Shown piece after piece: positions 1 through 45,305 of a stretch of DNA of 45,305 nucleotides. The position numbers were made by a program, and so were the translations under genes. The stretch is from Escherichia virus TH11. The notes beneath the pieces were generated by a model, which did not search any database, was not told where the DNA came from, and saw only the letters and a program-made list of their open reading frames with translations. Where the stretch lies: sequence record MT446389.1. The stretch is one strand, 5' to 3'. Positions within the stretch are counted from its first letter, which is position 1; each line of letters starts with the position of its first letter.

Positions 1-16
1 TTGAGGAGACAGAGCA

Positions 17-574
17 ATGAAATTACTATTCCGCCGCAAATCGGACGGGCGCATTCTTAAGCCGATACAGACCCTGGACGCATACGTGCGCCTACAACAA
101 CCGGCAAACAAAAAAGTATTCCGCGCGCCAACAAGCACGCTGCCGCAGTTCTTCACGGTACACGCCCACGATATCGAGCGCGGCGATGTGCTGCGTGATA
201 TTCGCGACTGCAGTATGTGGATCGTCGAGTATGTCGGGCTTCATGGCCTGCGTATGCAATCCCGCAAGGATGGCGTAGCCGGTATGACTTACTTCGGCCT
301 CGTAAATTACGAGCGAGTGGGTCGCAAATACAGCCTTCGGGACCGCCAGCCGCATGAGCGCGTCGAGTTCCGCAAGTCGCAGCCAGCCTATGCCACCTAC
401 GACGCGAGCAAAGTGATGGAGCCGATCCGCCAGGCCACGCGTGAGATAGTCAATCGCTTTGATGCCGTGACGAATGCACAGCGCCAGGCGCTGGAATACG
501 GTGCGGGATTTATCCGTGTCGAACCAGACGGCAGCATGAAGGCCATCGACCCGCGCTCGGTGATTCTGAAATGA
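17..574 (+). CDS. hypothetical protein
   Basis: 185-aa ORF from track; stop overlaps next ATG (ATGA at 571-574); no motif recognised. Confidence 0.4.
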   Translation: MKLLFRRKSDGRILKPIQTLDAYVRLQQPANKKVFRAPTSTLPQFFTVHAHDIERGDVLRDIRDCSMWIVEYVGLHGLRMQSRKDGVAGMTYFGLVNYERVGRKYSLRDRQPHERVEFRKSQPAYATYDASKVMEPIRQATREIVNRFDAVTNAQRQALEYGAGFIRVEPDGSMKAIDPRSVILK

Positions 575-717
575 GTGCGTCTATCCGTGATATGCTTCAG
601 CATAACCGCTTCGAGATAGGCGGTAGGGTGTTTCGCAATTACTTCGTGGCGCGTGCATGGGCGCGCCATATTGGCAAACCGGAAGGGGCAATTCGATGCT
701 ATACGTCTTCGCGGTAG
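571..717 (+). CDS. small hypothetical protein (48 aa)
   Basis: ATG overlapping upstream stop; below track size cutoff; own translation. Confidence 0.2.
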   Translation: MSASIRDMLQHNRFEIGGRVFRNYFVARAWARHIGKPEGAIRCYTSSR

Positions 718-797
718 TATGTGGCGGTAGTCTGGCGGCCCTGGTGCTGTTGGCGTCGGTTATTAGTCTGGTTAAATACCTATGGGGCAGATTATGA
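696..797 (+). CDS. small hydrophobic peptide (33 aa)
   Basis: Own translation MLYVFAVVCGGSLAALVLLASVISLVKYLWGRL; one predicted TM helix. Confidence 0.2.
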   Translation: MLYVFAVVCGGSLAALVLLASVISLVKYLWGRL

Positions 798-1081
798 TTC
801 ATGATGTGATTTATTGGTTTGGTTTGATCTGCGGGCTATGCCTGCTTACCGCGGTGCTGTTGGGCATCCTGATGTTCGTCGTATGGCCTGCAGTGGAAGC
901 CGCCAGTATTACCCGCATGACGTTCGAGGTATACAAGCGCCGCGGGATCACGGAGCACCCGACCAGGTTACGCATGTGGTGGCTGTGGTATCGGGATATG
1001 ATTGGGGGCCGGATGTTCGAGGCCGTCCGATCGGAAGGATGGGAATGGAAAGGCGTCGGCAAGTGGTCCGTTTTCGATTAA
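782..1081 (+). CDS. membrane protein, lysis-cassette associated
   Basis: Hydrophobic N-terminal segment; alternative start at 794 overlapping upstream stop; sits before holin genes. Confidence 0.4.
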   Translation: MGQIMIHDVIYWFGLICGLCLLTAVLLGILMFVVWPAVEAASITRMTFEVYKRRGITEHPTRLRMWWLWYRDMIGGRMFEAVRSEGWEWKGVGKWSVFD

Positions 1082-1099
1082 TTATGCAAGCGTGATATA

Positions 1100-1133
1100 G
1101 TCCCAGTGAGCTAAAACTTACTGGGACTTTTTT
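1100..1133 (+). terminator. hairpin plus T-run
   Basis: gtcccagtgag...cttactgggac followed by TTTTTT immediately before ATG 1134. Confidence 0.4.
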
Positions 1134-1424
1134 ATGGATAAGCTAAACGAGTGGTTATTTGCCCTCGCATGTCTGGCGGGTGGCTTCGTAGGCGCACGCA
1201 TTCATGGTGAGGCTACGAAGGGGCCGCTAAACTTCGTTTTGTATGTTGTAGTTGGCTTCCTGTGTGCCATATTTGGCGCACCGGCTATTGCCGAGTGGGC
1301 TGGTTTGTCGGGGGAGCGCACTGTCGCCGGTTTGGGCTTCGTAACCGCAATCTTCTGGATGCCAATCGCCGACCGGATCAGGGAGACTATTGCGTCGTTC
1401 CGACTTCCGGGGGGTGCAAAATGA
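1134..1424 (+). CDS. holin-like membrane protein
   Basis: 96 aa, about three hydrophobic segments, directly upstream of endolysin. Confidence 0.5.
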   Translation: MDKLNEWLFALACLAGGFVGARIHGEATKGPLNFVLYVVVGFLCAIFGAPAIAEWAGLSGERTVAGLGFVTAIFWMPIADRIRETIASFRLPGGAK

Positions 1425-1666
1425 TTATCTCCGTCCTGTTGTTTGTTATCATCGGGGCTTCGTCCCTGTTTAACGTGTATGCGCCGTCCGTCCGGGATGG
1501 CATTTTCGGTCGGGTGCTGTATCTGTTAACGGCAATGGTCTGTATTATCGGATTGTTGCAAACAGGAGACGTATCAGATGCCACCTGGACCGCGTTAATC
1601 TGGCTGTTTGCATTGCGCACACTGCGTAATGCTGTTTTGAATGGGGTAAAACATGCGATTCAGTGA
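1421..1666 (+). CDS. second holin/antiholin-like membrane protein
   Basis: Internal ATG at 1421 overlapping upstream stop (ATGA); 81 aa with about three TM segments; track ORF 1262..1666 trimmed. Confidence 0.45.
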   Translation: MIISVLLFVIIGASSLFNVYAPSVRDGIFGRVLYLLTAMVCIIGLLQTGDVSDATWTALIWLFALRTLRNAVLNGVKHAIQ

Positions 1667-2144
1667 CAACGGTCTAAGATTTACGGCAGCATGGGAGGCT
1701 TTCAGCCCGGTGCCGTATTTCGCGACCAAGAAAGAGCAGGCCCGCGGCCTGTACACTTGGGGTTATGGTCATACCGGCACTAATCCGCCTCGAAGCATTA
1801 CCCGAGCGGAAGCGCTGGATCTGCTTAAGCGCGATGTGGCGTATGCTGAGGACTGGGTGAACAAATACGCGCATAAGAGTATTAACCAGGCGCAATTTGA
1901 CGCGCTGGTGGACCTGGTAATCAACGCCGGTCCTGGTCCGATCGTACCGGATGACGTCGCGAATGATTTCGATGATGCGGTACGGTTGGGCGACTGGGCG
2001 AAGGTCCGTGCTACGCTGCCGCTGTTCCGCAAGCAAGGCGGGGAAGTGCTTAAGGGTCTGGTGCGCCGTGCAATCGGCAGACAGGCGTTGTTTGATGGTA
2101 AGCAGTGGGACGTTGCCGAGCGAATCGGTCGTAACGCAGCATAA
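1653..2144 (+). CDS. endolysin, GH24 lysozyme-like
   Basis: N-terminal WEAF...GLYTWGYGHTG resembles the T4/P22 lysozyme catalytic region; follows holins. Confidence 0.8.
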   Translation: MRFSDNGLRFTAAWEAFSPVPYFATKKEQARGLYTWGYGHTGTNPPRSITRAEALDLLKRDVAYAEDWVNKYAHKSINQAQFDALVDLVINAGPGPIVPDDVANDFDDAVRLGDWAKVRATLPLFRKQGGEVLKGLVRRAIGRQALFDGKQWDVAERIGRNAA

Positions 2145-2160
2145 TACGAGGTGACACAGT

Positions 2161-2328
2161 ATGTTAAAAAGTATTCTTGATCATAATGCGGACGCGCTTG
2201 CCGCACTGGCTAAAACCGAAGATCCGGGCGCACGCGCTATCATCGCGGACACTATCAGCCACGCTGGGGTCTTCGATGCGAAGCTGCCAAGCCCACCACC
2301 GCAGGAGGAATCTGGTCCTGAAGCGTAA
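2161..2328 (+). CDS. small hypothetical protein (55 aa)
   Basis: Own translation; below track cutoff; followed by terminator. Confidence 0.2.
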   Translation: MLKSILDHNADALAALAKTEDPGARAIIADTISHAGVFDAKLPSPPPQEESGPEA

Positions 2329-2334
2329 ACAATC

Positions 2335-2361
2335 AAGCCCGGAATTAACCGGGCTTTTTAT
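2335..2361 (+). terminator. rho-independent terminator
   Basis: agcccgg-aattaa-ccgggct hairpin followed by TTTTTA. Confidence 0.5.
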
Positions 2362-2364
2362 TGC

Positions 2365-2394
2365 TTGACTTGCAACCAACATAGACTCCATACT
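2365..2394 (+). promoter_or_regulatory. candidate sigma70-like promoter with embedded TGCAACCAAC motif
   Basis: TTGACT at 2365-2370, 17-18 nt spacer containing TGCAACCAAC, -10-like CATACT. Confidence 0.35.
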
Positions 2395-2423
2395 GCGACC
2401 AATCAACGAGAGGAGTAATCAAG

Positions 2424-2504
2424 ATGGCACGTAAAGATATTTGGGTATTAGCGATCTGGACCACCGCGGCTTTTATCGGCATGGTTATTTGCGAATTGAT
2501 ATAG
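2424..2504 (+). CDS. small hydrophobic peptide (26 aa)
   Basis: Strong RBS GAGGAG about 8 nt upstream of ATG; own translation. Confidence 0.2.
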   Translation: MARKDIWVLAIWTTAAFIGMVICELI

Positions 2505-2565
2505 CCCGCCGCCATACGGACCGTGGTATATTGTCCCCGGTCCACTAATCAGGAATTAATTAAAT

Positions 2566-3708
2566 ATGCACCCGCAAACTAAAATTACCGATGAGCAATT
2601 GATCGCAGAAATTCAGGCAGGGACTACGGTTAAAGATATTGCGAAGAAATACGGGATTGCCCTACGCAATGTTTATATGCGGAAAGCCCGCCTATCGAAA
2701 AAAGGCATTGGACACGGCAACGATGCCGTAATCCGCAAGCGCGTTGCCGATGGCTTTGGGGTTAAGCGCGTATCGGCCCTGGTGCGCGGTAATGGCGAAG
2801 AGGTCATGTCGTGGATCATCACTGAGCAGGACAAGGAGCGCCAACTCGAAGCTATGCGCGCTGTTGTCGATGGTATGAACAGCGAAATCACACCGGCAGC
2901 GCCCGTAAACGCCCCGCCAGTACCGGTCCATGCACTGGACCTACTCAACCTGTACACCGTGTCCGACTTCCACCTGGGCATGTTGGCCTGGGGCGAGGAG
3001 ACTGGCGAAGACTGGGATATGGCGATTGCAGAAGACCTGTTTTACCGCTGGTTTGTCGAAGCCTTCGCACGCGCACCGGACGCAGGCACTGCCGTAATTA
3101 ATATCCTCGGTGATATGGCGCATTTTGATAGCCTTGATGCGGTCACCCCAGCCAGCGGGCACGTACTGGACGCGGATACCCGCTACCAGAAACTGGTCCG
3201 CTACATGATTCGCATGGTGCGCAACGTGGTAGACTTGGCACTGCAAAAACACCACAAAGTCAAACTTCTAATCGTCCAGGGGAATCATGACGAATCGGGC
3301 ATGATTTGGCTGGCTGAAATGTTCAACACCCTGTACGAGAACGAGCCGCGCGTCGATGTGGATACGTCCCCGGACGTATACAAAATGGTGCAACACGGCA
3401 AGACCACGCTGTTCTTCCACCACGGGCACAAAGCGCGCTTCGATGCTATTGAAACCGTCATGATTTCCAAATTCAGACAGGCGTTCGGGTCCAGCGAGTA
3501 CAGCTACGCGCATGTAGGCCACTTGCACCACCAGAAGATTGTAGAATCCCGCAACATGATTGTTGAACAACACCGGACCCTCGCCGCGAAAGACGCATAT
3601 GCCAGCCGCGGCGGTTGGATGTCCGGTCGTAGCGCCAACGTAATAACCTACAGCGCCAACTACGGCGAAGTAGCGCGCTTAACCATTAGCCCGGAAATGT
3701 TGAAATGA
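2566..3708 (+). CDS. calcineurin-like metallophosphoesterase with N-terminal HTH-like region
   Basis: Motifs SDFHLG, ILGDMAHFD, QGNHDE fit D-x-H / GD / GNH(D/E); N-terminus DIAKKYGIALRNVY is HTH-like. Confidence 0.55.
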   Translation: MHPQTKITDEQLIAEIQAGTTVKDIAKKYGIALRNVYMRKARLSKKGIGHGNDAVIRKRVADGFGVKRVSALVRGNGEEVMSWIITEQDKERQLEAMRAVVDGMNSEITPAAPVNAPPVPVHALDLLNLYTVSDFHLGMLAWGEETGEDWDMAIAEDLFYRWFVEAFARAPDAGTAVINILGDMAHFDSLDAVTPASGHVLDADTRYQKLVRYMIRMVRNVVDLALQKHHKVKLLIVQGNHDESGMIWLAEMFNTLYENEPRVDVDTSPDVYKMVQHGKTTLFFHHGHKARFDAIETVMISKFRQAFGSSEYSYAHVGHLHHQKIVESRNMIVEQHRTLAAKDAYASRGGWMSGRSANVITYSANYGEVARLTISPEMLK

Positions 3709-3917
3709 TTAGACAAGTATTCATGAGCACGCAGGCTGACCGCCTGAAGGAATTACGCAAACAACTCGAAGGCTTGCGCCGATTCGAACGAACGGCAGCG
3801 GCTATAGGCATGTCTATCAGCGAGCGGATCGAGATACTATCGCAAATACGCTACACAGAAGGCGCTATAAGCGAAGTAGAAAGCATGTTAACCCGATACT
3901 ACGGTCGCCCCGTTTAA
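3705..3917 (+). CDS. hypothetical protein
   Basis: 70-aa ORF, start overlaps upstream stop. Confidence 0.4.
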   Translation: MIRQVFMSTQADRLKELRKQLEGLRRFERTAAAIGMSISERIEILSQIRYTEGAISEVESMLTRYYGRPV

Positions 3918-3923
3918 CCATCC

Positions 3924-3951
3924 TAGCCCGCCGATTTGGTGGGCTTTTTTG
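3924..3951 (+). terminator. rho-independent terminator
   Basis: agcccgcc...gtgggct hairpin followed by TTTTTT. Confidence 0.45.
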
Positions 3952-4033
3952 TGCCTGTTATAATCCCCTTAGATGGCAGGGCCGTCTCTTATGTTGCCGA
4001 TGGTCGGCGCATATGCACAAAAGGGCTTATATC

Positions 4034-4585
4034 ATGGCAGAAATTAAAGTTAAGGGCCGACGCGCCAAACTGGACGGACGAGTAGCAGTAACCCCGCGCC
4101 GTAAACCAGGCGAGCAAACCGAGCATACCAATCTCGGACCTGAAATCGAGTACGGCAAGCGCCGTAAAGGCGGCAAATGTGGACGCCCTACTGACTACAG
4201 ATCCGTTTACTGCGACCAGCTTCGCCGCTATTTTGCCGACGCCGACGCCTGGCAGGTCAACTACTCCGATAAAGGCGCTGCGCAAGTAATCCCCCGCAAC
4301 AAAATGCCAACCTTCGGTCGTTTTGCCGCAGAAATTGGCGTAGGCGTTGCCTGCCTGTACCGCTGGGCGCGCGCGCATGAGGAGTTCGCCGAGGCGATGG
4401 CGGACGCTATGGAGCTACAGAAAACTTTCCTGATGGAAGCCGGTGGCGTGACCATCGCGGCAGGCTTCGCTACGTTCCTGCTTAAGGCAAACCACGGCGT
4501 CCGCGACGATGTGCCGCTGGATGACGACGAAGATGATAACGGCGACGTCGTAGTGGAACCTACCGGCAAAGGCCAGGGTGAATAA
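4034..4585 (+). CDS. terminase small subunit
   Basis: Directly upstream of and coupled to large terminase (ATG overlaps stop); basic N-terminus, GRPTDY motif, acidic C-tail; start trimmed to MAEIKVK. Confidence 0.5.
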   Translation: MAEIKVKGRRAKLDGRVAVTPRRKPGEQTEHTNLGPEIEYGKRRKGGKCGRPTDYRSVYCDQLRRYFADADAWQVNYSDKGAAQVIPRNKMPTFGRFAAEIGVGVACLYRWARAHEEFAEAMADAMELQKTFLMEAGGVTIAAGFATFLLKANHGVRDDVPLDDDEDDNGDVVVEPTGKGQGE

Positions 4586-5970
4586 TGCGTAACTATGCGG
4601 CAGAACACCGCGCACTGGAACGCGCGATCGCAAAGCGCAACCGACCGCCGCGCCCGACACGCGTTGCGCAGGCCGTACGCCTTTACCAGCCCGATTGCCT
4701 TCCCCACCAGGTGGAACTACTGCGCGACACAAAGACCAAAATACTCGGCCTGTGTTCCGGCTTCGGTGGCGGAAAGTCATGGGTCGCGGCGCGTAAGGTC
4801 ATCCAGCTTCTGACACTGAACCCGGGTCATGACGGCATCGTGACCGAGCCGACTATCCCACTCCTGGTTAAAATCATGTATCCGGAACTGGAGAAGGCTT
4901 TCGACGAGGCTGGATTCCGGTGGAAGTTCAATAAGCAGGACAAGATTTATAGCGTGCTGGTGAAAGGCAAATGGACCCGCGTTATTTGCGAGTCAATGGA
5001 GAACTACACACGTCTTATCGGTGTTAACGCCGCGTGGATTGTTGCCGACGAGTTCGACACCACGAAGCAAGACGTTGCAATGGCGGCGTATCACAAATTG
5101 CTCGGTCGTCTGCGTGCTGGCTTGGTACGCCAGTTCGTCATCGTGTCCACCCCGGAAGGCTACCGGGCGATGTACCAGATTTTCGAAGTGGAGAAGGACA
5201 GCCAGAAACGTTTGATCCGGGCGAAGACCACGGACAACCACCATTTACCGGCGGACTTTATAGACACGCTGCGCAGTCAGTACCCAGCTAACCTGATCGA
5301 CGCGTACCTGAACGGCCTGTTTGTTAACCTTACGTCGGGCGCGGTGTACAAGATGTTCAACCGCGAGGAGAACGCCAGCACCGAAGAAGTGCAGCCGGAC
5401 GACACACTGATTATCGGTATGGACTTTAACGTCACGAAAATGGCGGCGGTTGTGTATGTCAGACGGCAGCGCGTCACCGAAAACAAGGAGTTCCGCGACG
5501 AGATTCACGCGGTGGATGAATTTGTGGACCTGTTTGACACCCCGGCTATGATTGAGGCGATCGAGGAGCGCTACCCGGAACATTGTGCCGCCGGTAGGGT
5601 CGTCGTTTACCCGGATAGCAGCGGCAAATCCCGCAAGACGGTCAACGCGTCGTCGTCCGATATCGCACAACTGGAAGACGCTGGCTTCGAGGTGGAGTAT
5701 GACAGCGTTAACCCGCCTGTGAAAGACCGACTGATCGCGATGAATACGATGATGTGCAACTCGAAGGGCGTGCGCCAGTATTTTGTCAACCTGGATAAAT
5801 GCCCTACACTAGCGAAATGTCTGGAACAGCAGGTGTACGACCTGAAGAAAGGCGAACCGGATAAAACGGCCGGGGTGGACCACATGAATGATGCAGCGGG
5901 CTATCCAATTGCGCACCTGTTCCCAGTGATTCGTCCGATCGCCGTTGTTCCAACTGTAGACTTCTACTAA
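4585..5970 (+). CDS. terminase large subunit
   Basis: 461 aa, Walker A-like GFGGGKS, acidic nuclease-type C-terminal half, precedes portal. Confidence 0.85.
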   Translation: MRNYAAEHRALERAIAKRNRPPRPTRVAQAVRLYQPDCLPHQVELLRDTKTKILGLCSGFGGGKSWVAARKVIQLLTLNPGHDGIVTEPTIPLLVKIMYPELEKAFDEAGFRWKFNKQDKIYSVLVKGKWTRVICESMENYTRLIGVNAAWIVADEFDTTKQDVAMAAYHKLLGRLRAGLVRQFVIVSTPEGYRAMYQIFEVEKDSQKRLIRAKTTDNHHLPADFIDTLRSQYPANLIDAYLNGLFVNLTSGAVYKMFNREENASTEEVQPDDTLIIGMDFNVTKMAAVVYVRRQRVTENKEFRDEIHAVDEFVDLFDTPAMIEAIEERYPEHCAAGRVVVYPDSSGKSRKTVNASSSDIAQLEDAGFEVEYDSVNPPVKDRLIAMNTMMCNSKGVRQYFVNLDKCPTLAKCLEQQVYDLKKGEPDKTAGVDHMNDAAGYPIAHLFPVIRPIAVVPTVDFY

Positions 5971-5980
5971 GGAAACGAAC

Positions 5981-7501
5981 ATGACCGTTAACGTTGACAA
6001 CCAGCACCCCCTCTATGCGCGCATCGCGCCAGAGTGGAAAATGATCCGGGATTGTGTAGCAGGGGAGCGCGCTGTGAAGGCGTGCGGCCCTTTGTACCTG
6101 CCACATCCTGCCAGCGGCGACAATACTGACCCGAAATCACGGGCGCGGTATAAGGCGTATAAGCAACGCGCTGTATTCCTGAACGCCACCGCCCGCACAC
6201 TTAACGCGCTGTTAGGCGTTGCCTTTGCTAAACCGGTAAGTCTCGACCTTTCCGGGGCGATGGCGGACCTTATTGACGACGTAGACGGCAGTGGTATGCC
6301 GCTGCCGCAACTCCTGCGCGGTGCTATGTCTGAAGTTCTGCAATCAGGTCGTGCGGGCTTTATGGTGGACTACGATCGCCAGGCGCATTTTGATGAACTG
6401 GGTAACGTAGTACCGCAGACAGCCGCTGAGATGGCGTCACACCGCCCGCTTATCCGCCTGTACACGGCAGAACAGATCATCAACTGGCGGCAGACCCACG
6501 GAGCCGATACGCTGATTGTGCTGAAGGAGACGGACGAAATCAGCACCGAAGACCCGGACGACTTCGCAAACCACGAAGTAACAATCTGGACTGAATTGCG
6601 CATGATTAACGGTGCAGCACACGCCCGCCGCTGGTACTACAACGCCGACACGTCCGAGGTGCAAATGGACTTGCCGCGCGGATTCACCCGCACCGACCTG
6701 GTGCCGCTGGTGGATGCTACCGGTAAGGCACTGACACAACTTCCGTTTTGCTGGTGTGGCGCGGTGGACAACAACGCAACGCCAGACGCCGCTCCGCTGG
6801 CAGATATCGCGTCCATCAACATTAAGCACTACAACGCCGAAGCGGACGTCGCCGAGATCGCGCACATCGTGGGCCAACCTACCCTGGTTGCGACGGGCTT
6901 GACTCAATCATGGGCGGACAAGAACCTGAAGGGAGGCATTGCCCTCGGTGCGACTAAGGGCGTTATCCTGGGCCAGAACATGGACGCTAAACTGATCCAG
7001 GCGGAGGAGCGCAACTTGTCGGTTGCACTGTGTGAGCGTCGCGAGTTGCAAATGGCTAAACTTGGCGCAGCCCTGGTTGAGAAGGGGACCGCACCTAAGA
7101 CGGCAACCGAGGCGGCCTACGATGCGCAGACTGATAACAGTATCCTGTCGCTTATTGCCGGTAACGTTGAGAAGGCTTTCAACCGTGCGCTGCAAATCGT
7201 GCAGCTATTCACGGGCGACACCGCCGACCAGCGCGTAACGCTGAACAAGTTCTACACTGAAATCACGGTTGATGCGCAGCTTATGACCGCGATGATGTCG
7301 GGTGTGCAGACTGGTACGGTCCGACTTGCTGACTTCATCAAGTGGATGATGGCCCAGGGCGTCATTGACGACTCGCAAACCGTCGAGCAGGTGGAAGACG
7401 AATTGCGAAATCAGAATCCATTGCCTCAAATGTCCCCTGATGCGGTAGAATCTACCGAAGAAGACCCGGACAAGGTAGCGGACAATGGCGAGAACGATTA
7501 A
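5981..7501 (+). CDS. portal protein
   Basis: 506 aa immediately after large terminase; acidic C-terminus; RBS AAGGAAA. Confidence 0.8.
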   Translation: MTVNVDNQHPLYARIAPEWKMIRDCVAGERAVKACGPLYLPHPASGDNTDPKSRARYKAYKQRAVFLNATARTLNALLGVAFAKPVSLDLSGAMADLIDDVDGSGMPLPQLLRGAMSEVLQSGRAGFMVDYDRQAHFDELGNVVPQTAAEMASHRPLIRLYTAEQIINWRQTHGADTLIVLKETDEISTEDPDDFANHEVTIWTELRMINGAAHARRWYYNADTSEVQMDLPRGFTRTDLVPLVDATGKALTQLPFCWCGAVDNNATPDAAPLADIASINIKHYNAEADVAEIAHIVGQPTLVATGLTQSWADKNLKGGIALGATKGVILGQNMDAKLIQAEERNLSVALCERRELQMAKLGAALVEKGTAPKTATEAAYDAQTDNSILSLIAGNVEKAFNRALQIVQLFTGDTADQRVTLNKFYTEITVDAQLMTAMMSGVQTGTVRLADFIKWMMAQGVIDDSQTVEQVEDELRNQNPLPQMSPDAVESTEEDPDKVADNGEND

Positions 7502-8588
7502 TCAACATATGGCGGATCGCATGATCCGTCGTCACATCTTCACCCAGCGCCTGAGCAATGACCAGGCGCGGCGGGTGCTGGCTATGTGGGAGAAGTTCCG
7601 GCCCACGTTACTGGGTAAGCTGACCGAGTTACTTGATGGCAAAAAGTCCATGAGCAACAAGGCACTTACCACACTATTAACGCAACTCGACAAGACCGTC
7701 AAAACGGAACTGCGCGCCGAGTTTAAAGTGCTGGCGGAGAGCCTTCGGGAGTTCGCCGACACCGAGGCTGATTATCTCGCTGACACACTAACGGCAGCGA
7801 TCCAGCCCGCGGTCGCCGTGCCAGCGGTCGAAGTAGTGGGCGTTGTTACCGGCGCGCAGATTGCAGCGACGGCAATGAAAAACCAGTTCCAGGGTAACAC
7901 CATGATGCAATGGCCTGACTCACTTTCCGAGTGGACCAGGACGCAGATCGGCAATCAGGTGCGCGCTGGATTCATCCAGGGCAAGCCGACTATGGAAATT
8001 ATTGCGGACGTGAGGCGCGCGCTCGGCGGTCGAAGTGCGCAAGCTATCTCAAGCGTTGTTAAGTCCGCGGTCAACCACTATGCGGCGACCGCCCGCGAAC
8101 TAATGGTAAAAGCAAATGACGATATTCTCGAAGGTCGCCAATGGTTGGCTACATTGGACACGCATACTTCTCCCATGTGCCAGCTACGCGATCGCCTGTT
8201 TTATCCGGTTGATGTTACTCCCGACACCAAAGGAAAGCGCGGCGGGAAAGTGGTGGCGGGGTCACAATATGGCGCTGGTCCGGGCAAGCTGCATTATTGC
8301 TGCCGTTCGACGGAGACGTGGAAAGTCAAAGGTATGGAAGATTGGCCCAGTGGTAAGCGTCCGGCACTGAAGGCTGACGCGGGCAGATTGCTGAGCGAGC
8401 AGGTCGACGCGCAGACTGATTTCTTCTCATGGGTGCAGCGCCAGCCGCGCCATATTCTGGAAGAATTATACGGAGTGCAACGCGCCGACCAGATTATGCG
8501 CGGAGTGAAAGTGCCGAAGATGTTCACCGATTCCGGCGAACTAATGACTATCGCACAGCTTAAAAACCGGGGGTTATGGCGTGATTAA
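7485..8588 (+). CDS. head morphogenesis protein (Mu F / SPP1 gp7-like)
   Basis: 367 aa after portal, overlapping start; family assignment from position and composition. Confidence 0.6.
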   Translation: MARTINQHMADRMIRRHIFTQRLSNDQARRVLAMWEKFRPTLLGKLTELLDGKKSMSNKALTTLLTQLDKTVKTELRAEFKVLAESLREFADTEADYLADTLTAAIQPAVAVPAVEVVGVVTGAQIAATAMKNQFQGNTMMQWPDSLSEWTRTQIGNQVRAGFIQGKPTMEIIADVRRALGGRSAQAISSVVKSAVNHYAATARELMVKANDDILEGRQWLATLDTHTSPMCQLRDRLFYPVDVTPDTKGKRGGKVVAGSQYGAGPGKLHYCCRSTETWKVKGMEDWPSGKRPALKADAGRLLSEQVDAQTDFFSWVQRQPRHILEELYGVQRADQIMRGVKVPKMFTDSGELMTIAQLKNRGLWRD

Positions 8589-8910
8589 ATATGCAGCGAT
8601 TGGACTGGTTATCGGTCTGGCGGTAGGATTCTGGCTAGGCGACTCCTATCGTACTGGCGTAGTGGCGGAGGCGGCGCAAGAAGCGCAAGCCCAAGCCCAA
8701 CGGCAGCAAACTAAAGTTGTTGAGCGCTCCGTGCAGGCCGAACAGGCCCGCGACGTAGAATACCGGACTATAACGAAAGAGGTTGTTAAATATGTTACGC
8801 GCCCTAACCGCCCTGATTGTAGTTTTGATGCTGAGCGCGTGCGGATCAAGCAACGTGCCGTTGATGCCGCTAACGGAGTCGGCACTGCGACCGCCGTGCA
8901 AGTTCGATAG
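8581..8910 (+). CDS. putative i-spanin (Rz-like)
   Basis: N-terminal TM helix IGLVIGLAVGFWLG then Q/A/E-rich coiled coil; lipoprotein ORF embedded in +1 frame. Confidence 0.4.
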   Translation: MIKYAAIGLVIGLAVGFWLGDSYRTGVVAEAAQEAQAQAQRQQTKVVERSVQAEQARDVEYRTITKEVVKYVTRPNRPDCSFDAERVRIKQRAVDAANGVGTATAVQVR

Positions 8911-9022
8911 CCCGTCCGCAGACCCCGACGAAGACTTGCTGGTCGATGTTAAGAATATGGAATGTGGTGCGAAGCTGAGGGCGCAAGTGCTGGAGTTGCA
9001 GAAAATAATTCGGGGGCCGTGA
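8783..9022 (+). CDS. putative o-spanin (Rz1-like lipoprotein)
   Basis: Signal peptide with lipobox LSAC, Pro-rich mature part, embedded in and extending beyond 8581..8910. Confidence 0.4.
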   Translation: MLNMLRALTALIVVLMLSACGSSNVPLMPLTESALRPPCKFDSPSADPDEDLLVDVKNMECGAKLRAQVLELQKIIRGP

Positions 9023-9036
9023 TGGCCCCCTTTTTG
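9012..9036. terminator. hairpin terminator between convergent genes
   Basis: gggggcc-gtgat-ggccccc followed by TTTTTG. Confidence 0.5.
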
Positions 9037-9801
9037 TTAGCGCGGAATACCGCAAATCTCGTTTAGCGTCTTCACGTCCAGCGCCACCGCCGTGGACTTC
9101 GGCTTATCCGGGTATGGAATAAACTGTTCAACTTCAGGCCACGCCTTGATCAGTTTCTTATCGGTATTGTGCATATCCAGTACGCCGGTAACTGTTAGTT
9201 TGAACGCGTCATACTTCGCACGCAATTCGCGGCGGGCCTTGTCGTTGCGATCTAGGCGCTTGCAGAAGTCGTGGTCTGCCGGGTAGTCTACGCGACCGCG
9301 CGGAAGATATATCGGCAGCGATTTTCCGTCCTCGTCCACTTCGCACACTGAAGCCAGCATAACTTCCTCGTACCCCGGTACGATATCACCGAGATCGGGA
9401 GATAGCTTGTTCAAATATTTCTCTTCCCAGTATCCGCGGTGCAGGCGGTATCGGTATCCATCGCCGCTCAATGATACGGTGCGAACATTACCGCCTGCGT
9501 TGATATCGAATCCGGCGCTATAAACGCTGCCGATGCCTTTTGGCCGGTCGGAGTTATAGCTATACGTCGCCTTGTCGGTGTAAACGCTAACGCCATACAT
9601 CTGCGACTGGTTATCGCGGATTTCTGCGATATATGCGCGTAACTCGGCGAACGTGCGAATGCCTTCCGGCATACAGTCCAGCGTAATGGCGTACGCCAAG
9701 TCGCGAGAGTCCATCATGATGGATTTTGCTTCGGTCGCGATTTCATGGTCGCGCAGGATGTTAGCCAGAATCTTGTTTTTAACGTCTTTTGTCAGTCTCA
9801 T
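9037..9801 (-). CDS. hypothetical protein, reverse-strand moron in head module
   Basis: 254 aa from internal ATG at 9801 with RBS GAGGA; track ORF to 10248 has a low-complexity extension antisense to the scaffold gene. Confidence 0.55.
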   Translation of the reverse strand: MRLTKDVKNKILANILRDHEIATEAKSIMMDSRDLAYAITLDCMPEGIRTFAELRAYIAEIRDNQSQMYGVSVYTDKATYSYNSDRPKGIGSVYSAGFDINAGGNVRTVSLSGDGYRYRLHRGYWEEKYLNKLSPDLGDIVPGYEEVMLASVCEVDEDGKSLPIYLPRGRVDYPADHDFCKRLDRNDKARRELRAKYDAFKLTVTGVLDMHNTDKKLIKAWPEVEQFIPYPDKPKSTAVALDVKTLNEICGIPR

Positions 9802-9823
9802 TTTTGCGTCCTCGTTGTTGGTG

Positions 9824-9846
9824 TGCAACCAATATATGCAACCAAT
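9824..9846. promoter_or_regulatory. tandem TGCAACCAAT motifs in divergent intergenic region
   Basis: Two copies 13 bp apart between minus gene 9037..9801 and plus gene 9950..10651. Confidence 0.45.
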
Positions 9847-9949
9847 ACGCGGATTGCAAGCGAATTTTGCGATTATTTTTATCACTGATAATATTAGAGG
9901 CGTGAAGTCGAGCGGGTGGCCCGCTCTGCCACAATCCCAGGGGGATAGC

Positions 9950-10651
9950 ATGAAACTTACTAAAGCAGAATATGACGCGTTGCCGGAAGGTATGAAGGCG
10001 CTTTTTGTTGCCGATGGTGACGGGTATAAATCAACGTTCATGACCGCAGAAGAAGTACAGGCGGAGATCAAGGGTCTGAAAGACAACAACGCGAAGCTGG
10101 TGAGCGAGAAGAAAGCAGAAGCTGAACGTCGCGCCGAAGCCGAGCGCCTTGCGAAAGAGAAAGAGGAAGCCGCCGCGCGCAAAAATGGCGACCTCGAAGC
10201 GATCGACAAGTCTTGGAAAGATAAGTTTGCGAAACACGAAGCAGACACATCGGGAAAAATCGAAGCCTATCGCAAGCAGATCCACGATCTAACCATCGGC
10301 AGCGCTGCCAAAGACCTGGCGTCGAAGCTGTTCGGTAAGAATGCGGGCATCATGCAACGCCACGTAATGGACCGCCTGACGCTGGAAGACGGCGAAGACG
10401 GCAGCTTGAAAGTGCGTGTCTTGCAGGATGGCAAACCGTCCGCGCTGACTATGGAAGAGCTTGAAAAAGAGTTCCGTAATAACGCCGATTTCGCATCCGT
10501 CCTGGCCGGCACGCCAGCAGGAGGCGCTCCTAGCAAACCGACGCAGGTTGTCGAAGATGTGAAGTCTAAAATTACGATGGGCCATAGCTTCGGTATCACC
10601 GATCTCACCAAACAGGCCGGGGATATCATCGCTAAAATGGGCGACGAGTAA
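9950..10651 (+). CDS. putative scaffolding protein
   Basis: 233 aa, K/E/A-rich coiled coil, immediately upstream of major capsid gene; start trimmed to MKLTKAEYD. Confidence 0.55.
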   Translation: MKLTKAEYDALPEGMKALFVADGDGYKSTFMTAEEVQAEIKGLKDNNAKLVSEKKAEAERRAEAERLAKEKEEAAARKNGDLEAIDKSWKDKFAKHEADTSGKIEAYRKQIHDLTIGSAAKDLASKLFGKNAGIMQRHVMDRLTLEDGEDGSLKVRVLQDGKPSALTMEELEKEFRNNADFASVLAGTPAGGAPSKPTQVVEDVKSKITMGHSFGITDLTKQAGDIIAKMGDE

Positions 10652-10654
10652 GCG

Positions 10655-10681
10655 GATTGCCCGCGAAAGCGGGCAATTTTG
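10655..10681 (+). terminator. hairpin, possible attenuator
   Basis: attgcccgc-gaaa-gcgggcaat followed by TTTT. Confidence 0.4.
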
Positions 10682-10748
10682 CGAGCGCGTAAAACTAAGG
10701 TAACATTAATGCCACTGGGCGAATGCTCACAACTCAAAGGATTTCGAT

Positions 10749-11849
10749 ATGTCTTTAACAGTGTTCCAGCGTAAACTCGTTACCGCGGTTACGCAAATGA
10801 TCCCCGACAACCTGAACGTTTTCAACGCCGCCGCCAATGGCGCTGTTGTTCTCGGTACTGGTGAAGTGCTGAAGGACGTTATTGAGAAAATGTCCGTAGG
10901 CTTGATCGCCAACCTCGTTACCGACCGTAACGCCTACGCCCCCGTCGGCACTCCGGCGACCGCGAAAGTGCTGGCGCGTATGCTAACCAACTCGGTTAAC
11001 CTTTCCGCAAAAGTGGGTCCGGTAGCAATCACTAAGGCTATGATGGCTAAGATCGAAACCAACGTTAACAGCGTTGCGGCTGAGATTGCGGCACAGGCTA
11101 CTCAAGCGATTATGCTGCACTACCTGAAAGCTGGTATCGGCGCAAGTAAAGCGGCGATCGAAAGCAACGCAGCGGCAAAATACACCCAACCGGCGCGCGT
11201 TGACGGCGTTGGCGGTCGTACCTTCCCGACCCTGGCAGACTTCCCGCTGGCGGCTTCTAAGTTCGGCGATCAGGCGTCTTTGATTAAGTCTTGGTTTATG
11301 GACGGCGTTACCTGGGCAAACTTCATTGCGTACCAGGCACTCCCTTCCGCTGAACAGGTATTCGCAATTGGCGATCTCCAGGTAATGGGTGATGGCCTGG
11401 GCCGTCGCTTCATTATCTCCGATGCCGCTGCCGATGCTATGGGGGCGGGTAACATGCTGGGTCTGGTCCCTGGCGCGGTTGCAGTTACCACCAACGGCCT
11501 CGATATGCTGGCGCAGGAGAAAGGCGGTAACGAGAACATCGAGCGCTGGTGGCAGGGCGAGTTCGACTTCAACGTGGCTGTTAAAGGCTACCGTCTGAAG
11601 GCGTCCGCTCGAACCCCGATCGAAGGTGTGCGCTCGTTCAAACTGGACGATATTACCACTTCCGCTAACTGGGAACTGGACCAGGGCCAGGTAGACAACG
11701 CACCGGCAACCGTTCAGGATGTTGGCGCTGTGGGTGATGGCGATACTAAAGGTCGTCGTAAGACCCAGGCCGCACAGGCAGTGCCTACCCGTCACATCAA
11801 GGAAACCGCGGGCGTACTGGTTACGCTGACGGCTACCACCGCGTCTTAA
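10749..11849 (+). CDS. major capsid protein
   Basis: 366 aa after scaffold and followed by a strong terminator; position and size typical. Confidence 0.75.
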   Translation: MSLTVFQRKLVTAVTQMIPDNLNVFNAAANGAVVLGTGEVLKDVIEKMSVGLIANLVTDRNAYAPVGTPATAKVLARMLTNSVNLSAKVGPVAITKAMMAKIETNVNSVAAEIAAQATQAIMLHYLKAGIGASKAAIESNAAAKYTQPARVDGVGGRTFPTLADFPLAASKFGDQASLIKSWFMDGVTWANFIAYQALPSAEQVFAIGDLQVMGDGLGRRFIISDAAADAMGAGNMLGLVPGAVAVTTNGLDMLAQEKGGNENIERWWQGEFDFNVAVKGYRLKASARTPIEGVRSFKLDDITTSANWELDQGQVDNAPATVQDVGAVGDGDTKGRRKTQAAQAVPTRHIKETAGVLVTLTATTAS

Positions 11850-11865
11850 TCGACGCACATCCCAA

Positions 11866-11893
11866 AGGGGCGGGCTTATGCCCGCCTTTTTTA
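11866..11893 (+). terminator. rho-independent terminator
   Basis: ggcgggc-ttat-gcccgcc followed by TTTTTT. Confidence 0.55.
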
Positions 11894-11907
11894 TAGGAGT
11901 GAATACA

Positions 11908-12408
11908 ATGTATGGCGACCCGCAAACCTTTGTCGATTATGCCACTGCGCGAGGCGTTGAAATTACGCTGGGCGATGCAACGCGACACATTACCATCGTT
12001 AATGACTTCCTTAACGGCATCAACTGGATCGGCGAACAGGCGGACCAGACAGGAATAGACGCATGGCCCCGCATCAATTACCCATCGGACGGGAAGCCGG
12101 TGCGCGACACGCTAACCGAAGCCGTGGCGGTAGTGCCTGTCGGGCAAATCGTAGACTTTGCATCAATCCCCGTTGCCGTTGAGCAAGCTGTTTACCGGCT
12201 GGCGCTGTTGGTGGCGGACGAGATCGATATTTCTCCTGTCGGCGATGGTAAAGAGACTATTCGCGAAACGGTCGGCCCGATCACGATGGAATATGACCCG
12301 GCGTCGATTGGTAGCGGGGTGTCGTTCCCGTGGTGGGATGGCTTGTTAGGCCACTGGGTTGATTCAGGCGGCAACGCCGCAGGCAATTTCGACGTATACA
12401 GGGGGTGA
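11908..12408 (+). CDS. putative head-tail connector / head completion protein
   Basis: 166 aa; start trimmed to MYGDPQ with RBS GGAG; synteny only. Confidence 0.4.
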   Translation: MYGDPQTFVDYATARGVEITLGDATRHITIVNDFLNGINWIGEQADQTGIDAWPRINYPSDGKPVRDTLTEAVAVVPVGQIVDFASIPVAVEQAVYRLALLVADEIDISPVGDGKETIRETVGPITMEYDPASIGSGVSFPWWDGLLGHWVDSGGNAAGNFDVYRG

Positions 12409-12409
12409 T

Positions 12410-12529
12410 ATGAATCCTGCATTACTCGCAGCTATTATCGCTGCAAATACTAAACAGCCGACGGAACAAGAACCGGAGCCAGAACCAGTACCACCAGCAC
12501 AGGAGAGTGAAGAAGATGGCGGGCTTTAA
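12410..12529 (+). CDS. small hypothetical protein (39 aa)
   Basis: ATG at 12410 after GGGGG RBS; own translation. Confidence 0.2.
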   Translation: MNPALLAAIIAANTKQPTEQEPEPEPVPPAQESEEDGGL

Positions 12530-12869
12530 TTACGCGGGGTTAAAGCGGAAAGTCAATCCGCTGATTAAAAAGTTCGGCATGACGGCTACGGTGACGCGTC
12601 CGGGATCGGTTGACCGCGTAGACGGCGACGAAGTGATAATCCCGCCAACGTCGTTCGACGTCATCGGTCTTCGCGAGGAGTACAAGCCTAGCGAGATCGA
12701 CGGAACGCGTATCGTTGCCGGTGATGTGAAGTTTTTATGTCGGGCGGTTGAGCAATTGCGGGTGGGAGACCTGGTTAACCTGGACGGCACTGACTACCGG
12801 GTCGTCAACCCTAACCCACTGCAACCGGCTGGCACTACCATGCTGTTTCAACTACAGCTAAGGGGCTAA
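12516..12869 (+). CDS. putative head-tail joining protein
   Basis: 117 aa; RBS AGGAGAG before ATG 12516; synteny only. Confidence 0.4.
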   Translation: MAGFNYAGLKRKVNPLIKKFGMTATVTRPGSVDRVDGDEVIIPPTSFDVIGLREEYKPSEIDGTRIVAGDVKFLCRAVEQLRVGDLVNLDGTDYRVVNPNPLQPAGTTMLFQLQLRG

Positions 12870-12870
12870 C

Positions 12871-13464
12871 GTGGCTGAAGTCTACTCATTCGCCGCCACT
12901 ATTGCTACGTGGGTGGATAAGACGAAGGAGAACAACGACAAGGCGGTGCGGGCGTACGGTATGCAAATACTCGGACGCCTTATTGAGATCTCCCCGGTGG
13001 GCGACCCCCGCCGGTGGAAAATTAACAAGGCTTACGCGCTTGCACGCGAACACGCGAACAAGGTGAACGCCGCACAGCGCCGCAAGAACGGCGGCAAACT
13101 GAAGCGCGGGCAGAAGAAGCACGCCAGTGTGCTCATCTCATTCAAAACTAAAAACGGCAACGTCACGTTCCGCCAGCGTGGCTGGGCCGCGAAGAATTAC
13201 ACCGGTGGGCGCTTCCGGGGAAACTGGCAGGTTACGTTCGACCGCCCGGCTGTCGGCGCTATCGACCGCGTGGACAAGGCCGGAACGGCAACATTAGCCG
13301 CGGGGCGTGAAGTGCTGGCGCATTACGATTCCGGGGAATACGGGTCGATCTGGTTTACTAACAATGTGCCGTATGCGCAGCGACTTGAGTATGGCTGGAG
13401 TAAACAAGCGCCTGCGGGTATTGTTCGCGTCGTAGCGGCAGAAATTAATTCGAAGGTGAAATAA
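12871..13464 (+). CDS. putative neck / tail completion protein
   Basis: 197 aa, GTG start per track; synteny only. Confidence 0.4.
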   Translation: MAEVYSFAATIATWVDKTKENNDKAVRAYGMQILGRLIEISPVGDPRRWKINKAYALAREHANKVNAAQRRKNGGKLKRGQKKHASVLISFKTKNGNVTFRQRGWAAKNYTGGRFRGNWQVTFDRPAVGAIDRVDKAGTATLAAGREVLAHYDSGEYGSIWFTNNVPYAQRLEYGWSKQAPAGIVRVVAAEINSKVK

Positions 13465-13886
13465 TGAGCAATACTCTAATCCGCAAGGCGCTTAACAGCG
13501 TAGTAGAAGAATTATCGGTTAGCCTGAGCACTAGCACGCGCCCGATAAAGGTTAACTGGGAGAACGTGAGTGGCGACCACGCAAACGGCAGCGGTGTCTA
13601 CCTGGAACCATATCTGCTTCCGGCCCCTACCCAATTTGTGGGCTTCCAGCAGAAGGGCCGGATCTATGCAGGCGTGTATCAGATTGCCGTGGTATTTCCT
13701 GCGGGCACGGGCACACAGTATGCGAGCGAACTGGCTGACGCCATCGCGACGTCTGACAAGTGGCAGGCCGTAAGGCTTACCGGTGCTGCATTCCAGCTTC
13801 AAGACGCGCCATACACCAGTTCGGTGATTGAGGATGTTGATCGCGCCCGCATCGTGGTTACAGTGCCCTATTCCTGTTGTGCCTGA
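13464..13886 (+). CDS. putative tail terminator protein
   Basis: 140 aa directly upstream of major tail protein; synteny only. Confidence 0.4.
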   Translation: MSNTLIRKALNSVVEELSVSLSTSTRPIKVNWENVSGDHANGSGVYLEPYLLPAPTQFVGFQQKGRIYAGVYQIAVVFPAGTGTQYASELADAIATSDKWQAVRLTGAAFQLQDAPYTSSVIEDVDRARIVVTVPYSCCA

Positions 13887-13947
13887 TTTGGCGCAATTCT
13901 GCGCGTGCTGTATCATTAAACCGTATATCTAAACAGGAGCGTTCATT

Positions 13948-14673
13948 ATGGGTTATCAACTTCCTAACGGGTCCAGCGTCCAGATTGGGTCCGTACTGGG
14001 CAGCGGCATCGCTGTTACGGCAGCTACCAACGCCGCCGCATCAATCTCTGACCTTACGCAAGGTTGCGTAATTACCTGCGCGGCTTCGCATGGTCTGGTT
14101 GTTGGCGACGTTGTTATGTTCACTAAAACCCCGTGGGTCCGAGCGCTTAATCGCGCATTCATCGTGGGTAAAGTAGCCGAGAACGACGTGACGCTGGCGC
14201 GCTTCGACTCCTCTGACGTCACAAAATACCCGACCGGCGCTTTCAACGCAGGCACTCCGGGCGAAGTGGTGAAGGTGTCGAGCTTTATCGACTTCCCTTT
14301 CATTACTAACGTTGCCGTGTCGGGTGGCGACCAGCAGACTACTACCTTCCAGCCGTTGCAGGTGAACACCGCAATCAGTCTTAACACCACGAAAAACCCG
14401 TTGGTACAGACTTACACCTTCACCCACGACGAAGAAGACCCGATCCGCCCAATCCTGGAAGACCTGGACGACACACAGAAAACCACTGTGATTAAGTTCA
14501 CTAACCCAGCGGCAGCAAGCGGCAAAGGTGAGATCCGTATCTACCCGGCAAAGGTATCTTTCCAGAAGATTCCTTCCGCTGAAGTAAACAACGTGGAAAC
14601 TGTACAGTCCACTCTGACCATGCAGTCTGATATGGTTATCTACCGTAAGGATCTGGTCGAGGCGTTGTCTTGA
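13948..14673 (+). CDS. major tail protein
   Basis: 241 aa followed by strong terminator and then chaperone genes; lambda V-like position. Confidence 0.6.
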   Translation: MGYQLPNGSSVQIGSVLGSGIAVTAATNAAASISDLTQGCVITCAASHGLVVGDVVMFTKTPWVRALNRAFIVGKVAENDVTLARFDSSDVTKYPTGAFNAGTPGEVVKVSSFIDFPFITNVAVSGGDQQTTTFQPLQVNTAISLNTTKNPLVQTYTFTHDEEDPIRPILEDLDDTQKTTVIKFTNPAAASGKGEIRIYPAKVSFQKIPSAEVNNVETVQSTLTMQSDMVIYRKDLVEALS

Positions 14674-14702
14674 TTTGGTCGCTTAAATAGCGAGTGTTAA
14701 TA

Positions 14703-14730
14703 TGGGGCCAGCACGGCCCCTTTTTTTTTA
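14703..14730 (+). terminator. rho-independent terminator
   Basis: ggggcc-agca-cggcccc followed by nine T. Confidence 0.55.
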
Positions 14731-15108
14731 TTGGAGAATACTACAATGGCTAAAGCACCACTCTTCACACTTGACCCAAAGCCGACCTTTAAGCTGCCGA
14801 TTGAGATCCCGCGCCCTGGTGAGAACGAACCCGGCAAAATGACGTTTACCGTACGCCACCGCCCGATCGACGAATTTTCGCAGACCATGCAGGACACTGA
14901 ACGCAAGCTGTCGGAATATGACGACAATGATCCGGACGGCTTTAATGTTATGGTTGAGGCCATCATGCACGTCGCCGAAGGCTGGAATCTGCCGGACGAA
15001 TTTAACGCGGAGAACGTCCGCCGCCTGGTGGTCAACTATCCACGCGCGTTCGGTGTGTTCCACACGTCGTACTATCTCGAACTGATGGGGTTGCGTGAAA
15101 AAAACTAA
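14731..15108 (+). CDS. tail assembly chaperone (G-like)
   Basis: 125 aa between major tail and tape measure; ends two codons after a slippery heptamer. Confidence 0.65.
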   Translation: MENTTMAKAPLFTLDPKPTFKLPIEIPRPGENEPGKMTFTVRHRPIDEFSQTMQDTERKLSEYDDNDPDGFNVMVEAIMHVAEGWNLPDEFNAENVRRLVVNYPRAFGVFHTSYYLELMGLREKN

Positions 15109-15422
15109 TTGAGGCGGCGCGACGCTTTTATGGTCCGCCGCCACCCTCCGAAGATTTAGCCGCAAGTTTATGGGGTGCGGCCCCCGAAGATGTTTGTCCG
15201 CCTGTTGCGCTATGGCCCGACAACGCGAAGATAGTCGCAGTCTTCACAGATTGCGCCACGCAATGGCGCACCGGATTTGGTGGCGCATACGGCATCGACT
15301 ACGGCGTGCTGGAGTGGTTATTTAAGATGCACGGTATCGAAAACGAGCAGCGCGCGTTTAAAGATATCAAGCTAATGGAACGAATCGCGCTTGATGAGAT
15401 GGCGCAGCAGAACCCCGCATAA
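14731..15422 (+). CDS. tail assembly chaperone GT-like fusion via -1 frameshift
   Basis: -1 frame stays open with no start codon from 15099 to stop at 15420-15422 (about 107 codons); slippery A_AAA_AAC at 15099-15105. Confidence 0.55.
15099..15142 (+). promoter_or_regulatory. programmed -1 frameshift signal
   Basis: Heptamer AAAAAAC in X_XXY_YYZ register; 7-bp stem GGCGGCG/CGCCGCC starting about 8 nt downstream. Confidence 0.5.
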
Positions 15423-15780
15423 TGCAGCGGGACGTCCCGTTTTGTCCCGCCTCTGTAAAACTGCATACCTACTCACACCCACTGCATAAACCAAAAACGG
15501 GACAAACGGGACGTCCCGATCTGTCCCGCCATGTAAATGTGCATACCTATTCAGATTTCGTGCATAAAGTAAGCGGGACAAAAAGCGGGACAAACAAGGA
15601 GCGGGACAAAGCGGGACAGCACCCCGTCCCCGCCAGTGCTGCCGCGGGTTGCGGCCGATCGGGACAAGCGGGACAAACCCCAGTCTTTCAGACTAGACGG
15701 GGGTCAATGGCCCCCCTCGTCTGAGACTGAATAAGGTTTGTTTTAAATTCGCTGATACAATGTCAATCGGCAACTGCATA
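15266..15780. repeat. tandem duplication unit 1 (515 bp)
   Basis: Identical to 15781-16295; track ORFs at +515 offset give identical translations; both junctions read directly. Confidence 0.85.
15426..15729. repeat. GCGGGACAAA repeat array copy 1 with terminal stem-loop
   Basis: At least 12 GGGAC(A/G) cores in both orientations, two GCGGGACGTCCCG palindromes, repeated TGCATACCTAYTCA and TGCATAAA, then GC-rich hairpin at 15680-15729. Confidence 0.75.
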
Positions 15781-16295
15781 GCGCACCGGATTTGGTGGCG
15801 CATACGGCATCGACTACGGCGTGCTGGAGTGGTTATTTAAGATGCACGGTATCGAAAACGAGCAGCGCGCGTTTAAAGATATCAAGCTAATGGAACGAAT
15901 CGCGCTTGATGAGATGGCGCAGCAGAACCCCGCATAATGCAGCGGGACGTCCCGTTTTGTCCCGCCTCTGTAAAACTGCATACCTACTCACACCCACTGC
16001 ATAAACCAAAAACGGGACAAACGGGACGTCCCGATCTGTCCCGCCATGTAAATGTGCATACCTATTCAGATTTCGTGCATAAAGTAAGCGGGACAAAAAG
16101 CGGGACAAACAAGGAGCGGGACAAAGCGGGACAGCACCCCGTCCCCGCCAGTGCTGCCGCGGGTTGCGGCCGATCGGGACAAGCGGGACAAACCCCAGTC
16201 TTTCAGACTAGACGGGGGTCAATGGCCCCCCTCGTCTGAGACTGAATAAGGTTTGTTTTAAATTCGCTGATACAATGTCAATCGGCAACTGCATA
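15781..16295. repeat. tandem duplication unit 2 (515 bp)
   Basis: Perfect copy of 15266-15780; junction caactgcata|gcgcaccgga. Confidence 0.85.
15941..16244. repeat. GCGGGACAAA repeat array copy 2
   Basis: Identical to 15426-15729 as part of the 515-bp duplication. Confidence 0.75.
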
Positions 16296-16312
16296 AAAAA
16301 GGGGACTGCATA

Positions 16313-18955
16313 ATGGCAGATCAAGCGGCAGGCATCACGCTGAAGGCTGATGTTGCACAAATCAGAACGGCAAATACTGTGCTGGACTCCTTCGCACAGA
16401 AATCCGAGAACACAGAAAACAAGGTTAAGAAATTAAACGACACCCTCGGCAAATCCAAAAAGGTCACTGGCGACGCCGCTGGTGGAATGGAGAAGCTGGC
16501 GAACGAATCGCAGCGCGCCGCCGACGGCATGACGAAACAGGAGAGACTTGCCAACAGGTTAGGCATGTCGACCAAAAACCTGGGCTTTGCCTCGCGTAAC
16601 GCCGCATTCCAGTTACAGGATATCGCAGTTACGCTTGAGATGGGTATGCCTGTTCACCGCGTCATGCTTCAGCAGTTACCGCAGCTAACTGGGGCGTTCG
16701 GCGGTCTTGGTAACACGCTGCGTTTTGTTGCGGGCTTCCTCGGTCCGGTAGGGATCGGCATTGCAGCACTAACGGCAACGTTAGGCGTAGGAGTGGCGGT
16801 TACGTCCCGTGCCGAAAACCAGGTCGCAGCGCTTAACAAGACGCTGGCGCTGTCCGGTAACATTTCCGGCCTCACTGCAAACCAGATCCTTGTGCTATCC
16901 GAGAACGCCGAGCGCATGGGCGGGTCATTCCGCAAGACGCGTGACACAATCCAGGCGTTGGCGGCGGCGGGTGTGAAAGCGGGTGCGGACTTCGGCACGC
17001 TGGCGAAAGTGGTGAATGACTTTGCGAAGGTGTCCAGCCAGCCGGTCGAGGATGTGGTCGCGGCGGTGGCGAAGCTGTCTACAGACCCGGTAGGCGGCTT
17101 GCGAGCATTGGCTGATAAGTATCACGTCGTAAACGAAGCGCAGATCCAGCAGGTGCAGTCGCTTGTGGATATGGGTCGCGAAACCGAAGCGGTGGCGCTG
17201 GCTAACAAAACAGCCGCAGCGTCGTTTACCACTATGACCAACGATATTAAGTCCAACATGGGTACGCTTGAGCGTTCGATGAACGTCGTCACATCGGCAG
17301 CTAAATCAATGTGGGATGCCATCCTGGATGTTGGACGCGCGCAGTCCTCTAATGAGTCTGAGATGAAAGCGCGTGAATCATTGCAGAGGCTGACCACGGC
17401 TTACTATGCCGAGATGAAAGCGGTAAACGCTGCCGGTGGGGTGATGACCGAAGCGCAGAAAGCGCGTATTAACATGCTTTACAGCGAACTGGTAGCCCAG
17501 GAGAAGGTGGTGGCATCGCTCACCCTGCGCAACCGTGCCGAGCGAGACAACGCAAATGCCGCGGACGAAGCAGCAAAGGCGAACGAAGAGGCAAACCGCA
17601 CCGCCCGCGACCGCGCTGCGTTTGAGAAGGAGTACGCAACCAACGCGAAGCGGCGAGCCGACGAGATCGCCCGCCTCAATTTGCTGAATAAGCGCGGTGT
17701 TATTAACGAGAAAGAGCTTGCCGAGGCGGTGAAGCAGGTAAACGAGCGTTACAAAGACCCCGCCCCGAAGAAGGCCGCCGCTGTTCGAGTCGATGCCGGG
17801 CTGAAAATGCTGGAAGTCGCGCGAAGCGAATTAGCCCAGCTTCGTGAGTCTGGAAAGCAGATCGAAGCCAACTATTCGACGCAGACCCGCACGCAACGCG
17901 CGCAAGCGGCCCTTAACAAGCTGATTGCCGACAACGAGCAGTTAATCGCTGCGAGCAAAGAAAGGGCGCTGACGGCAGCAGAGAAGCAGCAAATGGCGGG
18001 ATTCGAGGCGGTTAAATCTGTACGCGAGCAGATCGTCGAAGAAGCCAAATTGCTGGACGCGAAAGAGAAGCAGGTCAAGGCGCACGCGCAGATCGACGCC
18101 TTCGTTAAGAACCAGAACGCCGAGCTAAAAGCCACCGCGGCGGGCTATGCGCTTTCCACTCGCGAAGCGGCTAACCTGCGCGAAGAATTGCAGCTAATTG
18201 ACCGCCTTAAGCGGGTGGGCGCTAGTGATACCGATATTGATCTGGCGGTGTCTAAGCTGCGCGAAGTGCAGGAAGCACAGACCGGTGCTAACGCCTCGCT
18301 ATGGGATGGATTAAGCCGCGGGCTTAAGGATAGCGTTGATGAAATGGGTAACGGCTATACGCAGATGGCGTCACTAACAAAATTCACGTTCGGCGCTATG
18401 CAGGACACGATGAACGAGTTTTTCGAGACTGGCAAGCTGAACGCAAAGGATATGGTTAAGTCCATCCTGAGCGAATTAATCAAGCTGGCTACATCGCAGG
18501 CGTTCAAGTCCATCGTTAGCGCTTTCGGTGGCGACGGCGGCAAAAACGGATTGTTCGGTGCTATCTTCTCCGGCCTGACTAAGAATGCGGACGGCGGAGC
18601 GTACGCAGGGGGCAATCTCGCGGCCTATTCGGGGCAAGTGGTAAGCCAGCCTACCTTTTTCAGTTACGGCGTCCAGGCGTTCGCTAAGGGTGCTGGATTG
18701 ATGGGGGAGGCTGGACCCGAGGCCATCATGCCGCTGAAGCGCGGGCCAGACGGGAAACTTGGCGTTGCCGCTGCCGGTGTAGGCGGGGGGATGATTGTAA
18801 CGACCAACGTTAACATGGGGACCGGTAAGACGGATACCAGTGTTAGCGGACCAGACCCGCGCACCGCGCAGGCGTTCGGAAAGCAAATCACCGAGTCGGT
18901 CAAGGCCGAGATCGTGAAGGCGACGAAACCGGGTGGTGTACTTTACAAACGATGA
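16313..18955 (+). CDS. tail tape measure protein
   Basis: 880 aa, A/Q/E/K-rich coiled coil, Gly-rich C-terminus, between chaperone and tip genes. Confidence 0.85.
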   Translation: MADQAAGITLKADVAQIRTANTVLDSFAQKSENTENKVKKLNDTLGKSKKVTGDAAGGMEKLANESQRAADGMTKQERLANRLGMSTKNLGFASRNAAFQLQDIAVTLEMGMPVHRVMLQQLPQLTGAFGGLGNTLRFVAGFLGPVGIGIAALTATLGVGVAVTSRAENQVAALNKTLALSGNISGLTANQILVLSENAERMGGSFRKTRDTIQALAAAGVKAGADFGTLAKVVNDFAKVSSQPVEDVVAAVAKLSTDPVGGLRALADKYHVVNEAQIQQVQSLVDMGRETEAVALANKTAAASFTTMTNDIKSNMGTLERSMNVVTSAAKSMWDAILDVGRAQSSNESEMKARESLQRLTTAYYAEMKAVNAAGGVMTEAQKARINMLYSELVAQEKVVASLTLRNRAERDNANAADEAAKANEEANRTARDRAAFEKEYATNAKRRADEIARLNLLNKRGVINEKELAEAVKQVNERYKDPAPKKAAAVRVDAGLKMLEVARSELAQLRESGKQIEANYSTQTRTQRAQAALNKLIADNEQLIAASKERALTAAEKQQMAGFEAVKSVREQIVEEAKLLDAKEKQVKAHAQIDAFVKNQNAELKATAAGYALSTREAANLREELQLIDRLKRVGASDTDIDLAVSKLREVQEAQTGANASLWDGLSRGLKDSVDEMGNGYTQMASLTKFTFGAMQDTMNEFFETGKLNAKDMVKSILSELIKLATSQAFKSIVSAFGGDGGKNGLFGAIFSGLTKNADGGAYAGGNLAAYSGQVVSQPTFFSYGVQAFAKGAGLMGEAGPEAIMPLKRGPDGKLGVAAAGVGGGMIVTTNVNMGTGKTDTSVSGPDPRTAQAFGKQITESVKAEIVKATKPGGVLYKR

Positions 18956-18961
18956 TAAAAT

Positions 18962-18990
18962 GGCCCTCACTACAACGTGGGGGCTTTTTT
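18962..18990 (+). terminator. hairpin plus T-run, possible attenuator
   Basis: gccctcac...gtgggggc with one wobble pair, then TTTTTT immediately before ATG 18991. Confidence 0.35.
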
Positions 18991-19590
18991 ATGTCACAAG
19001 GTACAATCACACTAACGAACGGAAGTAAGACCGTCACGGGCGCGGGGACGGCGTTCCTGAGCGAGATTGGGAAGGTCCGCGTATTTGCTCGCATCGACGG
19101 CAACGACTACACCGGCAAAATTGCAGCATTCAACTCTAACACCGTCATCACCCTGGCGGATAACTGGGCAGGTCCGACAAAAGCCGGTGTGGCTTATGAG
19201 CTAATCGAAGCGCACGACCCGCGATCAAACGAATGGCCATATTACTGGCACATGCAATTGCAGGGCGGCGGCGACGTGCAGTTAGCTTTCCGATCCGAGG
19301 AATTGCAATTCGGTAATGGTTACGGGCAGAACATCGCGGACGGCCCGAACGCCGAGACGAAACAATTTCCCGTGCAATTCATCGGACTGACTACTGACAA
19401 GTGGTGCGACCCTAAACTGGTTTACAACTTTCTTCGCGGTCACTTCGTCAAGCCGTTTGTTGTCACCGCGCCGGATGGCGAAACAGGTTTATTCGTGGTC
19501 GAGCGTTCGAGCTTGTCGTACACTGACAACGGACACAACACGGCAACGGTATCCGCCACCCTTAAGACAGCTATTGGATTCGTAAGATGA
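18991..19590 (+). CDS. minor tail protein (lambda M-like position)
   Basis: 199 aa first gene after tape measure; N-terminus GTITLTNGSKTVTGAGTAF resembles tail fiber N-terminus at 26465. Confidence 0.5.
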   Translation: MSQGTITLTNGSKTVTGAGTAFLSEIGKVRVFARIDGNDYTGKIAAFNSNTVITLADNWAGPTKAGVAYELIEAHDPRSNEWPYYWHMQLQGGGDVQLAFRSEELQFGNGYGQNIADGPNAETKQFPVQFIGLTTDKWCDPKLVYNFLRGHFVKPFVVTAPDGETGLFVVERSSLSYTDNGHNTATVSATLKTAIGFVR

Positions 19591-20375
19591 ATAAACTATA
19601 TCGCGAGGCGACGCGCTTTGACCCATCGGGCCGCGTTCGCCTGATTCACATTGACGCTCAGGACGTGGAGCCAGGCGATGGCGCGATCGGAGCGGGCCAC
19701 CACTATTTTCACTACTGCTTTATTCCGCACACTGCCGAAGATATTGCTGCCGCGGGTGGTGACGAGGACAAGCTAAAACCTAAATCCATCTTCTTCGGCG
19801 GGCAGGAGTTCGAATTTTGGCCCTTCGATCTGTCCGGCCTTAACTTCTCCACATCAACGGCAGCAGAACCGCAGCTAACCATCGTTGATATTGGCGGCAT
19901 AATCACCCGGCTGTCGCTGAATCACGACCAGCTACTGGGCGCGAAGGTTGAGATCATTGATACGTTCGCGAAGTTCCTGGATAACGGGTCGGATCCAGAC
20001 CCGACGCAAAAACGTGTCCAGGAGTATTACATCGACTCACAGGTAGGGCGCAATCCGGGCAAGCAGATCACCTTCGCGCTATCCTCCCCCGCGGATATGG
20101 AGGGGCAAGTAGTACCCCGCCGCCAGATCATGAACATGTGCGAATGGGCGCTCAATGGGAAGTACGCCAGCGGTGACGGTTGCACATGGAACCTCGCACA
20201 GCCGGGCATCAAGTATTACGACGAGCGCGGAAACGAAGTCATCTCGATGACTATGGACCGATGCGGTGGATGCTTGTCGGACTGCTATCTTCGTTTTGGA
20301 CAAGGTCTTGCGGACCCAAAAGCCGCAGTGTTGGACTTCGGCGGTTTTCCTGGGTCGAAATTGATTAAGGGGTAG
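19587..20375 (+). CDS. minor tail protein L-like
   Basis: 262 aa; C-terminal cysteine cluster as in lambda gpL Fe-S site; synteny M-L-K-I-J. Confidence 0.75.
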   Translation: MNKLYREATRFDPSGRVRLIHIDAQDVEPGDGAIGAGHHYFHYCFIPHTAEDIAAAGGDEDKLKPKSIFFGGQEFEFWPFDLSGLNFSTSTAAEPQLTIVDIGGIITRLSLNHDQLLGAKVEIIDTFAKFLDNGSDPDPTQKRVQEYYIDSQVGRNPGKQITFALSSPADMEGQVVPRRQIMNMCEWALNGKYASGDGCTWNLAQPGIKYYDERGNEVISMTMDRCGGCLSDCYLRFGQGLADPKAAVLDFGGFPGSKLIKG

Positions 20376-20377
20376 TC

Positions 20378-21118
20378 ATGTTGACGAAAAAGGTTAAAAG
20401 TGATATCGCCGCACACGTTGCGGCATGTCTGCCGGAAGAAGCCTGCGGGCTGGTCGTCATGGTGGGCCGTAAGCAAGTATTCATCCCGTGCCTGAACGTC
20501 TTCGAAGACCCGACCGGCGTGCGCTCACGCAGAGACGCATTCACGATTAGTGATATGGCCTGGATGGATGCCGAGGATATGGGCGACGTCGTGCGAGTAG
20601 TCCACTCGCATCCAGGCCAGCGAGAGCTTACACCCTCACTTGGCGACGTTAACGGATGCAACGGCAGCGGCGTAGTCTGGACCATCACTAACGAATATGG
20701 CGACTTTATCGAGATCGACCCTGAAGACCCGCCGCTGGTAGGCCGCCGATTTGTTCTCGGAATTACAGATTGTTATGGCCTCGTCATGGACTGGCACAAA
20801 AAGCAGGGTGTAAACCTGCCAGACTTCCGCGTGCCGTATAACTGGTGGGAGACAGGCGAAAATCTGTATATGGATAATTGGTACGGTGCGGGCTTCAGGG
20901 AATGCGAGGAGAATACGCCGGGGGCAATGGTCATCATGCAGATTAGCGCGCCTGTGCCTAACCACGCTGGGATATTCCTTCCAGGCAACCAACTACTACA
21001 CCATATCTACGGCAGCCTGTCGAGCGTGATTCCCTTCCGGGCAGGATTTTTCCGCGACAATGTGGTTAAATGGGTACGTCATAAAGACCTACCAGGGAAT
21101 ATCACAGAATGGCAATGA
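20378..21118 (+). CDS. tail assembly protein K-like (JAMM/MPN plus NlpC/P60)
   Basis: HSHP...S..D JAMM-type motif (VVHSHPGQRELTPSLGD) and C-terminal Cys/His of NlpC/P60 type. Confidence 0.8.
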   Translation: MLTKKVKSDIAAHVAACLPEEACGLVVMVGRKQVFIPCLNVFEDPTGVRSRRDAFTISDMAWMDAEDMGDVVRVVHSHPGQRELTPSLGDVNGCNGSGVVWTITNEYGDFIEIDPEDPPLVGRRFVLGITDCYGLVMDWHKKQGVNLPDFRVPYNWWETGENLYMDNWYGAGFRECEENTPGAMVIMQISAPVPNHAGIFLPGNQLLHHIYGSLSSVIPFRAGFFRDNVVKWVRHKDLPGNITEWQ

Positions 21119-21726
21119 CCACGTTTAAATTGTACGGCGTCTTAGGGCGTCGTTTTGGTAAAGTGCATAAGCTGGACTGCTTCACACCGGGAGAAGGCAT
21201 CACCGGCCTGTGTGTGAAGTTGCCAGGGTTACAAGACTTTTTAATGTCGGCCCACCTGGACAATATGATGTTCAAGGTGCGCAAAGGCAACCACACGATG
21301 ACCGGTTATGATGAGCTTGGCGAGTTCCACGGCGACCGCGTCGTTACCATCGCGCCGGTTATGACGGGGGCAAAAAGCGGACTGGGCCAATTGCTGGCGG
21401 GTGTCGCGATTGTAGTGGCGTCGTTCTATACTGGCGGACTTGCTACTGCCGCTTTCGGGGCTTCGGCTGCAACCGCTGCCGCTATCGGTACGGCTACATT
21501 TTCGTTTGGCATGTCGCTTGCGCTGGGCGGTGCTATGCAATTGCTGTCGCCGCAGCCGAAAGGATTGCAGACCCGGCAGGACGTGGATAACAAAGCGTCG
21601 TATGCGTTCGGCGGCCCAGTAAACACGACCGCGCAAGGTACGGCGCTTGGTGTATTATGGGGCGAGCGTGAGATCGGCGGCGCTATTATTTCAGCCGGAA
21701 TCGTAACCGAGGATTTGAACGAATGA
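21109..21726 (+). CDS. tail assembly protein I-like
   Basis: 205 aa, Gly/Ala-rich hydrophobic C-terminal half, between K-like and J-like genes. Confidence 0.7.
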   Translation: MAMTTFKLYGVLGRRFGKVHKLDCFTPGEGITGLCVKLPGLQDFLMSAHLDNMMFKVRKGNHTMTGYDELGEFHGDRVVTIAPVMTGAKSGLGQLLAGVAIVVASFYTGGLATAAFGASAATAAAIGTATFSFGMSLALGGAMQLLSPQPKGLQTRQDVDNKASYAFGGPVNTTAQGTALGVLWGEREIGGAIISAGIVTEDLNE

Positions 21727-24700
21727 CGATTGTCTATGACGTCACAGGCCATAAAGGCGGCGGTGGCAAACAGCACACCCCACAGGAGACACCCGATAGC
21801 CTGCATTCGCTGGCTAAAATCCGCATCTTGCTTGCGCTGGGAGAAGGTGAGTTCGAAGGTATTCCAGACCCTAACGAATTACGGCGGCGCGTATATCTGG
21901 ACGGAACACCGATCCAGAATGCAGACCTGTCTGAAAACTTCCCAGGCGCGCGTGTGGAGTTCCGCCCCGGAACACAGCACCAGGATGTGATCCACGGATT
22001 TTCAGCGGTGGAAAGTGAGCAATCTGTCGGCGTAAAACTGGAAAACGGCACGCCGTGGGTGCGCCAGATTAACGACACCAGTTTGGACGCCGTGCGCATT
22101 CGCATCGGCATTCCGGCCCTGTACACAAACGAAGATAATGGCGACCTGGTGGGCGGGCGCATCGACTATAAGATCGTTGTGTATACGGATAACGCGGACC
22201 CGCGTGAGTTCAGATTCGCCGCCGTTGGTAAAACAATGTCGCTGTATGAGCGTGACCACCGCATCGAATTACCTCCGAACGTTAACACCGGCTGGCGCGT
22301 GGAGGTGCACCGCATAACGGCAGACTCCACATCGGCGAAAGTGGTTAATGATATCCAGGTGCAATCCATCACTGAGATTATTGACGCCCGCCTGCGTTAC
22401 CCGCTAACCGCGCTGTTGTTCGTGGAGTTCGACGCTAAAGCGTTCCAGAACATCCCGCGCGTGTCCATTAAGTGCAAAGGTCGCAAGGTGTTGATCCCGA
22501 ACAACTACGACCCGATTAACCATACCTATTCGGGCGACTGGGACGGCACGTTTAAACGCGCATGGACGGATAACCCAGCGTGGCACTGGTACGATATTTG
22601 TATTACTGAGCGCTTCGGCCTCGGGCGTAGGATCAAGCCGCAAATGCTGAACCGGTACGCGCTATACCAGATTGCGCAGCGCTGCGACCAGATGGTAAGC
22701 GACGGCAACGGCGGGCAGGAAATCCGATTTAAGAATGATATGTACATCCAGTCGCAGACCGACGCCTGGACCGTGCTTAAGGATCTAGCTGCCATCTTTG
22801 CCGGTATGACCTGGTGGGGAAACCAGATGTTGAATATCGTAAGCGACCAGCCGGTCGCAGCGGTATCGCACACTATCACCAACGCCTCGGTTATTGATGG
22901 TAGATTCGACTACGCATCGGGTAGCCAGAAAACTCGCTATTCCACGTTCGCGGTAGCATACGGCAACCCGAAGAACCACTACGAAGACGCCATCGCAACG
23001 GGCCAGCGTGTCGAACTGGTGCGCCGCCATAAAATCAACCGCCTTGATATTACGGCGATCGGCTGTACGCGTGAATCAGAAGCGCAACGCCGCGGTCACT
23101 GGGCGCTAATCTCCAACCAGCTTGACCAGCAAGTTAGCTTTAAGGTTGGCATGGAGGGACTTTTCTTTATTCCGGGTAGCGTAGTCGCGATCGCGGATAC
23201 AAACATTTCTGGCGGCTTCGAGACTCGCGGCGGTCGCCTGTTGTCGGATCCTGGCACGCGGACGGTGCTGAACACAGACAGCGAAATCACGTTCCGCCCT
23301 GGCGATAAATTCCTGGTACGCACCGATAGCGGTAATGTGGAGACTCGCGAGATCGCCAGCGTCAACGGCAACAAGGTTACGCTAAAAACCGCACTGGATG
23401 CCGACCCGATTCCGGACCAGCCGTTTTGCGTTGATGGCGACGATATCCAGTTGCAGAAGTTCCGCATCACCGACCTGGAATATGACGACTCTACCAGCAC
23501 TTTTTCAGTGCGCGGGATCGAGTACAACGATAGCAAATACGATGCCGTTGATAATGGCGCTCGTCTTGACCCAGGCATCTTTACGCAAGTGCCTGACGGC
23601 GTAATGAAGGGGCCGGAGTCCGTGACCATCACCCCGTCGCAGATTTCATCGCAAGGCCAGCTAATCACCAACGTGGATATTGTTTTCCCGCCGGTGAAGG
23701 ATGCCGTTGTATATGAAATCCAGTGGCGGCGTACCAGCCTGCAGAATATGGAAATCCAGTGGGGTAACGACTGGGTGAACATTCCCCGCACGGCATCGAA
23801 CGGTGCGCACATCCCGAACGTGTTTTCCGGAAACTATCAGGCGCGCGTTCGCGCAATCGGTATGGGCGAAATTTCATCCCCGTGGGTGTCGTCTGCCATC
23901 ACGCCGATCGAAGGTCGTCTCGGTGGGCTTAACGCGCCTATCATCACAAACGCTATTCCGGGCCTCCACCAAATTCTATGGAAGTGGAACCACAACAACG
24001 CCGCTACGGATATATCATACACCGAGCTTGAAGTCCGCAAGCGGGGCGAAATGGAATGGAAGTTCTTGACCAACGTCCCATATCCGGGGTCAGACTATGC
24101 GCAAACGTCGCTGGAGTTCGGGATCTACCAGCAGTTGCGCGCCCGTGTAGCAGATAAAATCGGCAACCTGTCGGACTGGTCCGCCCCGTTTGAAGGCCAG
24201 GTGAGTGACAAAGTTGACGAGTACATGAAGGGGCTTGATGACGAGTTCTTGACTTCCGAGGATGGTAAACACTTCCAGGAAGCAATAGACACGATCCCGC
24301 AAGGTATCTATGAGTCTATGCTCACCGACGCCCAGCAGCTATTCAATGCCCGCGCCGAGTATAAAGGGATTTATGCGGAAATAACGGTGGCGTATAACGT
24401 GGCGACGGACGCCCACAAGGCGGTAGCGCAACTTGAGACGTTGATCGGAACGCGCCTTGACGATGCGGAAGCGTCAATCCACACGTTGCAGACCGCGCAA
24501 AGCACGCACGAACAAGCGTTCGCCCAGTACCAACAAACTGTTGCCGCTAAGTTCGGGGAACAGGAAGCCGCCATCCAGCAAGTACAAACGGCAACGGCAG
24601 ACGTAGCGGGCGCACTGGCGGAGTATAAGACCCAGGTCGCGGCGCAGTTCGGGCAGCAGTCCGCAGCTATCGAGCAGAAGATGACGTCCACGTTTAACCA

Positions 24701-25169
24701 TGCCGGTGGCAACGCCACATACAGCCTTAAGGCGGGCGTGACGTATAACGGGACTTACTACGATGCCGGTATGCAGCTTTCAGTTGTGGCGGAAGGCGGT
24801 GCGGTTAAATCCCGCATCGCGTTCAAGGCGGACCAGTTCTACATCATGCACCCGTCGAATGGGTCGCTTACATCCGCGTTTATCGTCGACGGCGGGCAGG
24901 TGTACATCGACACAGCACGTATCAAGAACGCGTCAATCAACTTCGCGCAGATCACTGACACGCTTCAGTCCAATAACTGGAATCCGGGCAGCAGCGGCTG
25001 GCGTATCGCGAAGGATGGCGGGGCGGAGTTCAACAACGTAACGGTACGCGGCAACCTGTTCGCGACCACGGGTAACTTCGGATTCTCCGGCGGGTCGGTA
25101 CAGATCGACGCAACCGGCATTAACGTGCCATTACCTGGAGGGGGTAGGGTGAAAGTAGGGACGTGGTAA
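21723..25169 (+). CDS. central tail fiber / host specificity protein J-like
   Basis: 1148 aa following I-like gene; size and synteny typical of lambda J. Confidence 0.85.
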   Translation: MTIVYDVTGHKGGGGKQHTPQETPDSLHSLAKIRILLALGEGEFEGIPDPNELRRRVYLDGTPIQNADLSENFPGARVEFRPGTQHQDVIHGFSAVESEQSVGVKLENGTPWVRQINDTSLDAVRIRIGIPALYTNEDNGDLVGGRIDYKIVVYTDNADPREFRFAAVGKTMSLYERDHRIELPPNVNTGWRVEVHRITADSTSAKVVNDIQVQSITEIIDARLRYPLTALLFVEFDAKAFQNIPRVSIKCKGRKVLIPNNYDPINHTYSGDWDGTFKRAWTDNPAWHWYDICITERFGLGRRIKPQMLNRYALYQIAQRCDQMVSDGNGGQEIRFKNDMYIQSQTDAWTVLKDLAAIFAGMTWWGNQMLNIVSDQPVAAVSHTITNASVIDGRFDYASGSQKTRYSTFAVAYGNPKNHYEDAIATGQRVELVRRHKINRLDITAIGCTRESEAQRRGHWALISNQLDQQVSFKVGMEGLFFIPGSVVAIADTNISGGFETRGGRLLSDPGTRTVLNTDSEITFRPGDKFLVRTDSGNVETREIASVNGNKVTLKTALDADPIPDQPFCVDGDDIQLQKFRITDLEYDDSTSTFSVRGIEYNDSKYDAVDNGARLDPGIFTQVPDGVMKGPESVTITPSQISSQGQLITNVDIVFPPVKDAVVYEIQWRRTSLQNMEIQWGNDWVNIPRTASNGAHIPNVFSGNYQARVRAIGMGEISSPWVSSAITPIEGRLGGLNAPIITNAIPGLHQILWKWNHNNAATDISYTELEVRKRGEMEWKFLTNVPYPGSDYAQTSLEFGIYQQLRARVADKIGNLSDWSAPFEGQVSDKVDEYMKGLDDEFLTSEDGKHFQEAIDTIPQGIYESMLTDAQQLFNARAEYKGIYAEITVAYNVATDAHKAVAQLETLIGTRLDDAEASIHTLQTAQSTHEQAFAQYQQTVAAKFGEQEAAIQQVQTATADVAGALAEYKTQVAAQFGQQSAAIEQKMTSTFNHAGGNATYSLKAGVTYNGTYYDAGMQLSVVAEGGAVKSRIAFKADQFYIMHPSNGSLTSAFIVDGGQVYIDTARIKNASINFAQITDTLQSNNWNPGSSGWRIAKDGGAEFNNVTVRGNLFATTGNFGFSGGSVQIDATGINVPLPGGGRVKVGTW

Positions 25170-25172
25170 ATG

Positions 25173-25197
25173 CGAAGGGGCCATATGGCCCCTTTTA
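25173..25197. terminator. bidirectional hairpin terminator
   Basis: Palindrome aaggggccatatggcccctt between convergent genes. Confidence 0.55.
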
Positions 25198-26160
25198 ATA
25201 TATGTTAGGAATGACGAGTAACGGGGTTGGTACTGCAATATTTTTACCCGGCATTTGGAATTGTTGCCGTGAGTAGTTGCCAATGACGCGGTTTTTAGCT
25301 ATGCGCACATTATTGCCCGCCATTCGTATACCGTTCATGCGTACGTGGTTATAGCCGCCGTTGTTCTCAATAAGCGCGCCGGTGTATGAAAGCTGGACCA
25401 GGCTGTTACCGATGTACTGATCGCCGCCGCCGATATTAATAAGGCGGTCATAAACAAACGGCTTATTCACAGTTGAGAACGTGACCTGACCCTGGTTGTT
25501 TGTCATGGTGATGCCGTTCCCAGGGGTGGGCGGCGTATTGTTGAATATAACCAAGTCCATTTCAACAGCCGCGCCTACGTCGTCAATCCCACCATAGGAT
25601 GCATTACGGACGATAATACTTCCGCCATCGAAGCCGACAGACACGTTTCCGTCGTCCCAGCGCGCGAACGGAACGCCGCTTACTGGTAACGGCATACTTC
25701 CGTTCACCCACACGCGCTGCGCATATTGGCAGGTCATCAGCCTGGATACGTTCGATATCGCGGTGAAGTCCGTCGAGTTCGCCACCAGTAAGCCCGCGTT
25801 GCGCGACCCCACCGGCAGCACTTCCATAATCACCCCGCCCCATGAGGGAAGCCCGCTATATGCGTTATACGCGTCCTCACCGCGCAAGGTGATTCCGCTA
25901 TCCCCGTTACGCTGTATTGACGTTATGTAAAACGGATCTGGCAAGACCAGTGTCTGGTCGAAGACTTCCATCACTTCAACGGGACTTGTTAGCACGACGA
26001 CCAGATCTGACCCCGGCGTTAGCGGAGTGTTAATAGTTAGCGTCTTATCAGACTGGCAGCGCTGATAGAATGATGTACAGAATGACGGCGCGCGAAGTCC
26101 TGCGGTAATCTCCATGCGCGGCCTTCCGTCGTTGTAGTCGATAAGTATCCCAGCGCCCAT
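25195..26160 (-). CDS. hypothetical Gly/Asn/Ser-rich protein, possibly tail-associated
   Basis: About 321 aa from ATG at 26160 with RBS GGGAG; no signal peptide; co-oriented with upstream lipoprotein gene. Confidence 0.45.
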   Translation of the reverse strand: MGAGILIDYNDGRPRMEITAGLRAPSFCTSFYQRCQSDKTLTINTPLTPGSDLVVVLTSPVEVMEVFDQTLVLPDPFYITSIQRNGDSGITLRGEDAYNAYSGLPSWGGVIMEVLPVGSRNAGLLVANSTDFTAISNVSRLMTCQYAQRVWVNGSMPLPVSGVPFARWDDGNVSVGFDGGSIIVRNASYGGIDDVGAAVEMDLVIFNNTPPTPGNGITMTNNQGQVTFSTVNKPFVYDRLINIGGGDQYIGNSLVQLSYTGALIENNGGYNHVRMNGIRMAGNNVRIAKNRVIGNYSRQQFQMPGKNIAVPTPLLVIPNIY

Positions 26161-26162
26161 TA

Positions 26163-26384
26163 TTACCACTCCCGTGATTTAACTGATACCGTACCAGAGA
26201 AGTTGCCGTCACTATCGGCAGACAGACCAGTGAAGCGCATATCCACATCTCCGGCTGGCACTTTCTTCCCGTCGACGTAGCGCAACATGCAGCTACCGTA
26301 GGCAACCGTAATGCAATCGCCGTTGTTGCGTTCTACAGCACAACCGGACAACAGAACCGCACAAATCATAATTAAAGTTTTCAT
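26163..26384 (-). CDS. small lipoprotein, candidate superinfection-exclusion factor
   Basis: 73 aa from internal ATG; signal peptide MKTLIMICAVLLSGC with lipobox; RBS AGGAG; between RBP-type genes. Confidence 0.55.
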   Translation of the reverse strand: MKTLIMICAVLLSGCAVERNNGDCITVAYGSCMLRYVDGKKVPAGDVDMRFTGLSADSDGNFSGTVSVKSREW

Positions 26385-26438
26385 GGTATCATCTCCTATA
26401 TTTGGTTGAGTTTTAGTATTACACCGCTCGATCAAGAA

Positions 26439-26448
26439 TGCAACCAAT
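26439..26448. promoter_or_regulatory. TGCAACCAAT motif between divergent lipoprotein and tail fiber genes
   Basis: Motif with -35-like TTGCAT on minus strand and TACTAA about 18 nt downstream, pointing at lipoprotein gene. Confidence 0.4.
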
Positions 26449-26464
26449 TTACGAGGATTTAGCT

Positions 26465-28288
26465 ATGGCAGCGGGTACTCTATCCGTAACGAATAACAGC
26501 AAGGCGGTTGTCGGGGTAGGCACGACGTTTACCACGTTTACAGCTGGCGACTTCTTAACGCTGGTGGTAGGGCAAGTCCCATACACTGTTGCTATCGCGT
26601 CAGTCGAAAGCGACACCGCGCTTACGCTGGTGCTGCCGTTCGACGGCCCCACGGCAACCGATCTCGCGTGGGATGGCGTTAAGCGCGATACCATGTCACT
26701 GGCGACGATGGGCGTAACCGTACAGGCACAGAAAGCATTGCGCTTGATGCTTGCAGATGAAAACAACTGGCGTGCAATCTTCGGCGACGCTGAAGAAATA
26801 ACCGTGACGTTGCCTAACGGGCAGGTAATGCAGGGTATGTCATGGGGATATCTGTCGCAGTTGATGAAACAGGTCGACCCAGTTGAGATGCGCAACCTGC
26901 AACAGCAAGCCGCCGCATCGGAAGCCGCCGCGCTGGTGTCACGCAACGAGGCCGAAGGCTTCAAGACTGAGACGGCAGGCATTCGCGACGCCACCAATCA
27001 GATTAAGGCAGACACACAGGCGATCCACGACGCCACGAATACCATCAAGACGCAGACCGACCAGATTAAGACCGACACGCAGGCCATCAAGGACCAGACG
27101 AACCAGATCAAGACCGACACCGGCGTTATGAGGGACGAGGCAAACACCGCGAAGACTGACGCGCAAGCCGCCAGCACTGCCGCGCAGGGATATCGCGACC
27201 AGGCCGAGGAATGGGCGCAAAGCGTTAACGCGGATAACCTGCTAACCAAATCCGGCAACCTCGCGGGGCTTGCGGACAAAAGTGCGTCGTGGGCTAACCT
27301 TATGCCGTCCGGCCCGCTTCGAGTAGGCGCTGATCCCGTCGACAATCTGGACGCTGCGACTAGAGGATGGGTGTGGCGCGGTCTTGATGACGTGGGGGTG
27401 TGGGCCTTACGCAATAACTATGCTTCGGAACCCGCTGGCGGCGCAGAAGTATACGGCGGTCGCTTCGACTCATCTGCGAACGTCGCAGGGGCCGAAAAAT
27501 ACAGAATGTCGCTGCAACTTCAGGGATTTAATAACGTAGACGCCTGGACACGTTTGGTTACCGCTGACGTCCGCAGCATGGTGAACGCGGCGACGTGGGA
27601 CTTTAAGATCGATGGTAAGTTGCTTTTCAACAAAGGATTGGTTACATCATCCATCTCGGCGTCGCCCGGTAACACCTATGTCACCCTTGCGAATACATGG
27701 AGTGACAGCCAATACTCAGGCCACGTAGGTTTTGTCGGAGGGGGAACTGGGGTGTCTAATGGTGGGTGGCGTAACTTTATTTCGTTCGGGGCGCTGATCC
27801 ACCCACTAGCCGGTAACTCACACCCCCACGCTATGATTTCGCAGGTCTTTGACTATGATTTGTCGACTGGGGTACAGCCCAACGGCGATATCGTTCGAAA
27901 CACAACATTCAACCCCGAAGCATACGATATTACTTTCGGCAACAACTCAGGGACTGTTAACTATCTTTTTTCAAAGTCCCCAGTATCCGACAGGGCGCTG
28001 AAGCATGATATCGCCAGGATCGATACTCAAGTCGCGTACGATAACGTTATGGCTATGGAGTACTCGTCCTTTGTTTATAACTACGACAAAAAAGAGACGG
28101 TTAGACGTGGTTTTATCGCGCAGCAGTTGGAAGAGATCGACCCGCAGTATGTCCGTAAGTACGCCAACGCAACCGGTAAAGAGTCTCTGGCATTGGATGA
28201 AAACGTTCTACTACTGGACCTTATCGCGACTGTTCAGCATTTAGCGGCAAAGGTTGAAGCCTTAGAAAGTAAGTTAGCGGATAAATAA
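26465..28288 (+). CDS. tail fiber protein with C-terminal S74-type intramolecular chaperone domain
   Basis: C-terminus SDRALKHDIARID...; coiled-coil repeats TxQIKxDTQAI; start trimmed to MAAGTLSV because the track ATG lies inside the regulatory motif. Confidence 0.7.
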   Translation: MAAGTLSVTNNSKAVVGVGTTFTTFTAGDFLTLVVGQVPYTVAIASVESDTALTLVLPFDGPTATDLAWDGVKRDTMSLATMGVTVQAQKALRLMLADENNWRAIFGDAEEITVTLPNGQVMQGMSWGYLSQLMKQVDPVEMRNLQQQAAASEAAALVSRNEAEGFKTETAGIRDATNQIKADTQAIHDATNTIKTQTDQIKTDTQAIKDQTNQIKTDTGVMRDEANTAKTDAQAASTAAQGYRDQAEEWAQSVNADNLLTKSGNLAGLADKSASWANLMPSGPLRVGADPVDNLDAATRGWVWRGLDDVGVWALRNNYASEPAGGAEVYGGRFDSSANVAGAEKYRMSLQLQGFNNVDAWTRLVTADVRSMVNAATWDFKIDGKLLFNKGLVTSSISASPGNTYVTLANTWSDSQYSGHVGFVGGGTGVSNGGWRNFISFGALIHPLAGNSHPHAMISQVFDYDLSTGVQPNGDIVRNTTFNPEAYDITFGNNSGTVNYLFSKSPVSDRALKHDIARIDTQVAYDNVMAMEYSSFVYNYDKKETVRRGFIAQQLEEIDPQYVRKYANATGKESLALDENVLLLDLIATVQHLAAKVEALESKLADK

Positions 28289-28291
28289 GGA

Positions 28292-28316
28292 GAAGGGGCC
28301 ATACGGCCCCTTTTTA
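28292..28316. terminator. bidirectional hairpin terminator
   Basis: aaggggcc-atac-ggcccctt followed by TTTTT; between convergent genes. Confidence 0.55.
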
Positions 28317-28889
28317 GTTTGAGTTTTCCCAGTCCATTTTGCGCCGCACCAGCGGACTCTCGTAATACTCCTTACCCTCCACTTCCACCAAAGGCCAGTC
28401 GTTCACGATTACGTACGGTTCCGCGATATCCTCAATCACGCCGTGCGCGCTATGTTGCCCGAACGCTACGCCAACCAGGATGACACCGGCAACTCGACGG
28501 GATAGATATTCTCGAGCGCAACGTGCCTCGACCAGTCCGCGACGGATGCCGCTGGTGGCTTTGACCTCGTAGGTCCAGACGGCATCAATCATGTGCTCAC
28601 GGAAGTCGGGGCCGGACTTAACCTTGCGCTTACCGACCATGATAATATCGCCGCGGTCGATAGTATTTGCGCTAAACAGGCCAGTACGCATAAGCAAACC
28701 TTGCGGGATACAACTACGCCCGCCTGCCAGCCCTTCAAGGTACATGCCTGCAAACATCTCGCCCAGCACACCGACAAGACGGCTTTGCTTGCACGCGTCA
28801 GACTTTAAGCGCCACTGGTCAAACTCGACGCTTGCTAACATTGCCGCGATGTGGAATTGTTTACCGGTTATTTCATATTCGCCGTACAT
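28314..28889 (-). CDS. hypothetical protein, possible PD-(D/E)XK-like fold
   Basis: 191 aa, last gene of leftward operon; weak GD...D...EVK pattern only. Confidence 0.45.
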   Translation of the reverse strand: MYGEYEITGKQFHIAAMLASVEFDQWRLKSDACKQSRLVGVLGEMFAGMYLEGLAGGRSCIPQGLLMRTGLFSANTIDRGDIIMVGKRKVKSGPDFREHMIDAVWTYEVKATSGIRRGLVEARCAREYLSRRVAGVILVGVAFGQHSAHGVIEDIAEPYVIVNDWPLVEVEGKEYYESPLVRRKMDWENSN

Positions 28890-28931
28890 TGTGAAGCCCT
28901 CATTGCTGCGGGCCGAAGCCCGCTATTAGAA

Positions 28932-29264
28932 TTATTTAAGTGCGCTAGTCACCAGTGTTTTTTCCATATTGCGGAAGTCTTCCGGCGTCATGAGGATTTT
29001 GGACCCATCCTCGCCAGTGAGCACGACCATAGGCTGGACTTCTTGATCCGCAATGCCGAAATTGGCGGCTTTAACGGTCTTCCCTAACGAGGCCACCGTA
29101 TCCTCGGCAACGCGCATTCCACTGTTATACGCATTAATCTCGCCATCCAGGCGCACGGACAGGTCCGAAGGCTTGAACGCGCCGCCGGTCTTGATAGGCC
29201 AGCCCTTGAGGCTGTCGAATTGCGCTGCCGTTGTATCGATCTGAATCTCGTCATGCACGGTCAT
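28932..29264 (-). CDS. hypothetical protein
   Basis: 110 aa from internal ATG (MTVHDEIQ); track N-terminal extension overlaps a better-supported small gene. Confidence 0.4.
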   Translation of the reverse strand: MTVHDEIQIDTTAAQFDSLKGWPIKTGGAFKPSDLSVRLDGEINAYNSGMRVAEDTVASLGKTVKAANFGIADQEVQPMVVLTGEDGSKILMTPEDFRNMEKTLVTSALK

Positions 29265-29406
29265 GTAAGACTCGCCCGGTAAGCGCGTTAAACACGGCAG
29301 CGATCTGTTTCGCGCTGCGTTCTTCTTTCGCGTTGTCATAGCCGTTTTCTTTTCCGCGCTGTTCCATAGTGGTGGCGGCGTTTTTGCAGTATTCGTATGC
29401 TTTCAT
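29254..29406 (-). CDS. small hypothetical protein (50 aa)
   Basis: Strong RBS AGGAG 7 nt upstream of ATG at 29406; own translation. Confidence 0.3.
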
Positions 29407-29423
29407 GGTTTGTCTCCTTTTAG

Positions 29424-29453
29424 GGGAGGCAGTATTGCCTCCCGATGTGGTTG
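29424..29453. repeat. conserved stem-loop element copy 1
   Basis: GGGAGGC-AGTATT-GCCTCCC followed by GATGTGGTT. Confidence 0.5.
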
Positions 29454-29457
29454 TGTG

Positions 29458-29727
29458 TTATTTCTTGGCCCACTCCAGAGTTTTACACTCGTAGTCTTCT
29501 TCGGCCTGGCTGAGCACACACGTCATCATGTGCTCCGCATTGTCAAATCCGCTGGATTTAGCGTATTTATCTGCTCCTCCAACCTCTGCAATCTCGGCGT
29601 TTAGCGCCTCTACAGAATGCAGTTCGATATTATTAAGATAAGGGCTTGAAACGCCTTCTTTGTCTTCAATCATTGACCAGAATGCGTTGATTTTGTTGTC
29701 CAGGTCCGCACTAATGAATTGTTTCAT
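29458..29727 (-). CDS. hypothetical protein
   Basis: 89 aa from internal ATG (MKQFISADL) with RBS AAGGTG; track start lies in TGCAACCAAT motifs. Confidence 0.45.
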   Translation of the reverse strand: MKQFISADLDNKINAFWSMIEDKEGVSSPYLNNIELHSVEALNAEIAEVGGADKYAKSSGFDNAEHMMTCVLSQAEEDYECKTLEWAKK

Positions 29728-29748
29728 AATATTCACCTTTTTGTTGCG

Positions 29749-29778
29749 GGAGGCGGTATTGCCTCCCGATGTGGTTAA
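29749..29778. repeat. conserved stem-loop element copy 2
   Basis: GGGAGGC-GGTATT-GCCTCCC followed by GATGTGGTT. Confidence 0.5.
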
Positions 29779-29784
29779 TATAGT

Positions 29785-29805
29785 TGGTTGCATTATTGGT
29801 TGCAA
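29785..29805. promoter_or_regulatory. tandem ATTGGTTGCA motifs, candidate leftward promoter
   Basis: Minus strand reads TTGCAA, 17 nt, TATATT upstream of gene 29458..29727. Confidence 0.45.
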
Positions 29806-30263
29806 GTGAATTTTGCAAGATTCACAGAATAAATATGCGGGACCAGTTCTTCACACGCCCGTTTGATGGCGGCGATGTTCTTCGCGCAGTCGTCAATGAT
29901 GACCAGTTCGTTAACTTCTGCATAGCACACCAGGCCAAATACGGAACGGGCCTTGTACTCTGGCGGCGGCGTGTCATCAAGCATATGGCGTAAGAACAGA
30001 CGACCTTTCGGGAATCTATCCAATTGCTCTTTCGTTGACTCCCAGCAATCTGACTGGCGGTTTGACAGGTACGCAATGTCGAAGCCCTGTTTAGCGTACA
30101 TGCGCAATAACGGCAGCATGTCATAATTAATGTCTTCGCGGACGTGGGCCTTATGCCACTTCGCCCAAAACGTTGATTTAGTCTTGATCCCCGGAACTAG
30201 GTCGTCGCGCACACTGCTTGACCCGTTGATAACGCCATCTAAATCGCAAATCAGTAGTTTCAT
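29793..30263 (-). CDS. HAD-superfamily phosphatase-like protein
   Basis: Motif I CDLDGVI, motif II IAYLSNR, motif IV VIIDD. Confidence 0.55.
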   Translation of the reverse strand: MKLLICDLDGVINGSSSVRDDLVPGIKTKSTFWAKWHKAHVREDINYDMLPLLRMYAKQGFDIAYLSNRQSDCWESTKEQLDRFPKGRLFLRHMLDDTPPPEYKARSVFGLVCYAEVNELVIIDDCAKNIAAIKRACEELVPHIYSVNLAKFTCNQ

Positions 30264-30481
30264 TTTAATTCCGCCATTAAATTTTCACGTACAATACGGG
30301 CCGAGAATGCGTCGCACACAAGATGGCAACGCGCCGTCATGACAAGCCAGCCAGTTAGGTCAAGGCCCAGCAATTGATGAGGTTGGCTTGCGCGCCTTAC
30401 TTTATTTCCAGGGAAAACCTGGTAGCGTTTAATTATTTCATCCACGACGCGAGGACTTCGGTCGACGACTAAGATATTCAT
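30260..30481 (-). CDS. hypothetical protein
   Basis: 73-aa ORF overlapping neighbours at both ends. Confidence 0.35.
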   Translation of the reverse strand: MNILVVDRSPRVVDEIIKRYQVFPGNKVRRASQPHQLLGLDLTGWLVMTARCHLVCDAFSARIVRENLMAELK

Positions 30482-30947
30482 TTAATTCACCTTCGCTCAT
30501 TATTTCGATTTGTGCGCTGCCGTTTGGCGGCACTTCTTCAAAGATTATCAATTGCTGGCACTTGTTGTTACTCGGCCCGACTTCGCCGGTGACGGCGTGT
30601 ATAAATCTAATCCGCCAGTCCAGAAGAATTATCAGGTTTGCAGTCTTCCTGGCCAGCTTCGCCCACTTCGTCGACGTGTCCTGATTCAGTAGCATGACCG
30701 TCCGGCGTCCGTGCGCTGCGCACTCTACCCACGGCAGCGGATCGGAATACGGCGGATTGCACCACTTCCACCCTTTCAACTCGGACCAGTCCACATCAAG
30801 CGCACTGTGTTCCGCCGTGAAGTAACGCGGTAGCAGATGATTGGCGTCGCTTGCCGCCATATCGTAACGGAATCGGTATTTCCGACGAAGCGGTTTAAAT
30901 AAAGCTGGCGGCGTGCGCCAGCTATCTTTTTGCTCATTCTCCGTCAT
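30438..30947 (-). CDS. DNA N6-adenine methyltransferase (phage Dam-type)
   Basis: 169 aa with WRTPP N-terminal motif and catalytic NPPY (WCNPPYS). Confidence 0.7.
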   Translation of the reverse strand: MTENEQKDSWRTPPALFKPLRRKYRFRYDMAASDANHLLPRYFTAEHSALDVDWSELKGWKWCNPPYSDPLPWVECAAHGRRTVMLLNQDTSTKWAKLARKTANLIILLDWRIRFIHAVTGEVGPSNNKCQQLIIFEEVPPNGSAQIEIMSEGELNEYLSRRPKSSRRG

Positions 30948-31392
30948 AGTCGGGATCTATCGCATACAGGGCGGTTTTCTTGCCACTGGATAGCACGCGT
31001 TGGACTCGGGATAGCTCCGCCCTACTGAGCGGTCGGCTATCGGAATAGTAGCTGCCGTTTGCACGCCACGCTATACGCACCAGTCCTTTCCGCGGGATCG
31101 AAGACTGGCTGCCCTTCGGACGGACGTACTCCTCGGCCAGTTTGCAATGCTCGCGCAGACCTTCGGCAGTGATGCGGTTTAGCGCGACGGTGGTTGTGTA
31201 CCCGGTGCGCTGCATAATACCCATCAACTCATACAGCAGTTCGAAGCGCTCCTCTAACTCCTTGCGCATCTTTTCCTCGCCTTCATAGCTCGCCAGGTAG
31301 GTATCCGCGAGCGCGTTCGCCCGTTCGACCTGTTCGCGGGCTTCGAGGCATTGCGCGGCCCAGTAATTTTTCTCTTCTTGTAAAATTTTCAT
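30934..31392 (-). CDS. hypothetical protein
   Basis: 152 aa, coiled-coil N-terminus. Confidence 0.45.
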   Translation of the reverse strand: MKILQEEKNYWAAQCLEAREQVERANALADTYLASYEGEEKMRKELEERFELLYELMGIMQRTGYTTTVALNRITAEGLREHCKLAEEYVRPKGSQSSIPRKGLVRIAWRANGSYYSDSRPLSRAELSRVQRVLSSGKKTALYAIDPDYDGE

Positions 31393-31446
31393 CGTGTTGT
31401 CTCCAGGTATTAAAAAAGGCGTCCAAACCGGACACCCTTAAGATAA

Positions 31447-31473
31447 TGCAACCAATATGATTATGCAACCAAT
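31447..31473. promoter_or_regulatory. tandem TGCAACCAAT motifs, candidate leftward promoter
   Basis: Minus strand reads TTGCAT, 17 nt, TATCTT upstream of gene starting 31392. Confidence 0.45.
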
Positions 31474-31797
31474 TTACGCATAAAAGTTCGGGTCGCGTGC
31501 GACGTCTACCAGGTAAAGGTTGCTTATGCGGTTGCCGTAGTGCCCTGGAGTGCGCTGGCGGCACACAACGGCGAAGCCTGGAGGGATTGTATTGCCCGTC
31601 TCAATAATCCACGCCACGCGTGCGCCAGACAGCGTCTTTCCGTTGCATTCGATACGTGTTCCACCATCGGCAGTATTGATGTTGCCAATCTTGCAGCCGG
31701 TGGACTTCAGACGGATGACTCCGGTTTTGCTGTCGTAGGTGAATAGCTGGTTAGTCATTGCGACTGAAAAATCGATGGTTTCGTATGTAGCGTTCAT
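31474..31797 (-). CDS. hypothetical protein, possible degenerate HNH_3-like
   Basis: 107 aa; Gly-rich beta-hairpin pattern loosely like HNH_3 but catalytic His not evident. Confidence 0.3.
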   Translation of the reverse strand: MNATYETIDFSVAMTNQLFTYDSKTGVIRLKSTGCKIGNINTADGGTRIECNGKTLSGARVAWIIETGNTIPPGFAVVCRQRTPGHYGNRISNLYLVDVARDPNFYA

Positions 31798-32504
31798 TTT
31801 AAATTTTCCTCGTTAACCGCTATCGCGAAGCCGCGCGGAGTGAGTGAGCGGATTAATTTTGTACGAGCGGATTTACCACCGAGGCGACTATACTGTTTCG
31901 AGTACCCTTTTTCAACGAAAACAGGTTTCTTCTCTGGCATACGGAAGCCGTTGCCGGTCCATAAGCAAGTCAGCTTCGGATATGAATCGCGGGCGTTGAT
32001 GTATTCCGGGAAGAGCGGGTGTACGTCATCCTCCGGCAGATACCCCCCATACTCCCACGGGTCGAACGAGTGATCCGGCTTGCGCCACTGGGTGGAAAGC
32101 ACACTGCGCGGATTCTCAATCATATATGGCACTTCGAAGAAGTCACCCAGGTAAGCGGCGATCTTCGCGGTGCGCACCGCCTTAAGCTGAAAGGCGGGGT
32201 CTTTTGCACGTTTGCGCGGGAAAGCTGGCGCGCCGCTCACTGCCAGATCCGTACACGGAGGGAACGCATAGATTATATCCGGCGTACCGAAATCGCCATT
32301 CATCGCGCGGTCCACAAAGTCCATATCGATAAACTCATTGCGATATCGGATTCCACGACCATAAATCCGGTAGTCAAGGTATGATCCGTGATCGGCTTCG
32401 GAGTAGTTGAAGCAATAACACTTATGCCCCATCTCGGCAGCACGCTCAATCATCAAGCCGCTGCCGTCAAACAATGACCAGATTGTCATTTTCGCAATAG
32501 TCAT
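31794..32504 (-). CDS. DNA cytosine-5 methyltransferase-like protein (short)
   Basis: Motif I-like LFDGSG, motif IV-like FPPCTDLAVSG, motif VI-like IENPRSVL; 236 aa is short for a full C5-MTase. Confidence 0.5.
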   Translation of the reverse strand: MTIAKMTIWSLFDGSGLMIERAAEMGHKCYCFNYSEADHGSYLDYRIYGRGIRYRNEFIDMDFVDRAMNGDFGTPDIIYAFPPCTDLAVSGAPAFPRKRAKDPAFQLKAVRTAKIAAYLGDFFEVPYMIENPRSVLSTQWRKPDHSFDPWEYGGYLPEDDVHPLFPEYINARDSYPKLTCLWTGNGFRMPEKKPVFVEKGYSKQYSRLGGKSARTKLIRSLTPRGFAIAVNEENLK

Positions 32505-33925
32505 TTGCGCGCCTTCTTAGCTTTCATGTATTCCATCAAGTCGTCCTGAATGTCTCGCTTACTGTCGCGACGCTCGGCGACCAATTCGTCCAGTGTCCCG
32601 CGAGCCTGGATAATGTAGACGAATACTGGTCGAGGGTGTCCGGCTTGCATCTGGCGAACCGGCCCGATACGTTCAACGATCTGCGAAAAGTGTTCAAAGT
32701 TCCAGGTGTCTGAGAAGATTGCCAGGTGATGACCGCCGTCCTGCAAGTTAAGGCCGTGACCAGCCGATGCCGGGTGTGCGAACATGATGGGGATCTCGCC
32801 TCTGTTCCACGCTTCCATATCCTTATTGCCTTGCTTACCCTTACCCAGCGCTACGCCGTGCGGAAATTTCTTCTTAAGACGTGCCAGGTCATGCTTATAC
32901 TGATACGCAACGAGCAACGGCGCGCCGTTCAACTCCTCCACGATACTTTCCAGCGCGTCCAGTTTAGCGTCGTGAATTTTCACCCATTCATCGGTGCGCT
33001 CGCCGTCTTCGTCGACCTTATATACGGCCCCGGAAGCAAGCTGAAGGCACTTAATGGTCTTCGACGCGGCGTTTGCGGCCTCCACAGTTCCGCTTTCCAG
33101 TTCGGCAAATAGCTCACTTTCAAACTGGTCGTAAATCTTGCGGGCTTTCTTCGGCAGGTCCACGACAACCGGCGTATAGATTGGCTTGTCGCACCCGAAG
33201 TATTCAGCCGCGTCAACGGTTAGTGATACGTCAGACAGGCGTTGTTGTATTTCTTTCTCGGAGTTCTTTAGCGGGGCGTGCTGCATAGTGAAGCTGCCAG
33301 GCTTAACCGGCTTGCTAATGAACCAGCGATCGGTAAATGCCTTATAGCTACTGCCGAGGCGTTCGCCACCGTCGACAAACCACGTCTGACCCCACAGGTC
33401 TTTCAGTCCGTTTGGAGCGGGCGTGCCGGTCAGGTTAATCCAGCGCTTGACGTGCTTATGTGCGATCGCCGCCAGGGCGCGGGCGCGCTTACTGCCCTGC
33501 TTGCTGCGGTAGCCTTTCAGCTTAGTGGATTCATCGGCAACAACGACCGTAAAGGGCCACGCATCGCCGTAATAGTCAACCAACCACTCAACCACATCAT
33601 AGTTAACACAAACCACGTTAGCGTCGCTCTCAAGCGCTGCAATACGGTCCTTCTCAGGTCCAGTGCCGTCTACGACCAGCAGGGATGAGAATCGCCATTT
33701 CTCCTGCTCCGGTGGCCAGGTGCCGGACGCAACGCGCAGCGGGGCCAGCACCAGTACGCGGTCCTCATGATGGGACAGGACGCCAGTCTGGAACATTTTA
33801 TTCAGCGCCCACATTGTCGCGCCGGTTTTACCGGATCCCATTGTCGCCCATATATTACATCGCTTATGCTTGAGGATGAACGCGGTTATCAACTTCTGAT
33901 ATTCGCGGCGTCGGAATCTTGCCAT
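32501..33925 (-). CDS. SNF2-family ATP-dependent helicase
   Basis: Walker A MGSGKTG, motif II VVADESTK; start at internal ATG 33925, track GTG at 34015 would overlap upstream gene. Confidence 0.7.
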   Translation of the reverse strand: MARFRRREYQKLITAFILKHKRCNIWATMGSGKTGATMWALNKMFQTGVLSHHEDRVLVLAPLRVASGTWPPEQEKWRFSSLLVVDGTGPEKDRIAALESDANVVCVNYDVVEWLVDYYGDAWPFTVVVADESTKLKGYRSKQGSKRARALAAIAHKHVKRWINLTGTPAPNGLKDLWGQTWFVDGGERLGSSYKAFTDRWFISKPVKPGSFTMQHAPLKNSEKEIQQRLSDVSLTVDAAEYFGCDKPIYTPVVVDLPKKARKIYDQFESELFAELESGTVEAANAASKTIKCLQLASGAVYKVDEDGERTDEWVKIHDAKLDALESIVEELNGAPLLVAYQYKHDLARLKKKFPHGVALGKGKQGNKDMEAWNRGEIPIMFAHPASAGHGLNLQDGGHHLAIFSDTWNFEHFSQIVERIGPVRQMQAGHPRPVFVYIIQARGTLDELVAERRDSKRDIQDDLMEYMKAKKARK

Positions 33926-33929
33926 GTCT

Positions 33930-34154
33930 TTATTCCGCCTTTTTCCAGACTTCTGTCTCACTGTTCCAGTTCCTTTTTGTGGCGTCGTAGTTGGTGGCGT
34001 GTCCGATGTGGACACCGGTAGCCCGGAAGCTCTTAAATTTTTGCCAGCACACCGTCAACGGCAGCGGGTAATTCATGCCTGCGATAAACCACACGCGATC
34101 GCCCGGTTTACATTCGCCCAGCTTGGTGAGTCGGTAATGTTCTTTCATCGTCAT
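33930..34154 (-). CDS. hypothetical protein
   Basis: 74-aa ORF; weak RBS. Confidence 0.3.
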   Translation of the reverse strand: MTMKEHYRLTKLGECKPGDRVWFIAGMNYPLPLTVCWQKFKSFRATGVHIGHATNYDATKRNWNSETEVWKKAE

Positions 34155-34192
34155 GTCTCTCTAAAAATGGCGGGACAAGCCCGCCGTATTGA

Positions 34193-34366
34193 TTATTCTT
34201 GTTCTGCGCGATAGCGGCGCTGCCGTTCGCGCTCTTTCTTATTGCGGCACGACTTGCACTCGGCCCGATGCCCGTCCGGGCTGCGCGCAGTCTTACCGGT
34301 GTATTTGTGGAACTGGGACAGCGGCTTGATGCAGCCGCAATTACTGCAACGTTTTTCTTCAATCAT
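34193..34366 (-). CDS. small zinc-ribbon protein
   Basis: 57 aa from internal ATG; CSNCGC...CKSC four-Cys pattern, basic C-terminus. Confidence 0.35.
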   Translation of the reverse strand: MIEEKRCSNCGCIKPLSQFHKYTGKTARSPDGHRAECKSCRNKKERERQRRYRAEQE

Positions 34367-34406
34367 TTCTAAAATCCTCGATAGTGCTAACCGGCACACT
34401 ATACCG

Positions 34407-34685
34407 CTACGCGACCAATTCAGCAACCAATAAATCACAGTCGGCTATGTTGTCGATAACGCGAACGTCCGCACCGCGGCGGGCCATTCGTTCATGTTCA
34501 CGTACCTGGTGCGGCTTCGGTTTCCCACCTGGGCGCTTCACTTCGACGAACACTATTTTGCCGTTGATGATAATAATCAGGTCGGGCGCACCTGCGCGCC
34601 CCTCCCATGCCAGTTTTCGGCAGAATCCCCCAACGGCTTTAACCAGCTTCATCAGGTGACTTTGTATCTTGCCTTCTGGTGTCAT
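34407..34685 (-). CDS. VRR-NUC domain nuclease
   Basis: 92 aa with PD-(D/E)XK core GAPDLIII...VFVEVKRPGGKP...Q. Confidence 0.7.
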   Translation of the reverse strand: MTPEGKIQSHLMKLVKAVGGFCRKLAWEGRAGAPDLIIIINGKIVFVEVKRPGGKPKPHQVREHERMARRGADVRVIDNIADCDLLVAELVA

Positions 34686-34873
34686 TTGGTCTGCAACTCC
34701 ACGTTACGCAGACGAAGGTCTACCGGTATATCCGACCGGCCGGTTAGTGCCAGCGCCAGGTTTTCAGGCGTGACGAGTGCCGTAATGGTCTTGCCACGTT
34801 CCAGTCTAATGACGATTCGAATCTCGTCATTGTCCGTCGCGCCAGCGCGCATAATGCTCATTTCTGCTTTCAT
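34682..34873 (-). CDS. hypothetical protein
   Basis: About 63 aa from internal ATG (MKAEMS) abutting DNA polymerase stop. Confidence 0.35.
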   Translation of the reverse strand: MKAEMSIMRAGATDNDEIRIVIRLERGKTITALVTPENLALALTGRSDIPVDLRLRNVELQTK

Positions 34874-34877
34874 AATC

Positions 34878-37169
34878 TTACTTCCTGTACCTGTACATAA
34901 TGTCGCCTTCGGCGGCAAGTGGGAAGCCTTTCGCCCAAATAGGCAGGTCGCACATCAGCGCGCAAAGCTCCTCGGTCGTGTAGTCGTCGGTGTCCGGCAC
35001 TTCTGTGATCAATTCGTCGTGTACTGACAGGACGATTTCATATCCGGCAGCTTCAACGCCTGGCATGGACCATGCGAGAATATCGCGGCACAACGCCTGT
35101 ACGATGTTCTCCGTCAGTTTGCCGCCGTAGGTGTACTGGAAGCCCCACTGGCGCGTAGTCTGATTCTCGCCCTGGTATTTGATGCGGGTGCTGGTGCGCT
35201 TCTTGCCGGTGTCTTCGTCAATCTCGGTCGTGACCGACAGCGCGATGCCTGGGTAGCTCATGATGCGCCCGGACGGCAACTCAATTTTCAACCACCACCC
35301 AGCGGCGTTCGGGTCGTCGCGCTCCTCGTCGAAGGTTGGGTCGTGCTTCGCCTTCGTGCGCACAATCTTAAGCGCTTTCCTACCGTCCGGGCGAACGTTC
35401 GCGCCGGCCCAGTATGCTTTGCCAGGATTGCGGATCGCACATAACACCGCGTCCTCAAGCTCGGCCCAAAAGGCTACCGTCTTCGGGTGAGCCTCGCGCC
35501 ACATACGTTTGATTGCGTCACAAGTCAGCCATACGTTTTTCGGCAGTATGTATGTTGGGCGCTCGTCCTTCTTACCGGGCTTCGGCGGGCGCTTCGCTTC
35601 GTTAATGCGGGCGTACTCATAACCACGTTTCGCCGCGGCCCAAATGTGATCCGGGAACGTGCCTTTCATCACGTCCGCCATAGTGTAAAGGTCGAGGCCC
35701 AGGTTTTTAGCGAACTGCAAGAACGCCGCGACGCCGCCACCATAGCCCAGTCCCAATTCACACGCCTTACCGATCTGGCGCAAGTCTTTGCGGTTGGCTT
35801 TGATGTAATCCGGGTCAAGGCCGAACATCTTACCGGCAGTCTCGCAATAGATATCGCGACCGGCCTTAAACACCATTAGCGCGGTTTTCTCGCCCGCGAT
35901 CCAGGCAAGGCCACGCCCTTCCACGTTGGAGTAGTCCGCGACGACAAACTTCTTGCCCTTCGCCGGAATGATGCACCCACGAACGGTCGAGGCGGTCAGC
36001 TTAGATATGTCATACGCCCAGTGCGCGGTCCCGCGTAACAGGGAGTTGATGCCGTTGGTGAGCATGTGCGACCGCACCCAAAACGAGACGTCGCTCTCGC
36101 CTTCGCGGCGCTTAATCTTCCCTTCGTGGTCGTCGCTATACTCGCCGCGTGCCAGGTTTTGCGGCTGGAAGCCTTTACCTGCCCAGCGCAGCGTGCGCTT
36201 TGCACCACCATACTGAAGACACCCACGGCGGCGACCATCTGCGGATAAGCCATTAACGAGCGGATTGTACTTAGTCGAGGCCGTTGATGACGCGCCGAGG
36301 CGCATTTCGATAAGCGCTTTGCCTTCGTCGGGGAAGTCCGTGTCTTCAAGCAGGTCGTTAAGTGTGGATTTCTGCGCGTTGTGGATTGTGAACGCCGGGG
36401 CGATATCACGCAGGATTGGCAGGAAGTCATTGCCTGTCAGTTTACCACCAAATCGCTCCCAGGCTTCCTCCTTCAATTCTTCCTTATGCGCCTGCACCGC
36501 TTTGATCGCGGCGTTCGCCAGGTCAACGTCCACATAGAATCCGCGGTCGTTGATCAACTGGTCAATAAGCAGTATCTCGTCTTCCTTCGGAGTATTACCC
36601 CAGTCCGGTATGCGCCAGTAGACCTCACGCATCGCGATAATATCCAGCGCGGCATATCGCAGAAATTTGGCCCATTCTTCAGGGTGAGTCTCGCGCGTGT
36701 AGCGGCGTATTTTGTAGGTCTTAGGGGTAGGCTTACAGAATCGTTTGATCAGCGCCTTGCCTGCCTTATCCTTCGCGTGCTCTGCGTCAACGCCCAGCAC
36801 CTGACACTGCATATCGAGGCTACCCGGCAGCGCGTGCCGAAAGGCCATAATCATGGTATCTTCGATCTGGCACACTGGCAGGTCAATGCCCCACTTCTCG
36901 CGAATGACCAGGCGGTCAAACAGGAGGCCGTTAGCCATCACGATTTTTGCTTTCTTGCGGCATACCTGGCGGAGCGCCTTGCGCAGTTCACGCGGCATTG
37001 TTGGGGATTCAGTGGCATCCCATGTCTGCACGCGGCCCTCGTCGATGGCGTATGTGCAAATCATAATCTCGGTGGTTGGGTGCTCTGCGTAGGCGTACGC
37101 CCCTACTTTCTTCAGGTCAACCCCGCTGAATGTCTCGGTGTCGAGAAACAGGCGTTCGAAGTCTTTCAT
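34878..37169 (-). CDS. DNA polymerase, family A, with 3'-5' exonuclease domain
   Basis: 763 aa; Exo I motif FLDTETFSG; typical Pol I-like C-terminal polymerase region. Confidence 0.9.
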   Translation of the reverse strand: MKDFERLFLDTETFSGVDLKKVGAYAYAEHPTTEIMICTYAIDEGRVQTWDATESPTMPRELRKALRQVCRKKAKIVMANGLLFDRLVIREKWGIDLPVCQIEDTMIMAFRHALPGSLDMQCQVLGVDAEHAKDKAGKALIKRFCKPTPKTYKIRRYTRETHPEEWAKFLRYAALDIIAMREVYWRIPDWGNTPKEDEILLIDQLINDRGFYVDVDLANAAIKAVQAHKEELKEEAWERFGGKLTGNDFLPILRDIAPAFTIHNAQKSTLNDLLEDTDFPDEGKALIEMRLGASSTASTKYNPLVNGLSADGRRRGCLQYGGAKRTLRWAGKGFQPQNLARGEYSDDHEGKIKRREGESDVSFWVRSHMLTNGINSLLRGTAHWAYDISKLTASTVRGCIIPAKGKKFVVADYSNVEGRGLAWIAGEKTALMVFKAGRDIYCETAGKMFGLDPDYIKANRKDLRQIGKACELGLGYGGGVAAFLQFAKNLGLDLYTMADVMKGTFPDHIWAAAKRGYEYARINEAKRPPKPGKKDERPTYILPKNVWLTCDAIKRMWREAHPKTVAFWAELEDAVLCAIRNPGKAYWAGANVRPDGRKALKIVRTKAKHDPTFDEERDDPNAAGWWLKIELPSGRIMSYPGIALSVTTEIDEDTGKKRTSTRIKYQGENQTTRQWGFQYTYGGKLTENIVQALCRDILAWSMPGVEAAGYEIVLSVHDELITEVPDTDDYTTEELCALMCDLPIWAKGFPLAAEGDIMYRYRK

Positions 37170-37336
37170 TGCTTTATCCTCACTACGGCGTCAGCGCTGC
37201 CGATCATGGAGAAGATGCCGTCGGACAGGGCGATCTCTTCTCCATTGTTGCGAATCTCGGCAACTGTGAAATACTCGCCCAGCAATTTGGACCATACCTG
37301 CATTCCGACTTTTACTTCGCTGGCTTTAATACGCAT
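37166..37336 (-). CDS. small hypothetical protein (56 aa)
   Basis: Stop overlaps polymerase ATG (ATGA); own translation; weak RBS. Confidence 0.3.
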   Translation of the reverse strand: MRIKASEVKVGMQVWSKLLGEYFTVAEIRNNGEEIALSDGIFSMIGSADAVVRIKQ

Positions 37337-37350
37337 TTTTCATTGTCCTA

Positions 37351-37377
37351 TTAAAAAGCCCGCATTAAGCGGGCTTG
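37351..37377 (-). terminator. rho-independent terminator on minus strand
   Basis: aagcccgc-attaa-gcgggctt with T-run on the minus strand. Confidence 0.5.
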
Positions 37378-37394
37378 AATAGTGGGCTTTGCCC

Positions 37395-38180
37395 TTAACG
37401 GCGGCGACGTTTACGTGGCGCTTCGTCTTCGTCGTCGTCCTCATCTTCGTCATCGCGTGGCTTACGACGTTTGCGAGGTTTTTCATCTTCCTCATCGTCG
37501 TCATCACGACGTTTTGACTTTTTGGACTTGCGCGGCTTGTCATCTTCATCATCGTCATCACGACGTTTTGACTTTTTGGACTTGCGCGGTGCTTCGTCTT
37601 CGTCGTCGTTGTCGTTGTCCAGGTCTTCATCGGAGCAAGAAGACCCGCCACCTCCGAAGGCTTCGCCGTCTTCACGGAATCGCAGACCCAGCAAGCCAGC
37701 CCCGAGACCTTTGCCGTTGGTATTGTTCCATGCCCAAATATCAAGGGACACGTTGCAATAACAACCGGAGTAGATCTCCTGGCCTTCGATCTCGTCGCCT
37801 TCTACGTTCAGACCTTGTTCCGTCTGCTTCTCGCCGAGTGACGTTTGAATGATCGGCTGTTTGAACGATTTGGCGTTGATATACAACATGCCTTCGAATT
37901 CTTCGGTTACTTCGTCGCGCTCGTCACCGTCGCGAACTGCGCATTCCTTAGAATCCTGGGCGTAGTGGCGGTCCATCCACTTATCGGCATTCTTCTCGGA
38001 TTTCAGCTTATCGGTGAGCACTGCGCGCGCTGCCGCTTCCACTTTGTCCACCTGCGGATCTTCTTTATCCAGAAGAATAACGGCACGGTATGCCGGTTTT
38101 TGACCATCCTGTTTAGGGGTATCACGTTCCCAAATTTTAAGGAAGCATACGCGCACATTTTTCAGGTTGACTTTAGCCAT
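37395..38180 (-). CDS. putative ssDNA-binding protein with charged repetitive C-terminal tail
   Basis: Sits between Cas4-like exonuclease and polymerase; Gly hinge then alternating acidic and K/R blocks ending RKRRRR; start trimmed to MAKVNLK. Confidence 0.5.
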   Translation of the reverse strand: MAKVNLKNVRVCFLKIWERDTPKQDGQKPAYRAVILLDKEDPQVDKVEAAARAVLTDKLKSEKNADKWMDRHYAQDSKECAVRDGDERDEVTEEFEGMLYINAKSFKQPIIQTSLGEKQTEQGLNVEGDEIEGQEIYSGCYCNVSLDIWAWNNTNGKGLGAGLLGLRFREDGEAFGGGGSSCSDEDLDNDNDDEDEAPRKSKKSKRRDDDDEDDKPRKSKKSKRRDDDDEEDEKPRKRRKPRDDEDEDDDEDEAPRKRRRR

Positions 38181-38236
38181 TTTCCAATTCCTCATTTTCA
38201 CATGTATCGGGGTTATTGTGAGCCACCCCGTCCGGC

Positions 38237-38262
38237 TTGGTTGCTAATCTACTTGGTTGCGC
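38237..38262. promoter_or_regulatory. tandem TTGGTTGC motifs upstream of SSB-like gene
   Basis: Two copies 17 bp apart in intergenic region 38202-38270. Confidence 0.4.
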
Positions 38263-38270
38263 CTGAGCGG

Positions 38271-38513
38271 TCAAGCATTTTTATTAAAAAGATTTCGTGT
38301 CACGTAGTTGGTGGCGTTCTCGATCCAGCTTAACGGCGGGCGTTCGATGTTCTTTTCCACCCAATCGACGGCAACTTCGCTATAGCCGTCATCCAGCCAG
38401 CGGGTCGGATGGCGAATCATCCACGCCACCATTAACACGCCTTGCACGCAATGCAGGATAAAGCCCAGCGCTCCGAGCAAAAACATCAATAAGATTGCGA
38501 ATACTTTATTCAT
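38271..38513 (-). CDS. small membrane protein
   Basis: 80 aa with two hydrophobic helices. Confidence 0.4.
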   Translation of the reverse strand: MNKVFAILLMFLLGALGFILHCVQGVLMVAWMIRHPTRWLDDGYSEVAVDWVEKNIERPPLSWIENATNYVTRNLFNKNA

Positions 38514-39936
38514 TGCTTAAGTCCTCGTCAGTAGCTTCCGACCACGCAGGGCGCGGGTCGTCGATTGGTGCTAACACCGGTTTGGCAGGTGCGCGCGTGA
38601 TTTTATCACACAGCTTCGCCCACACTTTCGGTTTTTCGTCCTTCAGTACCTTCTCGGCATCCGTAGGGCTGAGCAATGTTTCTTTGTACATCACATCGCG
38701 CTTGATCCGGGCCTTCGTGAAGATTTCAATAACTTCGCTCTCGTCCGCCCACTTACGGATCCCTTCCTTACCGGCAACCATCTTGAGGCCCAGCGATTCG
38801 CCATCGCCCGCCATAACCGCTTTGAATACCGCGGACTCGATAGCCTTGATGTGCTGGCGCATTGCGTCAAGACCTTCATATGCCTTGCGCAGTTCCGCCG
38901 CGCTCATAGCGCCTGGTGCCGCTTCTTTCTCACCACGCTTCGCACGTCGTGCCGCTTTGCGGGCTTCGCGGGCCATATTGCGGTCGTGATTGGCGCATTC
39001 TTCCTCTGTCGCAATACTCACGTCGTCGCCCAGGTCTTCGTCTGTTGCCGTTGGTGGGGTCATCGTGTCGATTGCAGCCTTAGCGCGGGCGCTACACTGA
39101 TCCGCAAATCTGCACCACTGGCACGCATCGACGCTGGGCCGGAAGTCTGCGCGGGTTAGTCCCTTTTTGCCGCGGGCGTACGCTTCCAGGGCGGCGATAG
39201 CACGCTTGGACGCAAACTTCGCGAATATCTCCAGGGCTTCTACAGAAATATCCCACTCCGACGCCCCGCCGCAATACGGCTGGAAGATAACCAGGCGCAC
39301 GGTCGTAATATCGTACATGGTTTGCAGCTTGCGCAGCAGGCCCAGCGCATACAACATAAGCTGTTTGTTTTCTTTCGCCTCGACCTTATGTCGTCCCGTC
39401 TTCAGGTCGCCAACAATCAGCATGTACGTGCCGTCGGTCTTCTTCATGACCATGACCATATCGGCAGTACCGAACGTCTTAACCCGGTTGCCGTCGATCT
39501 CGAAGCCGGAGTGTAGGACGCGGGTAAGATCGGCGCGCATCTCAAGCTGAACAAACTCCGCCACTTCGAGGAGCGGTCGCCAGTGGTCGATGTATGCGTC
39601 GCACTGTTTCACCATATCGTCGTTGACCAGTACGCCACCTTTCGGTGCTTTCGGGTGCGCCTTTACCGGTCCCTTACCTTCGTTCTCTACGTAGCACCCT
39701 TTGTACGTCTTCGCTGTTATTCCCTTCTCACCGGCGATAATGCGGTTGAGCACGACTTCAGATACGGTGTGCATACTCGTACCGTTAATCGCCGCCTGCC
39801 CGGATTCGTTCGGGATATCTTTTTCTACCACCAGGGCGGCAGGGCAACCCATCCATTTTTTAGCACCGGATGGGCCGAGTAAAGAGTGTTCCGTGTTGCT
39901 ACCGGATTGCGTTTTACGTTTTGGTTTAATCGCCAT
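38506..39936 (-). CDS. Cas4-like PD-(D/E)XK exonuclease
   Basis: N-terminal GPSGAKKWMGCPA and C-terminal CQWCRFADQC give a Cas4-type four-Cys pattern; long charged C-terminal extension. Confidence 0.7.
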   Translation of the reverse strand: MAIKPKRKTQSGSNTEHSLLGPSGAKKWMGCPAALVVEKDIPNESGQAAINGTSMHTVSEVVLNRIIAGEKGITAKTYKGCYVENEGKGPVKAHPKAPKGGVLVNDDMVKQCDAYIDHWRPLLEVAEFVQLEMRADLTRVLHSGFEIDGNRVKTFGTADMVMVMKKTDGTYMLIVGDLKTGRHKVEAKENKQLMLYALGLLRKLQTMYDITTVRLVIFQPYCGGASEWDISVEALEIFAKFASKRAIAALEAYARGKKGLTRADFRPSVDACQWCRFADQCSARAKAAIDTMTPPTATDEDLGDDVSIATEEECANHDRNMAREARKAARRAKRGEKEAAPGAMSAAELRKAYEGLDAMRQHIKAIESAVFKAVMAGDGESLGLKMVAGKEGIRKWADESEVIEIFTKARIKRDVMYKETLLSPTDAEKVLKDEKPKVWAKLCDKITRAPAKPVLAPIDDPRPAWSEATDEDLSNE

Positions 39937-40124
39937 TATTCCACCCTTGAAAATTGAGCAATGTAATAGTCGTGTTTAACATTGGCCCGCTTCGCGGCTT
40001 CGTTCATGGTCGATGCCAGTCCTCGGGCTTGCGTCCAGCAGCAATTCCAGTTTTGATTCATAACAATTTCGGGCTGCTCGTCGCCGGTGATACGGCAACG
40101 AAATAAAACAAAGAATATAGCCAT
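39936..40124 (-). CDS. hypothetical protein
   Basis: 62-aa ORF coupled to downstream gene. Confidence 0.35.
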   Translation of the reverse strand: MAIFFVLFRCRITGDEQPEIVMNQNWNCCWTQARGLASTMNEAAKRANVKHDYYIAQFSRVE

Positions 40125-40376
40125 TTATTTCGTCTCCCAGCGGTCAATCGTTCTTGCTTCGGATGCAACCGCAAAGCGAACATATTCCAGATTGGAGTCC
40201 GCCCAAATATAAAAGTCGGGGTTAGTAAAGGTGGTGCGCTTGATTTGCGCGGGCGTGTTACGGCGTTTATCTATTACGGCAACGCGGGATTGAAAGCTGC
40301 CGATGCGTTCGAATAGCCAATAGTACGGGCGCTGGTCGCGGGAATCCACCGCCTCGATTAGCGTGAATCGTGCCAT
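40125..40376 (-). CDS. hypothetical protein
   Basis: 83-aa ORF with RBS GAGGA. Confidence 0.4.
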   Translation of the reverse strand: MARFTLIEAVDSRDQRPYYWLFERIGSFQSRVAVIDKRRNTPAQIKRTTFTNPDFYIWADSNLEYVRFAVASEARTIDRWETK

Positions 40377-40388
40377 TGTCTCGTCCTC

Positions 40389-40418
40389 TAAAAAGAGGCC
40401 CGCTAATATGCGGGCCGG
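40389..40418 (-). terminator. intra-operon terminator/attenuator on minus strand
   Basis: ggcccgc-taatat-gcgggcc followed by CTTTTT on the minus strand. Confidence 0.45.
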
Positions 40419-40424
40419 ATAATA

Positions 40425-40550
40425 TTAATCTTCACCGCCGAGTTGTTTATAAACCTCGTCCGGGTCGTCGCCTCTTTCTTCGCAGAAGGCGGTGAATGCC
40501 GCCCAATTTTCTGCTATGAAATCGAGCATGATTCTCATTTCATAGTCCAT
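40425..40550 (-). CDS. small acidic hypothetical protein (41 aa)
   Basis: Own translation MDYEMRIMLDFIAENW...; weak RBS. Confidence 0.2.
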   Translation of the reverse strand: MDYEMRIMLDFIAENWAAFTAFCEERGDDPDEVYKQLGGED

Positions 40551-40554
40551 GATA

Positions 40555-41073
40555 TTAGTCTTCCAGTTCGAAATAAGTCTCGACGATTTCTTTTAAATCT
40601 TTGTGGAAGTCTTCGACGTCGTCGTCTTCCAGCTTGGCGATTGATTTGATCTCGAACGCTTCCAGCAGGTCGTCAAATTCGTCGTTAGCATCGTCGTCAT
40701 CGCCACCGGCGATAATCGCGGCGTACTGCTTGATCTCGTCGCGCATCTCTGCCAGCGGATCGGCATCTTTCTTCCCTTTGCCTTTCGCCGGAGCTTTTTT
40801 ACCCTTCGCCGGTTTTTCGTCTTCGGCTTCTTCATCGTCGTCATCTTCTACGACTTCTTTTTTGGCCTTACCTTTAGCCGGGGATTTTTTAGATTTAGCC
40901 GGTTTTTCGTCTTCGGCGTCATCGTCGTCATCTTCGACAACTTCTTTTTTGGCCTTAGACGGCTTCTTATCTTCCTGTTTACCAACGGCAGCGCCAACGG
41001 TTTCATAATGCTTTGCAATGGTTTCCAGTGCTACTACGCCGCGAGTGATCAGGTTTACGATTTGCTCAAACAT
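40555..41073 (-). CDS. charged tandem-repeat protein, candidate DNA mimic or nucleoid-associated factor
   Basis: 172 aa from internal ATG with RBS GGAGAT; two in-frame repeats KKEVVEDDDD..EDEKPAK.KK.PAKGK; first gene of leftward early operon. Confidence 0.55.
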   Translation of the reverse strand: MFEQIVNLITRGVVALETIAKHYETVGAAVGKQEDKKPSKAKKEVVEDDDDDAEDEKPAKSKKSPAKGKAKKEVVEDDDDEEAEDEKPAKGKKAPAKGKGKKDADPLAEMRDEIKQYAAIIAGGDDDDANDEFDDLLEAFEIKSIAKLEDDDVEDFHKDLKEIVETYFELED

Positions 41074-41269
41074 GGTATATCTCCGATTGGTTAAGTTTAG
41101 GTGTCGGCAGTTAACTTCGTCGCTGGCCTTAACATATTGCCAGGTTACGCGTTCTCCCGTTCGGGTAGTGGACCTGGTTATATAATCACGGTTGGGAATC
41201 CTGACACTTCGATCCGGCCCCTGCGTTGCCCCTCTCCAGTTTGCGTCCTGCATCCTGTCGACGGAGTGA

Positions 41270-41299
41270 ATGATAGATTGGTTGCAGGATAGGTGTCAA
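41270..41299 (-). promoter_or_regulatory. candidate early leftward promoter with operator-like motif in spacer
   Basis: Minus strand TTGACA, 18-nt spacer containing TGCAACCAAT, TATCAT. Confidence 0.4.
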
Positions 41300-41310
41300 C
41301 AACTAATTTC

Positions 41311-41346
41311 AAAAAAAAAGCGCCGAGGCAAAATGCGACGGCGCTA
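41311..41346 (-). terminator. rho-independent terminator on minus strand
   Basis: 7-bp stem AGCGCCG/CGGCGCT followed on minus strand by nine T. Confidence 0.45.
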
Positions 41347-41368
41347 ACCAATAAGAGACAATGAGACG
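41311..41368 (-). ncRNA. candidate short leftward transcript (about 58 nt)
   Basis: Minus-strand TTGAAA, 16 nt, TAATAA promoter about 60 nt upstream of the terminator; no ORF. Confidence 0.25.
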
Positions 41369-41415
41369 AGAATTATTATTACACGCGTGCGCGCCCGTTT
41401 CAATATCCAAAGGAT

Positions 41416-41444
41416 TTGACACCGTGCAGTTTTGGGTGTAGTTT
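41416..41444 (+). promoter_or_regulatory. candidate rightward sigma70-like promoter
   Basis: Perfect -35 TTGACA at 41416-41421, 17-nt spacer, weak -10 TAGTTT, upstream of gene at 41476. Confidence 0.4.
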
Positions 41445-41475
41445 CGTTGGTCATTAACCAACTGAGGGCAGAGCA

Positions 41476-41805
41476 ATGAATGTAAACGACGCAATCGAAA
41501 TGTTAACGAAGACTGTTTGCAGTGAGACAAGCCGGTCGTGGGCATACACCGATGCCGTGGGGGCTGTGTTATTTGAAATCGAACGACTGCGGCTTACCGA
41601 AAAAGAATTGCGCGCCAGGCTGGAACTACTCAACGGTACAGCAGCAAGCAAGCTGCAAAAACACAATGAAGAAATGGAAGAATACAAAAAGCAGGTTATC
41701 CGTTTGCGCGCCGAGGGTAAATCATGGGCGATGATTGCCGAGTTGACCGGGATTAATCAGAGCACAGTGCGCTCCTGGGTACGCAATAATAAAACTTCTA
41801 AGTAA
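41476..41805 (+). CDS. HTH DNA-binding regulator
   Basis: 109 aa; C-terminal KSWAMIAELTGINQSTVRSWV is a helix-turn-helix; first gene of rightward operon. Confidence 0.55.
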   Translation: MNVNDAIEMLTKTVCSETSRSWAYTDAVGAVLFEIERLRLTEKELRARLELLNGTAASKLQKHNEEMEEYKKQVIRLRAEGKSWAMIAELTGINQSTVRSWVRNNKTSK

Positions 41806-41815
41806 GGCCACGGCA

Positions 41816-44080
41816 ATGAGCTTGATTAAATTCGCTGTAACAAAACCCGCTAAAAAAGGCGAAAAAGCCAGGGCGGAAAACTTCCAGATGACGACCGATG
41901 AGTTTTTCGAATTTATCAAAGATGCGAAAGAAATCTCCTCGGTGCATATCAACAAGACGGAAGATAAAGCCGAGTATGCGCGCCGCAAGCGTAAGGCCGA
42001 TGGCATCGTGGCGTATACCAGTGACGGATTGCGTCGTAAGACCAGTGCGGTGGACCGCTCGATCCTGTTCTTTGATATTGACCGCACCGACACCCGCACC
42101 CTGCGCCGCTGCCGTAAGGCGTTCATCGACGCGGGACTGGAACATGTATTTCACACCACAACCGGCGACCGCCACCCGCTGAAAGGTGGCACGCGTTGCG
42201 CTCGTTTCCTGGTGCTCACCGACAAGCCTGTACCGGCGGAAGACCTAGGCCGCGTACAGTATGCACTGTTACACCAACTGGGCCTGTCAGATGTGGACTT
42301 CGATGATTGTACGAAAGACACAAACCGCCTTATGTACCTACCACACCAGCAGTCCGTTGTTAAGTGTCACTACGGCAAACGTGCCCGCGTCCGTCGTCTG
42401 CTTCGCCTGGCGGATAAGCTGGGAGTGGAAAAAGAGGAAGTACGACGCGAACTGACCCAGGGCGATGACGGCGTGGCTGACGGTATTCTGGATTGGTGCT
42501 TCCAGGCGGGATTCGAACCGCTGTCGTCCGGTCGTGGTTATGAAGTGCCATGCCCGAACGAACACCTGCACAGTGGTGAAGGGTCCACCGCTATCATGGT
42601 TAAGGATGGCGAGATCCGTTTCAAGTGTATGCATACCGGCAACGAGTGTTGCTCGGAGCTGAACAGACACCAGCACCTGGCGCTACGTCTTATCGGGATC
42701 CCGGACCACCTGAACGTCGAACCGCACAACATGTCACGTAAGCAAATCGCCGCCATCCTTCCAGGACTGGACGACGAGGAAGTGGAATCGTGCTATGCGC
42801 ATATCGTTGATGCGGTCGGAGACGGCGACGAGTACGGCGGATGTACAGATGCAGACCTGGACAACGAGCCGGTTGCGCTGTTCAGTAAGCACGACCCGAT
42901 CATCGAGGGGCTGATTAACTTCAAATCGACCTGGTATCTTGCTGGCGAGTCGAACATCGGTAAATCGTTCTACGTGCTGGGCCAGATGGCGTCAGTATCT
43001 GCCGGTATTCCGTTCGGCGGCGCGAAGGTCGTCCAGTGCCACAACTTCTATTTCGACGCGGAAGGTGGTGAAGCCTCCAACCAGCGTAAGGAAGCATTGC
43101 AGATCAAATATGAGCACGACCTGGACAAGCTGCACATTATCGATCTGCAGTCACGCGGCTGGGATATCACCAGCAAATCCGGCTTGCGTGAAGTTATCAG
43201 CTTTATCAACCGCACCGCTAACGGCGAGCCGGTTGGCCTGGTGGCGTTCGACTCACTCAACCAGACTGTCGCGTTGCGGTCAGCCGATGCTAAACCGTTC
43301 GACGAGAACAACGCCAGCGATATGGGCGAAGTGGTCAAAGCGCTGAAGGCTATTGCGGAAAACACAGGCGGCAGTGCGGGAGTCATCCACCACCCGGCGA
43401 AAGGTGCAAACGGCAGCAGATCTCCCCGCGGGTCCGGCGCGCTGCATGGTGCTGTCGATTCCGCGTTCTTCCTGGAGCAACCGGACGACAATCAGCCGGG
43501 CCAATTGAACCTGTACCATGAGAAGGCACGTAACGGCATCAAGCAAGCGCCGCGCGGCTTCGTCCTGCTTAAGTGCAAGGTTAAGGTGGATCTCCGCAAG
43601 TCAGAGGCGTTCGAATCGCACCAGTCCACCAGCACCGGGCCTGACTTCGGTGATGTGGTTGCAGGATGGGACGTCAAGCCGATCGCATCAACGCCACGCG
43701 ACGAGACTCTTTACCTCGTACCTGTCGCCCTGGCACCGTTCGCTATTGAGCAGGCGAAGGCCGCGGGTAAGGCAGCAGTTAAGGAAGAGAACCCCGCAGG
43801 ACCGCGCAACGAAAAAGAGAAAGTGCTTTATGCGGCGCTGGAAAAACTGATGGAAGATAACCCGGACCATACCGGATTCAGTAAATCGGCAATCGTCCGC
43901 CAGGCTGGACTTGCGAAAGGTGGCACATCGACGAAGGCAATAGACGATATGGTCGAGCGCGGCGTGCTCGGTTTCTATACAGATCCGCACACCGGGGCCA
44001 TCTATGGGTCATCGAATATCGTCATCAAAACGAATATACCCATCACGCTTTCGGCGACCGATGATGATTTAAAAGATTAA
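41816..44080 (+). CDS. bifunctional primase-polymerase / helicase
   Basis: N-terminal AEP-like FFDIDRTD, Cys/His zinc cluster, C-terminal Walker A AGESNIGKS and Walker B LVAFDSL. Confidence 0.8.
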   Translation: MSLIKFAVTKPAKKGEKARAENFQMTTDEFFEFIKDAKEISSVHINKTEDKAEYARRKRKADGIVAYTSDGLRRKTSAVDRSILFFDIDRTDTRTLRRCRKAFIDAGLEHVFHTTTGDRHPLKGGTRCARFLVLTDKPVPAEDLGRVQYALLHQLGLSDVDFDDCTKDTNRLMYLPHQQSVVKCHYGKRARVRRLLRLADKLGVEKEEVRRELTQGDDGVADGILDWCFQAGFEPLSSGRGYEVPCPNEHLHSGEGSTAIMVKDGEIRFKCMHTGNECCSELNRHQHLALRLIGIPDHLNVEPHNMSRKQIAAILPGLDDEEVESCYAHIVDAVGDGDEYGGCTDADLDNEPVALFSKHDPIIEGLINFKSTWYLAGESNIGKSFYVLGQMASVSAGIPFGGAKVVQCHNFYFDAEGGEASNQRKEALQIKYEHDLDKLHIIDLQSRGWDITSKSGLREVISFINRTANGEPVGLVAFDSLNQTVALRSADAKPFDENNASDMGEVVKALKAIAENTGGSAGVIHHPAKGANGSRSPRGSGALHGAVDSAFFLEQPDDNQPGQLNLYHEKARNGIKQAPRGFVLLKCKVKVDLRKSEAFESHQSTSTGPDFGDVVAGWDVKPIASTPRDETLYLVPVALAPFAIEQAKAAGKAAVKEENPAGPRNEKEKVLYAALEKLMEDNPDHTGFSKSAIVRQAGLAKGGTSTKAIDDMVERGVLGFYTDPHTGAIYGSSNIVIKTNIPITLSATDDDLKD

Positions 44081-44155
44081 ATTTTGCGCGCATTGGTTGC
44101 CGATATGGGAATTCCCATATCGCTAGAAGATTAAATTTTGCGCGCATTGGTTGCC
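44073..44155. repeat. direct repeat - palindrome - direct repeat element
   Basis: 29-bp direct repeat at 44073-44101 and 44127-44155 flanking perfect 20-bp palindrome gatatgggaattcccatatc at 44102-44121. Confidence 0.7.
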
Positions 44156-44213
44156 ATTTTGAGTGTTTTTATCTGGTCGTATTGGTTGCCGTGTAGTGTA
44201 AATATAGTGAATA

Positions 44214-44402
44214 GTTATGCAGTTTTATTGCATAAAGTAAGCGGGACAAAAAGCGGGACAAACAAGGGGCGGGACAAAGCGGGACAGCACCCCTGTCCCA
44301 CCCCGGATGACGCGGCCTGGAGAGGAGCGGGACAGGCGGGACAACCCCCAGTCTTTCAGACTAGACGGGGGGTCAATGGCCCCCCTCGTCTGAGACTGAA
44401 TA
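44214..44402. repeat. GCGGGACAAA repeat array copy 3 with terminal stem-loop
   Basis: Paralogue of 15565-15735 with a few substitutions; preceded by AT-rich stretch; hairpin at 44350-44398. Confidence 0.7.
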
Positions 44403-44543
44403 AAATCCGGGGATTGCAAAATACACGGCAGCATGATGCGAAGTGCGGTCGAGGATGAACTAGGCAACCAATGCGAGATGCATTATGCTGAGTGAAAAAT
44501 GCAGTTTGCAGTCACAGCAGATAGCGATCAACTTTTTCATGCG

Positions 44544-44594
44544 CATGTTTGATATTGGTTGCATTCAACCCGGCACCTGGCTATATTGGTTGCG
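44544..44594. promoter_or_regulatory. ATTGGTTGC motif pair upstream of gene at 44616
   Basis: ATTGGTTGCA at 44544-44553 and ATTGGTTGC at 44584-44592; reverse-orientation copy near 44466. Confidence 0.4.
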
Positions 44595-44615
44595 CACCAA
44601 CATGAGGACTGAACA

Positions 44616-44906
44616 ATGAGAGCGTTAATCTGGAATTACACAATGGCAGTGGCAAAACCGGTCGAAGCGAGATATACCAACGGCAGAGCACCGTGGGAGC
44701 GCCTGGTAGCTCCGACCTGGTTTGCGGTCATGGATGCGACCGCGGGCATGGAAGACCCCGAGCCGTTGCGCGCGGCTATCAGGGCTTACGCGCTTGCATT
44801 TGCCCGTGAACGCCTGGCCTATCGCTTCGGTATTGGCGATAAGGCAGTGACAAACGTCGCCCGGATTAAAGCCCAGCGCGAACTATTCTCCAAGCTTGCG
44901 AAATAA
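44616..44906 (+). CDS. hypothetical protein
   Basis: 96-aa ORF with RBS GAGGA. Confidence 0.45.
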   Translation: MRALIWNYTMAVAKPVEARYTNGRAPWERLVAPTWFAVMDATAGMEDPEPLRAAIRAYALAFARERLAYRFGIGDKAVTNVARIKAQRELFSKLAK

Positions 44907-44915
44907 GGGGCCAAA

Positions 44916-45185
44916 ATGAGCCGTAGGCGCGCTAAACAGCTTTCCTGGCATATCCCCCTGCATTGCATACGAATATGGGCTGAGAATGCGGTTGAGGGCG
45001 AATCTGTATTCTGGTGCTATCGCGATGATGTGAAGCCGTTGACGCAGACTCGCTACTTGCACCAGTTCGCAGCACAACACGATTTCAGGGTGCGTACTTC
45101 CTTGCAACCAATTGGAATACGTATTACATTACGCCGGAAGCCCGCCGTTGAGCGGGTAGGCAAACACTGGAGACTGAGCAAATGA
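44916..45185 (+). CDS. hypothetical protein
   Basis: 89-aa ORF; stop overlaps next ATG. Confidence 0.4.
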   Translation: MSRRRAKQLSWHIPLHCIRIWAENAVEGESVFWCYRDDVKPLTQTRYLHQFAAQHDFRVRTSLQPIGIRITLRRKPAVERVGKHWRLSK

Positions 45186-45305
45186 CACCAGCACTAATGG
45201 CGGGATTCTCGCAGAAGTTTATTTCTGTTGATGCCTGCATAGCAGATTATGAGATGGACGGCATCGCTACTGTATGCGATGGCGACACGAAAACTGCCGA
45301 TGAGA
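45182..45305 (+). CDS. hypothetical protein, 5' fragment truncated by window end
   Basis: ATG at 45182 overlapping upstream stop; open to end of window. Confidence 0.3.
   Translation, partial: MTPALMAGFSQKFISVDACIADYEMDGIATVCDGDTKTADE

Follow-up and report, generated by a model that had tools for sequence, protein, structure and literature searches.

The repeat-palindrome-repeat structure that follows the helicase-primase gene of this Dhillonvirus is best read as a dispensable 54-nt module of variable copy number, seeded by a foreign palindrome from KilA-N genes, and not as a dedicated origin or operator; we put the probability of this reading at roughly 60%. The surprising part is the palindrome, which matches a predicted hairpin kept inside the KilA-N genes of many unrelated viruses. 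For the phage the result is mostly deflationary, in that annotating the structure as an origin or operator would be unwarranted.

Anatomy of the module and its surroundings

The window (the whole 45,305-nt stretch analyzed) is 100% identical to phage TH13 in the region of the module. The helicase-primase gene (754 aa; 41816..44080, + strand in the ORF list; Pfam AAA_25; PHROG 3228 "replicative helicase-primase," 1136 bits) is 95-100% identical across 140+ Dhillonviruses. The first-pass annotation had reported a 29-nt direct repeat, AAGATTAAATTTTGCGCGCATTGGTTGCC, on either side of a perfect 20-bp palindrome, GATATGGGAATTCCCATATC. The repeat is indeed found exactly twice (44073-44101 and 44127-44155), with no match in 100 shuffles even when up to 3 mismatches were tolerated, and the palindrome occurs a single time (44102-44121). 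Both are in fact longer. The direct repeat extends over 33 nt on the + strand (44069-44101 and 44123-44155), with 31 of 33 positions identical and two mismatches, and the full palindrome is perfect over 22 bp, CGATATGGGAATTCCCATATCG (44101-44122, unstranded), with a predicted 9-bp stem and AAUU loop. The window has no other perfect palindrome as long; one of at least 22 bp arose in 3 of 200 mononucleotide shuffles. The segment unique to the space between the repeats is 21 nt (44102-44122), giving a period of 54. The first copy was also said to overlap the helicase-primase stop codon, and this is borne out: it begins with TTA AAA GAT TAA (L-K-D-stop), the last four codons of the gene including the stop (44069-44080), followed by a spacer and the first ATTGGTTGCC box (44092-44101). 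The second copy is a noncoding duplicate of this gene end together with a second ATTGGTTGCC box (44146-44155). The insert is a 21-nt hairpin-forming sequence lying directly 3' of the first box, and after it the 33 nt that precede it appear a second time. The palindrome is also in frame with the helicase-primase (LKD-stop-ILRALVADMGIPISLED-stop). Stop-codon read-through was nevertheless rejected as a coding feature, because the extension is missing in half of the genus and the similarity to KilA-N is confined to the palindrome.

Further downstream lie a third ATTGGTTGCC box (44181..44190, +), present in all Dhillonviruses examined, even where the module is missing, and a conserved noncoding element with GCGGGACA boxes and a long hairpin at ~44340-44395 (44207..44403, +). 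This element has further copies at 15539-15734 and 16054-16249 and is kept in all relatives examined. The motif ATTGGTTGC, which had been noted in both repeats, lies there at 44092 and 44146, with another same-strand copy at 44181. It occurs 15 times in the window against an expectation of 0.4. The copies are dispersed over the genome; most precede a gene start by 20-60 nt, and about a dozen sites are promoter-proximal. In McMelon, the cor, ligase, and lar-like genes each have the box 55-56 nt ahead of their start. A recurring arrangement is TTGCAT, a 17-nt spacer, and TAnnnT. It is seen at a ATTGGTTGC box pair upstream of the ORF at 44616-44906 (44554..44593, +), where a sigma-70-like promoter can be read from the sequence (TTGCAT at 44559-44564, 17-nt spacer, TATATT at 44582-44587), one that the strict consensus scan did not call; the same architecture recurs on the minus strand at 9825/9838, 26440, 31465, and 34423. 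By its distribution, ATTGGTTGC is a real, strongly overrepresented motif of an apparently regulatory type, and the ATTGGTTGCC box is a genus-wide motif linked to promoters or regulator binding. Nothing relevant on the box sequence and Dhillonvirus promoters was found in the searchable literature. The three boxes at 44092, 44146, and 44181 were themselves considered as sigma-70 promoters and rejected: with TTGCCG or TTGCCA as the -35 element, there is no acceptable -10 element at 16-18 nt. A TATAGT at 44203 is separated from the third box by just 11 nt. The boxes may be regulator sites instead of promoters. The module adds one more ATTGGTTGCC site.

Polymorphism across the genus

The same locus was compared in 60 evenly spaced records out of 156. 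The module is present in 30 and absent from 25, three records have arrays, and Ioannina and EP23 each show a state of their own. It is present in about half of the genus, while about 40% have a single repeat copy, no palindrome, and a locus exactly 54 nt shorter. The single-copy phages, which include the type phage HK578, EK99P-1, JL1, and SSL-2009a, all encode the same helicase-primase, and at their junction ATTGGTTGCC runs directly into ATTTTGAG (EK99P-1, HK578, SSL-2009a, and others). EP23 is missing the first box as well as the 54-nt unit, and Ioannina retains both repeats with the palindrome reduced to a 7-nt remnant, AATATGG. At the other extreme, Teewinot has an array of 5.1 copies of 53 nt (96% match) and SM_S24 one of 4.6 copies of 54 nt, with recombinant junctions at a TGGG microhomology. 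Close relatives may thus hold 0, 1, 2, or about 5 units and differ by unit-length gains and losses, as in minisatellites. Every "spacer" in the two arrays is the same palindrome, so they are tandem amplifications and not serial acquisitions. An origin or operator complex at 44073-44155, as first proposed, finds no support in this comparison: with the genus polymorphic for the module, an essential element of either kind is unsupported for the interval.

Sequence variation within the module is uneven. The first 12 nt of copy 1 show only synonymous variation among relatives (CTG/TTA/CTT/CTA AAA GAT/GAC TAA), whereas those of copy 2 drift freely (CTAAACGGTTAA, CTAAAATGTTAA, CTAGACGATTAA), which points to duplication of the gene end. 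In six of the approximately 12 sequences with the module, the palindrome has undergone one or two substitutions that are not compensated. Most substitutions affect the loop or the outer pairs, and the inner stem (TATGGG/CCCATA) is nearly invariant in state-A phages. In CS16 and Bas84 the module has been kept although its two repeats have diverged. Local neighbor-joining trees intersperse module-present and empty states, and the outgroup pair comprises one allele derived from the module and one empty allele; these trees are compatible with an old gain and many losses or with a gain followed by recombinational spread. The persistence of the module in about half of the genus, despite easy deletion between the repeats, and the near constancy of the inner stem hint at a selected function.

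The hairpin lies 21 nt after the helicase-primase stop codon and is predicted to be stable (RNA context, z = -3.45; DNA, -8.2 kcal/mol, z = -3.8). It is not an intrinsic terminator, having no U-tract and being followed by GCTAGAAGATTAAA, and a consensus scan of 43900-45305 found no terminator-like sites and called no sigma-70-like promoters. The hairpin might plausibly act in the RNA at the end of the gene, where it could protect the 3' end of the mRNA or partly block read-through into the conserved noncoding region. If the module has any effect at all, it is probably on RNA, although this is the least certain part of our reading.

A palindrome shared with KilA-N genes

The identical 20-mer is found in >120 IMG/VR contigs, in about 25 contexts, and the palindrome lies in frame at a fixed site inside the KilA-N genes of many unrelated phages. 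The Dhillonvirus palindrome matches the commonest KilA-N variant (23 nt, CCGATATGGGAATTCCCATATCG, identical to L180 and L189) at 20 of 20 positions and is likewise a 20-22-nt dyad with a GGAATTCC core. Its location is different: the KilA-N palindrome lies ~20 codons upstream of a G-T-W-x-H motif, and the Dhillonvirus copy is intergenic. It is an orphan copy, like those in L021, L030, L031, L038, and L118, and no KilA-N homolog was found in the window or in the Dhillonvirus records. On sequence comparison, the palindrome is foreign to the phage and evidently a stray copy of the KilA-N hairpin.

Within KilA-N genes the palindrome bears the marks of selection on the nucleic acid. Across 40 distinct KilA-N sequences, 91.4% of cells are paired, and double-sided changes number 35 as against 10.1 +/- 2.4 in shuffled data, with 0 of 500 shuffles reaching 35; the covariation score is 0.301, compared with <=0.081 in slid registers. 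The half-sites differ by compensatory change across at least six stems. Moreover, the KilA-N homologs L229, L231, that of Salmonella phage Oslo, and HK022 gp73 use another reading frame for the palindrome. Compensatory substitution and the use of two reading frames together point to a nucleic-acid element, one conserved in the KilA-N genes of Enterobacteria phages, Bacteroides phages, and giant-virus MAGs, even as several KilA-N genes lack it. The identical palindrome is also embedded in KilA-N remnants of E. coli lambdoid prophages. It is retained in three independent KilA-N deletion remnants adjoining hokD, and 577 of 5426 E. coli genomes have at least 80% of the 160-nt region upstream of hokD that includes a palindrome-bearing KilA-N remnant. 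A variant palindrome, GAAACGGGAATTCCCGTTTC, also occurs outside KilA-N genes. Rfam searches (gathering thresholds for the whole window; E-value thresholds for 43900-44700 and the KilA-N and hokD loci) left the palindrome uncovered, and no description of the KilA-N-embedded dyad was found in Rfam or in the searchable literature (palindrome; KilA-N with palindrome or stem-loop). HK022 Roi binds a site within its own gene. We considered it as a parallel and dropped the lead, its translation, read by eye, being without the KilA-N motifs of this subfamily.

These observations lead us to suggest, tentatively and at somewhat less than even odds, a more general picture. The palindrome may be a discrete element, independent of reading frame, that is native to KilA-N genes and maintained by compensation, perhaps as a site that the KilA-N protein itself recognizes or as a structure-specific signal for regulation or recombination, and that can be copied into unrelated phages, between their genes. 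One such capture would then be seen in the Dhillonvirus module, where the flanking duplication, the alleles with an empty site, and the secondary amplification are still visible.

Origin of the module and alternative explanations

Most probably, the 54-nt module began as a templated insertion that left a flanking duplication, and the repeats then mediated its loss and expansion. Under this scenario, the module would have a single origin predating the divergence of the sampled Dhillonviruses. A probable route is a replication template switch onto the KilA-N sequence of a resident prophage: the polymerase would have copied the hairpin alone, stalled, and then returned to the phage template, re-annealing 33 nt upstream. 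Later recombination or slippage between the repeats could have produced repeated precise deletion or expansion into arrays. No convincing microhomology was found at the switch points. A flanking duplication of 33 nt would also be expected from staggered-cut integration. De novo formation of the palindrome by snap-back copying was rejected, because the empty-site alleles contain neither arm and the palindrome matches the KilA-N consensus variant exactly.

One possibility is that the module is a neutral scar, a functionless one-off replication error held by drift and hitchhiking while it decays or flickers in copy number. Its dispensability and highly variable copy number, the uncompensated substitutions noted above, and the lack of any called promoter or terminator at the module are all in keeping with this. 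Yet about half of the genus retains the module where its repeats would allow easy loss, and the retention in CS16 and Bas84 with diverged repeats suggests that it can be long held. The concentration of substitutions in the loop and outer pairs and the survival of the palindrome in the three hokD remnants further speak against pure drift, and we regard a neutral scar as credible but unlikely.

A second alternative gives the palindrome a role in trans. It might be the recognition site of the KilA-N protein, carried in that protein's own genes, with the Dhillonvirus copy an orphan read by the KilA-N protein of a resident prophage or coinfecting phage, to its advantage or as a repeatedly lost liability. 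The KilA-N protein is the only obvious factor common to the Enterobacteria phages, Bacteroides phages, and giant-virus MAGs; a perfect dyad is what a dimer site would look like; conservation is independent of reading frame; KilA-N genes or their remnants are common in E. coli hosts; and its repeated loss from a virulent phage is consistent with a liability. However, half-sites that are free to vary by compensation across six or more stems resemble base-pairing more than protein recognition, several KilA-N genes have no palindrome, and Dhillonvirus has no KilA-N gene. We consider this reading improbable.

An origin in which the ATTGGTTGCC repeats are iterons, the palindrome is an initiator or unwinding element, and both are used by the helicase-primase or by the 109-aa HTH protein encoded upstream at 41476-41805, alongside the AT-rich stretch and the GCGGGACA array, is very doubtful. 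Three same-strand boxes do lie within 100 bp and adjoin the helicase-primase gene, an AT-rich segment and the conserved 8-mer array (GCGGGACA) follow them, and structure-driven rearrangements (arrays, hairpin-loop flip-flop) would fit frequent unwinding; iteron number is, moreover, often variable in real origins. Against this, the palindrome and second box are missing in ~40% of the genus, HK578 among them, and EP23 has lost even the first box. With the unit gone from 25 of 60 records, it is neither conserved nor indispensable, and a box with 15 copies spread over the genome is not specific to an origin. The cumulative GC skew, which tracks gene orientation in this genome, reaches its minimum near 41 kb and not at 44.1 kb, G+C content is also lowest near 41 kb, and the palindrome is common to unrelated phages with other replication systems. 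The absence of the palindrome from about half of the genus was established for the helicase-primase operon only and not for the HTH gene. For an operator there is likewise little to build on, with no promoter called in 43900-45305, a single-copy palindrome, and no KilA-N homolog in the window.

The first-pass annotation had deemed a duplicated target around a tiny insert the less likely alternative. In anatomy it proved the better fit, given the exact empty-site alleles and the drift of copy 2, but the insert is not a conventional transposon, since the duplication is 33 nt and other copies are unflanked. Transposases leave target-site duplications, and Cas1-Cas2 duplicates a repeat. A minimal mobile element or fragment could be envisaged that an enzyme integrated at nicks staggered by ~33 nt, with fill-in leaving the duplication. 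There is an insert between direct duplications with matching empty sites, a clean 20-22-nt unit at many unrelated intergenic sites (after capsid genes, after rusA, next to integrases), and the variant GAAACGGGAATTCCCGTTTC outside KilA-N genes. However, none of 22 other palindrome contexts has flanking direct repeats beyond chance length, 33 nt far exceeds known transposon duplications (transposons and MITEs have terminal inverted repeats and a 2-14-nt duplication per copy), and the abundant prophage copies are KilA-N deletion remnants and not insertions. The single-copy alleles, exactly 54 nt shorter, do serve as empty sites, but they are not diagnostic of a transposon, as repeat-mediated deletion predicts the same. 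For the orphan palindromes of other phages, a search for empty and filled pairs gave too few IMG/VR relatives and nothing in E. coli. The phage carries neither a transposase gene nor a Cas gene. The repeat matches what we take to be the E. coli I-E CRISPR repeat at 8 of 29 positions, and the identical "spacers" of Teewinot and SM_S24 are at odds with a mini-CRISPR. A mobile insertion is thus, in our estimate, highly unlikely.

Implications and comparison with known systems

In practical terms, the module marks a probable site for inserting or removing DNA in the engineering of Dhillonviruses. More broadly, few of the poorly understood DNA-binding domains of phages and large DNA viruses are as common as KilA-N, Pfam family PF04383. 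If the palindrome is a real cis-element, it would offer a testable handle on what KilA-N proteins or transcripts do, and would illustrate how a short structured element can pass from one phage genome to another.

Several known systems invite comparison. Arbiol and colleagues reportedly described, in 2010, PeSL (promoter-early plus stem-loop) cassettes in T4-type phages. The module resembles these as a short conserved promoter-type motif with a stem-loop, repeated in intergenic DNA of a virulent phage and prone to recombination with changing local content. It differs in that its stem-loop sits at one locus while the box is dispersed, the other boxes having no adjacent palindrome; in that the stem-loop is common to unrelated phages and not genome-specific; and in that no gene is shuffled between copies. 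Iteron-type origins, such as the lambda ori inside gene O and the P4 ori/crr bound by the alpha primase-helicase, share with it short direct boxes by a replication gene, an AT-rich neighbor, and variable repeat number. The Dhillonvirus module, in contrast, is dispensable, its box is promoter-associated and dispersed, the skew minimum is elsewhere, and the link to an initiator is hypothetical. The REP/BIME elements of enterobacteria and the palindromic elements found in frame inside Rickettsia genes offer another parallel: they too are short hairpins after stop codons and within coding regions, possibly stabilizing mRNA 3' ends. Unlike these elements, the palindrome occurs once per phage genome and has no RAYT-type transposase, and its native site is one fixed KilA-N position where covariation maintains it. 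With transposon, MITE, or Cas1-Cas2 duplications the module has in common an insert with a flanking direct duplication and empty-site alleles, but the 33-nt duplication around a 21-nt insert, the unduplicated copies elsewhere, the unchanging "spacer," and the lack of an enzyme gene set it apart. The closeness to phage intergenic micro- and minisatellites lies in the 0 to ~5 copies among close relatives and in precise loss and gain by slippage or unequal exchange; unlike those, the Dhillonvirus unit grew from a hairpin of foreign origin and carries with it a gene end and a regulatory box.

Anatomy and states of the module

The window is the genome of a Dhillonvirus: from 43800 to 44700 it matches Escherichia virus TH13 at 100% identity and about 150 other members of the genus at 88-96%. 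Within this region, the replicative helicase-primase of the genus, a 754-aa ORF at 41816-44080, ends inside a repeat-palindrome-repeat. The first-pass annotation had described a 29-nt repeat flanking a 20-nt palindrome; both lie exactly where it placed them and are somewhat larger. The direct repeat measures 33 nt (44069-44101 and 44123-44155; 31 of 33 positions identical) and starts with the final four codons of the helicase-primase, TTA AAA GAT TAA, and the perfect palindrome, the longest in the window, covers 22 bp (44101-44122). The repeats enclose 21 nt of unique sequence, which gives a period of 54 nt.

This region, gathered from about 25 relatives, occurs in five states. The repeat-palindrome-repeat is present in TH13, McMelon, CS16, Bas84, and others. 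In EK99P-1, HK578, SSL-2009a, and others, ...ATTGGTTGCC runs directly into ATTTTGAG..., with a single repeat copy, no palindrome, and a length shorter by exactly 54 nt. EP23 additionally lacks the first copy of the ATTGGTTGC box carried by the repeats, and the divergent member Ioannina keeps both repeats around a palindrome reduced to AATATGG. Finally, Teewinot and SM_S24 have tandem arrays, the former with a 53-nt unit in 5.1 copies and the latter with a 54-nt unit in 4.6 copies, and with recombinant junctions at TGGG microhomology. Among 60 records drawn at even intervals from the 156 that matched, in which some phages are counted twice through their GenBank and RefSeq entries, the module was found in 30, was missing from 25, and formed arrays in 3. 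Neighbor-joining trees of the flanks intersperse the module-present and module-absent states, and the outgroup pair holds one allele of each kind. Among module-bearing phages, the first 12 nt of copy 1 show only synonymous variation, whereas the same 12 nt in copy 2 drift freely (CTAAACGGTTAA, CTAAAATGTTAA, CTAGACGATTAA), indicating that copy 2 is a noncoding duplicate of the gene end. Together, these comparisons argue that the module is old, dispensable, and unstable.

A covarying palindrome inside KilA-N genes

The exact 20-mer recurs in more than 120 IMG/VR contigs among the matches listed, in about 25 unrelated contexts. Many copies lie in-frame in KilA-N-domain genes (family identity from record annotations and HMM), where they code for D-M-G-I-P-I-S about 20 codons before G-T-W-x-H. 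Eighty KilA-N loci, each chosen for a peptide pattern (either D-M-G-I-P-I-S, whatever its codons, or Q-G-T-W-x-H further downstream), yielded 40 distinct sequences, across which the dyad is kept by paired changes: six variants (GATGCGGGAATTCCCGCATC, GAAACGGGAATTCCCGTTTC, GAAACGGGATATCCCGTTTC, GATACCGGAATTCCGGTATC, GATGTCGGAATTCCGACATC, and GAAGCGGGAATTCCCGCTTC) are all fully self-complementary, 91.4% of cells are paired, and 6 of the 9 stem pairs show double-sided changes. Double-sided cells number 35 versus 10.1 +/- 2.4 after shuffling, a value reached in 0 of 500 shuffles, and the covariation score is 0.301 as against at most 0.081 for slid registers. Moreover, two KilA-N homologues (L229 and L231) have the dyad at the homologous place in a different frame (R-N-G-N-S-R-F), as does HK022 gp73 in partly decayed form, and the homologue of Salmonella phage Oslo reads R-Y-G-K-I-P-Y, again in a different frame, through an 8-bp covarying stem. 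Such compensatory changes, across different reading frames, point to a constraint on the nucleic acid and not on the peptide.

The dyad is not universal in KilA-N genes; in a protein-selected sample of nine annotated genes, it is strong in three, weak in one or two, and absent from the rest. Dyads of 20-22 nt with a GGAATTCC core occupy one fixed position in many KilA-N genes, at loci L126-L205, L228-L241, L244, L246, and L248, with the frames D-M-G-I-P-I-S and R-N/Y-G-N-S-R/H-F in different genes; Enterobacteria and Bacteroides are among the hosts, and giant-virus MAGs account for some of the contigs. Inside three KilA-N genes (L099, L068, and L241), the hairpin unit is tandemly duplicated two or three times (e.g., DMGIPIPGISSLKSDMGIPIS), which suggests that the dyad promotes local duplication in coding DNA too and echoes the Teewinot arrays. 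No Rfam family matches the KilA-N-embedded dyad and no description of it was found in the searchable literature, an absence that is no proof of novelty.

Orphan copies

The commonest apparently noncoding context of the dyad is upstream of hokD in lambdoid prophages; at least 80% of this 160-nt upstream region is present in 577 of 5426 E. coli genomes. Relative to the intact hok/sok-KilA-N arrangement (locus L158), about 500 nt are deleted and 41-44 nt around the dyad are left, marking this context as a KilA-N gene remnant. The prophage dyad (at about 4071-4090 of locus L125 and at the matching position of many E. coli genomes) precedes the sok/hok RNA region by about 50 nt and the inferred start of the hokD mRNA by about 60 nt. 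Three or more distinct deletion contexts (types L007, L008, and L020) all keep the dyad, which may thus be a deletion end-point hotspot or be functionally retained. Other orphans are clean dyads at unrelated sites: beside integrases, after rusA, in the interval from a cI-like gene to an O-like replication gene, and 20 nt and 5 nt past the ends of a capsid gene and another ORF, respectively. Flanking direct repeats longer than chance were found around none of the other dyads in the 22 contexts examined. As neither the window nor the Dhillonvirus records yielded a KilA-N gene, the palindrome copy of this genus is an orphan too.

The box and its promoter context

The ATTGGTTGC box, with 15 copies in the window against 0.4 expected, is a genuine motif of regulatory type. 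Most of its homologous copies in McMelon, an annotated relative, fall between genes. Copies precede the starts of cor, the ligase operon, and a lar-like gene by 55-56 nt, and others stand ahead of the HTH/helicase-primase operon and the first gene past the module region. Six sites share a layout of ATTGGTTGC(A/T)N, a 16-17-nt spacer, and TAnnnT, in which the TTGCAT within the box occupies the position of the -35 hexamer. A strict consensus scan called no box-associated promoters, so we infer their sigma-70-like character from this layout. The boxes, often paired, would form such promoters (TTGCAT, 17-nt spacer, TAnnnT) at 9825-9851(-), 26440(-), 31448-31473(-), 34411-34431(-), 41277(+), and 44554-44593(+), and one of them is predicted to drive an opposite-strand gene within the head-gene module. 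Two sites carry a second box overlapping the -10 element and start region, with GCRCACCAACA after it, in what looks like an operator arrangement. The three boxes near the module (44092, 44146, and 44181) have a final C in place of A, lack a properly spaced -10 element, and may serve regulator binding rather than promoter activity. A candidate binder of the box is the 109-aa HTH protein (HTH_23/sigma-70 region 4-like; 41476-41805) encoded just upstream of the helicase-primase gene.

Origin and possible function of the module

We consider it highly probable (about 0.9) that the module joins a foreign hairpin of 21 nt to a local duplication of 33 nt, that it is dispensable and unstable, and that the box of its repeats derives from a genus-wide regulatory motif. 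In the favored scenario, replication would have switched template onto the KilA-N DNA of a resident prophage, copied the hairpin, stalled, and re-annealed 33 nt upstream; subsequent slippage or unequal exchange would have generated the remaining states.

Function is the weakest part of this explanation. The hairpin lies 21 nt after the helicase-primase stop codon and is predicted to fold stably, but no U-tract follows it. It may plausibly serve as a barrier at the 3' end or dampen read-through, and neutrality, under which the module has no function, is a serious rival. However, half of the genus keeps the module though its loss is easy, and the inner stem is near-invariant, both of which sit poorly with pure neutrality. 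Staggered-cut integration would leave the same scar as the template switch and is a possible alternative; the first-pass annotation had ranked an insert with flanking duplication as the less likely option, and this proves nearer the truth. The origin or operator that it preferred does not hold up as an essential element at 44069-44155, because the module is missing or rearranged in many Dhillonviruses, and the GC-skew minimum at about 41 kb lends an origin there no support, a weak point since skew follows gene orientation in this genome.

Other features of the window

Two distant loci carry a conserved noncoding element of about 180-200 nt (44207-44403, 15539-15734, and 16054-16249) in all Dhillonviruses examined. 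The element contains four GCGGGACA boxes in direct orientation, GTCCC boxes in inverted orientation, a core that is G+C-rich and variable, two further boxes, and a long hairpin (CAGTCTTTCAGACTAGACGGGGGG...CCCCCCTCGTCTGAGACTG), and the CS16 record annotates a terminator inside it. It is a better candidate for an origin or regulatory hub than the flagged interval. A perfect 515-bp tandem duplication (15263-15777 and 15778-16292) between the tail-chaperone region and the tape-measure gene includes one copy of this element; most relatives are single-copy there, and the duplication is either a recent event or an assembly artifact.

At 44214-44234, inverted arms surround a 7-nt loop (TTATGCA GTTTTAT TGCATAA), which reads GTTTTAT in TH13 and the relatives L208 and L214 and its reverse complement, ATAAAAC, in L207, L212, L215, and others. 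This flip-flop, in module-bearing and module-lacking phages alike, suggests hairpin- or cruciform-mediated recombination here. In module-lacking phages, the helicase-primase frame would run on past its TAA for about 125 codons and across the GCGGGACA array without a stop; in module-bearing phages, the duplicated TAA ends it 17 codons on. The corresponding frame in the window spans 44081-44458, with an ORF at 44138-44458, and base composition probably accounts for the long opening. At gene ends of the tail-fiber region, two nearly identical G+C-rich palindromes of 20 bp (AAGGGGCCATATGGCCCCTT; 25175-25194 and 28293-28312) are followed by T-runs and resemble ordinary bidirectional terminators.

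Comparison with known systems

The phage locus by itself is of moderate interest; its link to the conserved, frame-independent palindrome of KilA-N genes is of more. T4-type PeSL cassettes combine a promoter motif with a stem-loop, and the module likewise pairs a promoter-type motif with a stem-loop; it lacks the defining co-recurrence of PeSLs, as the genome holds a single stem-loop. Its likeness to an iteron origin is superficial only, and although its scar is that of a transposon insertion, its dimensions are not. Nor is it a mini-CRISPR array, because its "spacers" are identical. In its behavior, the module is a minisatellite.
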